The notes beneath the pieces are model-generated. The model saw only the letters and a program-made list of their open reading frames with translations. It was not told where the DNA came from and made no database searches. 64,000 bases of DNA from Octopus vulgaris (Eukaryota), in assembly GCA_951406725.2 (NCBI GenBank), contig OX597821.1:94798001-94862000 (forward strand), given 5' to 3'. Both the position numbers and the translations under genes were made by a program. Position 1 is the first letter of the stretch, and each line of letters opens with the position of its first letter. Positions 1 through 64,000 of the stretch are shown piece by piece.

Positions 1-237
1 TTATAGTCTTTAACAGGATTTACTGCTTTGATGTTGATATTACTATCATCACGGAGCTTTCTACTAACATATCCATGCATAGTCTATTAACATATCCATG
101 CTAACATAGGCTCATCTTTTCATCTGATGATACGTTTCAGTAGAGTCGTGCGACTTCTTTGGCCATGTATTCTTGGTTATCAGACAAAGAGCATTGCTCA
201 AGGAGCAGCCTTCCAATTCTTATGATGTTATCAGCCT
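1..237 (-). mobile_element. Possible decayed non-LTR retrotransposon ORF fragment (region downstream of RT)
   Basis: Minus strand reads KADNIIRIGRLLLEQC...HGYVSRKLRDDSNINIK with stops. The HGY..RKL...I segment resembles the post-RT region of R4/NeSL-type LINEs. Weak, by-eye similarity only. Confidence 0.3.
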
Positions 238-766
238 TATGTATGTACGTACGTATGTATGTATGTATGTACGTACGCATGTATGTATGTATGTGTGTAT
301 GTATGTATGTATGTATGTATGTATGTACGTATTTATGTACGTACGTACGTATGTATGTATGTACGTACGCATGTATGTATGTATGTGTGTATGTATGTAT
401 GTATGCATGTACGTATTTATGTACGTACGTACGTATGTATGTATGTACGTACGCATGTATGTGTGTATGTGTGTATGTATGTATGTATGTATGTATGTAC
501 GTATTTATGTACGTGTGTATGTATGTATGTATGTATGTATGTATGTGTGTATGTATGTATGTATGTATGTATGTATGTGTGTATGTATGTATGTATGTAT
601 GTATGTATGTATGTATGTATGTACGTATTTATGTACGTGTGTATGTATGTATGTATGTATATAGGTATGTATGTATGTATGTACGTATGTATGTATGTAT
701 TTATGTATGTATGTATGTATGTATGTATGTATGTATGTATGTATGTATGTATGTATGTATGTATAT
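238..766. repeat. (TATG)n microsatellite with TACG/TGTG variants and a duplicated ~64-bp higher-order unit
   Basis: Direct reading; explains the MYVC/HTYI ORFs. Confidence 0.98.
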
Positions 767-1160
767 TTTTTGTGTCCTAGTCTGAAGGACGTTCGAACTT
801 GCATCTAATCTTATATTCTATTTTATTATACCCCTCTTATGTTGCTTTGATTTTGATTTTCTCTCCCAAATATATATTTTCGTTTCATTCGTAATTATCA
901 ATTCGAGTCGCCAAGATTAAACTACATATTTTTTGTGACTTTTGTATCTCGTCACCTGTGTATCAAAGTCTTAAAAGCTTATTCAATGGTAGTTCACAAA
1001 TCGAGGTTGAGTTAGTGTTTCTGTCCTTAGGCATCGAAACCTAGATAATCCTAAGACAGGCAGCTGAGGAAAAGTAGCATCTTGTTATTTTCTATTAGTT
1101 CTACTTATTACGACTTCTCAAAATTTGATCCTAATTTCGAGTATACATGCGCACAAGCGT

Positions 1161-1211
<51 letters not shown>

Positions 1212-2013
1212 TATTTACACATACATTGTACTGATGATATTACACTCTATTAACACTCAGAGTTTTACAACTAAGTCATGTTTCAATTACACCATTATTT
1301 GTTACACATTATTTGTTATTAAGCCTACAAGCGTAGGCGATCTTGGAAATAGAAAGACGTAACTCTAACAAAATTAGAAAAATGAAAAATAAATATAACT
1401 GTAAACAAGTAAAAAATAAAGCATTAAGAAATTACAAAAATATGATAAACATAAGCAAACAAGAATGATAAAACATGCTGTTATTAAATTCCAGCGCTTT
1501 ATATAATCCCTTATATCTCCACCTAACGGAATATCTGAGTCTATAAATCTGTGCTCGTGTCTACGTATGAGTGTTAACATATGTAGTTTTTGTGAGTGGT
1601 TACGTATAGGTTCCTCTGTTTGTGTTAGTGTGTGTGTGGGGAGCTGTAAATATGCTTTTCTGTGTGCGTGTGTGTTTGTGCATACGTTTATACGTAAATG
1701 TGCATAATGGATATTTATGTTGATATTGATATATATACGAAGAAAGCATGCACATACAGAACATGTACAAAAGAGCTGGCAGATTTATTTATACAAAGAG
1801 ATAGTACATTAACTGGTTGCATAAGGGAATATATATGATTATATAAGCTGATGGTATTTGCTTATATTTGCTTATGTTTGTGTACATATGTAGGCGTTTG
1901 TAAGCGTGAAATGTATCTGTATTTGGTTATATGCTTATGTACACATACACGCAATCAAGTATGTAAACGTACGTTTATTTTATGTGCATATGTGTATCTT
2001 TGTGTCCATATTT

Positions 2014-2069
<56 letters not shown>

Positions 2070-2280
2070 GCATATATAATTTTTTGCTAGTTTATTTTGT
2101 CGCTCTGTCTTCTATCCTAGTGTTTTATGAACATTTAATGTAGCTTTAGGGTCAGGTTTTGACTGCTACTTCAGCGTGGTGGTATCTCTCAGATACCCTA
2201 AATTATAATTTTATATATGTATATATATATATTACATATGATACATATACATATAATCTGATACATGTATGTATGCATGG

Positions 2281-2306
<26 letters not shown>

Positions 2307-2311
<5 letters not shown>

Positions 2312-2590
2312 TTTAAAATCCTTAAAAATGTTTTAGCCCGGAGGCCGCGGCCATGCTGGGGCACCACCGCTGAATGAGCTACACTAATATGTGAATCCAC
2401 CTCTGATACGTGGCACTTGATCAACAAGGGAGTTCGACGCTGCTGCCCGCATCTGCGTCTCCTGTCGTGAGGTAGGTTCATCTGGGACTCCCGACAAGAA
2501 GAGATCCAGTTTAGTTTTAAAGAAACCCACATCCTCAACATGTAAGTCTCTCAGGCATTTAGGGAGGATGTTAAAGAGCTGTGGTCCTCT
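2307..2590 (-). mobile_element. 3' end of CR1/L2-group LINE (ORF2 C-terminus and 3' tail)
   Basis: RGPQLFNILPKCLRDL..FKTKLDLFLSGVPDEP is the typical CR1-group ORF2 C-terminus. It is followed by GCGGTGGTGCCCCAGCATGGCCGCGG, a stem-loop and a short tandem tail. A homolog lies at 30112-30445. Confidence 0.8.
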
Positions 2591-4750
2591 GTATATATAT
2601 ACATATATATACACACACACACACGCGCGCGCGCAAAGAGCTGGGCGTAAGTCCGCTAATCTGTTAATCGCTAATTAACGAAGTTAGCATTTTCGTTAAG
2701 GATCTAACTTTTAAATTAACTTCGAAAATCATTATCGGACTTATTATCTTGCGTTACATCTAGCCAAAAATTTCATAAAAACTGGTAAATGTTTAAAAGT
2801 TTCTATTGTTTTCTGATTGTCTTCGCATATTGAATATTGTATGCATCATTCTTTCAACTCCGATATAACGCCACTCATTATTATAAATACCTTGTAGGAC
2901 CACGTTTGGTCCTGCCTGGATTTGAAACCAAATCTACCCGCTTGTTGCTTGCAAAGAGAGCGGGAAATGTCTTTCACCAGTCAAGGAAGAACAGTGATTG
3001 AAATGTTCCCGCTTGAACCGTGAACCTCGCTGAGGTGGATGTCAACAGAAAAAATATTGACATCCATAAAGCGAAAAAAAATAAATGGAAGGAAAAAATT
3101 GATAAATATTTCAGTGTGAACACGAATAGCTGCTACCTGGTAGCAGAGTATGCTAGAAAAAGCAGCTAAATCTTTCCTTTTCTGGAAAAAGGAGCCGTTT
3201 ACGCGTAATTTCAGTGTCACATTGAAACCTTGCAAAATAACCTAGAACAGAAAAGAAAACAAAACTCCCTTGGTGGGAGACTTGGAGGGCTCCACCACCT
3301 TTTCCACCTTTTCTTTTCCAGAGAAAGTGGCTTGCGGCGGCTTTCGAGGTTAGATACTTTGAATGCACCTGAAAAGAAAAACTGTGGAAAAAAATTATTC
3401 CACACCGAGATACGAAATATTTTCCGAAAGAATAAAATTTTGTACCGATTATACCTGTATTTTAATTAATTCAAATTGATGTACCTCAACTTGAAAAGTG
3501 GCAAAACTTTTGTTTCTGAAATAATTTTAGTAACAAATCAAACAGGTAAGATGCATTAAGAATTTCAATTTTAGTGTTTATCCATAATGTTATTGCTTTT
3601 ACACCTGTTAATTAAATTTGCCTGCCTATAAAAGTCAAATTTACCCAGCAAGATCAGCTAAAATTACATAACAATAAACCAGCGGTATATAAAGCATCCA
3701 CTGACAAAATTTCAAATCTGTATCCAAAACATTTACAAAGTTACAAGCAAATCTTGCGGACACCCCTCTTGAACCTGAATAATTCAAAATAACGTGAACA
3801 AATAAGCATTTCATTTGACAGACTGGACATTAAAGATGTTTTCATGTGTATTTTTTTCTTACGCACACACATAACACGGCCTCGCTTGGTTTGGACTACA
3901 CGAGTGTTACTTTGACACCATCATTCCATATAATTTGTTCATGGGAGAAAAATAACGACAAATATCAATAGATGTGTGAGTGAGAAAGAAACGAAGAGGG
4001 AAGTTTTGGGATGTGCTAGAAACAACAGCCAGATCTCCCCTAAATCACACATTTTACTCTGAAATTATTAGATTTTTTATAAACAGAAAATGTTTCTCTC
4101 AAAGGTTTTAAGTACGTTATAAAAAAAAACCGACCAAAATCGTCTGGACTGTGGTGGTGAAGGGGTGGCAGGAGTGAAAAAACATTCCAATATTTCTTCT
4201 TTTTTTCGTGAAAAGATGCTTCCCATCATTCTGAAGACTTTGGTAAAAAGCATTGGAAAAAAAAAACCCGTCAAAACGAAGAAATTCCAACTTACGTGGG
4301 GTGTCTGATCCGAAATTCCGTTCTCCCTGAAACTCCCCGCCCCTTCGAAAATTTTGCCAATAAATTTCTTTGTAATCGTAATCTACACCGTTTGAAAAGT
4401 ATTTCTATAAAATTTCATTAAAAAATACCTATTTTCCAGAAAGTTATGAGGAGAAAAATGTCAGGTCCTGCGAATTTTACGAAACTCCATTCACCAACAC
4501 ATCGGAAAATTATCTATGCAATCGACTTAGCCCCTCCCCTGAAATTCCTGGCTTTGTTCAAATATTTGAATCTGATATTACTTTCAATGTTATTTCATTC
4601 AAATTATATATATGTGTGTGTGCGCGTGTGTGTGTGTGTGTGAGTGTGTGTTTGTGTGTGTATATATATGCATATACGCCCTCATGTGTCGCGTGTGTGT
4701 ATGTGTATTTTCCACACACACACACACACACACATACTTACATATGTATG

Positions 4751-4821
<71 letters not shown>

Positions 4822-4824
<3 letters not shown>

Positions 4825-5524
4825 GGGAGTAAAGTATATGGACCTCATTGTTCTTGGTTTCTAACCAGAATTCCATGTCTAAAACTGGTAGCCTATAGTT
4901 GGGGTGCTTGTTAGGGTAGTCTATCATTACTTTGATACTTTGGAGTTAGCTATGTGCTGGATGCTCTCCATAGTGTTAGCTTCTAGATCATCAACATTGT
5001 CTTGTAGGTGTGCTTTGGCTATTGTGTTGATATCACCCACATAGCGGGAGTACATGGTTAGGGCTATGGAGTTCTCTGCAAATTTCTCTTTCAGTCTCCT
5101 ATCCCACCATACCATAAATAGGTTACCCACATCGCCAGTGATACTGAGACCAATGGCTGCATCTTCCTCTTGGGCGTATATCGTGTTATTAAACTTAAAT
5201 ATGTGGCCCCTGAGTGTGATCTTGGTACTTTTTAACCTGATCATCGTTTTCGGGGATCCGTATGGCTCTGGTCCACCCGTTCCATCTCTCTCCAGGGATC
5301 TCCCTGGCCATAGAAGTTATACTAGAGGGTCTACTTCTTCCCGATCTAGTGGGGCAGAAACAACTAAGGTCATGTTCATCTAAGTAACCATTTTTACATG
5401 TCAGTCTTAGAGGGAGGCCCAGTTCTGTGCCGACACCACGAAACTCCACATCGGTCTCCCTGATCACCTTTACACATTTCTCCACAGTAAAGTCAACATC
5501 AATGGATGGGTAAGAGGATACTAC
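4822..5524 (-). pseudogene. Penelope-like element reverse transcriptase fragment, inserted in (TA)n
   Basis: VVSSYPSID (motif A), FKFNNTIYAQEEDAAIGLSITG (motif B), YSRYVGD (YxRYVDD) and DYPNKHPNYRLPVLDMEFWL..HILYSHY. Contains frameshifts and is flanked by (TA)n on both sides. Confidence 0.85.
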
Positions 5525-5525
5525 T

Positions 5526-5563
<38 letters not shown>

Positions 5564-5565
<2 letters not shown>

Positions 5566-5846
5566 GAAGTAAGTAAATAAATGTGAAACACGGTGGAAAA
5601 AAGTCTACTCAAATACCAGAGGTAGAGTAATATGCTTTATTTAAAAGCACCGGAAATATAACAAAAGCTGTTACTCAGAGTTTCACGTTCCCGTTCGTCG
5701 GACAGTTTTGTTAAAATAGAACAGAAGTATCAATATATAACAGTATTATTGTTATTTCTGTTCTATTTTAACAAAGCTGTTCGAAGAGCGGGAACGTGAA
5801 ACTCTGAGTAACAGCTTTTGTTATATTTGTGCTACTTTTAAATAAA

Positions 5847-5852
<6 letters not shown>
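5564..5852. mobile_element. Fold-back non-coding element (PLE terminal-repeat-like) with an HHR motif in both arms
   Basis: Imperfect palindrome 5630-5852 between (TA)n tracts. The same family recurs at 6757-6817, 37695-37858 and 37998-38160. Confidence 0.7.
5668..5705 (-). ncRNA. Minimal type I hammerhead ribozyme, CCGACGA core variant
   Basis: CUGU-CCGACGA-ACG(GGAA)CGU-GAAAC-UC(U)GA-GUA^ACAG: stems I, II and III all pair. A mirrored copy lies on + at 5777-5814 with core UCGAAGA. Confidence 0.7.
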
Positions 5853-5893
<41 letters not shown>

Positions 5894-6310
5894 CAGATAC
5901 ACACGTGTATATGTATATATACATATATATGCGCATTTATGTACGCAACTTTATATAATAGAACAACACATAAATGTTTACGTACGTACATACACACACA
6001 CGTGTGTTTGTATGTATGTATGTATGTATGTATATGAAATGTGAATGTCTAACGCTTAGTATTTTACAATCTTTTTCTTCTGTGACACTTATGGAACAAT
6101 ATCAAATATAGCGAAATCCCACATAAATAAATGTAAATATAGCTTCAAGTACCACGTGACAGATGTAAAACACAAGCCAACAATCATTAAAATGGGACTG
6201 ACAGTTGTTATTGATATATATTCATGTCGTTGCTAGGGACTATTGAAATACCTACACACTCTGCCCCCTACTCACCTCCACACGCATATGTGTGTCGCTC
6301 CATATTTATA

Positions 6311-6387
<77 letters not shown>

Positions 6388-6407
6388 TATATATGTATAT
6401 ATATATA

Positions 6408-6717
6408 TCAGAAATATTAAATTTCTAAATATCTCATAGAGATATGTACGGTGGTGGGGCGATATAGTGGTTGTATACTGTCAACTTAACGTGACAGTAA
6501 GGGAGTGGATTACACCACCGCTCTTTAGCCCTAGGAAGCATCGACGCTTCCTGTCGGCCTTGACACATTTCCTGTGTCCTTATATATTTACGAAGGGGAG
6601 ACAAATACCTCCAACAGCTAGGCCTGCATCTAGAGACACGCATGTTTCAGGGTCTTTGCCCATCATCGCTCTAGAGTAGCAGAGGCCTGCTAGCTGAAGA
6701 TATCTGTCTAGACTTCG

Positions 6718-6720
<3 letters not shown>
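6408..6720 (-). mobile_element. HHR-bearing short non-coding element (retrozyme/PLE-derived), copy 1
   Basis: Collinear with 49224-49545; sits in (TA)n; HHR fold at 6629-6675. Confidence 0.75.
6629..6675 (-). ncRNA. Type I hammerhead ribozyme (degenerate core GCGAUGA)
   Basis: UCUAGA-GCGAUGA-UGGG(CAAAGA)CCCU-GAAAC(AUGCGU)GUC^UCUAGA. Confidence 0.6.
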
Positions 6721-6756
<36 letters not shown>

Positions 6757-6848
6757 TTTATTTAAAGCAGCAGAAAATTCTACAAAACCTTTTACTCTGA
6801 GTTTCGCGTTGCTGTTCATATATATATATGCATGATTGTGTGTATTGC

Positions 6849-7132
<284 letters not shown>

Positions 7133-7187
7133 ATATATATAGACATATATATATGTGTGTGTGTTTGTAAGAGAGAGAGAGAGAGAG

Positions 7188-7315
7188 ATGTACAGTTTAG
7201 GAGAATCAGTAAGTTGTCATAATAGTACTCAGAATTTCAAATGCCGGAGCTAAGAGCTACGATGCATTCTCTGAGTACAATGAGGACAAGCAACTGATTG
7301 TCCTAAACTATACAT
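7188..7315. repeat. Imperfect palindrome with a degenerate HHR-like motif in the right arm
   Basis: ATGTACAGTTTAGGAGAATCAGT...ACTGATTGTCCTAAACTATACAT. The right arm reads ACAATGA-GGACAA(..)TTGTCC-TAAAC. Confidence 0.5.
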
Positions 7316-7385
7316 ATATATCTTCTATTTACCTAATATCGACGTCTCGTTCTTTTGTTATCACTTTTTATTATTATTATTATTT

Positions 7386-7462
<77 letters not shown>

Positions 7463-8260
7463 GGTTAGCACGCCGGGCGAAATGCGTAGCCGTATATCGT
7501 CTGCCGTTACGTTCTGAGTTCAAATTCCGTGCTAACGGTTCTGCCAGCTCGCCACCTTACTAAGAGAGAAATATTAGCTAAACACTGTACGCAAAACCTT
7601 ACCGTTCCTTGCGATAAGCTGACTGTCTCTGTAAGTTGAGTAAGAAAATGTCACGAGATATATTAGAACGTACCGATTTATTAGTTTCCCACTGTTGTTC
7701 ATCGGCAACAGATATACACAAACGCACACAGACACACACGCATCCACACACTAACACATACACAAACATACACACTCACACATATACACGCATACGCACC
7801 CACAAACAAGCACACAGTTATACACATACATGTAATACTGAGTATTACATATAGTTAATGCTACTTTACGGAGATGTACCTGCATAGCAAATGATTTGAT
7901 CTGAGATCGTGCGCTGAAACGAAAACAATTGCAGCATGAAAGATGTTTATAAACCATTTAGAAACACACAACAACCGTTAGATTCACTTCAACTTTTAAA
8001 TTTAATTTGTCGAAATATTTTCGTCGCTTTGAGACCGCGACCTGATCGCTGACAAAATTCCATGCTGCATCTCCGTACTTTTAAGAAAAAGAGAATTCGG
8101 TGCAGATTACATGGAGAATGGGAATTTCATCGAAACAATTAGTCTGTTTAATGCTTAACAAGGGCGATTGGTTTCATCCTGGTTGGTATTCTTCAAACAT
8201 TACAAGTGTGTGTGTGTGGATGTGACCATGTGTAGAGACACATGTGTACACCTGTACATA

Positions 8261-8446
8261 CTCTTTTACTTGTTTCAGTCATTTGACTGTGGCCATGCTG
8301 GAGCACCGCCTATAGTCGAGCAAATAGACCTCAAGACTTATTCTTTGTAAGCCTCGTATTTATTCTATCGGTCTCTTATGCCGAACCGCTTGGTTACGGG
8401 GACGTAAACACACCAGCATCGGTTGTCAAGCGATGTTGGGGGGACA

Positions 8447-8520
<74 letters not shown>

Positions 8521-8700
8521 CATATATATATACATATATATACGACAGGCTTCTTTCAGTTTCCGTCTACGAAATCCACTCACAAGGCTTTGGTCGGCCC
8601 GAGGCTATAGCTGAAGACACTTGCCCAAGTTGCCACGCAGTGGGACTGAACCCGGAACCATGTGGTTCGCAAGCAAGCTACTTACCACACAGTCTCTCCT
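8261..8700 (-). mobile_element. tRNA-derived SINE family A (CORE-like, internal microsatellite)
   Basis: B-box GGTTCAGTCCC, CORE-like GCGTGGCAACTTGGGCAAGTGTCTT, internal (TA)/(TG) tract, 3' tail GGCGGTGCTCCAGCATGGCCACAGTC. Confidence 0.9.
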
Positions 8701-9104
8701 ACGATAAACTTTCTCTCAGCTTCTACTTGTTACTTGACATAAGTCACTGTTTGATAAAAGTCTGTTATAGATGACACTTATGGAAGGGTCAGCACATGAG
8801 TATCGAACCCAGAAGCAAGTAGTTTAGAAGCTACTCTCTTAAGCATCGAGACATACTTGTTCATAGATACTACGTTAAAATTCACTGCATGTATTTTGCT
8901 CTCTTGAGGCAGTACACCTTATTCGACATTACCTCATTTCACTGTTTATAATATCATTTGTAGCAGATCAACTGGGATTTTTACTTTAGTATGATTTGTT
9001 AACCTTCCAGGTGAATATTTATCTCGCATCTGTTTAACGTCAAGAGTTAGATATCATGATATACGTTAAGAAAACGCATACAAACATATAGCTATAAGTA
9101 TAGA

Positions 9105-9141
<37 letters not shown>

Positions 9142-9149
9142 AATCATTT

Positions 9150-9408
9150 ACATCTTTCAGTCACTAGACTGCAGTCATACGGGGGTCACCGCCTCGAAGA
9201 ATTTTTAGTTGAATGGATCGATCCCAGTATTTATGTTTTAAAAGCCGGGCACTTATTCTATCAGTTTCTTTTTGTCGAACTGCTAAGTTACGGGGATGTA
9301 AACACACGAGCACCCACTGTCAAACGATGGTGGGAGGGCAAATACAAATACTCACGCACTCAAGCACACACATATGTATAAATACACACACACACAAACA
9401 CATATATG

Positions 9409-9476
<68 letters not shown>

Positions 9477-9634
9477 CATATATACGACGTATATTCATAT
9501 ATTTCGTCTACTAAATACACTCACAAAACTTTGGTCGGCCCGAGGCTATAAACACCAAAGGTGCCACGCAGTGAGACTGAAACCGGAACTACGTGGTTGG
9601 GAAGCAATCTTTTTATCCCGTCGACACACTTCTG

Positions 9635-9637
<3 letters not shown>
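9150..9637 (-). mobile_element. SINE family A, diverged copy
   Basis: Collinear with 8261-8700. Confidence 0.85.
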
Positions 9638-9899
<262 letters not shown>

Positions 9900-9996
9900 C
9901 GGGTGCATGTTTTTCGCTGATTTGTATTCAAAAAATTTTAGGCATTTCATGACTCTCCTTTCTATATACCTCTTCTTCTCTTCCCCCCACCACACG

Positions 9997-10107
9997 TCTT
10001 CTCACTGTCTCACTCCTACTCTACACCAAATACGAACTTGAATGTGACGTATCCTGGGGGCAAGTCCTGTTTTTAAGTATCTTCCTCCTACTATCAATCC
10101 TGCCCAC
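9997..10107. repeat. ~110-bp repeat also present at 13981-14089, each copy followed by degenerate (CAT/CAC)n
   Basis: CTTCTCACTGTCTCACTCCTACTCTACACCAAA...GGCAAGTCCTGTTTTTAAGTA...CCTGCCCAC occurs in both. Confidence 0.85.
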
Positions 10108-10349
10108 CTGTTGTCTCTTTAAATTCATCATCGTTGACTCACTGTATGCAGCATCGCCGGTGCAATCATTGCCATCACCGTCACCATCCTCTAATTTTTA
10201 TCACTATTATCCATCACCATCACGACTCTCATCAATGCTCCTTCATCATCATCATTATCACTATTATCCATTACCATCTTGACTCCAACCAGTGCTTCAT
10301 CATCATCCTCGTCGTCGTCATCATCATCACTGAAACCATCACCAACATC

Positions 10350-10401
<52 letters not shown>

Positions 10402-10527
10402 TAGATAAACTTAGATATGTTTCGACCAAAGATTGGTCCAGGCCATGTCTAACTTAATAGCACCACCTTATAGGATTATTTGAATCCTGTTTAAGTCAAG
10501 TTTTGTTTATGGTCCATTCAAGTAGTG

Positions 10528-10579
<52 letters not shown>

Positions 10580-10699
10580 CATACATGTGTGTAGGCATCC
10601 ATACACACATAGACACTCGCATACTCAAACATCCACGTTCCCTCTTTTAATATAATATTTAGAGAACAATTCCAATTTACAACAAGGTTTTAGAAATAT

Positions 10700-10823
10700 A
10701 GACAGGCAAACTGACAGACACGCAAACAGACAGACAGACAAACAAGCAAATAGGTAGGTAGATTGATAGATAGACAGATAGATAGATAGATAGACAGATA
10801 GACAGATAGAGAGAAAGAGAGAG

Positions 10824-10874
<51 letters not shown>

Positions 10875-10875
10875 G
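10700..10875. repeat. (GACA)/(GATA)n microsatellite
   Basis: Direct reading. Confidence 0.97.
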
Positions 10876-10924
10876 AAAATACATACATAGATACTTGTAT
10901 ACATACATATAGATATGTATTCAG

Positions 10925-10977
<53 letters not shown>

Positions 10978-11166
10978 TATACAGATATACATAACATTAA
11001 AATTTGTAAACACTCGCATTGGCCATACATTTACGCAAAAATACATTCATACATATGTATGTATATGTGAGTGTATGTGTGTTTATGTTTATATATTTAT
11101 GTATGTATATATATATATGTATATAAAAAAATATATATATATAGGCATATATATATGTATATATAA

Positions 11167-11227
<61 letters not shown>

Positions 11228-11769
11228 AATGTGTATGTGTTTGTGTATATATGTAAATATTTCTGTAAATCGTACAATACAACGTACTAACCTATCTATC
11301 TGTATTTCTCTTTCATGTCTCTAATATTCCATTAATATTTATCATTTAGCGTCACGGCGCTATTTTCATATCACACAATCGTTCATACTCTTCCGCTTGT
11401 TGCAACGAATTCATTAACCATGGCCGTCAAGTAGGCACTTCCGGTCATATACTGAAGATACAACTGAATGATTTCCAGTCAACATTTGTGCTAATCTGAG
11501 CAGGTGCTTGCAATAATGAAAGAAACGGCGTTCACAATGTCTCCGGATACATGCTTTAGTCACAATCAAAAGAGTAAATGATTATGCTGCCAAGCCGTTT
11601 ATATTTTCGTGTTTTCATACTCTGTTTTTATATTTCTGTGGAGTTATTTATTCAGCTTGAATAATGAGAGGGGAAAATGCAATGAAGCATTATCCTCGAG
11701 TATGAGAGGCCAGCATCTTGGCAAACCAGATTTTTACATCATCTATCAATGGCATGTTTACGCTCAGGC

Positions 11770-12090
11770 AAGGTGCGTGGCTCCGTAGTTAGGATATTCG
11801 GTTCTCAATCACAAGGTCGTGAGTTCGATACCCGGTATTGCGTTGTGTCCTTGAGCATGACCTTTTAATTCACGTTGCTTCAGTCCACTCGGCTGAGAAA
11901 AATAGCTGTACCTGTATTTTAAAAGGCCAGCATTGTCACATTCTGTGTCATGCTGAATCTCCCTGAGAACTACGTTAAGGATACGCGCGTCTGTGGACCG
12001 TTCAACCACTTGCACGTTATTTCCCTAAGTAGGCTGTTCCTTTGATTGGATCAACTGGAACACTCGACGTCGTAACCGACGGAGTGCCAG
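11770..12090 (+). mobile_element. SINE family B-related, older subfamily with a GTTGTGTCCTTGAGCA core
   Basis: tRNA head with B-box GAGTTCGATACC. The 3' half (..GAACTACGTTAAGG..CGTCGTAACCGACGGAGTGC) is shared with family B. Confidence 0.8.
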
Positions 12091-12568
12091 TGTTTAGGTG
12101 CAGGCATAACTGTATGGCTAAGAAACTTGCTTTGCAACCACATGGTTTCAGTTTCAGTCCCATTGCGCAGCACCTTGAGCAAACTGGTTTCTCCTATGTA
12201 CATACATGTGTGTATAAGGTGAAGTCAGCCAAGTCTAATTCATGACAATAGGATATATATATACTCTCCTACAGTTGGCACTAAATTCAGTCTTACCTAC
12301 AGTATTCCTACCTGTCAGAGGAGAGCGTATTCGAAACTTTTAAAGCATTTTTACATGTAACATAATTGAAATATTTAGTGTTTCCTGATTTAAAATTATA
12401 AAAAATTGTTATATGGTTCAGAAATTTGCTTCGTAACCACTTGGTATCTGTTTCAACCCTTACTCGGTCCCTTGGGTGCATTCTCTATAGCACTGTGCCT
12501 TTCATATAGCCCTAAATGAATTTGGGACATTATTCTGTGGAAACTCCGGAAGCATGTACTATATATGA

Positions 12569-12958
12569 ATGGAAGCACTCCGGATGGAAGCACTCCGTCG
12601 GTTGCGACGATGAGGGTTCCGGTTGATCCAAATCAACGGAACAGCCTGCTCGTAAAATTAACGTGTAAGTGGCTGAGCACTCCACAGACACGTGTACCCT
12701 TAACGTAGTTCTCGGGGATATTCAGCGTGACACAGAGAGTGACAAGGCCGGCCCTTTGAAATACAGGTACAACAGAAACAGGAAATAAGAGTGAGAGAAA
12801 GTTGTGGTGAAAGAGTACAGCAGGGATCACCACCATCCCCTGCCGGAGATTCGTGGAGCTTTTAGGTGTTTTCGCTCAATAAACACTCACAACGCCCGGT
12901 CTGGGAATCGAAACCGCGATCCTATGACCGCGAGTCCGCTGCCCTAACCACTGGGCCA
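12569..12958 (-). mobile_element. tRNA-derived SINE family B
   Basis: A-box TGGCCCAGTGG, B-box GTTTCGATTCC; nearly identical to 39954-40340; small tandem duplication of the tail. Confidence 0.92.
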
Positions 12959-13527
12959 TACGTAAATACGTAAATGTGTATGCCTAATGTATATATAAAT
13001 GCATTCACACACACACAAACACACAAACGCACACACATATGTATCTAAAGCTAAGGTGAGGAACATATGTTCTATACGTTAAGAGGGATTTCCTTTTCAA
13101 AACAATTACTGTACACTTGTTTGTCCAATAGAGTATTAATCATTTGCATTCCTCGCTTATTGTCCTCCCATTCTACCACCCAAAGTCTCTTCCATTGATT
13201 AACCCGTTTCTCTAAAGACTAAACAAACTAACTTTCTAAACATATTTAACTTATTTGTCATAATCGATGTTGGCACGAGTCAGAAATGTCACCGACCAGC
13301 AAAAACAGTGGGGATCATGAAGTGCATACAATTGACTTGCAGGTAAGGAAACGGAAGGTTGTAACGTCCCGAAGAGTTTATATAAGTGGCTTCAATTGGA
13401 ACCGTGTAGTAATTTTAGTTTCCCGCAAAGTACAATTATCACATCGCCATAAAGTAAACCCACGAAAGGGTATAAATGTGTGAGTGATAATCGAAATCGG
13501 TTTTCCAACTCCGACACGTGATTGGTA

Positions 13528-13670
13528 TTGGGGTCGATAAACTAAGTTTTCGGGGTCGATAAATTAAGTACCAGTTACTCACTGGAGTCGATGTTATCGA
13601 CTTAATACCTATGTCTGTCCTTGTTTGTCCCCTCTATGTTTAGCCCCTTGTGGGTAATAAAGAAATAGGT
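13528..13670 (+). mobile_element. SINE family C, 3' half
   Basis: TTTCGGGGTCGATAAATTAAGTACCAG...TTTAGCCCCTTGTGGGTAATAAAGAAATAGG. Confidence 0.85.
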
Positions 13671-14276
13671 ATTATTCTATTTATGCCGGAGGGATTAAAT
13701 TAAATATTTAGTCGACCATCAAGAGGTTCGAGATCAGAATTCATTGGGTTAAAACTAAAGTAAAAATGCTTTTAAAAAAGAAGTCGTTCACAAAGACGTT
13801 CTACTGTCTTTGCTGTTCAGCTACGTCCGGTGATGAAAAGTATTAGCCCTCTCTATCTCCAAAGACTAGGACATGGGTTCGCCCCTGACACATTCGTGAC
13901 AAATTTTGTTAATTACTTTCGTAGATTTCCTTTTTTAGTATTTCGCCCATGAGTGCCCGTATGTGGATGTAAGAAGCTTGCTTCTCACTGTCTCACTCCT
14001 ACTCTACACCAAACACAAACTTGGATGTGACATATCCTGGAGGCAAGTCCTGTTTTTAAGTACCTTTCTCCTACTATCAAGCCTGCCCACCACTGCCACC
14101 ATCACCTCCACCACCATCATCATCATCATCATCATCACTACTAAAACCACCATCAACATCCTCACCATCACTTCCACCACTAACACCAACGCTATTACAA
14201 GCACTACTACTGATTGAATTAAGCATCTTCTATCATGCAGTCTGTCTTATTTTTCGAGAATACAACGTTAAAATAC

Positions 14277-14327
<51 letters not shown>

Positions 14328-14731
14328 TCCACGTGCACATATGGATAGATGTGTGTGTACGTGTATTTGTGTATGTGTGTGTGTGTGTGTGTGTATGTGT
14401 GTGTGTGTGTGTGTGTCTTTATGCTTGCTCTTATCCCCAACCACCGCTTGACTATTGGTGTTGGATTACGTCACCACAATCTTGTGGCTCGGCAAATACA
14501 GCCGCTTGTATAAGTTTCAGCTTTTAAAACAATTATTAGAATCGCTTTGTTCGACTTAACCCATCAAGGCGGTGCCCCAATATGGCCACAGTCGCATGAT
14601 TGAAACACGTAAAAGATAAAAGCGAAAGAATCATATATACATAATATATATACATTTATATACATACATACATACATATCTTTATCTTTATCTTTATCTA
14701 GTTTCAGCTCACGAGCTGTGGCCATGCTAGG

Positions 14732-14821
<90 letters not shown>

Positions 14822-14823
<2 letters not shown>

Positions 14824-15131
14824 GCAGCTAAAGCCCAACCCCACGAATAAGAGTAATTTCAAAGGGAATGAAAAACAAAAAATATTTCTAGAGGGGGTAA
14901 CTATAAAAATATTTTTGTTTGTTTTTCATTCCCTTTGAAATTACTCTTACCTGTGGTTTGGGCTTTAACTGCCCTCTCTAGCATGTAAGGTATCCTGTTA
15001 CAGGTCACCTCTTGTGTGTATAACTAAGTACACTATTTTATATGAAAAATATGTTGTCTATTAACTTCATTACGCATGCTGGCCACTAGGCAGAAAATGT
15101 CTCTAAATTTTCTACCCTTATTATTTTCACT
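14822..15131. mobile_element. Fold-back element in (TA)n: palindrome 14822-14974 plus a unique tail
   Basis: GGGCAGCTAAAGCCCAA...TTGGGCTTTAACTGCCC with ~65-bp arms; same architecture as the other fold-back inserts. Confidence 0.6.
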
Positions 15132-15249
15132 ATATATATATGTATGTATGTATGTATATATATTTCCCTAAATATACACATGTATTGAAATTTTTTCAAA
15201 TTTTTTCTGATTTTTCACATTTTTTATACGCTAGGTTACTGGTTTTAAA

Positions 15250-15296
15250 TTGATATTAATTAAATTTATATTCAATTTATCTTCCTCATTATTTAA

Positions 15297-15334
<38 letters not shown>

Positions 15335-15385
15335 TTAAATAATGAGGAAGATAAATTGAATATAAATTTAATTAATATAAATTTA
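15250..15385. repeat. AT-rich palindrome centred on (TA)n
   Basis: ATATTCAATTTATCTTCCTCATTATTTAAATT-(TA)n-AATTTAAATAATGAGGAAGATAAATTGAATAT. Confidence 0.85.
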
Positions 15386-15424
15386 ATTAATACTGATAAA
15401 TTGAATATAATTGAATTTAATTAA

Positions 15425-15469
<45 letters not shown>

Positions 15470-15565
15470 GTGTGTATGTATGTATGTAAGTATGTAATGT
15501 ATGTATGCATATATATATATGATATATATATATGAATATATGTTATATATGCATCTGTATATGAA

Positions 15566-15609
<44 letters not shown>

Positions 15610-15640
15610 AAAAAAAGGAGATGTCGAACACGAGTGGTGA

Positions 15641-15949
15641 TATATAAAAAAGGAAATGAAGAAAATGCTGACAAATAATTGAAGTAATTTAAGTAATTTA
15701 ATTAGGTGAAAGTTCTTTTTACCGGTTGCGCATTTGTTATGCTTATCAAAATATAAAAGAGAGAATAGAGTTCCTTTCTTATAGAATTTTTCCTCTTATC
15801 AGATAAGAGGAAAAATTCTATAAGAAAGGAACTCTAATCTCTCTTTTATATTTTGATAAGCATAACAAATGCGCAACCGGTAAAAAGAACTTTCACCTAA
15901 TTAAATTACTTAAATTACTTCAATTATTTGTCAGCATTTTCTTCATTTC

Positions 15950-15958
<9 letters not shown>
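15641..15958. mobile_element. Near-perfect ~320-bp palindrome in (TA)n carrying an HHR variant in each arm
   Basis: Centre at 15801 with a 1-nt spacer. The + arm at 15853-15882 reads UUGAUAA-GCAU(AACAA)AUGC-GCAAC(CG)GUA. Confidence 0.75.
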
Positions 15959-15998
<40 letters not shown>

Positions 15999-16019
15999 AT
16001 ACCCCCTATGGCATTATAT

Positions 16020-16237
16020 ATTCTTTTCTACTCTAGGCACAAGGCCCGAAAACTTTAGGAGAAGGGGCCAGTCGATTAGATCGATCCCAGTACGCAACTG
16101 GTACTTAATTTATAGACACCGAAAGGATGAAAGACAAAGTCGACCTCTGTGGAATTTGAACTCAGAACGTAAAGACGGACGATATGCCGTTAAACATTTC
16201 GTCCGGTGTGCTAACGAGTCTGTCAGCAAGCCGCCTT
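16020..16237 (-). mobile_element. tRNA-derived SINE family C (MESC/Meta-like core)
   Basis: Head GGCGGCTTGCTGACAGA, B-box GAGTTCAAATTCC, core CTTTCATCCTTTCGG..GATAAATTAAGTACCAG. Confidence 0.85.
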
Positions 16238-16855
16238 AATCGTATTATATATCACATCATATCAAACTTTACACGAGAGAGATGTAATCGTCTCATCTTA
16301 CCAACGGGGAAATTAATCATTGCTTCAGAACAGGGTTTTTACTAGCATGTATTGTATGTCCTTGTCTAACGGTTAAAAAAAAAATTGTCGGTTCCCGTAT
16401 CTTCTTTTACCCAAAACCAGGAACTTTTTCAGCACTCCGTCGTGTATGTGTGAATGAATGCGTTTTCGCGTGTCTGTGCGTGTGCTTTTGTATGCGTGCG
16501 TGTGGGTGCTTTGTCAGTGATTGTTATTGTACCAAATGTATCGAATGTGTCGGTACCAGTTGTGATATAGTTACCATTGTATTCTTTCTGTTACTCAACC
16601 TTTCCAGGTCATCGCAGTCTCATTCATCATTAATGTTCTGTGGTAATCTGCACCGGGCGCAGCACAAGAAATTACATCATTCTTTCTTCCTTTTCTTTTT
16701 TCCTTCTTTTCTTTCTCCCTTCCTTCTTTTCTTTCATTCTTTTTATTGTTTTCATAAAAACTATAAATCATTATGGAACATAAAAGTCTGGAACATGATG
16801 GCTGTAAACAGGTGAATCATATTATTTCTATAAAAATCCAAATTGATTTACGTTA

Positions 16856-16896
16856 TAATAATAATAATAATGATAATAATAATAATAATAATAATA

Positions 16897-16958
<62 letters not shown>

Positions 16959-17046
16959 TAATAATAATAATAATAATGATAATAATGATAATAATAATAA
17001 TATAATAATAATAATAGTAATAGCAATAATAGTAATAATAATAATA

Positions 17047-17117
<71 letters not shown>

Positions 17118-17310
17118 CCTTTCTACTTCAGGTACAAGGCCTCAAATTTGTGGGGTGGGTGCTAGTCGATTACATCGACCCCAGTAGTTTTACTGGTACT
17201 TAATTTATCGAGCCTGAAAGGATGAAAGGCAATGTCGACCTCGGCGGAATTTGAACTCAGAATGTGAAGACGGACGATATGCCGTCAAGCATTTTGCCCA
17301 GGTCGCAGCC

Positions 17311-17371
<61 letters not shown>

Positions 17372-17424
17372 TAATAATAATAATAATAATAATAATGATA
17401 ATAATAATAATGATAATAATAATG

Positions 17425-17485
<61 letters not shown>

Positions 17486-17742
17486 TGATAATAATAATAA
17501 TAATAATAATAATAAGAAGAAGAATAGTAATCCTTTGTACTAAAGGTACAAGGCCAGAGATTTGGGGTGGGGAGCTAGTCGATTACGTCGACCTCAGTAT
17601 TCAACTGGTACTTATTTCATCGACCCAGAAAGGGCGAAAGGTAAAGTCGACCTCAGCGGAATTTGAACTCGGAACGTAAAGACGGACGAAATACCGCAAG
17701 GCATTTTGCCCGGCGTGCTAACGCTTTTGCCAGCTCGCCGCC

Positions 17743-17806
<64 letters not shown>

Positions 17807-17818
17807 GAAGAAGAAGAA

Positions 17819-17879
<61 letters not shown>

Positions 17880-18110
17880 AAGAAGAAGAAGAAGAAGAAG
17901 AAGAAGAAGAAGAAGAAGAAGAAGAAGAAGAAGAAGAACAGGAAGGGAGGGAGGGAGCATATCGATTACATCGACCTCAGTATTCAACTGGTATTGTTTT
18001 ATCGACCCTGGAACGATGTAACGCAAAGTCAAACTCGGCACAACGTAAAAACGGATGAAATGTCGCTAAGCTAAGTATTTTGTCCAGCATGAAAACGATT
18101 CTGCCAGCTT
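16856..18110 (-). mobile_element. Head-to-tail chain of three SINE C copies (17117-17312, 17530-17743, ~17940-18110) separated by (AAT)n/(AAG)n
   Basis: Each copy has the family C core and ends in (ATT)n or (CTT)n on the minus strand. Confidence 0.88.
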
Positions 18111-18199
18111 TATATGGCAATACATAATGATATGTGTTCTGCAGTCCACTCCACATTTCAGTTATTACCCCGTTTCATCTGACTATTGAGTGAAAATGG

Positions 18200-19100
18200 C
18201 AACATCAAATCTTGCTTCTATCCACCCGAAGGTCCAAACCGTTTCAAACACCAAGTAACTTGACCTGACGGTCGGTCCAGTGTCCCACGATGATCTCCAA
18301 TCGGTGCCGTGCGGCAAGGCCCACTCTGATTCACCTAAGTCAGTATTTGTCCCTTTCCACAGCCTCTATAAGAGACGATACCGACCACCTCGACTTCCGT
18401 GGTGTGTTACACTACTAAGGCCACACCATCCGCATATGCTGACACAACGTATGTGGGTAACTTTCGAACGGGGAAACCACTCAACAGATCTACTTTTCGC
18501 AGTAATAATAACTCGAAAGTCGGTACATAAGAGACGATAGTGACCACACTTGATGGATTGAGCTTGTGGCTTGAAACTGTCCCTAAAAGCCACCATTTAC
18601 TATGACTACCAAGTAGATGTTGCTGTATGTTGAGTGGAAATGATACTACCTCTGAAAACAGGACCGCCCACTGGTTGCACTAAAGACAGTCATCAAATAT
18701 CGAAAGCAATCGATCGATCGAAATTTATTGCAACCTACCAAAGCCAGGTCTGCTATTCACCCTTTCTGAAAGGAATTGCATGTAGTGGGGTCTTCATAGA
18801 AAGATTTGCATGGGGTCGGACGAGCCTGTTCTTTCTCTGATACACTAATAGCGACAAATGCCATCCTTCTTGATAAATCCTTGGTCAAAATCTTAAACTC
18901 TGCCTTCAACAAAACAATGGGGTAAAAAATATAGACAATATACTCCTCTCTGTGTCTTTTTTCAATAGTGCAAACAACTTACCATATCGCAAACCGGTAA
19001 AAGCAACAACGACGGAAAAATACAACACAAGCCGGATATCCAACGGTTGTAAATGTGACAGGCGGCTATCGAGCATTAAGGAACTCTATGAGAACGCAAT
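18200..19100 (-). pseudogene. Heavily decayed L1/Tx1-clade LINE reverse transcriptase
   Basis: Ordered motifs LLKAEFKILTKDLSRRM, INFDRSIAFD (LDQSKAFD), VIVNG, SAYADGV (YADD) and WTDRQVKLLGV; many stops and frameshifts. Confidence 0.75.
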
Positions 19101-19358
19101 TATCAATGTTCCTCACCTACGTTCTAATTCAAAAGAAGGCGTACTATGTGCCCTTTCTTAACATAGCTTTAAAAAAGTAGTAAATCCGATTAGATCTACC
19201 GGATCTACATAGAGAGAGAGCTGAGTGGTTGTGTAGCACCCTACAGTTTCCATTTTATAGCTATCAAGATGAAGCGTATGTTTATTTCGGGAAGCAATGA
19301 AATGTTGCACAAGTATTCAAGCGTGAGTGCGCTGTTTTTTTTTTATATAAGAAACAGC

Positions 19359-19419
<61 letters not shown>

Positions 19420-19421
<2 letters not shown>

Positions 19422-19637
19422 TTATTTTACTTGTTTCAGTCATTTGACTGCGGCCATGCTGGAGCACCGCCTTTAGTCGAGCAACTCGACCCCGGGACTT
19501 ATTCTTTTTGTAAGCCCAGTACTTATTCTATCGGTCTCTTTTTGCCGAACCGCTAAGTGACGGGGATGTAAACACACCAGCATCGGTTGTCAAGCAATGC
19601 TAGGGGTACAAACACAGACACACATACATATACACAC

Positions 19638-19706
<69 letters not shown>

Positions 19707-19867
19707 TATGACAGGCTTCTTTCAGTTTCCGTCTACCAAATCCACTCACGAGGCATTGGTCGGCCCGGGGCTATAGCAGAAGACATTTGCCCAAGATGCC
19801 ACGCAGTGGGACTGAACCCAGAACCATGTGGTTGGTTAGCAAGCTACTTACCACACAGCCACTCCTA
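19420..19867 (-). mobile_element. SINE family A, full-length
   Basis: A-box TGGCTGTGTGG, B-box GGTTCAGTCCC, internal (TA)/(TG), 3' tail. Confidence 0.93.
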
Positions 19868-20397
19868 TATATATATATATATAATGAATATTGAATAAGG
19901 GTACAGGAATTATGTCTCAACTTCATTAATTTACTGAGGTTTCTGCAATAAAATGTAGATCACTCAGAGCTGAGTTCTTGAGGAAAATTTTATAGCTTCC
20001 ATCTGGATCTAAAATGAGCAATAAAAACAACAACATCCGTGATGCAGGAACAAGTCAGTGCAATGAGATATAATGGGAAAAGAGTGTCTGCAATTCACAA
20101 AATATAAATGAAAATATCAGGATGTAAGGATGTTCTATGCTAGCTCCGGCAAAATGTACTTAAACAGGCAATAATGTAGTAAAGCTGCTCTGCAAATAGC
20201 TAGCTGTCCACTTTCAGTATGCTCAAACGCGGAAGAAAAAATGAGAAGAAAAGAACGAAAAATGTATAAATCTTCATCTGTCTTAGAAAATGATAATGTA
20301 AAAAGTATCATGAAAATGTTGCACATAGAACGTTCACCGGTATCAAAATCTTGACATTTTCCAAAACAAAAATAGTAGTAAGAGAGTATTTAAATAT

Positions 20398-20972
20398 TGG
20401 TTTCAAATTTTGGAATAAAGCCAGTAATTCCGGGGAAGAGGCGAAGTCTCTTAGATCGACCCCAGTGATCAACCGGTACTTATTTTATTGACCCCCGAAA
20501 GGATGAAAGGCAAAGGCGACCTCGGTGGAATTTGAACTCAGACGAAATGCCGCTAAGAATTATCTCCTGCATACTAACGATTCTTTTCTACTCTAGACAC
20601 AAGTCCCGAAATTTTGGGGGAGGGGGCCAGTCGATTAGATCTACCCGAGTACGCAACTGGAACCTAATTTATCGACCTCGAAAGGATAAGTCGATCTCGG
20701 CGGAATTTGAACTCAGAACGTATAGACAGACGAAATACCTATTTCTTTATTACCCACAAGGGGCTAAACACAGAGAGGACGAACAAGGACAGACAAACGG
20801 ATTAAGTCGATCATATCGACCCCAGTGCGTAACTGTACTTATTTAATCGACCCCGAAAGGATGAAAGGCAAAGTCGACCTCGGCGGAATTTGAACTCAGA
20901 ACGTAACGGCAGACAAAATACCGCTAAGCATTTCGCCCGGCGCACTAACGTTTCTGCCAGTTCGCCGCCTTA
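20398..20972 (-). mobile_element. Cluster of three nested/tandem SINE C copies
   Basis: Core repeated three times; two different 3' tails; intact head at ~20970. Confidence 0.88.
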
Positions 20973-21459
20973 ATAGCGTATTTAATTATTATTGCTATAC
21001 CAATAGCGAATTGCAATAACATTGGCATAACAGAAAATGTAAGGACCTACGTCAGCCTAACTGTGAAACTAAAAATTTGAGGGCAGGTAAAATATGCGCC
21101 TATCATTTTTTTGTAACAAATGCAACTGGAGTAACGCACCATTATTTCTGTTAGGACTTTGACATACGCCTATCTGTCCTTAGAGATAATAAGTACGTTC
21201 CAGAAAATAGCAGTGCTAGGAGCTGTATACATTGTTACAGCAAATTTACATTGTATTTTGCTTTGTAGATGTTGACTTTGAACATTCTCATTAACTTACA
21301 ACGAACACTTTTGTGAATGAAGTCCCTGCAACGGCCACAGCTATTACAAGGAAGATAACCGTTTCGCCATTTCGCCAAAATTCAAAGCACGATTAGAAAT
21401 TTGAAATTGAAATTAAAGAAATTTAAGGAAAACGGAGTCTAGAATTCGTAGTCACAGTC

Positions 21460-21585
21460 GTGGCATAGTCATCTAGGACAAGTCTTCTACTCTAACCGCA
21501 AGCTGAACCAAAGCCTCGTGAGTGGATTTGGTAGACGGAAATTGAACGAAGTTCGTCCTATATATCTATATATATATATATATAG

Positions 21586-21665
<80 letters not shown>

Positions 21666-21873
21666 ATTTCCTTGTGTATGTCTTTGTTCTCACTCCACCG
21701 CTTGACAACCGGCGTTGGTGTATTTATATCCCCGTTAGATAGCGGTTCGGCAAAAAGGACCGATAGAATAAGTGCCAAGTATTAAAAAATGTACTGAGAA
21801 TCGATTCATTCGACTAAAATTCCTCAGAGCGGTGCCCCAGCACAGCCGCACTCTAATGACTGAAACAAATAAA
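21460..21873 (+). mobile_element. SINE family A, 5'-degraded
   Basis: GTGAGTGGATTTGGTAGACGGAAA-(TA)(TG)n-...GCGGTGCCCCAGCACAGCCGCA. Confidence 0.85.
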
Positions 21874-22295
21874 GGTATATATTCTACATATTCTACCACG
21901 GAAGTAACAACTAGCCAGGTGTTGACATCGACACCGATGCCCCTAAAAGTGAGCTTTGTCTTTTTTGTTCCAAATACTGTGAACAGGTATTTCCCCTGCA
22001 AATTGGTAGTTGAAACACTTTTATTTCCTTGCTCTATTTTTTAAAATAACACATACGGTGCCATATTTCTTTCCTTTTCCAATAAAGATTTAGCATAAAA
22101 TATATGCCAGAGTCGTGTCCTAACCTTCCATTCTTGGCCTAGGCAACACATAATTAATCTACAGTACTCTCTTCGTACACCTCTGAGATGGATTGTCGTA
22201 GACTGGCGCCTCACATACAGAGAAAATGCTGGCGAGTTGTTGTTCTTTCAGTAAAATGTCCATACCAAGAAACGATTGTCGCAAAAAACACTTAG

Positions 22296-22672
22296 GGAGA
22301 ATATCTTTTTGTTACTCATTTATAGATTTGATGTGATATAAACATTAATTGTTGTTGTCAAACATGTTTGTTTTGTTATATTTTCTGTTGGAATGTTGAA
22401 ACTATTTTTTTTGCCAAATTTTTGTTTATTAATGTTTTTCTTTTTTACATTGTTTTGAGTGAAATATCCATACAGAGAAACGTTTGTCTGAGAAAAAAAC
22501 GCTTGGGAAGAATATCTTTTCATTATTCATATATAAATTTGATGTAATATATGCATGTATAATACTTTTGTTGTTGTCAAACATGTTTCTTATACTGTGT
22601 TTTCTGCTGGAATGTTAAAACTTTTTACTTTTTCCGAGAAATGCTTGTTTTATTAATATTTTTCATTTTTAC
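22296..22672. repeat. Diverged local tandem duplication (~210-bp unit)
   Basis: GAATATCTTTT..ATTTGATGT..TTGTTGTTGTCAAACATGTTT..TTTTCTG.TGGAATGTT occurs at ~22299 and ~22510. Confidence 0.85.
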
Positions 22673-22874
22673 AAGTACAGTCTTTCTTAGAAGTGTTACT
22701 GAAGAATGAAGATACTTTTTACTTTAGCGTTAAACTAAAACCGGAGGACTAAATCTAGAAATATTTCTTTAAAATTCTGGTAAGGTTCAAAATGTTCAAT
22801 AAAGGTTCCTGTGTGACATAATACTTATAAAGTAGGACTGACGGAAGTCAACAGAAAATAACAATAATAGTGAT

Positions 22875-23311
22875 TTCAAATTTTGACACAAGGCCAGCAA
22901 ATTCAGGGGAGGAGCTAAGTCGATTAAATCAACAGCAGTGCACAACTGGTACTTAGTTTATAGACTCCGAAAAAAATTAAAGGCAAGGTCGGTCCCGGTG
23001 GCATTCGAACCCTAGCGTAAAGGTAGACAAAATGCTACTAAGCGTTTTACCCGACGTGCTAACGATTCTGCCAGCTTCCGCCTTAATAATAATGGTTTCG
23101 AATTTTAGCACAAGGCCAACAATTTCGGAGAAGGGATAAAGGGAAAAGTCGATTACATAGATACTGGTGCTCAACTAGAACTTATTTTATCGACCCCCAA
23201 AAGATAAGTCAAAGTCGATCTCGGTGGGAAGTGAACTCAGAATGTAAAGACGGACGAAATGCAACAAAGAATTTTGTCCGGTGTGCAAACGATTCTGCCA
23301 AGTAGCCGCCT
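22875..23311 (-). mobile_element. Two tandem SINE C copies
   Basis: Heads (..TTCTGCCA..CCGCC) at ~23083 and ~23310; cores present. Confidence 0.85.
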
Positions 23312-25476
23312 TTTTAATGATATTAATAGTAACAACATTAACAAGAGACAAAATATTTTAGTGAAACGTGAGTCGATAAAACTGATATCAGGAGTACATG
23401 ACTTATGATCATTTTATCGTCTCTGTGGGGACAAAAGTCTAAGTTATTTAGTACTTTATTCTATCATTGCTTGTACGAGGTCATATATTTACATAGGAAC
23501 GGTTACAGTTGGTAAAATCGATACTTAGTATATGTCATATTCATTTAATTGAAGCTGACACAATAACATGTATTTTGAGGGTAGGAACGGTCGATTAAAT
23601 TAACCCCTATAAATTAACTGATTCGTATTTTGCAGATACAGCACCATAACCAATGAAGGATCCCCGAAGCGTGCTTATTGCTTGTTGAAAACTATCTTGT
23701 TGGCCATACAGAAATGAATAACAAATTTCGAATAACTAACTCCAGCTTGGTGAAATTCGAACTCAGGAAGTAAACGGATGTAACAGAATGCGGTAAAGCA
23801 TGTTGTCAGAAGTTCTGACAGCCATGAGATCAAAGAAACAGTGAGTGATCTCTTAAGATTGAAAAGAGGGTGGACAAATTGCTATGTTTAATGAAGAGAT
23901 GGTTAAAAAGTTTAAAGCAAATTAGTCCAGCAGCATGGCATTGATAAAGACAAGGGTTAGGGTAAAAAAAATTTCATTTATATTTTAGGATTTGGTAATT
24001 GTCACTTTCAGAATCATTGGATCGGAAGATTCATTAAAGATTTCTTGTAGTATTGCTTTATGTTGTGAGTTCAAAACTCGCCACTGAGATCAAATCTGTC
24101 TTTCATTTTCTTCGGAAAGAGATTATAAAGTACCGGTTGAGTACTGGGGTAGAGTTAATCAGCTAATGCCATCCTCTACCAAAGTGTTTACCTTGTAATA
24201 ATATGAAAAAAAAGTTATTATTCAATTGTCACTCGGTTCAAAAACTTGCAGTGTTTTGAACCATCACTCTACAATTTTCTCGACTCAGAACCACAACAAT
24301 TTTGCCATAAAAGGCAATGTGTTTCCATAAAAGGCCTTAATACCAGTGTGACTATGGCTCAACCACTGACCATTGGCTGATTTGTTATAGTTGATACGGC
24401 AAACTTTAAAGGAAGTGTACGAGTTTTTTCCACCAAAAATCTTGATGGACAGTTCTGGAAATTTGTCTTACGGTTATAAAAAGCTATGAACTTCAACCTC
24501 AGGCTAGGGCACCCAAGCAATTTGCACACAGCTATGTCAATTTGCTCAGTGAGACGGTCTTTTGCCTTCTTCTACTTTTTCATACTTGTGTCGTGTTGAA
24601 CAAAAAATACCAACCTTAGGTTGTAACATCAAATCAAACTTATATTACTCATCTGCAGTAGATCAATTACTTTCTACTTATTGCGTTTTCAATATCTATG
24701 AACTACTTTCATATTATCTAGCATATTGTATTACAGAAGACTTCAAATTATACCATTTGTTATCGCATGAATATCGTCCATTAAATCGAATATTGTACGT
24801 GCGTAAATGTAAACGACACAGGTTAATAATAATAATAATAATAATCATAATAATAATAATAATATATTGAAACTCAAATAAATGCTCGTGTGATCATTTT
24901 CCGTTGCACACGCAACCTAGCAAATGTTGTGAACAACCAGCGAAGGATTAGTGATTAAAATTTATACTAAAGAAGCATTATGGGAACTATTATTGAAGCT
25001 AAGTTCATATCGAGGCAGGTATTGTGGATAGGTTCATATAGAACTAAGGATGCTGTTACTAGTCGATAATTGATTAAAGGTTACTGTGGCCAGGTGTAAA
25101 TTGAACTAGGAGTTTTACAGTTATTTGTAAATCAATCCAGATGTAGTAGCGTTGCAAGGGACCTTATGTAAATTGAACGCAATCGTTATTCTAAGGTAAA
25201 TAAACTAAAAGTGACTCACCTCCATCTATTTTGCTAGCTATCATTTCTCTCTTTTTCTCTCCCTCTCACATACATCATTCTTTCCAAATATCTCTCCCCC
25301 AATGCACTGCCACATACCTCCTCCTTCTCCCACACATACGTTTGCGCAATAACAACTCTTAATAGAAAACCATTATCGAAAAAGATTTTAAAAAAATTTA
25401 ATCCCATATATTACGAAATATTGAGATAACTGCTGCTGTTGTTTATTTTAATACTAAATAACAAAATTCTGATTAC

Positions 25477-25520
<44 letters not shown>

Positions 25521-25783
25521 ATGATGATAATGATGCCAGAATAAATAAATGAATTAATACAAACAAGGATTTCTGATGTTTGTTATAAATAGAATCTGAA
25601 ATAACTGCAACAATGTCTGTGGATTAGCAAACTGGAAATAGAATCTAAATTATTACTATTGTTGTTATCGTTGTTTCTGTTGTTGTTGCTGCTAGTAGTG
25701 AAGGTGCTGGTGGTGTTGATGTTTCCATAAAGAGTTGTTCGGTTTGTTATTGCAATGTTTATGCTTATTCATAACGTAATTGA

Positions 25784-25839
<56 letters not shown>

Positions 25840-25895
25840 GTGTGTGTAAATGCGTACATGTAATTTTACTTACACATAAGCATAAACATACATAC

Positions 25896-25947
<52 letters not shown>

Positions 25948-26148
25948 TGTTTACGTCATAAGAATTTAGAAGCTTCGAGAGATATGAAATAAACTGATGT
26001 ATCTAAAACAGAGGAACTCGAAGTGGATAAAGCTATAAATAATAGCATATAGAATATTGGTTTAAAGAAAAAAGTCGAAGGATTTACTGGGTCACGAATC
26101 CACATCTGAGAACATGACAGATGGTGCGTTATTATATATGTAATATAG

Positions 26149-26193
<45 letters not shown>

Positions 26194-26194
<1 letters not shown>

Positions 26195-26370
26195 GAGGGA
26201 GTACTGAAAGTTCGTGGCTTTAAGGGTGTCGCGAACCATCCGAGTTCTTTTATTCTTTTACAGAGTTTAGAAAGACTGAAGGGCCGCTGCAATGTTGAAT
26301 AAAATCCTAATTAACTGATCCTCCTGTATTTTCTTTTACCCAAGGCCAGGAACTTTCCAGCAACCACTCG
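26194..26370. mobile_element. Tc1/mariner-type MITE
   Basis: TA-CGAGGGAGTACTGAAAGTTCGTGGC...GCCAGGAACTTTCCAGCAACCACTCG terminal inverted repeats; homolog at 26990-27216. Confidence 0.75.
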
Positions 26371-26989
26371 AGTGAGTGTATGGGTGTATATATATATATA
26401 TATATGGTACACCTCACAGGGATTTTGGATCAGTGAAATTGTAATAAAAGTATATCATTTTTCTAAATAACTATATAGGCCTTTGACCTCGTTTTGAAAA
26501 GAAAATAACTGGCTTCATTCTGGTTTTATGGGTCCCTGAGAAGAAAATTCGGGAACAGATTTGACAATTGTGAAACGTAGATGAATAAATTATCTTATCT
26601 TTGTTGACACTGTTATGCAAATTGGACAAATCACTTACCCTAAGGCCTACTTTGTAGACACTATAATTAACGATGACCTACAAATATTTCTTTGGATAGA
26701 GGTGGCTATTTTCACCTCTCATTAACGTTTAAGGAAAATATAAATTAATCAGATCAGCCTCAGTTTTACAGACTGCTACATAAATTTTAAGTGTATTAAG
26801 AAGGAATAATTTACGATTCATACACGCGCATAGGCGCGCGTAAACATAAACGCGCACACACGCATACATACTTAGACATATGTACGTGTATATGTGTGTA
26901 TTTATGCATACACACATTCATACACAAATAGTTACCGATATGCAGTAACACACAAACAAATCATGAGCCTCCAATCGCACAGAATCATA

Positions 26990-27216
26990 CGAGGGGTGGG
27001 ATTGGTTGAATAGGTCCTGCTGTTAAGGGTGTCGCGAAAGGCCTGGCTGGAGCCTCAACTTTCCAAGTTCTTTTACAGGGTTTAGAAAAAAAAATTATGG
27101 GCTGCCAGAGTAAGTGAGGGAACCTAAGAGGGAAATATGTTGAATAAAATCATAATTAACTGATCCTTCTGTATTTTCTCATACCCGAAGCCAGGAACTT
27201 ACCAGTAACCCTCTCG
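26990..27216. mobile_element. Tc1/mariner-type MITE (same family as 26194-26370)
   Basis: TA-CGAGGGG...CCCTCTCG-TA; shares TAAGGGTGTCGCGAA and TGTTGAATAAAATC..AATTAACTGATCCT with the other copy. Confidence 0.75.
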
Positions 27217-27239
27217 TACACGGATATGCAAATGCATTC

Positions 27240-27358
27240 ACACATACATACATACATACATACATACATACATACATACATACATACATACATACACACA
27301 TACATACATACACACATACATACATACATACATACATACATACATACACACACACACA

Positions 27359-27390
<32 letters not shown>

Positions 27391-27565
27391 CATACATACA
27401 TACATACATACACACACACATACATACATAATACATACATACATACATACACACATACATACATACACACATACATACATACATACATACATACACACAT
27501 ACATACATACATACATACATACATACATACATACATACATACATACATACATACATACATACATA
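27240..27565. repeat. (CATA)n microsatellite
   Basis: Direct reading. Confidence 0.98.
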
Positions 27566-27682
27566 GAGATATACATACATCTGTATATGTATTTGTATGT
27601 TTTATACGCGTGTTTGGAATACCGGTAAATTTATGTGCATGTTACATATGCGTGAAGCCTGTGTGTCGGGTGTGCGCGCAGG

Positions 27683-27714
<32 letters not shown>

Positions 27715-27747
27715 GTTGTAACGACTTGGACGTTAATACACACTTGC

Positions 27748-27801
<54 letters not shown>

Positions 27802-27885
27802 ACTTTTTAATCTTCCCGAGCGTTAAAGTAATACATCTGTGCGTTATCTACACCACCTCGTCTATTGTCTTTTCGTTAACCCCCC

Positions 27886-27924
<39 letters not shown>

Positions 27925-27985
27925 TGCACATACACATAAACACACATATTTATATATATACAAACACACATATACACACAGACAT

Positions 27986-28086
<101 letters not shown>

Positions 28087-28099
28087 CATACATACATGC

Positions 28100-28145
<46 letters not shown>

Positions 28146-28671
28146 ATATCATGTGTGAGTGAGTAAGAGAGAGAGAGAGGGGGAGCTAATTATCATTATA
28201 TGTATTTTTTAGTGTATTTCTATATATGAATGACCAATGTGACCCAGCCTAGAATTATGGCCAAAGCAACAACATTTTTCATTATTATATATATTCTTTA
28301 TTACAGTTATTTTGTTTCATTGAGAACTTGTACATACAGCCATTGTTTTTCTCCCAAATACATAATGTATTAATATACGTGTCGTTCTTGTTCGTAGCTG
28401 TTTGCTCGGTTGAGTCATGCGGATAACGTTATATATATAGATTTATTTATTGACTAATCACTTACCTGTGTTGATTGAGTAATCGACTAAACAAGGATTA
28501 CTTACTCCCACATTCAGCAGTCAGGAATTAAAATAACATTATTACATTATTACAATTGATTGAAGAGGTGTGCGTAGGTTTAAACTTACAAAGAAATAGG
28601 CACGTACGTTATGTAAGTGTGTGTACATATATACACACACTCACACACAAACATATATGTATGTATGTATG

Positions 28672-28718
<47 letters not shown>

Positions 28719-28767
28719 TTCAGTATGTGGCAAAATAAATCATTTTACTGAGCCCTAATTATATAAC

Positions 28768-28827
<60 letters not shown>

Positions 28828-28834
28828 CGCGCAT

Positions 28835-29590
<756 letters not shown>

Positions 29591-29592
29591 GA

Positions 29593-29627
<35 letters not shown>

Positions 29628-29635
29628 CATATATA

Positions 29636-30016
29636 CTTGAAATTTACAGAAAAACAAAAGACGAAGACAGGTGTATGAACAACAAGCAGGAGTATTAGTC
29701 TGACGCCCATGAAAGTGAGAAAGTCTTTTACATTTCGAGCCTACGTTCTTCAACAGGAAGGGATAAGAGTAAAATAAACAGAGAGGGAATTTTAAAAACT
29801 TGTGGATTTAGCGATCAAGCATGGCAACTGGTTGAGAAAAAATGGTGTGACAGGAGAGGTAGAAAGAAGGGGAAATAATAAAGTATTGGTGATCCCAAAA
29901 CGAAGGTGCGTGTGCTTGTGTGTATGTGTGTGGATAAGGGATATCGTGGGGTTGTGTACGTGTAGATGTGTCAGTGTGTGCGCCTGTAATGTGTGGATGA
30001 TGGTGTGTGGATATGA

Positions 30017-30020
<4 letters not shown>
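29636..30020 (-). mobile_element. HHR-like short element, CUGUNGA family (copy 2)
   Basis: 29725-29760 reads CUUC-CUGUUGA-A-GAAC(GUAG)GCUC-GAAAU-GUA^AAAG; collinear with 56377-56640; flanked by (TA)n. Confidence 0.7.
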
Positions 30021-30084
<64 letters not shown>

Positions 30085-30111
30085 ATATATATATGTGTGT
30101 ACCAACCACCA

Positions 30112-30445
30112 AACTGGATGGCACTGCATAATACCAAAGGTACCATCTTCTTCAGCTCAGATAAGTATTGCAACAGCTTCAGTTTCAGGGGACAACAACT
30201 GTTTAACACTCTGTCAAGGAACCTAAGAGATCTGCGAGGTGTAGTTGTGGAAACATTCAAAAAGCACCTGGGCACATTTCTATTCGAAATCCCAGATGAG
30301 CCCACATCACGTCAGGAAGCACAAAGAAGAGTAGTTTCGTCCAACTCGCTTTTTCACCAGTACCGAAAGGTGACCCCAAAACACTGAAAAGCAGTGTTCT
30401 ACCATGGCCCCAGCCTCTGGCTAAAACTAGTAAAAGAGTAAAACT
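30112..30445 (+). mobile_element. 3' end of CR1/L2-group LINE
   Basis: YCNSFSFRGQQLFNTLSRNLRDL..FKKHLGTFLFEIPDEP, followed by a CATGGCCCCAGCC..GGCTAAAAC tail. Confidence 0.8.
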
Positions 30446-31288
30446 ATATATATGTGTATATATACACGCAAAGATCATTGTTTTTCCTTCGCTTTTCAGC
30501 TCACAGAGAGGTGTAGCTCATAAATGTTTAGTCCTACATCCCTAATCTGAGCTTCTTGTGAACCTTTACCTACCCTTGCTCCTAATACTCATTTATGTTA
30601 CTGTATGCATTCTATTATTTTATTCATTGATTTCGACCAAGAGACAGTGACCATGCTGGGGCTCCAAGCAACCATAACGATGAAACGTACGTAGAAACTC
30701 ATAATATGAACTTGTGTTTATCGCACGTAACTTCTACATTTCCTCTGTATTTCTTAGTTAGCGATACCACTAACTGTTGTAATTACTTAACCACTATACC
30801 GGAAGGAAACTGGACTATGATAATTGACACTGAGCTCTAAAGATAACAGTAGCAGTCGTACATATATTTGTACTCACAAGATATACTTTATATATATACA
30901 CGCACATGCAAGCACGCACACACATATAAAAGTATATATGAGCAATAAGACGACATCTAGGAATTGTGACCTACATGGGCTCGTCTCCGATGGAATGTGA
31001 GGAACTAACAGGTGGAAACAATTGCTCAACGGGAGTTCTTCATCTGAAGATTTCTCCTGTTGTCTGCTCACCCAGCAGTGAGCTTCCAGTCACTATTTTT
31101 TATACATATTACGAGACATAAACACGCATATTTAATTTATGATGTAACCACAAATAATTCATAATTTGTATGAATATTTGTTGACTACTTTGGTGAAAAT
31201 ACCTCGCGAAATCTAAATATGATGTAGTCTGTGGAATATGCTTTTGTCTTATTACTGACTAACATTTGTGTGTTTGTGTGTATATGTA

Positions 31289-31336
<48 letters not shown>

Positions 31337-31457
31337 TGCGTGTGTGTATGTGTGTGTGTGTCTTTATTTCGCAACGGCTAAATGTAATACTTAAGGTTCA
31401 CAAACATCCAGTACGATGTATGTATCTGTTGTATATATATATATATATAAATAAATG

Positions 31458-31599
31458 AAATTTCTGCACATGAACCCGGAGTTTCTACCCTTGACAGGTC
31501 GCTTCAACCGTGTTTTCTGACGTGAATTTGCTACCCAGGTTTCGGTTAAACGAATTTTTCATGCTGACGATAAACATAGGATAATTCATTCACCTACTT
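31458..31599 (+). mobile_element. Solo terminal fragment of the element at 44910-45476
   Basis: GAACCCGGAGTTTCTACCCTTGACAGGTCGC...CATTCACCTACTTA is nearly identical to 45333-45476; lies in a TA-rich context. Confidence 0.85.
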
Positions 31600-31658
31600 A
31601 TACATATATATATATATATATCATAAATTACACCGTTATTCAGTCGATAGATAGATAA

Positions 31659-31724
<66 letters not shown>

Positions 31725-31776
31725 AAACATCATATAATACGAGTAGCGTTATGAAGCAAAGAGAATATATACATAA

Positions 31777-31832
<56 letters not shown>

Positions 31833-33122
31833 TATACATTATTTCGAGTGCAATATACATAATTTATTACACAATGAGTAATATATTTGGAAGTCGATAA
31901 CTAGCGATATATATGAAAATAAAATATTTGGATTTCATTTATCAATTACTCTGGGCTGCTAGTTTCGACTGAGAGTCATCCGGTCTTGTCACAGAGGTCA
32001 TAAGCAATGAACTGATAGTGGCCAGTAAATATGTAAACTTTCAGTCAAACAAATGCTGGAAGGCTGCCAGTTTGCTTTCGATTAAATATGTTACCTATCA
32101 AGGTGCTGTCGCTGTAGTTCGTGATAGTGGTTCTCCGTCGAAGGCGATGAGGATTCATTTTTTCATTTTTACAGCATAATTACATTATCCAACAACTGGA
32201 ATAGAGATAAAGAATTAATAAAACTCATTGAGTCAATGTGACAATATTATAAGTATTTATGTGTGTGTGTGTATTTCATTTTTGTAGTTGTCTTGCAAGA
32301 CTTTTGAGGTGTGTGTGTGTGTGTGTATGTGTGTGTGTGCATATGTATATGCACATGCATATAGGCAAATGGATATGACAGACGGATGGGTACATTAGTA
32401 ATATGAACAGACAAGCACACATACACACATACACACATACGCAAATGAGGACTAAAACACGTGACCATATAGACACACACTTCACTTCACACAAGGACAC
32501 ATATGGAGACACACAGTCATACATACAGACACAGTACATGGTCACAAACACCCATACACACACAGACACACTCAAACAGACATGCACACACAAGGAGACA
32601 GAGGTACACACGCACATACACACAGGCAAGCACACACACACACACACATAAAAAGGACACACAAACACGAACGCACAAGCAGACAAACACATGAATATGT
32701 AGAATACATACATACATACACACATACATATATACATACGCACACACATACACACACATGTATGCATACATACATACAAACGTACATGCATACATATGTA
32801 TGCGCACATACACTGACCTACGCACGTGCGCACAAACAAACAAAAAGAATGCAGCTTGAATAACAGACAAAGTCAACAACTATTGAAAAGGTTACAAAGC
32901 GCAACAAAAATTTTAGAAAAATAAGTAAATGAGTGGAAATTTTACCGGTGAGTGTGTTAAATCATAAGGCACTAAAATAGAATGACTCTCCCCAGACAGA
33001 ACAGAGTAAAGAAAAAGTTGTGCGTTCTAGCTCGCGGAAGGTGAATGAGGACCACGTCATCATCGAGGATGGACATTTCATCCTTTGTTTAGGTCACAGG
33101 CTATGACAAAAGAATGTTAATA

Positions 33123-33542
33123 CTCTTACTCTTTACTCTTTTACTTGTTTCACTTATTTGACTGCGGCCATGCTGGAGCACCGCCTCTAATCGAGCAACT
33201 CAATTCTTTTTGTAAGCCCAGTACTTATTCCATCGGTTTTTTTTGCCGAACCGCTAAGTGACGGGGACGTAAACACACCAGCATCGGTTGTCAAGCAATG
33301 CTAGGGGACAAACACAGTCACACAAACATACACGCACACTCACATATATATATATATATACATATATACATATATACGACGGGCTTCTTTTTCAGTTTCC
33401 GTCTACCAAATCCACTCACAAGGTTTTGGTCGGCCCGAGGCTATAGTAGAAGACACTTGCCCAAGGTGCCACGCAGTGGGACTGAACCTGGAACCATGTG
33501 GTTGGTAAGCAAGCTACTTACCACACAGCCACTCCTGCGCCT
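33123..33542 (-). mobile_element. SINE family A, full-length
   Basis: Head GGCGCAGGAGTGGCTGTGTGG through to the (GAGTAA)n tail. Confidence 0.93.
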
Positions 33543-34184
33543 AATAAACTAATTTATTTATATATTTTTTAATGCACCGGTTGTATTACTCCTTAGATCT
33601 TAGATTTGTTATTTATTTGATAACACAACTGAAGGGTGATACAACCAGTGCGTGTATTTTAACTGACATTTTTATATGAATATGTATTACGCCTCTGTGT
33701 GTGCGTGTGTGTGTGTGTGTGTAAATATGTATTAATGTGTATATGACATGTCCCATGATTTTGAGCCCATATTAGTTACTTTTATGTTTGAATTCAAATC
33801 CTGCTTTGGTTTCCCCTTATGTTTCATCTTTCGAAAATGAAGAGAAAAAATTATTGTATCATTAGCGAAAATATGTGTACTATTCTAAAAATGATTATCT
33901 TGAAACGACTAAGATAGTAAAATTTGCTAACTGGTGGCGGAATAATGGAATATATCAACCCTGTTATTTGTTCAGAGTTATTGTCATTGATCCCAGAATG
34001 AGAAACAGAAGAATGTTGGTCCTGGTAAAATTTGAAGTCAGGACTGAGAAAAACAGAACTAAACAATGTTACACATGTAGTTTCACGTTTCTCTCACCCA
34101 CAACATCTTAGTTTTTATAAAAATTTCTAAACAGGAATGAGTAAAATAATTCTAGTAGTAGTAGCAGTATAGATAACTACAACA

Positions 34185-34504
34185 ATATCAGTATTTAACT
34201 GGTATGGATTTTCTCAAGACCTGAAAATGAAAATCAAATTCGACCTTGGCGAGATTTGAACTCAGAACGTAAAGGAACACAATTACGTACAATAAGTTTT
34301 TTTTTTCTTCTATAGGAACGACGCCTGAAATTCTGGGGGAGGGTTTAATTGATTACATCGACTCAAGTACTCAACTGGTACTCGTTTTATCGACTCTGAA
34401 AGGATGAACGGCAAAGTCGCCCTCAAAACGTAAACGACGAACGAACGAAATGCCGCTAAGAATTTCGTCCGGCGTGATAATGATTCTGCTAGCCCGCCGC
34501 CTTA
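34185..34504 (-). mobile_element. Two diverged SINE C copies
   Basis: Cores present; head ..TTCTGCTAGCCCGCCGCC. Confidence 0.75.
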
Positions 34505-35131
34505 CCGTTACAAAAATGAGACCCATTTACTCCTATGATACACAGTTTCAACCAGTCATCCTTCTTCATTACTTCCATCAATGACTACTTTCATTAAAAC
34601 AAGGCATCAAAGACTACAAATGCTACAGAAGCATATGGTATCCCGATCGATAAAATTAATTGTTTCGTTCCTTCAGAGGACTTGTACAGTTTATTTAATT
34701 GATTTGGCTAGTATTTATTTTCTCGATTCCGGAAGTCGATCTCGGCGGGTTTCGAGTTCAGAGTTTAAATACACTCCGCAAGTTCTGCAGCTCGACCGCA
34801 GGCATCTTCCTTATACTTGTCACAATAAACGACTATTGTTGTCAGTCGCAAGCCTATCCTGTTTCATTTATTAGAGGCAGCTGCCTAAAGAAATGAATGA
34901 CTGTTTTAAAGAATAGCAAGCGTTTATGAAATACCAAGCTGAAGAGTTTCGTCTGTCGTCATTGCCTCTCATCATCCCACTGTTCCGGTTTGCATAGTTC
35001 AAAGTGAATTTAACTCTGCATCATAAAAAATACCCTGCTAGCCCTGACATCATGATCAAAAGCATACTCACACACACATACATACACACTCACACAGACA
35101 CGTGTATATACGTGTGTATATATATATGTAT

Positions 35132-35201
<70 letters not shown>

Positions 35202-35619
35202 GTATATGGTGTACTATTGTTACGATGAGCAAAAGAGGTGCTCCATCTATGTCTTGCAAACAACTTGCACATGCAAGTGCTACCAGTCAAAAGCTCCGTA
35301 TACCGGAAGCCAGCAAGTGTATTGGGGTCACCAGGAGAGAATGCGCACCGTTTCGGGGCCTACCTCCCGACGGCATCGATGCGTACCGCCCCCCCCCTCA
35401 CTGATATGAGGCCCCGTTTGCTAGATCAGCTGGTTATTATCTAGTTAAATCGAGAGGTAAATATCATTTAATAAATGTGCATTTCTGAGCTTGAACAACT
35501 GCTGGAGATTATACGATTCACTATACAAGTTCGTCTGATTTCTGTACAGCCAGAAAAAGGAACACATAGTACCTTATATTTAAATTCTGTGTTTCTCAAA
35601 CTATATATGTACAAATATA

Positions 35620-35842
35620 TATAATATATAAAGTTAATCCAAACATGAAAACACAAAGAGAAAACACAACAACGCGAAGACGTGGAACAAATATAGTATT
35701 ATTGGACGCTCAGGAAGTAAGGGAAGAAGGAGGGTTTAACGTTTCGAGCGGAGCGCTTCGTCAGAAACATAGGAAAAGGAAAGATCCAGAGAAGGGAAAA
35801 CGGAGGGAAAAAATCGCCAACGGTACACACGTGGTCACATTA
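35620..35842 (-). mobile_element. Short element with a minimal hammerhead ribozyme (35734-35768)
   Basis: GUUU-CUGACGA-A-GCGC(UCC)GCUC-GAAAC-GUU^AAAC: canonical CUGANGA/GAAA core with a palindromic ACGU stem III, typical of PLE minimal HHRs. Confidence 0.75.
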
Positions 35843-35866
35843 TAATATATACATACATATATATGC

Positions 35867-35907
<41 letters not shown>

Positions 35908-35932
35908 CACACATGCACACACACACACAAAC

Positions 35933-36729
<797 letters not shown>

Positions 36730-37149
36730 TTACATACAGAAGACCAAAAAGTGCACGTTCGCTGCTATATGTATGTATAAAAAAGAAAACACAGTGGAAC
36801 AAGAACATTCGAACAGTTAGACGGTACAAAAAAAAAAGGACAAGAAAAAACAGGGACGGGTCTTTCAGTGATTCCTAACCTCAGTCAAGTTCCAGATCAT
36901 CTTTGCAGTTTCGGCCGGTATATATCATGTTTTGATTTGGGTCAAGTTAGACTTTTGCTACTTTGGAAGTGTACAGAGTTTACTCACAAGTGAAACTCAC
37001 TGTAACAAGACGCTGATTCCAACATTAGAACAAACTTAAAATATTATAAATATTTGCTTTAGTATCGAGTACTCTTACTTCCGACTGGCAACACTAAACA
37101 CACACACACACACAGTTATTTTATTTATTCTTTTTATTTTTTATTATTT

Positions 37150-37676
37150 TACTTTCTCAGTCACTTGACTGCGGCCATGCTGGAGTACCGACTTCATGAG
37201 TTTAAGCCGAAGAAATCGACCCCACAACATTTTTTAAAGCCTAGTACATATTCTATCGGTCTCGTCTACTGAACTGCTAAGTAACGGGGACGTAACTATT
37301 TTTAATCGACACACCGTGAAGGTATCCTACGCTAACTCTGCTAATTTGGAGCAGCTTATGCATCGCATTAACAATAGCAAAATGCAACAAAGGTTCAATA
37401 ACCCACCTACTGGATCTAGTTAACATATGCACCTAAATACTAACAAAGGAGATGTAAACCACATTGATAATCATCAACTTCAACCAATTTGTAGTAGTAG
37501 AAATACTTATGGTACAGCTAGCATGATAACAACGCCGGTAAATAAAGTCAGGACTGCTTTATGTAGAAATAAAAACGATAAATGCTCATGTAGGCATAAA
37601 TCAAAATGTCCTTTGTTGAACCCGGAACCATGTGGTTGGGAAGCAAGCTTCTTAACGCGCAGCCACTCCAGCGCCT
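37150..37676 (-). mobile_element. SINE family A whose middle is replaced by a Penelope fragment
   Basis: Tail half at 37150-37296, head half at 37617-37676. Confidence 0.75.
37297..37616 (+). pseudogene. Penelope-like element fragment (linker between RT and GIY-YIG endonuclease)
   Basis: IFNRHTVKVSYANSANLEQLMHRINNSK...KCSCRHKSKCPL matches the PLE FNxxTVKxSY...CxCRxxxxCPL signature. Confidence 0.75.
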
Positions 37677-38161
37677 ATATATATATCTATATATAGACAC
37701 AAACGAGTAAGCACATAAATGCAAAACAAGGTGGAAAAAATAGTACTCGAATACCGAAGGTAGAGTAATTCGTATTCTTTTTGTTAACACTGCAAGAACG
37801 TCACAAAAAACTGTGACTCAGTTTCACGTTCCCGTTCGTAGGACAGTCGCGATCAAGACTCTCTCTCTCATTCTTTCCTCTATCAAATTTCCTTATAAGG
37901 CATTAGCCAACCCTGTGCGATAGTACAAGTCTGAGATTCATTCCTGGAGAGGGTGATCCAATTTTCCACTCCAGCGCCTATATATATATCTATATATAGA
38001 CACAAACGAATAAGCACATAAATACTGAACAAGGTGGAAAAAATAGTACTCGAATACCGAAGGTAGAGTAATTCGTATTCTTTTTGTTAACGCTGCAAGA
38101 ACGTCACAAAAAACTGTGAATCAGTTTCACGTTCCCGTTCGTACGACAGTCGCGCTCAAGA

Positions 38162-38204
<43 letters not shown>

Positions 38205-38293
38205 ACTCTTCCCTCTATCAAATTTCCTTATAAGGCATTAGCCAACCCTGTGCGATAGTACAAGTCTGAGATTCATTCCTGGAGAGAGTGATG
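37664..38293. repeat. Recent ~300-bp tandem duplication containing the HHR-bearing element end
   Basis: CCACTCCAGCGCCTATATATATATC...GAGATTCATTCCTGGAGAG occurs twice; degenerate HHRs at 37810-37847 and 38113-38150 (minus). Confidence 0.9.
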
Positions 38294-38508
38294 CATTGTG
38301 TCCTTGAGTAAGGCATGTAGTCTCAATTTTCCATTCATTCAGTTGAAATATGCATATGCCACCTGCTCTCCAGCGGTCACATCCTGTATTCTCCACTCGG
38401 ACAGGCGTAGGAAAGTGTAGAAGATAATCTGTGTCAGCTCGCAACGGCTTAGGCACTTAAAATTATTGTTGTATATGTAATCATACACGGTTGTGAGTGA
38501 CATCCGTA

Positions 38509-38584
<76 letters not shown>

Positions 38585-38585
<1 letters not shown>

Positions 38586-38815
38586 GCGGTGCCCCAGCAT
38601 GGCCACAGCTCATAGGCTGGAACTGGAATCAATCAATCAATCATATGTATATATATTTACAACGGACTTCATCATAGTTTCCGTCTACCAAATTTACTCA
38701 TAAGCCATTAGTCAGCCCGGAGCTTTAGTGCAAGACAACTGTCCAAGGTGCGATGAAGTGAGACTGAACCTGGAATCATGTAGTTGCAAAACTTCTTTAC
38801 CACAGAGCCTTGCCT
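38585..38815. mobile_element. Orphan LINE/SINE 3' tail (+, 38585-38642) abutting a SINE A 5' half (-)
   Basis: GGCGGTGCCCCAGCATGGCCACAGC..(ATCA)n, then TTTCCGTCTACCAAATTTACTCA..GACTGAACCTGGAA. Confidence 0.7.
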
Positions 38816-39122
38816 ACCTCATAGAAAGTATATAAAAGGAATTTTCTTTTTCGATCTAACCTGACCCCAGACTTTAAAAATCAAGGTTTATAAATAAAGT
38901 TTATTTTTCTCTTTCATTAAAAAAAAATTGATAAATTACTTTAGTCCTAGATTTGACACCAAGGATTTATAAATATATAATTAGAAACATTGTAACGTAC
39001 ATGAGAAAACAACTCTCTGACACAACATGATTTTCCCTATTTCATCTGTATTATATGGTAGTTTTTTCTGTTATTTATTTAATATCATATGGCATCTATC
39101 ATACACTGGACGTGTCGACAGA

Positions 39123-39276
<154 letters not shown>

Positions 39277-39953
39277 TTATTTCATGCTGTGATATTTTCA
39301 TGTATTCCTTATCAAATTAAATCACGTTTAAAAAGAGTGTGATATGTAAATTACTCACTTTTTTTCATTTCCTTCTCTTTTTCCTATATATATAAATATA
39401 CATACATATATGCATTTATAAATACATACGCACATACGCACACACAAGCGCACATACACACATACACACACAAAGAACTTTTAGCTATCGTAAAAATAAA
39501 TCAAAATGGAGGTGGATTAAAATATTTCGTTATTCCCTTATGCAATTTATTATGAGTTATTTATGAACCTCTGCAATTGCCGGGTCTTTGTGACCAGTGT
39601 ATTTATGTACATTACATGCGCGCCTTCATACATACATACATACATACATACATACATACATACATACATACATACATACACACATACATACATACATACA
39701 TACATACATACATACATACATACATACATACATACATACATAAATCGTATGTTTAGACTAAATTTGACAATTTTTATAAAAGGGGAAAGAAGCACAATAT
39801 CCCATCCAAAAATAAAAGTATTTTAAAAATTGAAAAAATATCAACTAGATTATGCCTGGGAGATGATAGTTTATTCAACGTAACGACTTTTAGCTTTCAC
39901 CACGGCCTGAAGACTCTTCTTGAGTTTGGCGCATGCTAATTTATATTGCATAC

Positions 39954-40340
39954 TTGGAGGCGCAATGGCCCAGTGGTTAGGGCAGCGGACTCGCGGTCGT
40001 AGGATCGCGGTTTCGATTCCCAGACCGGGCGTTGTGAGTGTTTATTGAGCGAAAACACCTAAAGCTCCACGAGGCTCCGGCAGGGGATGGTGGTGATCCC
40101 TGCTGTACTCTTTCACTACAACTTTCTCTCACTCTTACTTCCTGTTTCTGTTGTACCTGTATTTCAAAGGGCCGGCCTTGTTACTCTCTGTGTCACGCTG
40201 AATCTCCCTGAGAACTACGTTAAGGGTACACGTGTCTGTGGAGTGCTCAGCCACTTACACGTTAATTTCACGAGCAGGCTGTTCCGTTGATCGGATCAAC
40301 CGGAACCCTCGTCGTCGTAACCGACGGAGTGCTTCCATCC
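39954..40340 (+). mobile_element. SINE family B, full-length with 11-bp TSD
   Basis: TSD ATATTGCATAC at 39943-39953 and 40341-40351; A and B boxes intact. Confidence 0.95.
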
Positions 40341-40652
40341 ATATTGCATACAAAAATAAAAACATACTACATACATACAACTGCTTACAAAAATAGGGAT
40401 TAATGTATAATTCTTTCTATGTTCATAATTTTTTGTTTACAATATTGAAAAAAAACTATGCCACCAAAAAAAAGAAAAGACGTAATTTCTCCAGAAACAA
40501 GTATAAAGCAAGGACGGTTTCACCTCCAACCGTTTGTTATGTCAGTCACCACATACACTGAAACACCATTCTGCTGTGGTGGCCGTAAGGACGGAAAGTT
40601 GCGTAATGTTGTTTACATTAGGAAGTAAATTATTCATTTATTTCAAATATAA

Positions 40653-41066
40653 AGGCGTAGGAGTGGTTGTGTGGTAAGTAGCTTGCTAACTAACCACATG
40701 GTTCCGGGTTCAGTCCCACTGCGTGGCATCTTGGGCAAGTGTCTTCTGCTATAGCCCCGGGCCGACCAATGCCTTGTGAGTGGATTTGGTAGACGGAAAC
40801 TGAAAGAAGCCTGTCGTATATATGTATATATTTATATGTATGTGTTTGTGTGTTTGTGTGTCTGTGTTTGTCCCCCTAGCATTGCTTGACAACCGATGCT
40901 GGTGTGTTTACGTCCCCGTCACTTAGCGGTTCGGCAAAATAGACCGATAGAATAAGTACTGGGCTTACAAAGAATAAGTCCCGGGGTCGATTTTCTCGAC
41001 TAAAGGCGGTGCTCCAGCATGGCCGCAGTCAAATGACTGAAACAAGTAAAAGAGAGAGTAAAGAGT
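40653..41066 (+). mobile_element. SINE family A, full-length
   Basis: Complete head, CORE-like segment, internal microsatellite and tail. Confidence 0.94.
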
Positions 41067-41352
41067 ATAATAGAAATAAAATGATCTTAATGTCATCACA
41101 TTAGAATTAAAAGTGAAAGAATGTAGGTGAAACATTATTATCGCCTTATCGCATTATAGATGATAAGCGGTTTTCTTTATTATAGTACAGATGTGACTAA
41201 TTCAACGAAACATTACTTTCATTACTGAAAAATCGTCACTCAGGTAATGCAACACTTAGTTGAAATTGAAAGTGTGAAACTATTTTCACTTTCTAATGAA
41301 ACCTGGTCGTTGTAGAGCAGTGTCTTTCAAATAGCTATTAGTTAACGTAGAA

Positions 41353-41771
41353 AGGCGAGCGAGCTGGCAGAAACGTTAGCACGCCGGGCGAAATGCGTAG
41401 CCGTATTTCGTCTGCCGTTACGTTCTGAGTTCAAATTCCGCCCAGGTCGACTTTGCCTTTCATCCTTTCGGGGTCGATTAAATAAGTACCAGTTACGCAC
41501 TGGGGTCGATATAATCGACTTAATCCGTTTGTCCGTCCTTGTTTGTCCCCTATATGTTTAGGCCCTTGTGAATAGTAAAGAAATAGGTATTTCGTCTGCC
41601 ATTACGTTCTGAGTTCAAATCCCGCCGAGGTCGACTTTGCCTTTCATCCTTTCGGGGGTCAATTAAATAAGTACCAGTTACGCACTGGGGTCGATATAAT
41701 CGACTTAATCCGTTTGTCAGTCCTTGTCTGTCCTCTCTGTGTTTAGCCCCTTGTGGGTAGTAAAGAAATAG
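41353..41771 (+). mobile_element. SINE family C, full-length plus a tandem 5'-truncated second unit
   Basis: The segment from GTATTTCGTCTGCC to the tail is repeated at 41403-41587 and 41587-41771. Confidence 0.92.
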
Positions 41772-41892
41772 AGATAACGTAGAAAGTCTGAAAATGAAAA
41801 TATAGTTTATTTAGTAGCCCAAACATTACTGAATATTTTGATACCCCATACGTCAAAATGGACAACCCAACTTTGGAATGCATAAGGAACAT

Positions 41893-42278
41893 GGAAGCAC
41901 TCCGTCGGTTACGACGACGAGGGTTCCGGTTGATCCGAATCAACGGAACAGCCTGTTCGTGAAATTAACGTGTAAGTGGCTGAGCACTCCACAGACACGT
42001 GCACCCTTAACGTAGTTCTCGGGGATATTCAGCGTGACACAGAGAGTGACAAGGCCGGCCCTTTGAAATACAGGTACAACAGAAACAGGAAGTAAGAGTG
42101 AGAGAAAGTTGTGGTGAAAGAGTACAGCAGGAATCACCACCATCTCCTGCCGGAGCCTCGTGGAGCTTTTAGGTGTTTTCGTTCAATAAACACTCACAAC
42201 GCCCGGTCTGGGAATCGAAACCGCGATCCTATGACCGCGAGTCCGCTACCCTAACCACTGGGCCATTGCGCCTCCACT
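41893..42278 (-). mobile_element. SINE family B, full-length with 11-bp TSD
   Basis: TSD ATAAGGAACAT at 41882-41892 and 42279-42289. Confidence 0.95.
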
Positions 42279-42909
42279 ATAAGGAACATACGCACACGCA
42301 CACACGCATTCACACTCACACACACATACACCCACACTTTTAGAACTTACATAAAGTATGAAACATCAGCATTTCTCTGTCACCCGCTATCCTTGTCTTT
42401 CATCTTCTCCTATAGAAACTTGTTTTCTGTCTCCGTTTCTTTCTCTTGTCTCTGTTTTTTTCTTTCTCATTTTGTGTTTCTTCCGCTGATTCCGTTAAAA
42501 ATTTATTTGAAGAGAGCAGAAATTGAAAGAAGAGAAAGAGAAAAGGACAGAGAGAAAGAAAGTGAAGGAGATGAACAAGTGAAAGATGTATGTATGTGCA
42601 TATGAAATGGACGTGTGTGTGTACGCGCGTGTGTGTGAAAGAGAGAGAGAGAAAGAGAGAGATAAAGTGAGTGAGTGAAGGTGTGTGTCGTGATGATTGA
42701 TGTCTTTTAACGTACACACACACATAGAAAATGTGACGTCATCATATAAAATGTTTACGATAGTAGATTTATGGAAAAGATTATTATGTTAAATTTTTGA
42801 AATGCAATTTGTGAATGGAAACTAAGTTTAGTTTGTAGCCGAAATAGTACTGAATCTTTTGATACACCATACGTCAAAATCGGTAACTCGGTTTTGAAAT
42901 GCATAAGGA

Positions 42910-42941
<32 letters not shown>

Positions 42942-42943
42942 GT

Positions 42944-43305
42944 AGGCGCAGGAGTGGCTGCGTGGCATCTTGGCCAAGTGTCTTCTGCTATAGCCTCGGG
43001 CCGACCAAAACCTTGTGAGTGGATTTGGTAGACGGAAACTGAAAAGAAGCCCGTCGTATATATGTATATATATATATATGTGCGTGTGTGTGTTTGTGTG
43101 TTTGTGTTTGTCCCCCTAGCATTGCTTGACAACCGATGCTGGTGTGTTTATGTCTCCGTTACTTAGCGGTTCGGCAAAAGAGACCGATAGAATAAGTACT
43201 GGGCTTACAAAAGAATAAGTCCCGAGGTCGAGTTGCTCGATTAAAGGCGGTGCTCCAGCATGGCCGCAGTCAGATGACTGAAACAAGTAAAAGAGTAAAA
43301 GAGAG
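42944..43305 (+). mobile_element. SINE family A with a deletion in the tRNA head
   Basis: GGCGCAGGAGTGGCTG is joined directly to CGTGGCATCTTGG, so the B-box is lost. Confidence 0.9.
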
Positions 43306-43559
43306 TATATATATATAGGACAGACTTCTTTCAAACTGAAAGTATTATCTCACATTACAATAGAGACGTAATAGTGTACGAGATAAGAGATTGTTCATGA
43401 TGACACTGCATGGACCCTAAGTAAGGCATGTGTAAAATTAGAATGAAATCGGTTTAGTGTCTAGTTTTAGGGATTCACACAGACACACACACACACACAC
43501 ACACATACACACACACTCACACATACACACACATACACACACATACACATTTTCATCTT

Positions 43560-43595
<36 letters not shown>

Positions 43596-43784
43596 TTAAA
43601 GATAATTTTTTTATAAGAGGAGTAAATAATGTAGTTCTTAAAGCCATCTCTAGCATGTGGCGCTATTATTAGTGCCCTTATTAATATTATATTTATATAA
43701 TTATATATTTGTATTAATTGTTACCTATATGGCTCCATTATATACTGGCTACTTAATACAATCATATGAAGATTTTATCCTTCG

Positions 43785-43826
<42 letters not shown>

Positions 43827-43836
43827 ATATATATAT

Positions 43837-44217
43837 CTTTTACCTGTTTCAGTCATTTGACTGCGGCCATGCTGGAGCACCGCCTTTTAATCGAGCAACT
43901 CGACCCCAGGACTTATTCTATCGGTCTCTTTTGCCGAACCGCTAAGTAACGGGGACATAAACACACCAGCATCGGTTGTCAAGCAATGCTAGGGGGACAA
44001 ACACAGACACACAAACACACACACACACATATATATACATATATACATATATACGACAGGCTTCTTTCAGTTTCCGTCTACCAAATCCACTCACAAGGCA
44101 TTGGTCGGCCCGGGGCTATAGCAGAAGACACTTGCCCAAGATGCCACGCAGTGGGACTGAACCCGGAACCATGTGGTTGGTTAGCAAGCTACTTACCACA
44201 CAGCCACTCCTGCGCCT
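43837..44217 (-). mobile_element. SINE family A, near full-length
   Basis: Collinear with other copies. Confidence 0.93.
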
Positions 44218-44343
44218 ATATATATATATATATTATATAATATACACTAAAAAATTTTTTTTAATAATATTTTTGTTGGTTATGTAAAATCTCAGAAAAT
44301 AATTAAAAATTCACATTTTTTGTCAAAATTTTTTAAATATTTG

Positions 44344-44390
<47 letters not shown>

Positions 44391-44400
44391 TTATGTGTAT

Positions 44401-44745
44401 TCTTTTATTCTTTTATTGCTTCAGTCGTTTGGCTGCGGCCATGCAGGGTCAGCGCCTGGAAGGGCTTTAGTCGAACAAACTGACCACAGGACATATCCCT
44501 TAAGTCTGGTACTTATTCTATCGAATACTTTTGCCGACCTGCTAAGTTGCAGTGACGTAAAGATACCAACAGAGGTTACCAAACCGTGATGGCCGACAAA
44601 CACAGACTTAAAGACACACACACATCGTAATATACTTATATATATATATGTATATACGACGATCTTCTTTCAGTTTCCGTCTACTAAATCCACTCACAAG
44701 GCTTTAGTCGGTCCGAGTTTATATTAGAAGACACTTGCCTAGGGC

Positions 44746-44747
<2 letters not shown>
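44401..44747 (-). mobile_element. SINE family A, diverged and 5'-truncated
   Basis: Tail and body recognisable. Confidence 0.8.
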
Positions 44748-44811
<64 letters not shown>

Positions 44812-44909
44812 CATATATACATACATATATACATACATAATATACATACATAATATACACACACAAACACACACACACATACACACACACACATACACAC
44901 ACACACACG

Positions 44910-45476
44910 TAAATGAAAGAATGGAGTCGAACGAAGATGTTAACAAAATTCCTTTACTCTCGACACATGTTTCGAAGACAGCATATTTTTATTCCGAAGG
45001 AATAAAGGGTGCATTATGCAATCTTCTCATCAGGAAAGATAAGGAGCCTCTCTCAACCATAAGACGAATAAAAATTTCGATGATTGCCTACATGGTAATC
45101 ACAGCGATAATCTGATTATTGCTGTGATTACCATGTAGGCAATCATCGAAATTTTTGTTCGTCTTATGGTTGAGAGAGGCTCCTTATCTTTCCTGATGAG
45201 AAGATTGCATAATGCACCCTTCATTCCTTCGGAATAAAAATATGCTGTCTTCGAAACATGTGTCGAGAGAAAAAGGAATTTTGTTAACATCTTCGTTCGA
45301 CTCCATTCTTTCATTTATTCATATACAACACACAAATTTCTACATGAGAACCCGGAGTTTCTACCCTTGACAGGTCGCTTCAACCGTGTTTTCTGACGTG
45401 AATTTGCTACCCAGGTTTCGGTTAAACGAATTGTCCATGCTGACGATAAACATAGGATAATTCATTCACCTACTTA
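44910..45476 (+). mobile_element. Fold-back element: ~408-bp palindrome (44910-45317) plus unique end, with two mirror-image HHRs
   Basis: Centre at 45113, arms ~203 bp with few mismatches; embedded between microsatellites. Confidence 0.85.
45182..45276 (+). ncRNA. Type I hammerhead ribozyme, canonical core, extended stem II
   Basis: CUUUC-CUGAUGA(45193-45199)-GAAGAUUGCAUA...UAUGCUGUCUUC-GAAAC(AUGU)GUC^GAGAG; predicted cleavage after 45264; mirror copy on minus at 44951-45044. Confidence 0.85.
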
Positions 45477-45481
45477 AATAT

Positions 45482-45538
<57 letters not shown>

Positions 45539-46027
45539 AACAAATCCTTCAAAGAGGATCAACCCCACGCTGCTACTCTTGTCAGAATTTAGTGGTTGCA
45601 AAGAGAAAAGTCACTACAGGCAAGAATAGCGACGATATCTTATAAACTTTATCTCTTCTATCTCTTTAGCGCACTTAAAAGCATATCTACCCGAACACTT
45701 AATGGTTGACGTATTCTTTTACGATTTGAGACATTTGAATTACTGAAACAGCGTTCGTATGCTGAGTGAGCACGTCACTGACTCACCGTGCATTACAAAC
45801 TCACTGAGCCAAACCCATCCTGTTAAAACTTTCGTACTACAGTACAGAGCGCTTTTCCAGGATCGTGCTGATGACACATGTAAATATGCCATTCGCAGCC
45901 ACCGTGATAAGTAAATGGCAGAAACTAGAGCTGAACGAATTACTTGAAAGAAGGACAAAGCATTTCACAACACTGGGTATGTGTCTTGTATGCGTGTGCA
46001 TGTGTGTGTGTGTGTGTGTGTGTGTGT

Positions 46028-46235
46028 GAAGGCGAATGGTGTATTTGTTAGGGTGCTACACTCAGATCGCAAGATCGTATTCTTGATTCCTAGGCCTGTA
46101 GTGCGTCTTGTTCTTGAGCAAAACACTTCATTTAAAGTTGCTCCTGAATAATTAACTGTAAGTGAATCACCCAGAAACGGACTGGTGTTCCATTCAGATA
46201 AGATTTCAGCCTATGCGCCTAACCAGCGGAGTGGT
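46028..46235 (+). mobile_element. Old tRNA-derived SINE with a TTGTTCTTGAGCAAAACACTT core
   Basis: Head resembles family B; core resembles the 11770-12090 copy. Confidence 0.55.
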
Positions 46236-46238
46236 GTC

Positions 46239-46276
<38 letters not shown>

Positions 46277-46298
<22 letters not shown>

Positions 46299-47048
46299 CG
46301 ATGCTGCTATGAATCTCAGTGCTGAGAGAGATAAGTGATGTGGTCAGCAACTTCGACATACTCACCCGCATCAAAGGGATGAATTGGAGTGCTCCAAGAC
46401 TGGATTTTTGTTCTAACGCAAAAGACTCTAAGGCTAAATGGTTCTGCTTCCACATTCAGTGGAAGGAAAGTATGAAGTCCTAAAGTGACTTGGATGCGCT
46501 GGTGCAATTGCGGACTCGTTAGACAAGGCTGTTTTGTGCTGCCGATATCGACACAAGAGAACAAAGGTTCGGCTCTTTAGGTCTCTGGTTTTCCATTTCC
46601 TGCTGTATAGTTGTGAGATTTAGACACTGTCCGGAGCCCTTAGGTGCAGCCTGAGCTCTTTTGGTACCAATACGTTTCGCAAGATTATGGGTTACCATTT
46701 ACTGGAATTCGCATCCAATGCATGACTCTACTCAGAAACTGAGATGTGTTCTGTTACTCGTATGGACTCGGGCAAGCGCCAGCTCGGATTGTTTGGCCAT
46801 GTTGCTCCATTTTCCGAGTTTAGACCCTGCTTACCGTGTCCTCTTCATTGAGGATTCAGGTTGGTTAACGGCTCGTGTCAGTCGACACATACCACATAGT
46901 CACGTCACATGATGAGGTATGTCGCAGAGATGAGAACTGAATGTGGCTCTATTTGACGGGTCAGCAGGTAGGGGGAACCCAGAAATAAACCAAATCGTTA
47001 ATGCAGCAACGCGCTGCCTCAACGCATTATCCCACATCTGACTTGACA
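46277..47048 (+). mobile_element. 5'-truncated RTE-clade LINE with an inverted 5' segment
   Basis: + strand 46470-47048 reads RTKVRLFRSLVFHFLLYSCEI*TL..FGTNTFRKIMGY and ends in a CTGACTTGAC tail. - strand 46277-46470 reads EAEPFSLRV..RTKIQ..GEYVEVADHITYLS, the immediately upstream RT segment. Confidence 0.82.
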
Positions 47049-47942
47049 TATAAATACATATATAATACATGCGTTGCTGCATTTTTATTATTATACTCCC
47101 TTATATTATTAATATTATTATTATTAGTAGTAGTATTATATATATATATACACATACATACATATACATATACACTATGTGGTGATGCTTCAAGCAAGTA
47201 GAAAACACTCGATCGTCTAAGAGAATAAAGTTAATCTTAAATTTAAAAAAAACACAAATCTTACAGCTATCCAGGGTTTCCTAGTCGAAATACTATCGAC
47301 GTTTTCGATCTAGTTTGGATTCTTTGCCATCAAATTTGAATTCTTTGCAATCAAATTAAAATTTTTCAAATGGTGCTCAAGCCTTGAAAAAAGAAGAGTT
47401 AAACTACATCAGCGGTAACTGTTACTCGAACTTCGATCTAACCCCGCGCTTGGGAGAACAAACTCGAGTTGGATAAACTTGAATAGTAAGCTCTTTGCAC
47501 TTTATAACGTAGCAAATTCACCATACGTAAGCATAAAGGAAAAAATGAGCTCATACTAATCCTGATATAACGACCTGCCTGAATGCGTCCACGTGTCATC
47601 TAAGACACATGCATGCCATGTACAATAGACAGTCTAATTAAAAGGCATACCACGGGGTGGGGAGAGAATGTAGCTTGTATACTTTACCAGGTACTAAGTA
47701 CACTCGTGTACCACAATTTGTACATATATGTTGATGGAGAACGCAGGACGAAATATATTTTCGTTATTTAATGACAAGTTTCACTTACTGGTTTCGAATC
47801 CCGCTGAAAGATTAGCATTTCATGAAGTAGATAATGTAAATATAATCAAAAGCCCTCTTTGGTATTTGGTCCTGAGCTAGTGCGCCTAAGAGTAAAGACT
47901 CCTACCAATAGTCGTCTCATACTTTTGTTATAGTTTATCTAG

Positions 47943-48328
47943 TGGAGGCGCAATGGCCCAGTGGTTAGGGTAGCGGACTCGCGGTCGGAGGATCGCGGTT
48001 TCGATTCCAAGACCGGGCATTGTGAGTGTTTATTGAGCGAAAACACCTAAAGCTCCACGAGGCTCCGGCAGGGGATGGTGGTGAACCCTGCTGTACTCTT
48101 TCACCACAACTTTCTCTCGCTCTTTCTTCCTGTTTCTCTTGTACCTGTATTTCAAAGGGCCAGCCTTGTCACAATCTGTGTCACGCTGAATCTCCTCGAG
48201 AACTACGTTAAGGGTACACGTGTCTGTGGAGTGCTCAGCCACTTGCACGTTAATATCACGAGCAAGCTGTTCCGTTGATCGTATCAGCTGGGACCCTCAT
48301 CGTCGCAACCGACGGAGTGCTCCTATCC
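47943..48328 (+). mobile_element. SINE family B with 13-bp TSD
   Basis: TSD ATAGTTTATCTAG at 47930-47942 and 48329-48341; the empty site is visible in the paralog at ~49979-49990. Confidence 0.95.
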
Positions 48329-48376
48329 ATAGTTTATCTAGGACGTTTAGTGCTTTGATATAGTTGTTAATTGTAG

Positions 48377-48522
48377 CACGTTGAACAATCTTGTCGAAGC
48401 TGCTTCGTTGACCCGTGCAGTGAATGCCTCGGTAATTCGTATGAAAACTCCTGCCTCAAAAGAAGATATTTGCTTTGTTCTGTGTTATAATGAAGGAACT
48501 GAAAACACGTGTGACCCAGTTG
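48377..48522 (+). CDS. Candidate internal exon (146 nt), copy 1; product unknown, Cys-containing
   Basis: ttgtAG|C ACG TTG...GTT G|GTAAGT; open frame TLNNLVEAASLTRAVNASVIRMKTPASKEDICFVLCYNEGTENTCDPV; no indels relative to copy 2. Confidence 0.4.
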
Positions 48523-49128
48523 GTAAGTCACTAGATAACAGTTACTGCCAGTTCACTACACTTGGGTTAACAATGATCTTTGATTCAGGCACCTGACCAA
48601 CAATTTTGCAGGTTAACCCCACTATTTTATCGACCACAGAGGAATGAAAGGCAGATTTGACCTTAGCAGGATCTGAACACGGGATGTAAGATACTTGCAC
48701 AATTGCAATAATGCAATTTCTTCCGAGACCATAACGATTCGCCACTTCTTCCTAGGATTGAAAATGGTTTGAAGTTGTTGGCACAAGGTCAACAAGTTTA
48801 AGAAAAGGGAGCAAATAGATTACATTGTCTCTTGCGCTCAACTGGTTTATATTTTATCGATTCCGAAAGGATGAAAATCAAAGTTGACCTCTGCAGGTAT
48901 TGTATACTTTACTAGCTATTGAACACTATCTTCTTTCACCCTTTTGAGACACAAGGTGTTTTGGTGCGTGTGCCCCCAAATACCAAAATATATATTTTTT
49001 CTGTTGAGATTGAAATTGATGGGTGCATGTAGAAAACAAAGAATAAAATATACCTAAAACTACTTTATTTGTGTGTAAAACTATATATATTATATATATT
49101 ATTATATATACTATATCTACTGAAAGAT

Positions 49129-49619
49129 ATATATATATATAATATTATATATATATATTATATATATATAATATTATATATATATATTATATATATATAA
49201 TATTATATATATATTATATATACTCAGAAATACTAAATTTCTAAATCTCTCGTAGAGACATGTACGGTGGTGGGGCGATAGAATGGTTGTATACTGTCAA
49301 TCTAACACGAACGTGACAGTAGGGGGGTACACCACCGCTGTTTAGCCCTAGGAAGCATCGACGCCTTCTGATGGCTTTGATACATTTCTCCTGTGTCCTT
49401 ATATACATTTACGAAGGGGAGACAAATACCCCCAGCCGCCAGGGATGCATCTAGGGACACGTGTTTCAGGATGATTGTCCTTCGTCGGCCTAGACTAGCA
49501 GACACCGGTCAGCTGATGATATTTGCTTCGACTTCGTAATGTATATATCTAAATTTCAGTGAAGTCTATTCACTGATTATCAAAATCAGAAATACTAAAT
49601 TTATACACATTATATATAA
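49129..49619 (-). mobile_element. Retrozyme-like HHR element (362-bp unit with terminal redundancy) flanked by a 17-bp duplication
   Basis: TCAGAAATACTAAATTT at 49224 and 49586; TATATCTACTGAAAGAT at 49112-49128 and 49620-49636; HHR at 49450-49494. Confidence 0.75.
49450..49494 (-). ncRNA. Type I hammerhead ribozyme, CCGACGA core variant
   Basis: UCUAGG-CCGACGA-AGGA(CAAUCA)UCCU-GAAAC(ACGU)GUC^CCUAGA: perfect 6-bp stem I, 4-bp stem II, palindromic stem III. Confidence 0.8.
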
Positions 49620-50031
49620 TATATCTACTGAAAGATTATCCCTGATAGGCTATTACACTTCAAAACGGATAGGCCTCAAAGTCCTTTCAGTTTGTATCGA
49701 TTGGGCGGATCAATGTCCCCGGGTGTTGCAAGAGGGTTAATATCTTAAAACAATTTTTATATATAAGTTGTCACAGTAGACAAGGAAGTGATAGAAATAG
49801 CAGAGCACAGGACTAAATATATTTCAATAATTAATCATAAGTTCTTCGTTATGGTTTAAAATCCTGCTGATGTCTTGATGTTTCATCATGCAGATAATGT
49901 ATTAGCAAAAGTTCTCATTGGTACTTTCTTCTGAGCTAGTACACCTATGAGACAAGACACCCACCCATAATTTTGTTTTAGTTTATCTAGAACTTTTAGT
50001 GATTTCACATAGATATTAATGTTATTAGTAG

Positions 50032-50177
50032 CATGTCGAATAGTATCGTTGAGGCTGCCTCATTCACACGTGCAGTAATTGCCTCAATGATTCGTATGAA
50101 AGCTCCTGCCTCAAAAGAAGGTATGTGCTTTGTTCCGTGTTATAATCAAGGAACAGAGAACACGTGTGACCCAGTTG
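50032..50177 (+). CDS. Candidate internal exon (146 nt), copy 2; product unknown
   Basis: tagtAG|C ATG TCG...GTT G|GTAAGT; MSNSIVEAASFTRAVIASMIRMKAPASKEGMCFVPCYNQGTENTCDPV. Confidence 0.4.
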
Positions 50178-50777
50178 GTAAGTTACTAGATAATAGTGAC
50201 CTGTGTAGCTCTAACTATATTTTCTAAAATGCGTTACTATACTCGTATTTCAGACTGCAGGGTGTGGTTTGTGATAAGTTTTGCTGCTATTTCTATATTT
50301 CATTTAATTTATCTCAGGGCTAAAGTAAGCATCAGTCTGCTAATATAGTTAATTCATTGAACATTTTTGAAAGTTCAGTGCTTGCAGTAGAACTGATGGA
50401 GGTTGATGCGAGAAGGAGAGTAAGTTATCCCAGACAGGAGACCTGGATCAAATGCTAGCAATAGGGTAACTTCCACTGGAGACAGCCTAAGACGACGGAT
50501 ATATGGAAGCACCCAGGATAGTTATTGTCGACAGCTTTTGCACAATTTCATTTTATTAAACCTCATAGAAGATACTTGCCCACGGTTCCCGACAGCAGCA
50601 TGAAACGTGGAACTGTGTGTTTGCACTGTGAACTTCTTACCCACATAGCGATATTTTCTACAAATGTATGTCAATTTGTAAAATCAATAAAGCCGTCCCA
50701 ACATAGCAATTTTACATGTTTTGCATGTTGGCTGCGTAGGGGAAGAATAATATAAATTGCTCGTATACATTTTAATT

Positions 50778-51105
50778 TTTGCGTGAATACTGGCTCTCCA
50801 GCGGTTACGACGACGAGTGTTCCAGCTGATCCTATCGACGGAACAGCCTGCTCGTGAGATTAACGTGTAAGTGGCTGAGCACTCTACAGACACGCGTTCT
50901 ACAGACACATAGTTCTCAGGGAAATTCCGCGTGGTACAGAAAGTGACAAAGCTGGTCGTTTTGAATTACAAGTATTACTCGTTTTGTCGCTAGAATGAAC
51001 CGGAGCAATATGAAATGAAATGTCTTGCTCAAGGCCACAACACGCCGCTGGGAATCGAACTCACGACCTGAAGTAAACAGTATAACCATTAAGCCACGCA
51101 CCTTC
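50778..51105 (-). mobile_element. SINE family B-related older subfamily
   Basis: Homologous to 11770-12090. Confidence 0.8.
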
Positions 51106-51392
51106 ACTTGCGTGAATACAATACATAGATTGCAAGTGAGGTTTATCAATCATGTCAAACAATGTGTTCTATATTAAAATGTATAGTAGCTTGGTACTCT
51201 AAATAAGACATCAACATTTCCATTCTTTGAGCCATTCCACATCGACCCCAAATTATGAAATCCAACGCTGAATTCGATGGGATTTAAATTCAGAGCACAA
51301 AGAGCTTTAAAAAGTGCCATGAGGAATTTTTTTCTGATATAAAGACGCTGTCGATTCGCTGCCAACATACCCAGACATTAAAAAAGGACAAA

Positions 51393-51797
51393 AACTAGAA
51401 AAGCACTCGGAGAGCGCAGACCTCCTCCAAGCAGCTCATTTGAAGGTAGATACGCGAGTAAAATTACTAATAGAGAAACGAAAATAAATTTTGGAAACAG
51501 CAACGCCACCATAGGTTACGTGGAAACGATGAGCGTGTTTTCAAGGGAGATAATCAAAGAACGTAACATTGTAATACTTCATGTAATGTAAATATAACAA
51601 ATGAAAAATCCTTCAAGAATCCATAAAATTCCTGGATCACTACCAAAATTTCATCATCTGTTCCTTGTGTCATTACAAACTTTTTCTGCAAGTTTCATCA
51701 AATACCGTTCACAACTTTTTGAGTTATTTCGCACAAAGACGGGCAGACGGACAAACCAAAACCGATGAAAACAACCGCCTTCCTTGGAAGAAGTAAT
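51393..51797 (-). mobile_element. Helentron-associated (HINE/DINE-like) non-autonomous element
   Basis: Subterminal inverted repeats ACCTCCTCCAAG / CTTGGAAGAAGT, terminal hairpin GCACTC(GGA)GAGCGC, GACA/GACG microsatellite; homolog at 53628-53967. Confidence 0.7.
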
Positions 51798-51829
51798 AAT
51801 GTTTTTTTTTTAAATTACGCACAAGAATA

Positions 51830-52111
51830 TGAAAATGGGATGAAAAGTTCATAGTTTGACTATGAAGGAGTGATGCGAAAGCGGTGGAATCTTGCATGCA
51901 TTAATTTCAACACTTAATAATAACTGCATTCTTTCTTCCCAGGTAAATTGACAACTGACTGCTCAAAAAAATTGTAAAAAATAACTAGTAGCGACTTCTC
52001 TTGAAAATGAACAAAATTCAGCTTCGTGGTGTTATCAAGTACCTGTATAAAAAAGGTTACCTTCCATGAGAGTATCTTGGTCAGCCTATGAACTTTTTCA
52101 GCCGATCCTCG
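51830..52111 (+). mobile_element. Internally deleted mariner derivative
   Basis: TGAAAAGTTCATAG / CTATGAACTTTTTCA inverted ends finishing in ..CCTCG-TA; residual N-terminus MNKIQLRGVIKYLYKKG at ~52007. Confidence 0.65.
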
Positions 52112-52522
52112 TAGAGTTATCCCTTTAATATTTCACTTATTTTGTGAAGCTATGAATTAGGGAGGGCAATGTCGATCACAGAACACAAAGGGACATAACC
52201 AGATACCCTAAAATATTAAATCCTTTACCCTATAGTTTCTTGCCAATTCACTGTTTGCCCTTGGATAAATAATGGTTTCTGATTCAAGCACAAGGCCTGA
52301 AATTTTGAAGGGGAAAGTGATTAGTCGATACTATTTATCCAAGTACTTGACTGGTATTCCATTTAATTGACCCCAGAGGGGTCAAAAGCAAAGTTGACCT
52401 CAGCAATAATAATTTTGCCACCATAAAGTTGGTAATAATAAAGAAATATAATTAATTGCCATAAGGCGTTTGACCGCCGCTCTATTGATTCTACCAATCC
52501 AACGTCTTAGGGCTAATAAGAG

Positions 52523-52914
52523 ATATATAAAAGTCAAGTTGTGTGTCTGTCTCCTACGATTTAGATTCCTAACTACTCCCACATTTTGCGGTGCAGTTTA
52601 ACCAAAACCGGGTATCTTATAGTCGTGATTCATATCAAGCCCTTCTGGGTATTAGCGCGCGTCTACGATGAGTCTACGATTTAAAAAAAAAAATTGCCAT
52701 CATTTTTTTCCATTTTAATGCATTTTTTCGCTATTATATAAGGGAAGTAACTCTCTAAAAATGTCTACGATGAGTCAACGATTTAAAAAAAAATTTACCA
52801 TAATTTTTTTTCCATTTTTTAAGCATTTTTGCTATTTTTTGGCTATAACTCTCTAAAAATGCTTATATAGTTATTTCCCTTACAAACCCGAGCAACGCCG
52901 GGCGATACTGCTTG
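52523..52914 (+). mobile_element. Helitron-type non-autonomous element lacking the 5' TC
   Basis: 3' end CCCGAGCAACGCCGGGCGATACTG-CTTG; last ~130 bp shared with 57637-58018; internal ~100-bp tandem unit. Confidence 0.75.
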
Positions 52915-53627
52915 TAAGAGATATACAAATTTCGGCAAGGCTGTTTGACCAGCTCTTTACTCGTCCAGCCGCTTCACTATGACGTCATTCTCTGAGGTCA
53001 ACGGATTTACTTTGTGACATTGAAATTGCATTTCCTCTTCTCTGGGTCATGTAGTTTCTATTAAACTATTTACTTAAATTGGAGGAGTGTCTTGAAATCA
53101 CCGCTTACTTTGATATTGCCATCAAATTTATCACATCCGAGTCCTAATTTTAACAATAATGATGTTTTCACAATTATAACGAAGAGTTTACAGAGAAAAC
53201 AACTGATTTACGTGACTTACTGATGCATCTTTTGAGTGACTGGTTGACATTGCGATTAATTGATTGACTTTGGTGAGTGAGTGGGTAAGTGATGAATAGA
53301 GATTGCCCAAATAGGCTCAAGATTACAGCATATTTGTACAACAACGTTTGGACGACTCAAACTATTTCAACTGTATGACTCAGTCATGGGAAAACTGCAG
53401 TCCACGGGATTTTCTAAAAGACGCGCCTAACGTAATTTACCTTGAATATTTTTAGAAGTTCAGCCTATCTAATCATGATGCATGTCCTAGGCAAACCGTT
53501 TTTCGAAAAATGTTGCCCATCCCGGTTATAAATAGTATTAAATCTTATAGTGTAATCAACAAATAACTGGTACTTGTTTTACAGGTCTTAGATTTGGTGA
53601 ATTAAGGCTACATTGAAATTAATAAAG

Positions 53628-53967
53628 AACAAGAGCACTCAGAGAGCGCAAACCTCCACCAAGGCAACATCAACGTCTTCTCAACGATTAGCCAGAGATG
53701 ATTTTTAAAATGACAATATCTGAAATGAACTCGACTGCTCTCACAAACGAGAATACTAAAAATGAACCCGACCGCTCTCAAAAATAAATAAAAAACAGGA
53801 AAAATAATCGATCCCAAAATCTAATCAGTTCGTGCCAGACACGAGGTCAAACATCCCTGAAAGTTTCATCTGAATCCATCCAGGGGTTCTTGAGTTATCA
53901 AGTCCATGGATAAACAAACAAACAAACACCACTGAAAACAATACCTTCGCGAAGGCGGAGGCAATAA
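53628..53967 (-). mobile_element. Helentron-associated (HINE/DINE-like) non-autonomous element
   Basis: ACCTCCACCAAGG / GGCGGAGGCAAT subterminal repeats, hairpin GCACTC(AGA)GAGCGC, (AAAC)n tract. Confidence 0.72.
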
Positions 53968-54099
53968 TGACGACGATAACAACAGCAGCAAAAACATTAA
54001 CAACAACTACTACTATTACTGTTGCTATTGCTGCTATTGCTATTACTATTACAACCATTACTACTACAATGAATACGTATAGAACCCGAAACCATGTTC

Positions 54100-54260
54100 A
54101 GGTGTGACTGTGAAGTTAACAAGTTTGCTTCCCTATCTGTAGTCTTGGGTCCCGTGCCACTGCGCGGCACCTTGAGCAAATGTCTTCTACTATAACCCCA
54201 GGCCAGCTTAGGTCTTGTGAGTGGATTTAGTACACGGATATTGAAAGAAGCTTGTCGTAC
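54100..54260 (+). mobile_element. SINE family A, 5' half; the 3' half resumes at ~55730-55900 after the mariner
   Basis: CCACTGCGCGGCACCTTGAGCAAATGTCTTCT..GAAGCTTGTCG; downstream TTTGTCCCCGC..GACAACCGGTGTTG..GTGGTGCCCC. Confidence 0.7.
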
Positions 54261-54347
54261 ATATGTGTATGTATATATGCATGTATGCATGCATGTATAT
54301 ATGCATGTATCTATTTATCTATCTATCTATCTATCAATTCATATATA

Positions 54348-55626
54348 TCAGTTCATCCCATAAGTAATGTTCGGACTTTTATATTTTCAATTTGTAAACG
54401 CTTTAACAATATTTTAGAATATCTAATGGCATGAAGTAATATTTATATGTATTTAGACATATTTAAACAAATTAAACTTCATTTTGCATTATAATATAAT
54501 TGAAATTTCTCTAATGTATAGCTCTTCAAACAGGGAAGTGTCTAAGGAGCATTTGCGGCACATAATACTTTATGAATTTAAAAAAAGGGAACTCTGCAGC
54601 TGAAGAGACTCGAATATTCACTCAGCTTATGGAGAAGAGTACATGAATGAAAGAAGTTGCAGAAGATGGTTGGTAAAATTCAGAAGTAGAGATTTTAACC
54701 TTGAAGATGAGGCCTGAACAGGACGTCCAATTGAGGTTGATGACAAGCTCCTTTTGGCAAAACTTGGAATAGATCATGCATTTTCAGTTGAGGAATTGAT
54801 AAGCAAGCTTCGTTCAAGCCATACAGCTGTTCACTGCCATCTTCAACAGCTTGGAAAGTCCCAACACTCAGGAAATGGATGCCTCATGAATTGTTTGACG
54901 CCTACTGCAAATCCCGAGAGGACATCTGCTCTTCTTTTCCTTCTCGTGAACTCCTCTCGTTCTTTTTGGACAGATTGGTGACCGGCGATGACAAATGGTT
55001 CTTATATCAAAATGTTGAGCGTCGTAGACATTGGCTTGATGAAGGGGAAAAGGCCCAACCACAACCGAAAAGAGAACTCCACGAGAGAAAGGTTCTTCTC
55101 TTTTTTTGGAGGAAGATTTCTAAGGAGCCATCCATTTTTACATGCTACCAGCTAATGCAACAATTAATGCTCAAATCTACTGTCAGCAATTAGAGCATTT
55201 GAACGCTGCTTTGAAGAAGAGGAAAAAAGTGATTAGAAAGGAAGTGGTATTTCATTAGGACAGTGCAAAAACCCACACTGCAAAGATCACGTCACAGAAG
55301 ATCAAGGAACTTGGCTGGGAGAAAATTGCTAATCCCCTTTATTCCCCAGACCTAGCTCCTTCAGATTACCATTTGTTCAGTAGTTTACAGAATCATTTGG
55401 CTGAGTTAACTCTTGAAACAACTGAGGAAGTCGAAACTGACCTTTCAGAGTTCTTCGCTTCGACACCGGTAGAGGTTTTCACTAATGAAATTAAAAAGGT
55501 TATCAGTAGATGGAAAGATGTCTTAGATAATCATGGAAACTGTATTGATGATTAAGTTTCATTAAAATGTAAGATTTGATCACTTGTTTTCCTTATTTAA
55601 GATCCGGATATTACTCATATGATGAC

Positions 55627-55630
<4 letters not shown>
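54348..55630 (+). mobile_element. Full-length mariner transposon (~1.28 kb), inactive
   Basis: ~28-bp imperfect TIRs TCAGTTCATCCCATAAGTAATGTTCGGA / TCCGGATATTACTCATATGATGACCTGA, flanked by TA. Confidence 0.92.
54533..55555 (+). pseudogene. Mariner D,D34D transposase pseudogene
   Basis: WMPHEL, VTGDDKW and DSAKTH...YSPDLAPSDYHLF, with 34 residues between the last two Asp; stops and frameshifts. Confidence 0.92.
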
Positions 55631-55677
<47 letters not shown>

Positions 55678-56286
55678 AGGTGGAATATGAATGTATGTAG
55701 GCGTAGAGTTGCGTGAGGGCAGAGTGTATGTCATTCTGTTTGCGTTTGTCCCCGCAACAACCGTCTGACAACCGGTGTTGCTTTGTTTACCTCCCCGTAA
55801 AAACACTTTAAAGATGAGGACCGGGACAGATTTCAACTAAACTTTACAACGTGGTGCCCCGGTATGACCTTAGTCCGATAACTGAAATAAGTAAAACACA
55901 AAAGGCAAAATAACCTTAGCCAAAAATTCGTGCGCTGCATGAACTCGGAGACTATGAAGTAGAAACGCAGCATTGGTCCTGTCAACACGTACGTGTAAGA
56001 CACGGCAAAGTTTATCTTTTATTTTCTTTCTCTCTCTGCTAATATTTTCACATGGAATTTGTCACGTATATACAATTTGTAATATGTATTTAATAGGTTT
56101 GTAATCTGGCTTCAGAGTGGCAAGTGGAATGTCAAGTACCGAAGATTACAGGTAATAACATTTAGATACATTTGTTGTCAGTAGATATGTGTATGTGTTT
56201 ATATAAACACACACACACGCACATATGTACGTATGTATGTATATATGTATGTATATATATATATATATATACACACACAGAAACAT

Positions 56287-56340
<54 letters not shown>

Positions 56341-56376
56341 ATATATATATATATATATACACACATATATATATAT

Positions 56377-56640
56377 AGTTGAAAGTTACAGAAAAACAAA
56401 ACACGAAGACAAGTGTATGAACAACAAGGTAAATGACGCTTGGGGAAGTGAGAAAGTCTCTTATGTTTCGAGCCTACGCTCTTCAACAGAAAGAAACACG
56501 ATGAAATAGAGAGAGAATAAAATAACTTGTAGATTTAGCGATAATCATGGCGACTGGTTGGGAAAAATAGTTTGACGAGAGGGCTAGGAAGAAGGGGAGA
56601 TAATAAAGTACTGGTGATCCCAAAACGAAGGTGCGCGCAC
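56377..56640 (-). mobile_element. HHR-like short element, CUGUNGA family (copy 3)
   Basis: 56458-56493 reads CUUU-CUGUUGA-A-GAGC(GUAG)GCUC-GAAAC-AUA^AGAG. Confidence 0.7.
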
Positions 56641-56763
56641 ATGTGTGTATGTATGTACATATATATATGTATGTATGTAGATACATACACACATGCATAC
56701 ACCCCACACCCACACGTGTGTATGTGTGTGTGTATAGATGACCCGGTATCTATATGTATATAA

Positions 56764-56994
56764 GGCGGCGAGCTGGCAGAAACGTTAGGACGCTGGGCGA
56801 AATGCTTAGCAGTATTTCGTCTGCCGCTACGTTCTGAGTTCAAATTCCGCCGAGGTCGACTTTACCTTTCATCCTTTCGGGGTCGATTAAACAAGTACCA
56901 GTTACGCACTGGGGTCGATGTAATCGACTTAATCCGTTTGTCTGTCCTTGTTTGTCCTCTCTGTGTTTAACCCCTTGTGGGTAATAAAGAAACA
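56764..56994 (+). mobile_element. SINE family C, full-length with probable TSD
   Basis: GGTATCTATATGTATATA on both sides (56745-56762 and 56995-57012). Confidence 0.93.
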
Positions 56995-57475
56995 GGTATC
57001 TATATGTATATATATTTCTAGCTGTGAGTGCATGCGTGTGTGCATGTCTTGGCGTCATCAAACAATGGATTTCAGCCGTATAAATTACGACTCACAACTC
57101 TCATACCTCTACATTCATCACCAAATGTTTTCAAGGGAAATACTTCAGTTATTGTGCACAGAACAAATATAACAAATATATTTAAGCCACTGGGAAATTT
57201 TTAAGATTTGAATCTCTTGAGACTGCAATCCAGAAAAGAAAAAAAGCAGAAAAGCTGGGTATTTGATGTGTGTGCGCGCATATGTGCGTGTGTTATTTTA
57301 TGTCGAACGAATGCGAACGGAGTACTCAATACATGTAGAAAATAGGAGTTTTCCATTGAAACTGAAGATCAGAGTGTCACACGATTCGAGTTTCAAGATA
57401 GCGCTATCTTCAGACGAAACTCAGTTGCAATAAAAAAGAAAATGTACATGTACACATGTGTGTGTATGTGCTTGT

Positions 57476-57517
<42 letters not shown>

Positions 57518-57575
57518 AAGAGATGAAGAGAGAGAGAGAGAGAGCAAACACATATATATATGCACACATGCACAA

Positions 57576-57636
<61 letters not shown>

Positions 57637-57639
<3 letters not shown>

Positions 57640-58017
57640 ATATATAAACGGCAGTTTGTCTGTGCGTGTTTCTGTGTGTCTGTTTTCTCGTACCCTCACC
57701 CTGACCACGGCTTTCAACCGATTCTGATGAAACTTGACACACACATAGCCCAATGTCATAATTCAAAACTAACGCAGCGAAAATTTTGAAAAGTTAACCC
57801 CAGTTCTGAAAAAAATCGATAAATTCGACATGGGGTCGAGAATCAAAAAAAACAAACCACAGACTGTCTAGGGGACGCAACTCAACCTTTTTTTACTCTC
57901 AAAAAAAATTTACCATAATTTTTTTCCATTTTTTTGCTATTTTTTGGCTATAACTCTCTAAAAATGCTTTATAGTTATTTCCCTTACAAACCTGAGCAAC
58001 GCCGGGCGATACTGCTA

Positions 58018-58018
<1 letters not shown>
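57637..58018 (+). mobile_element. Non-autonomous Helitron
   Basis: 5' TCTATATATAAA, 3' GC-rich hairpin region then CTAG; inserted between A and T in (TA)n. Confidence 0.85.
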
Positions 58019-58066
<48 letters not shown>

Positions 58067-58089
58067 CATACATACATAAATACATATAT

Positions 58090-58150
58090 ATATTGTTATA
58101 TTTCGGAATGGTCATATTGCCAGTTTGACTATTCCGAAATATAACAATAT
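58090..58150. repeat. Hairpin / short fold-back
   Basis: ATATTGTTATATTTCGGAATGGTCA...TGACTATTCCGAAATATAACAATAT. Confidence 0.85.
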
Positions 58151-58203
58151 CTGTTTCAACACACGACTTCACATAAAAAATCTTGCACAACAAATATTTA
58201 AAC

Positions 58204-58242
<39 letters not shown>

Positions 58243-58658
58243 CACAATTGCATACATGCGTAACATATGTGGACGATAGAGCTGAGAGAAATGTCCTGAG
58301 AAATATTCTGCTTGTTAGATACTCGCACGCTAATGTCCCACATACGAAATAGGATGAATTGAAAATCTTCATTTACCTGATATCTTTGCAATTGACAGAC
58401 AAGCGTTCCTTCTATGGTTTTTAAGATTTAAAAACCGCAAACAAGACTCACACACACTCGTTAAATAGACCCCATTGAGCACTGGGGGACGATGTTGTAG
58501 ACTAACTCCATCCCATCAATAAACAGCAAACAAGACTGATAACTCAAATAATATGTTAATCTAGATTTGGGGGAAATATCGAAAATGCACCTGATATTTT
58601 AAAGCCAATCAGCCAAAATAATGGACGTTTTGATCTTATTAGACCTTTCAAAGATATA

Positions 58659-59553
58659 CGTGATGTGATCAATCAGTATCCGGGCAGTTGCTACAACGAA
58701 GCAAAAACACAGAGCGTATAGCCGCTTGGCACAGATTGACCTGGAGCTCTGCTGTTGCATGCCACTAAGTTTGAACGTTCTTGTTCACATCCACTGTTTA
58801 CAGCAGTACTTGGAATGAAGGAGTGTAGCGTACGATCGTCGCACTGACCATGACAAATAAAGTTGAACAGAGAATCTGTATCAAATTTTGCCAAAAGCTT
58901 GGCGATACCTGCTCAGAGGCGTACGCAAAGTTTTCAAAAAGTTTTCATTGTTCTCGACACTATCAAAGAGATCTTTTGCTACTGAAACCCGAGTGTCTTT
59001 TCGGTCATCTGAATGCAGTTTTGGCACAAACTTGGCAGACACGTGTCTCATACCAATATCTTCAGTGATAATGGACTGGACTGAACTGAACCGTAACCAA
59101 TCTGCACATCCTCTGATAACTCACGGATGGTGATTCGACGATTTCCCCTCAGAGCTGTACACACATCTGCAATGTTTTTCTCAGTCCTGCTGGTTGCAGG
59201 TCTCCCTGACCGTTCGCCAATCTCGACATTTTTTTCTGCCGTCTTGGAAACGTCTGAACCATTCGTACACTTGTGTACGACTCATACACTCCTCTCCATA
59301 CACTTTCCGTAACTTTGCACAGGTCTCTGAGCAGGTATCGCCATAACCTACTCTGTCATGATCAATGTGACGATCACATGCTACATACCTTCCTTCCAAG
59401 TACTACTGTAAACAGCGGAAGTAAACTTGAACGTTAAAACTTAGTGCACATGCACAGCAAAGTTCAAGGTCAATTTGTGCCAAGCAACTTCATTCTGAGT
59501 GCTTCAGCTTCGTTACTATAGGAACAGTCCGGATACTTATTGATCAGACCTCG
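58659..59553. mobile_element. Mariner derivative built from two opposed 5' ends
   Basis: TA-flanked TIRs. + strand reads MTNKVEQRICIKFCQKLGDTCSEAYAK; - strand reads GDTCSETCAKLRKVYGEECMSRTQVYEWFRRFQDGR..RSGRP..VSAKFVPK. Confidence 0.85.
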
Positions 59554-60007
59554 TACATACAGATAATTAAATTGTTTATGACGAAAACTTAAGCCATGGA
59601 ATTAAGTGCTATGCTTATTTCTTTTCATTCTCTAGCTCGTAAACATCTAGCGTCTTGCTAATTTGAGAACACATTTTTCGTGGTAGGATGGTTTGACGTC
59701 TATCTTTAGCAAACAAGGAATCCACTTAGTGGTCTCTCTCCTCTTATTTATTTTCAATTACACACACACACATATGTATATGTATGTATATGTATGGATG
59801 GATGGATGGATGTATGTGTGAGTATATGTATGTATGTATGCACATATGTATGTCAACTCATGCATATGTATGTGTATGATTGCGTTTGCACATGCGCTCT
59901 CTCACACACACTCATTAATTTGACCCCATTTGAGCACTGGGGGCCGATGTTGCTGACTAACTCCACCCCTTCAAATTTCAGGCCTTGTGACTATAGTAGA
60001 AAGGATC

Positions 60008-60298
<291 letters not shown>

Positions 60299-60856
60299 CA
60301 AGTGGCAAGCTACCTGAAACATTACTTGTTTTGCATCCCTCTTTGCATCTAAATGTTTAAATCGCTGGAGAGGAAAAGTTAAAATTTTGACTGCTTGTTG
60401 TTGTTGTTGTTGGTGCTGTTGTTGTTTTTGTTGTTGTTGTTGCTATTGCTATTACTGTTGTTGTTGTTGCTTTTGTTGCTGTTGTTTTTGTTGTTGTTAG
60501 TGGTGGTGGTGGTGCTGCTGCTGCAAGGATGTTTACAAGGAAGAATTTCCAACTCCCCCGGAGATGCCTAAGTGTCGATTCGGAAACAGTGAAGTGTAAG
60601 TGCGTATAAGTGTTTGTTTGTGTGTATATGTGTGTGTGGTTACTCACTCTATCTCTGTGTTTGTGTGTGTGTGTAACTTTTCTTCTCTCTGTCTCTGATT
60701 CTCTATCACTCTTTCTTTCTTTCTCTCTTTTTCCCCCTATCAGTATGTACGTCACGTACGCTTAGACGAACGAACGGTTATCGAGCAACAATACCCAATG
60801 GCAATACCTGTCACTATCACGCTACAAAAACAACCACAATATTACACACGTACATG

Positions 60857-61370
<514 letters not shown>

Positions 61371-61710
61371 CCTTCGCTCCTTCTCAAACACACACACACG
61401 CATGCACGCACACACACACACACACACACACTCACACACTTATACACATACACATGGTACATACATTCGATCTGAAATTAATACTACCGATAAATGTAAC
61501 CAACATTATAAGCAACTGTCCAAAAATATCATAATGATGTTATCTATCTTTGCGGTTTTATGATGGGCAAAACACTATGTGATGCAAATCCTGGAAAGGA
61601 TATCCTGAAAGATAGAAAAATGTTATAAGTTACATCGATGTAAAGGGTATACTCACAACACGAAAGAATAGCGTAGGAATGTTCTAATGATAATAATAAT
61701 AATAATAATA

Positions 61711-61777
<67 letters not shown>

Positions 61778-61779
<2 letters not shown>

Positions 61780-62407
61780 GCCCTGATGCGGTACCAGGCA
61801 GTGGCTCTATGCCCTGATGCAGTACCAGGCAGTGGCTCTATGCCCTGATGCAGTACCAGGCAGTGGCTCTCCTGGTTTCTAATCTAAGCTTATTGGAAGA
61901 GTTATTGGAAGCTTATTGGAAGACATTGTTTTGTCTTGGTATAAAAGATGGGCTACAGCAAATATTCTGCTCAATACCACAGATTTGCTTGTCAGTTGTT
62001 TGACCTTAACCAGTTGAGCATGTCCCTTTGTGGCCGACGATATGTGTATCTCTGATCACGAGCAGAAGTAGTGGGGGAGCATCATAGCCGTGTGTTGAGA
62101 GGGATTCTTTGGGGTTTGAATAATTCACCTCTGGAAACATGGGTGGTTCTTTCAACATTCTTAAACAACCCTTATTCAGGGACCTTTTGAGCGGGATGGG
62201 CTACTCAATCTGAAGAAAATTCTAACTAGGCCCCACCTGCAAGGTCATGTGCTGTTTATCTTGATATGAGATCACCATGTCGCGCACATATGGTTGTGAT
62301 GCATGTGCCTGGTGTACCCTTATCAGGCGGGTAGTCATGATGGGTATATTGGGCTTCGTATATTTTACCCCAGTGTCACTTTGATGGCATGAACTGCTCT
62401 CTCACTC

Positions 62408-62408
<1 letters not shown>
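61778..62408 (+). mobile_element. Non-coding element embedded in (AAT)n with a 3x31-bp terminal tandem repeat
   Basis: ATGCCCTGATGCAGTACCAGGCAGTGGCTCT x3 (61778-61870); (AAT)n on both sides; no ORF. Confidence 0.65.
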
Positions 62409-62457
<49 letters not shown>

Positions 62458-62549
62458 TGATGATGATGATGATGATGATGATAATAATAATAATAATAAT
62501 GATAATAATAATAATAATGATAATAATAGTAATAATAATGATAATAGTA

Positions 62550-62588
<39 letters not shown>

Positions 62589-62817
62589 GTAATAATAATA
62601 ATAATGAGGAGGAGGAGGAGGAGGAGGAGAGGAGAAGAAGAAGAAGAAGAAGAAGAAGAAGAAGAAGAAGAAGAAGAAGAAGAAGAAGAAGAAGAAGAAG
62701 AAGAAGAAGAAGAAGAAGAAGAAGAAGAAGAAGAAGAAGAAGAAGAAGAAGAAGAAGAAGAAGAAGAAGAAGAAGAAGAAGAAGAAGAAGAAGAAGAAGA
62801 AGAAGAAGAAGAAGAAG
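62409..62817. repeat. Compound trinucleotide repeat (AAT/GAT/GAG/GAA)
   Basis: Direct reading. Confidence 0.98.
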
Positions 62818-62828
62818 GAAATCGCTAG

Positions 62829-63114
62829 GTAAAATTAAGCAAAACAGCTAAAGATAATGATTTGCGACACTTGGAAATGAAGGTGTGTACACTGTCAGAG
62901 GTCAGTTGTCCGGCTGATATTAACAAAATGTTAAAGATAAGCGGAAATGCAGTCTTGTGTAACAATGGTTTGGTCAACTGTGAATTGCTGAATTCAACGT
63001 TCCCTAAAGAACGCAAGGAGGATTCTTGCCAATGTCCTCATATATATATACAATTAGACCAATACATATGCTTCAAAAAGACTCAATGTATACACGATGA
63101 AAATAAACCCGCTG
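62829..63114 (+). CDS. Possible Cys-rich exon or pseudo-exon, product unknown
   Basis: Non-repetitive open frame VCTLSEVSCPAD..LCNNGLVNCELL..SCQCPHIYIQLDQYICFKKTQCIHDENKPA. It ends at G|GAATGT, which resembles a GTATGT donor but is non-canonical. Confidence 0.22.
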
Positions 63115-63894
63115 GAATGTTTTCTCTATTATTTTACTTTCTTTACTCGCTCAAGGCTTTCTTTTTTTTACCTGGCAGCTGCTGGAACAAAATTTCGTAT
63201 CTTTTTGATATTTATTGTGCAGGCTCATAACAAAATGGGTTTACTTTAAGTATAATACATAGATGATTACTCGAATCTGCCTCAATTAGGTACACCGGAT
63301 TTTTAATTAGTCGAGCGGTTATTCGCAATATCAGTGAATAATTTAAGAGACGGCGAACTCTTGTCCGTGCATATAGCTGGCTGCGAGTTACGCGCCATTA
63401 AAAAAGGCACCAAAGAGGTCGAAATGTCTCAGATCTTCTCGCTGGTCGCTGCCATGGCCAATATTCGTTTCTCTCTTAAGGAATGTTTTCTTAGAACAAA
63501 TACTGCAGTAACTGGCCTATCGACAGTGTCCATACATTAAATATAATACATGAATTGCTATTTTAAAGTTACTTTAAGATAATGATTATTATTTAACATA
63601 GGCTCACGAGCAGTGGATGGAATTTACTCAAATACACGAGTAATTTTCATTTTATCGACCTTAGAATATTTGCATAAAAATATCCCACCAAATATTATCC
63701 ACTATTTAATTATTTCTTCCTCTTTACTGTTTTCTATATTATTTTGTAATTCTTATAATTCATACTGTCTTTAAGGTGATAAATTCTAGCGTTGGAGTAC
63801 GATAGAATCATTCCCATTATTGAATTGGCGTTTATTCTCTGTTTTCAACCTCAGGGTGTTTAATTAGACTTCGATGGAATTTTAACTGAGTAGA

Positions 63895-64000
63895 ATGTAT
63901 CGACCCCAGTAATTATTTTTCTTTTAAAGCCTGGTACTTATTCTGTCGCTTATTTTTGCCGAACCGCTAAGTTACGAGGATATAAACACACCAGCACCAG
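63895..64000 (-). mobile_element. SINE family A fragment running off the window
   Basis: TCGACCCCAG..GGTACTTATTCT..TTTTGCCGAACCGCTAAGTTACG..TAAACACACCAGCA. Confidence 0.85.

Follow-up and report, generated by a model that had tools for sequence, protein, structure and literature searches.

We consider it reasonably probable that the motif on the minus strand at 49450-49494 of the window (the whole stretch of 64,000 nucleotides analyzed here) is a type I hammerhead within a tandem retroelement of ~362 nt. Judging from its sequence, it likely self-cleaves, probably at a reduced rate and as a dimer, and the C at position 4 of its core (C4, i.e., CCGA in place of CUGA) would be a tolerated state, gained and lost by source elements. 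The U4C hammerheads of this genome are real, inherited and recurrent; they are most likely tolerated, slower but working, in retrozyme and Penelope-type elements.

Hammerhead Motifs in the Window

All five hammerhead stretches that an earlier note had read in this DNA are present, letter by letter, four of them on the minus strand (Table 1). The 49450 motif has three helices round C3-N7-A9, G12-A14, A15.1-U16.1 and H17 and is open at helix I, as a type I hammerhead is. Paired cells amount to 95% in family A hammerheads (51 distinct copies) vs 26-51% in slid controls, and the outer helix is 95% paired as well. The U4 of the canonical CUGA turn is what family A lacks (C in 96 of the first 100 matches). 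Since C4 is accepted as an exception that occurs in nature, the motif is less "canonical" on this count but remains a "hammerhead".

Table 1. Hammerheads and the elements that carry them in the window.
Feature	Position	Strand	Details
Type I hammerhead, subfamily A1	49450-49494	minus	UCUAGG-CCGACGA-AGGA/CAAUCA/UCCU-GAAA-CACGUG-UC-CCUAGA
Stem I of 49450 motif	49494-49489/49455-49450	minus	6 bp
Core CCGACGA of 49450 motif	49488-49482	minus	C4 = 49487
Stem II of 49450 motif	49481-49468	minus	4 bp and hexaloop
GAAA of 49450 motif	49467-49464	minus	
Palindromic helix III insert of 49450 motif	49463-49458	minus	
Predicted cut of 49450 motif	between 49456 and 49455	minus	GUC triplet
Complete A1 hammerhead	49445-49501	minus	adds internal loop 1 (3 nt / 1 nt) and outer stem of 4 bp
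Family A element	49224-49600	minus	one ~362-nt non-coding unit and repeated head-to-tail junction, (TA)n at end
Subfamily A2 copy, 5′-truncated	6408-6736	minus	hammerhead 6629-6675, GCGAUGA, private G3
Family B 3′ end, subfamily B1	5545-5729	minus	hammerhead 5668-5705 with CCGACGA
Inverted half of 5668 family B insertion	5752-5852	plus	damaged hammerhead 5777-5814, UCGAAGA
Old subfamily B2 copy	37679-37847	minus	hammerhead 37810-37847, CCUACGA, G5U, helix III shortened
Tandem duplicate of B2 copy	37982-38150	minus	core more damaged
Family C copy	35626-35851	minus	minimal hammerhead without loop III at about 35734-35768, canonical U4
Family B piece, truncated	6751-6817	minus	5′ core lost

The occurrence of C4 in sister copies, to which the earlier note had appealed, holds as far as the letters go, but these are mutated copies or an inversion and lend no independent support. 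G3 at 6629 is private to that copy (C3 in 33 of 34 rows), the state of subfamily A2 being CCGAUGA with U-U at the stem II base; damage after insertion accounts for U3/A7 at 5777 and for U5 at 37810. The 5777 hammerhead is not independent because it and the 5668 hammerhead sit in the two halves of one insertion, its own half being inverted. A sixth hammerhead, absent from the earlier list, is the family C copy, which has U4 although its family is mostly C4.

The best Rfam match for the 49450 motif is Hammerhead_1 at 17.1 bits, below the threshold of 34, and a scan of the whole window returned no hammerhead among the 150 of 267 matches listed, which are mostly microsatellite noise. Microsatellites also dominated a repeat search of the window, and the host, an animal, has a 2.8-Gb, microsatellite-rich genome.

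Family A: a Retrozyme-Type Repeat

A family A pattern that left positions 3, 4, 5, 7 and 8 free had 557 exact genomic matches vs none for a reversed control. By hand count, the first 100 in genome order comprise 96 C4 and 4 U4, two of the latter forming one inverted pair; G5A occurs in one and G8A in three of the same 100. C4 is the inherited state of the family A source elements, not damage in copies.

The unit is non-coding and in many loci runs head to tail, its 3′ end continuing into another 5′ start of the unit; direct dimers spaced 360-366 nt apart were found at five loci (L022, L003, L238, L239 and L243). Family A thereby has the tandem organization of non-LTR retrozymes (170-400 nt non-coding, one type I hammerhead per unit, at least two units), and its natural cut-to-cut unit folds at z = -7.87 with a GC content of 0.43, in line with the self-pairing and GC below 45% of that class. 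Most of the family consists of dispersed monomers to dimers with Penelope-type inversions; insertions mostly stop at one fixed 3′ point before (TA)n, and an inverted 5′ piece is frequent. Helix III is still self-complementary after a 2-nt insertion (duplexes of -11.7 and -13.9 kcal/mol), as expected for activity as a dimer of the kind described in PMC4209133. We found no autonomous partner for family A, which counts against the explanation that we favor.

A gag-like ORF upstream of some family A copies was considered as the family's own gene and rejected, being a separate insertion with target duplication. At L241:1672-5941 (minus strand), a near-complete L1/Tx1-type element with endonuclease and RT frames lies between two inverted A2 pieces.

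Family B: a Penelope-Type Element That Regained U4

The family B copies of the window are 5′-truncated 3′ ends with inverted partners. Genome-wide, the family B pattern had 6,159 exact matches and its reversed control none; 73 of the first 100 carry U4, 25 carry C4 and 2 another letter, and a single subfamily, whose core is CUGAUGA and whose stem II has A-A at its base, accounts for 71 of these 100. Because exact patterns favor young copies, 73:25 overstates the U4 share of all family B copies. The nearest relatives of the 5668 copy have C4 in 38 of 41 rows, a tally that concealed the U4 majority, as top-match tallies are biased to the query and contain overlapping rows. A family consensus of CUGANGA, named beforehand as evidence against the C4 reading, is therefore partly found in family B, in its derived youngest subfamily, whereas family A stays C4.

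U4 in the youngest family B subfamily is by all appearance a recent reversion from C4, since this subfamily nests inside C4 lineages (tree of 47 rows with core and stem II masked; support 98/90, bootstrap not fully settled) and is the most homogeneous, with a mean pairwise distance of 0.016 (n = 9) vs 0.055 (n = 27) and 0.156 (n = 12). Older subfamilies carry C4, and the youngest has a long RT-endonuclease frame. Across 38 rows of an old subfamily (four of which are two window copies counted twice), C4>T was counted in 7, G5>A in 9, C7>T in 9 and G8>A in 11. Genomic copies thus decay at CpG without sparing the catalytic G5 and G8, and since these decay like C4 and C7, decay after insertion is neutral and constraint acted on source elements alone. 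Variation in helix III is confined to its central base, which is unpaired (28 T, 9 A and 6 C of 43).

C4 copies of family B (L063, L065 and L067) have an upstream frame of reverse transcriptase and GIY-YIG type, which in L228 stays open for 507 aa. It matches atlas clusters with RVT_1, HTH_animal and GIY-YIG at 0.95-0.98; Pfam, NCBIfam and PDB searches returned nothing for it. The organization is that of EN+ Penelope elements, i.e., a single ORF with RT, then a C-terminal GIY-YIG, and a Cys-rich linker, and the family shows the Penelope traits of 5′ truncation, inverted terminal copies, (TA)n targets and a hammerhead near the 3′ end. We take it to be of Neptune/Nematis type, the Neptune assignment coming from motifs. 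Compared with the linker described in PMC8557442, the sequence shows a C-x-C-x5-C-x5-C-like motif.

Young family B copies (L228:2667-5350 and L229-L236) have a ~1-kb microsatellite-rich 3′ UTR and occur in inverted pairs 1-4 kb apart. A broken Penelope-type reverse transcriptase fragment, flanked by (TA)n tracts, lies at 4820-5527 (minus strand) of the window; our impression is that its clade is Naiad-like. We rejected it as the ORF of the 5668 element: (TA)n lies between the two, the fragment is absent from the other 29 family B loci, and it has no family B protein match.

Family C and Genome-Wide Recurrence of C4

Family C is a minimal hammerhead without loop III, with ~9,700 copies and ~70% C4 (9,685 C4 matches genome-wide; by hand count, about 68 C4 vs about 30 U4 in the first 17.4 Mb of contig C1). 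Its tree (43 rows) contains a supported U4 subclade and U4 outgroups, and the data suggest that C4 arose within the family. Nine extended loci, recovered with one bait set, showed no RT/GIY-YIG ORF, and the minimal hammerhead and the insertion pattern are the only Penelope features that fit.

Cores without loop III number 11,928 with CCGA (control 111), almost all family C among the 100 listed, and 15,435 with CUGA (control 140), so that about 44% of such matches carry C at position 4. Family D (L199) accounts for roughly half of the first 100 CUGA matches; it is an abundant repeat whose minimal hammerhead has a long stem II and the canonical core CUGAUGA, and 8 pieces of it occur in 400 kb of arbitrary stretches. 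The same 400 kb held 3 strict matches (1 C4, 2 U4) vs 1 in three shuffles, too few for a tally.

The recurrence of C4 in unrelated families, proposed from two of them, is borne out by A and B and extends to C. Local alignments of A against B, C and D score 20-34, within shuffle maxima of 26-35, the best match being an AT-rich 22-mer, and none of the four families shows similarity to another above shuffles. If U4C is the one tolerated change at position 4, such recurrence is expected. In metagenome contigs, 73 of 94 CCGA matches are one dispersed repeat (the L298 cluster) whose flanks do not resemble those of family C; C4 was imposed by the pattern, and unforced partner copies of that repeat were C4 in 7 of 7. 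The L298 cluster, L327, L341 and L330, all from the DNA of other organisms, are dispersed repeats that carry CCGA minimal hammerheads with a closing stem I. A three-copy repeat (L146:8996, L153:7050 and 8385) has a possible U3-A8 core (UUGACAA) and a CCGG helix III.

Covariation and Constraint

Between the 49450 and 6629 copies, the compensatory stem changes described earlier are there (G-C vs A-U at stem I pair 2.1-1.1, A-U vs G-C at stem II pair 4), but they amount to two events, and an uncompensated change of stem II pair 1 from A-U to U-U in the 6629 subfamily had been left out. Across 83 family A hammerheads, stem I pair 1 is G-C in 48 and A-U in 33, stem II pair 4 is A-U in 52 and G-C in 30, and stem II pair 1 is A-U in 51 and U-U in 29. 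The two compensations are separate single events, since intermediates, including G-U, occur among family A matches. Pairs with a double change numbered 3 vs 2.9 in shuffled data (51 distinct copies).

Outside the core, the three A subfamilies diverge at 4-13% of columns (12-13% between the more divergent ones); none of the 14 core columns distinguishes them, which is not significant (P 0.13-0.55). In contigs of 7 public runs covering 49487 (labelled organisms A-D), C is the only letter listed and position 7 varies (two rows are omitted from one set). Other CpG cytosines are kept across the family A subfamilies in 10 of 15 cases. What stands of the proposal that C4 is a core variant kept under structural selection is that C4 is inherited and the fold is kept at the subfamily level; selection on C4 itself is not shown because 10 of 15 other CpG cytosines persist, family B reverted and family C is mixed.

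Evidence on Cleavage

Catalytic positions other than 4, as well as the cleavage triplet (GUC, GUA or GUU), are intact in the majority state of every subfamily. None of 163 family A fragments starts at 146, the cut-site 5′ end, a result compatible with a circular template and with an uncut one as well. Expression records listed no RNA holder. In four runs guessed to be RNA, contig depth is 10-30-fold lower over the hammerhead; we rejected this as a sign of cleavage, since three large DNA-like runs show the same drop, which reflects 5′ truncation; a fourth run (X20) does not reach the core. A head-to-tail family A joint occurs in contigs of one run guessed to be RNA, and the joint is present in DNA too.

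Relation to Known Hammerheads

Family A resembles metazoan non-LTR retrozymes (Cervera and de la Pena 2020, PMC7229834; Li, Clavereau, Pollet 2026, 10.64898/2026.07.22.740005) in its ~360-nt non-coding tandem unit, 43% GC and strong self-pairing, in having one canonical-size type I hammerhead per unit and in the co-occurrence of Penelope elements; the U-U of A2 at the helix II base is also reported from an axolotl retrozyme (PMC7229834). It differs in that CCGANGA is fixed in three subfamilies, in its mostly dispersed monomers to dimers and Penelope-type inversions, and in being known here from DNA. Its architecture (6-bp helix I, 4-bp helix II) is the canonical metazoan form described in PMC4209133. 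Penelope hammerheads (Cervera and de la Pena 2014, PMC4209133) are likewise type I, near the 3′ end, with a minimal or small palindromic helix III and inverted truncated copies, and family C corresponds to their minimal form, with an extra base after A9, G10.1-C11.1 and no loop III. A core variant reported there is U3-A8, whereas here position 4 is C and toggles between subfamilies.

The earlier note took U4 to be nearly invariant in canonical hammerheads; U4C is a published natural variant (PMC3088659, PMC9608096, 10.64898/2026.09.16.752053). It considerably lowers activity in vitro yet permits viroid infectivity, tertiary contacts having been proposed as an offset (PMC3088659); CCGA was found in 4 variants and PLMVd cleavage is said to be unaffected (PMC9608096); and CCGA occurs in the ZV1 minus strand and several betaviroid-like RNAs, with cleavage demonstrated for both strands (10.64898/2026.09.16.752053). 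These viroid-like RNAs carry the identical core change with self-cleavage reportedly retained; the zeta and betaviroid-like hammerheads are type III and the viroid-like U4C variants often a minority, in contrast to the octopus ones, which are type I, DNA-encoded and present in thousands of copies over several subfamily generations. U4C is thus not new chemistry but already known as tolerated; our literature search, with incomplete coverage of key papers, found no report of C4 as the fixed state of animal retroelement families; the available text of 10.64898/2026.07.22.740005 does not mention CCGA. The prediction that standard descriptors would miss such motifs applies to CUGANGA, used in the search for PLE hammerheads (PMC4209133), but CYGANGA descriptors are also in use (PMC13481778). 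Rfam misses even a natural U4 copy (17.4 bits vs 14.3 for its C4 twin, threshold 34), U4C costing 3.1 bits in this matched pair. Lunse et al. 2017 may list CCGA variants.

The CUGANGA descriptor loses about 12,000 minimal hammerheads and all of family A here, and counts of animal hammerheads and retrozymes are probably underestimates. Matched subfamilies that differ at position 4, each with hundreds to thousands of copies, allow cleavage rate to be set against amplification history.

Explanations for C4

Starting from what was read directly (sequence, copy counts, tandem structure and subfamily order), we infer cleavage, its rate, circular RNA and a helper enzyme as follows. Read-through or multimeric family A transcripts would be cut at GUC and the unit-length RNA would circularize; a Penelope-type reverse transcriptase/GIY-YIG helper would start at (TA)n targets from a fixed priming point, located about 230 nt beyond the cut, and its copying through the hammerhead would produce the more-than-unit and inverted insertions that are observed. 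Loop-loop contacts in family A and the dimer helix III could offset the loss of U4. The same U4C change would have arisen separately in family B, an autonomous Penelope-type element that later reverted, and in family C. Against this explanation count the core constancy, not significant alone (P about 0.13-0.16), a total of only two compensatory events beside the uncompensated A-U to U-U change, the lack of any excess of cut-site 5′ ends, the lowered in vitro activity of U4C (PMC3088659) and pairwise mutagenesis of a type III hammerhead, in which every single mutant of the CUGA region was low in activity (PMC9901934).

Alternatively, C4 could be an adaptive brake, slower cleavage sparing uncut multimers for more-than-unit reverse transcription, with one handicap, C4 or a broken stem II base, per successful lineage. 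CCGA in three unrelated families and in a repeat of another organism's DNA is consistent with this, as are source elements that kept C4 although it creates a CpG that decays in copies, and a subfamily that lost pair 10.1-11.1 (A-A) on reverting to U4. We nevertheless hold it to be doubtful: C4 is retained no more than other CpG cytosines, A2 combines C4 with U-U so that the handicaps are not exclusive, canonical-core families are equally abundant (15,435 U4 vs 11,928 C4), and mutation alone would produce the recurrence if U4C is the one tolerated change. Its general form, in which elements of the Penelope system repeatedly tune the hammerhead down, with a retrozyme, an autonomous element, a third family and another organism's repeat each having taken up U4C on their own, and the regain of U4 being paid for by an open stem II base, likewise seems unlikely to us. 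If it were true, CUGANGA censuses would have missed a large share of animal hammerheads (here >40% of one class), and natural matched C4/U4 pairs could test why Penelope elements carry hammerheads, a role called unclear in PMC8557442.

It is rather improbable that these hammerheads are no longer catalytic, the fold being kept only for the retroelement enzyme to bind or to prime on and the tandems coming from uncut multimeric transcripts. The low activity of CUGA mutants, the poor in vitro cleavage of minimal PLE hammerheads even with U4 (PMC4209133), the absence of cut-site ends and the replacement of the usual G10.1-C11.1 by A-U, U-U or A-A in families A and B would agree with it, but the intact remaining catalytic positions and triplet speak against it, as do the maintained dimer palindrome and the fact that the core position that changes is N7, the free one. 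Finally, post-insertion damage or chance likeness in a few copies has a negligible probability: although four of the five copies first described have private damage or are an inversion, it is refuted by C4 in 96 of 100 unselected matches with controls of 0, and decay runs from C to T, not from T to C.

Other Repeats in the Window

A fragment of a Mariner-type transposase (PF01359) lies at 54792-55193 (plus strand). One SINE-like short dispersed repeat family occupies 8448-8701, 19614-19867, 33284-33537, 43959-44212 and 40625-40876, and a second one 12632-12862, 40061-40291, 41939-42169 and 48049-48279.
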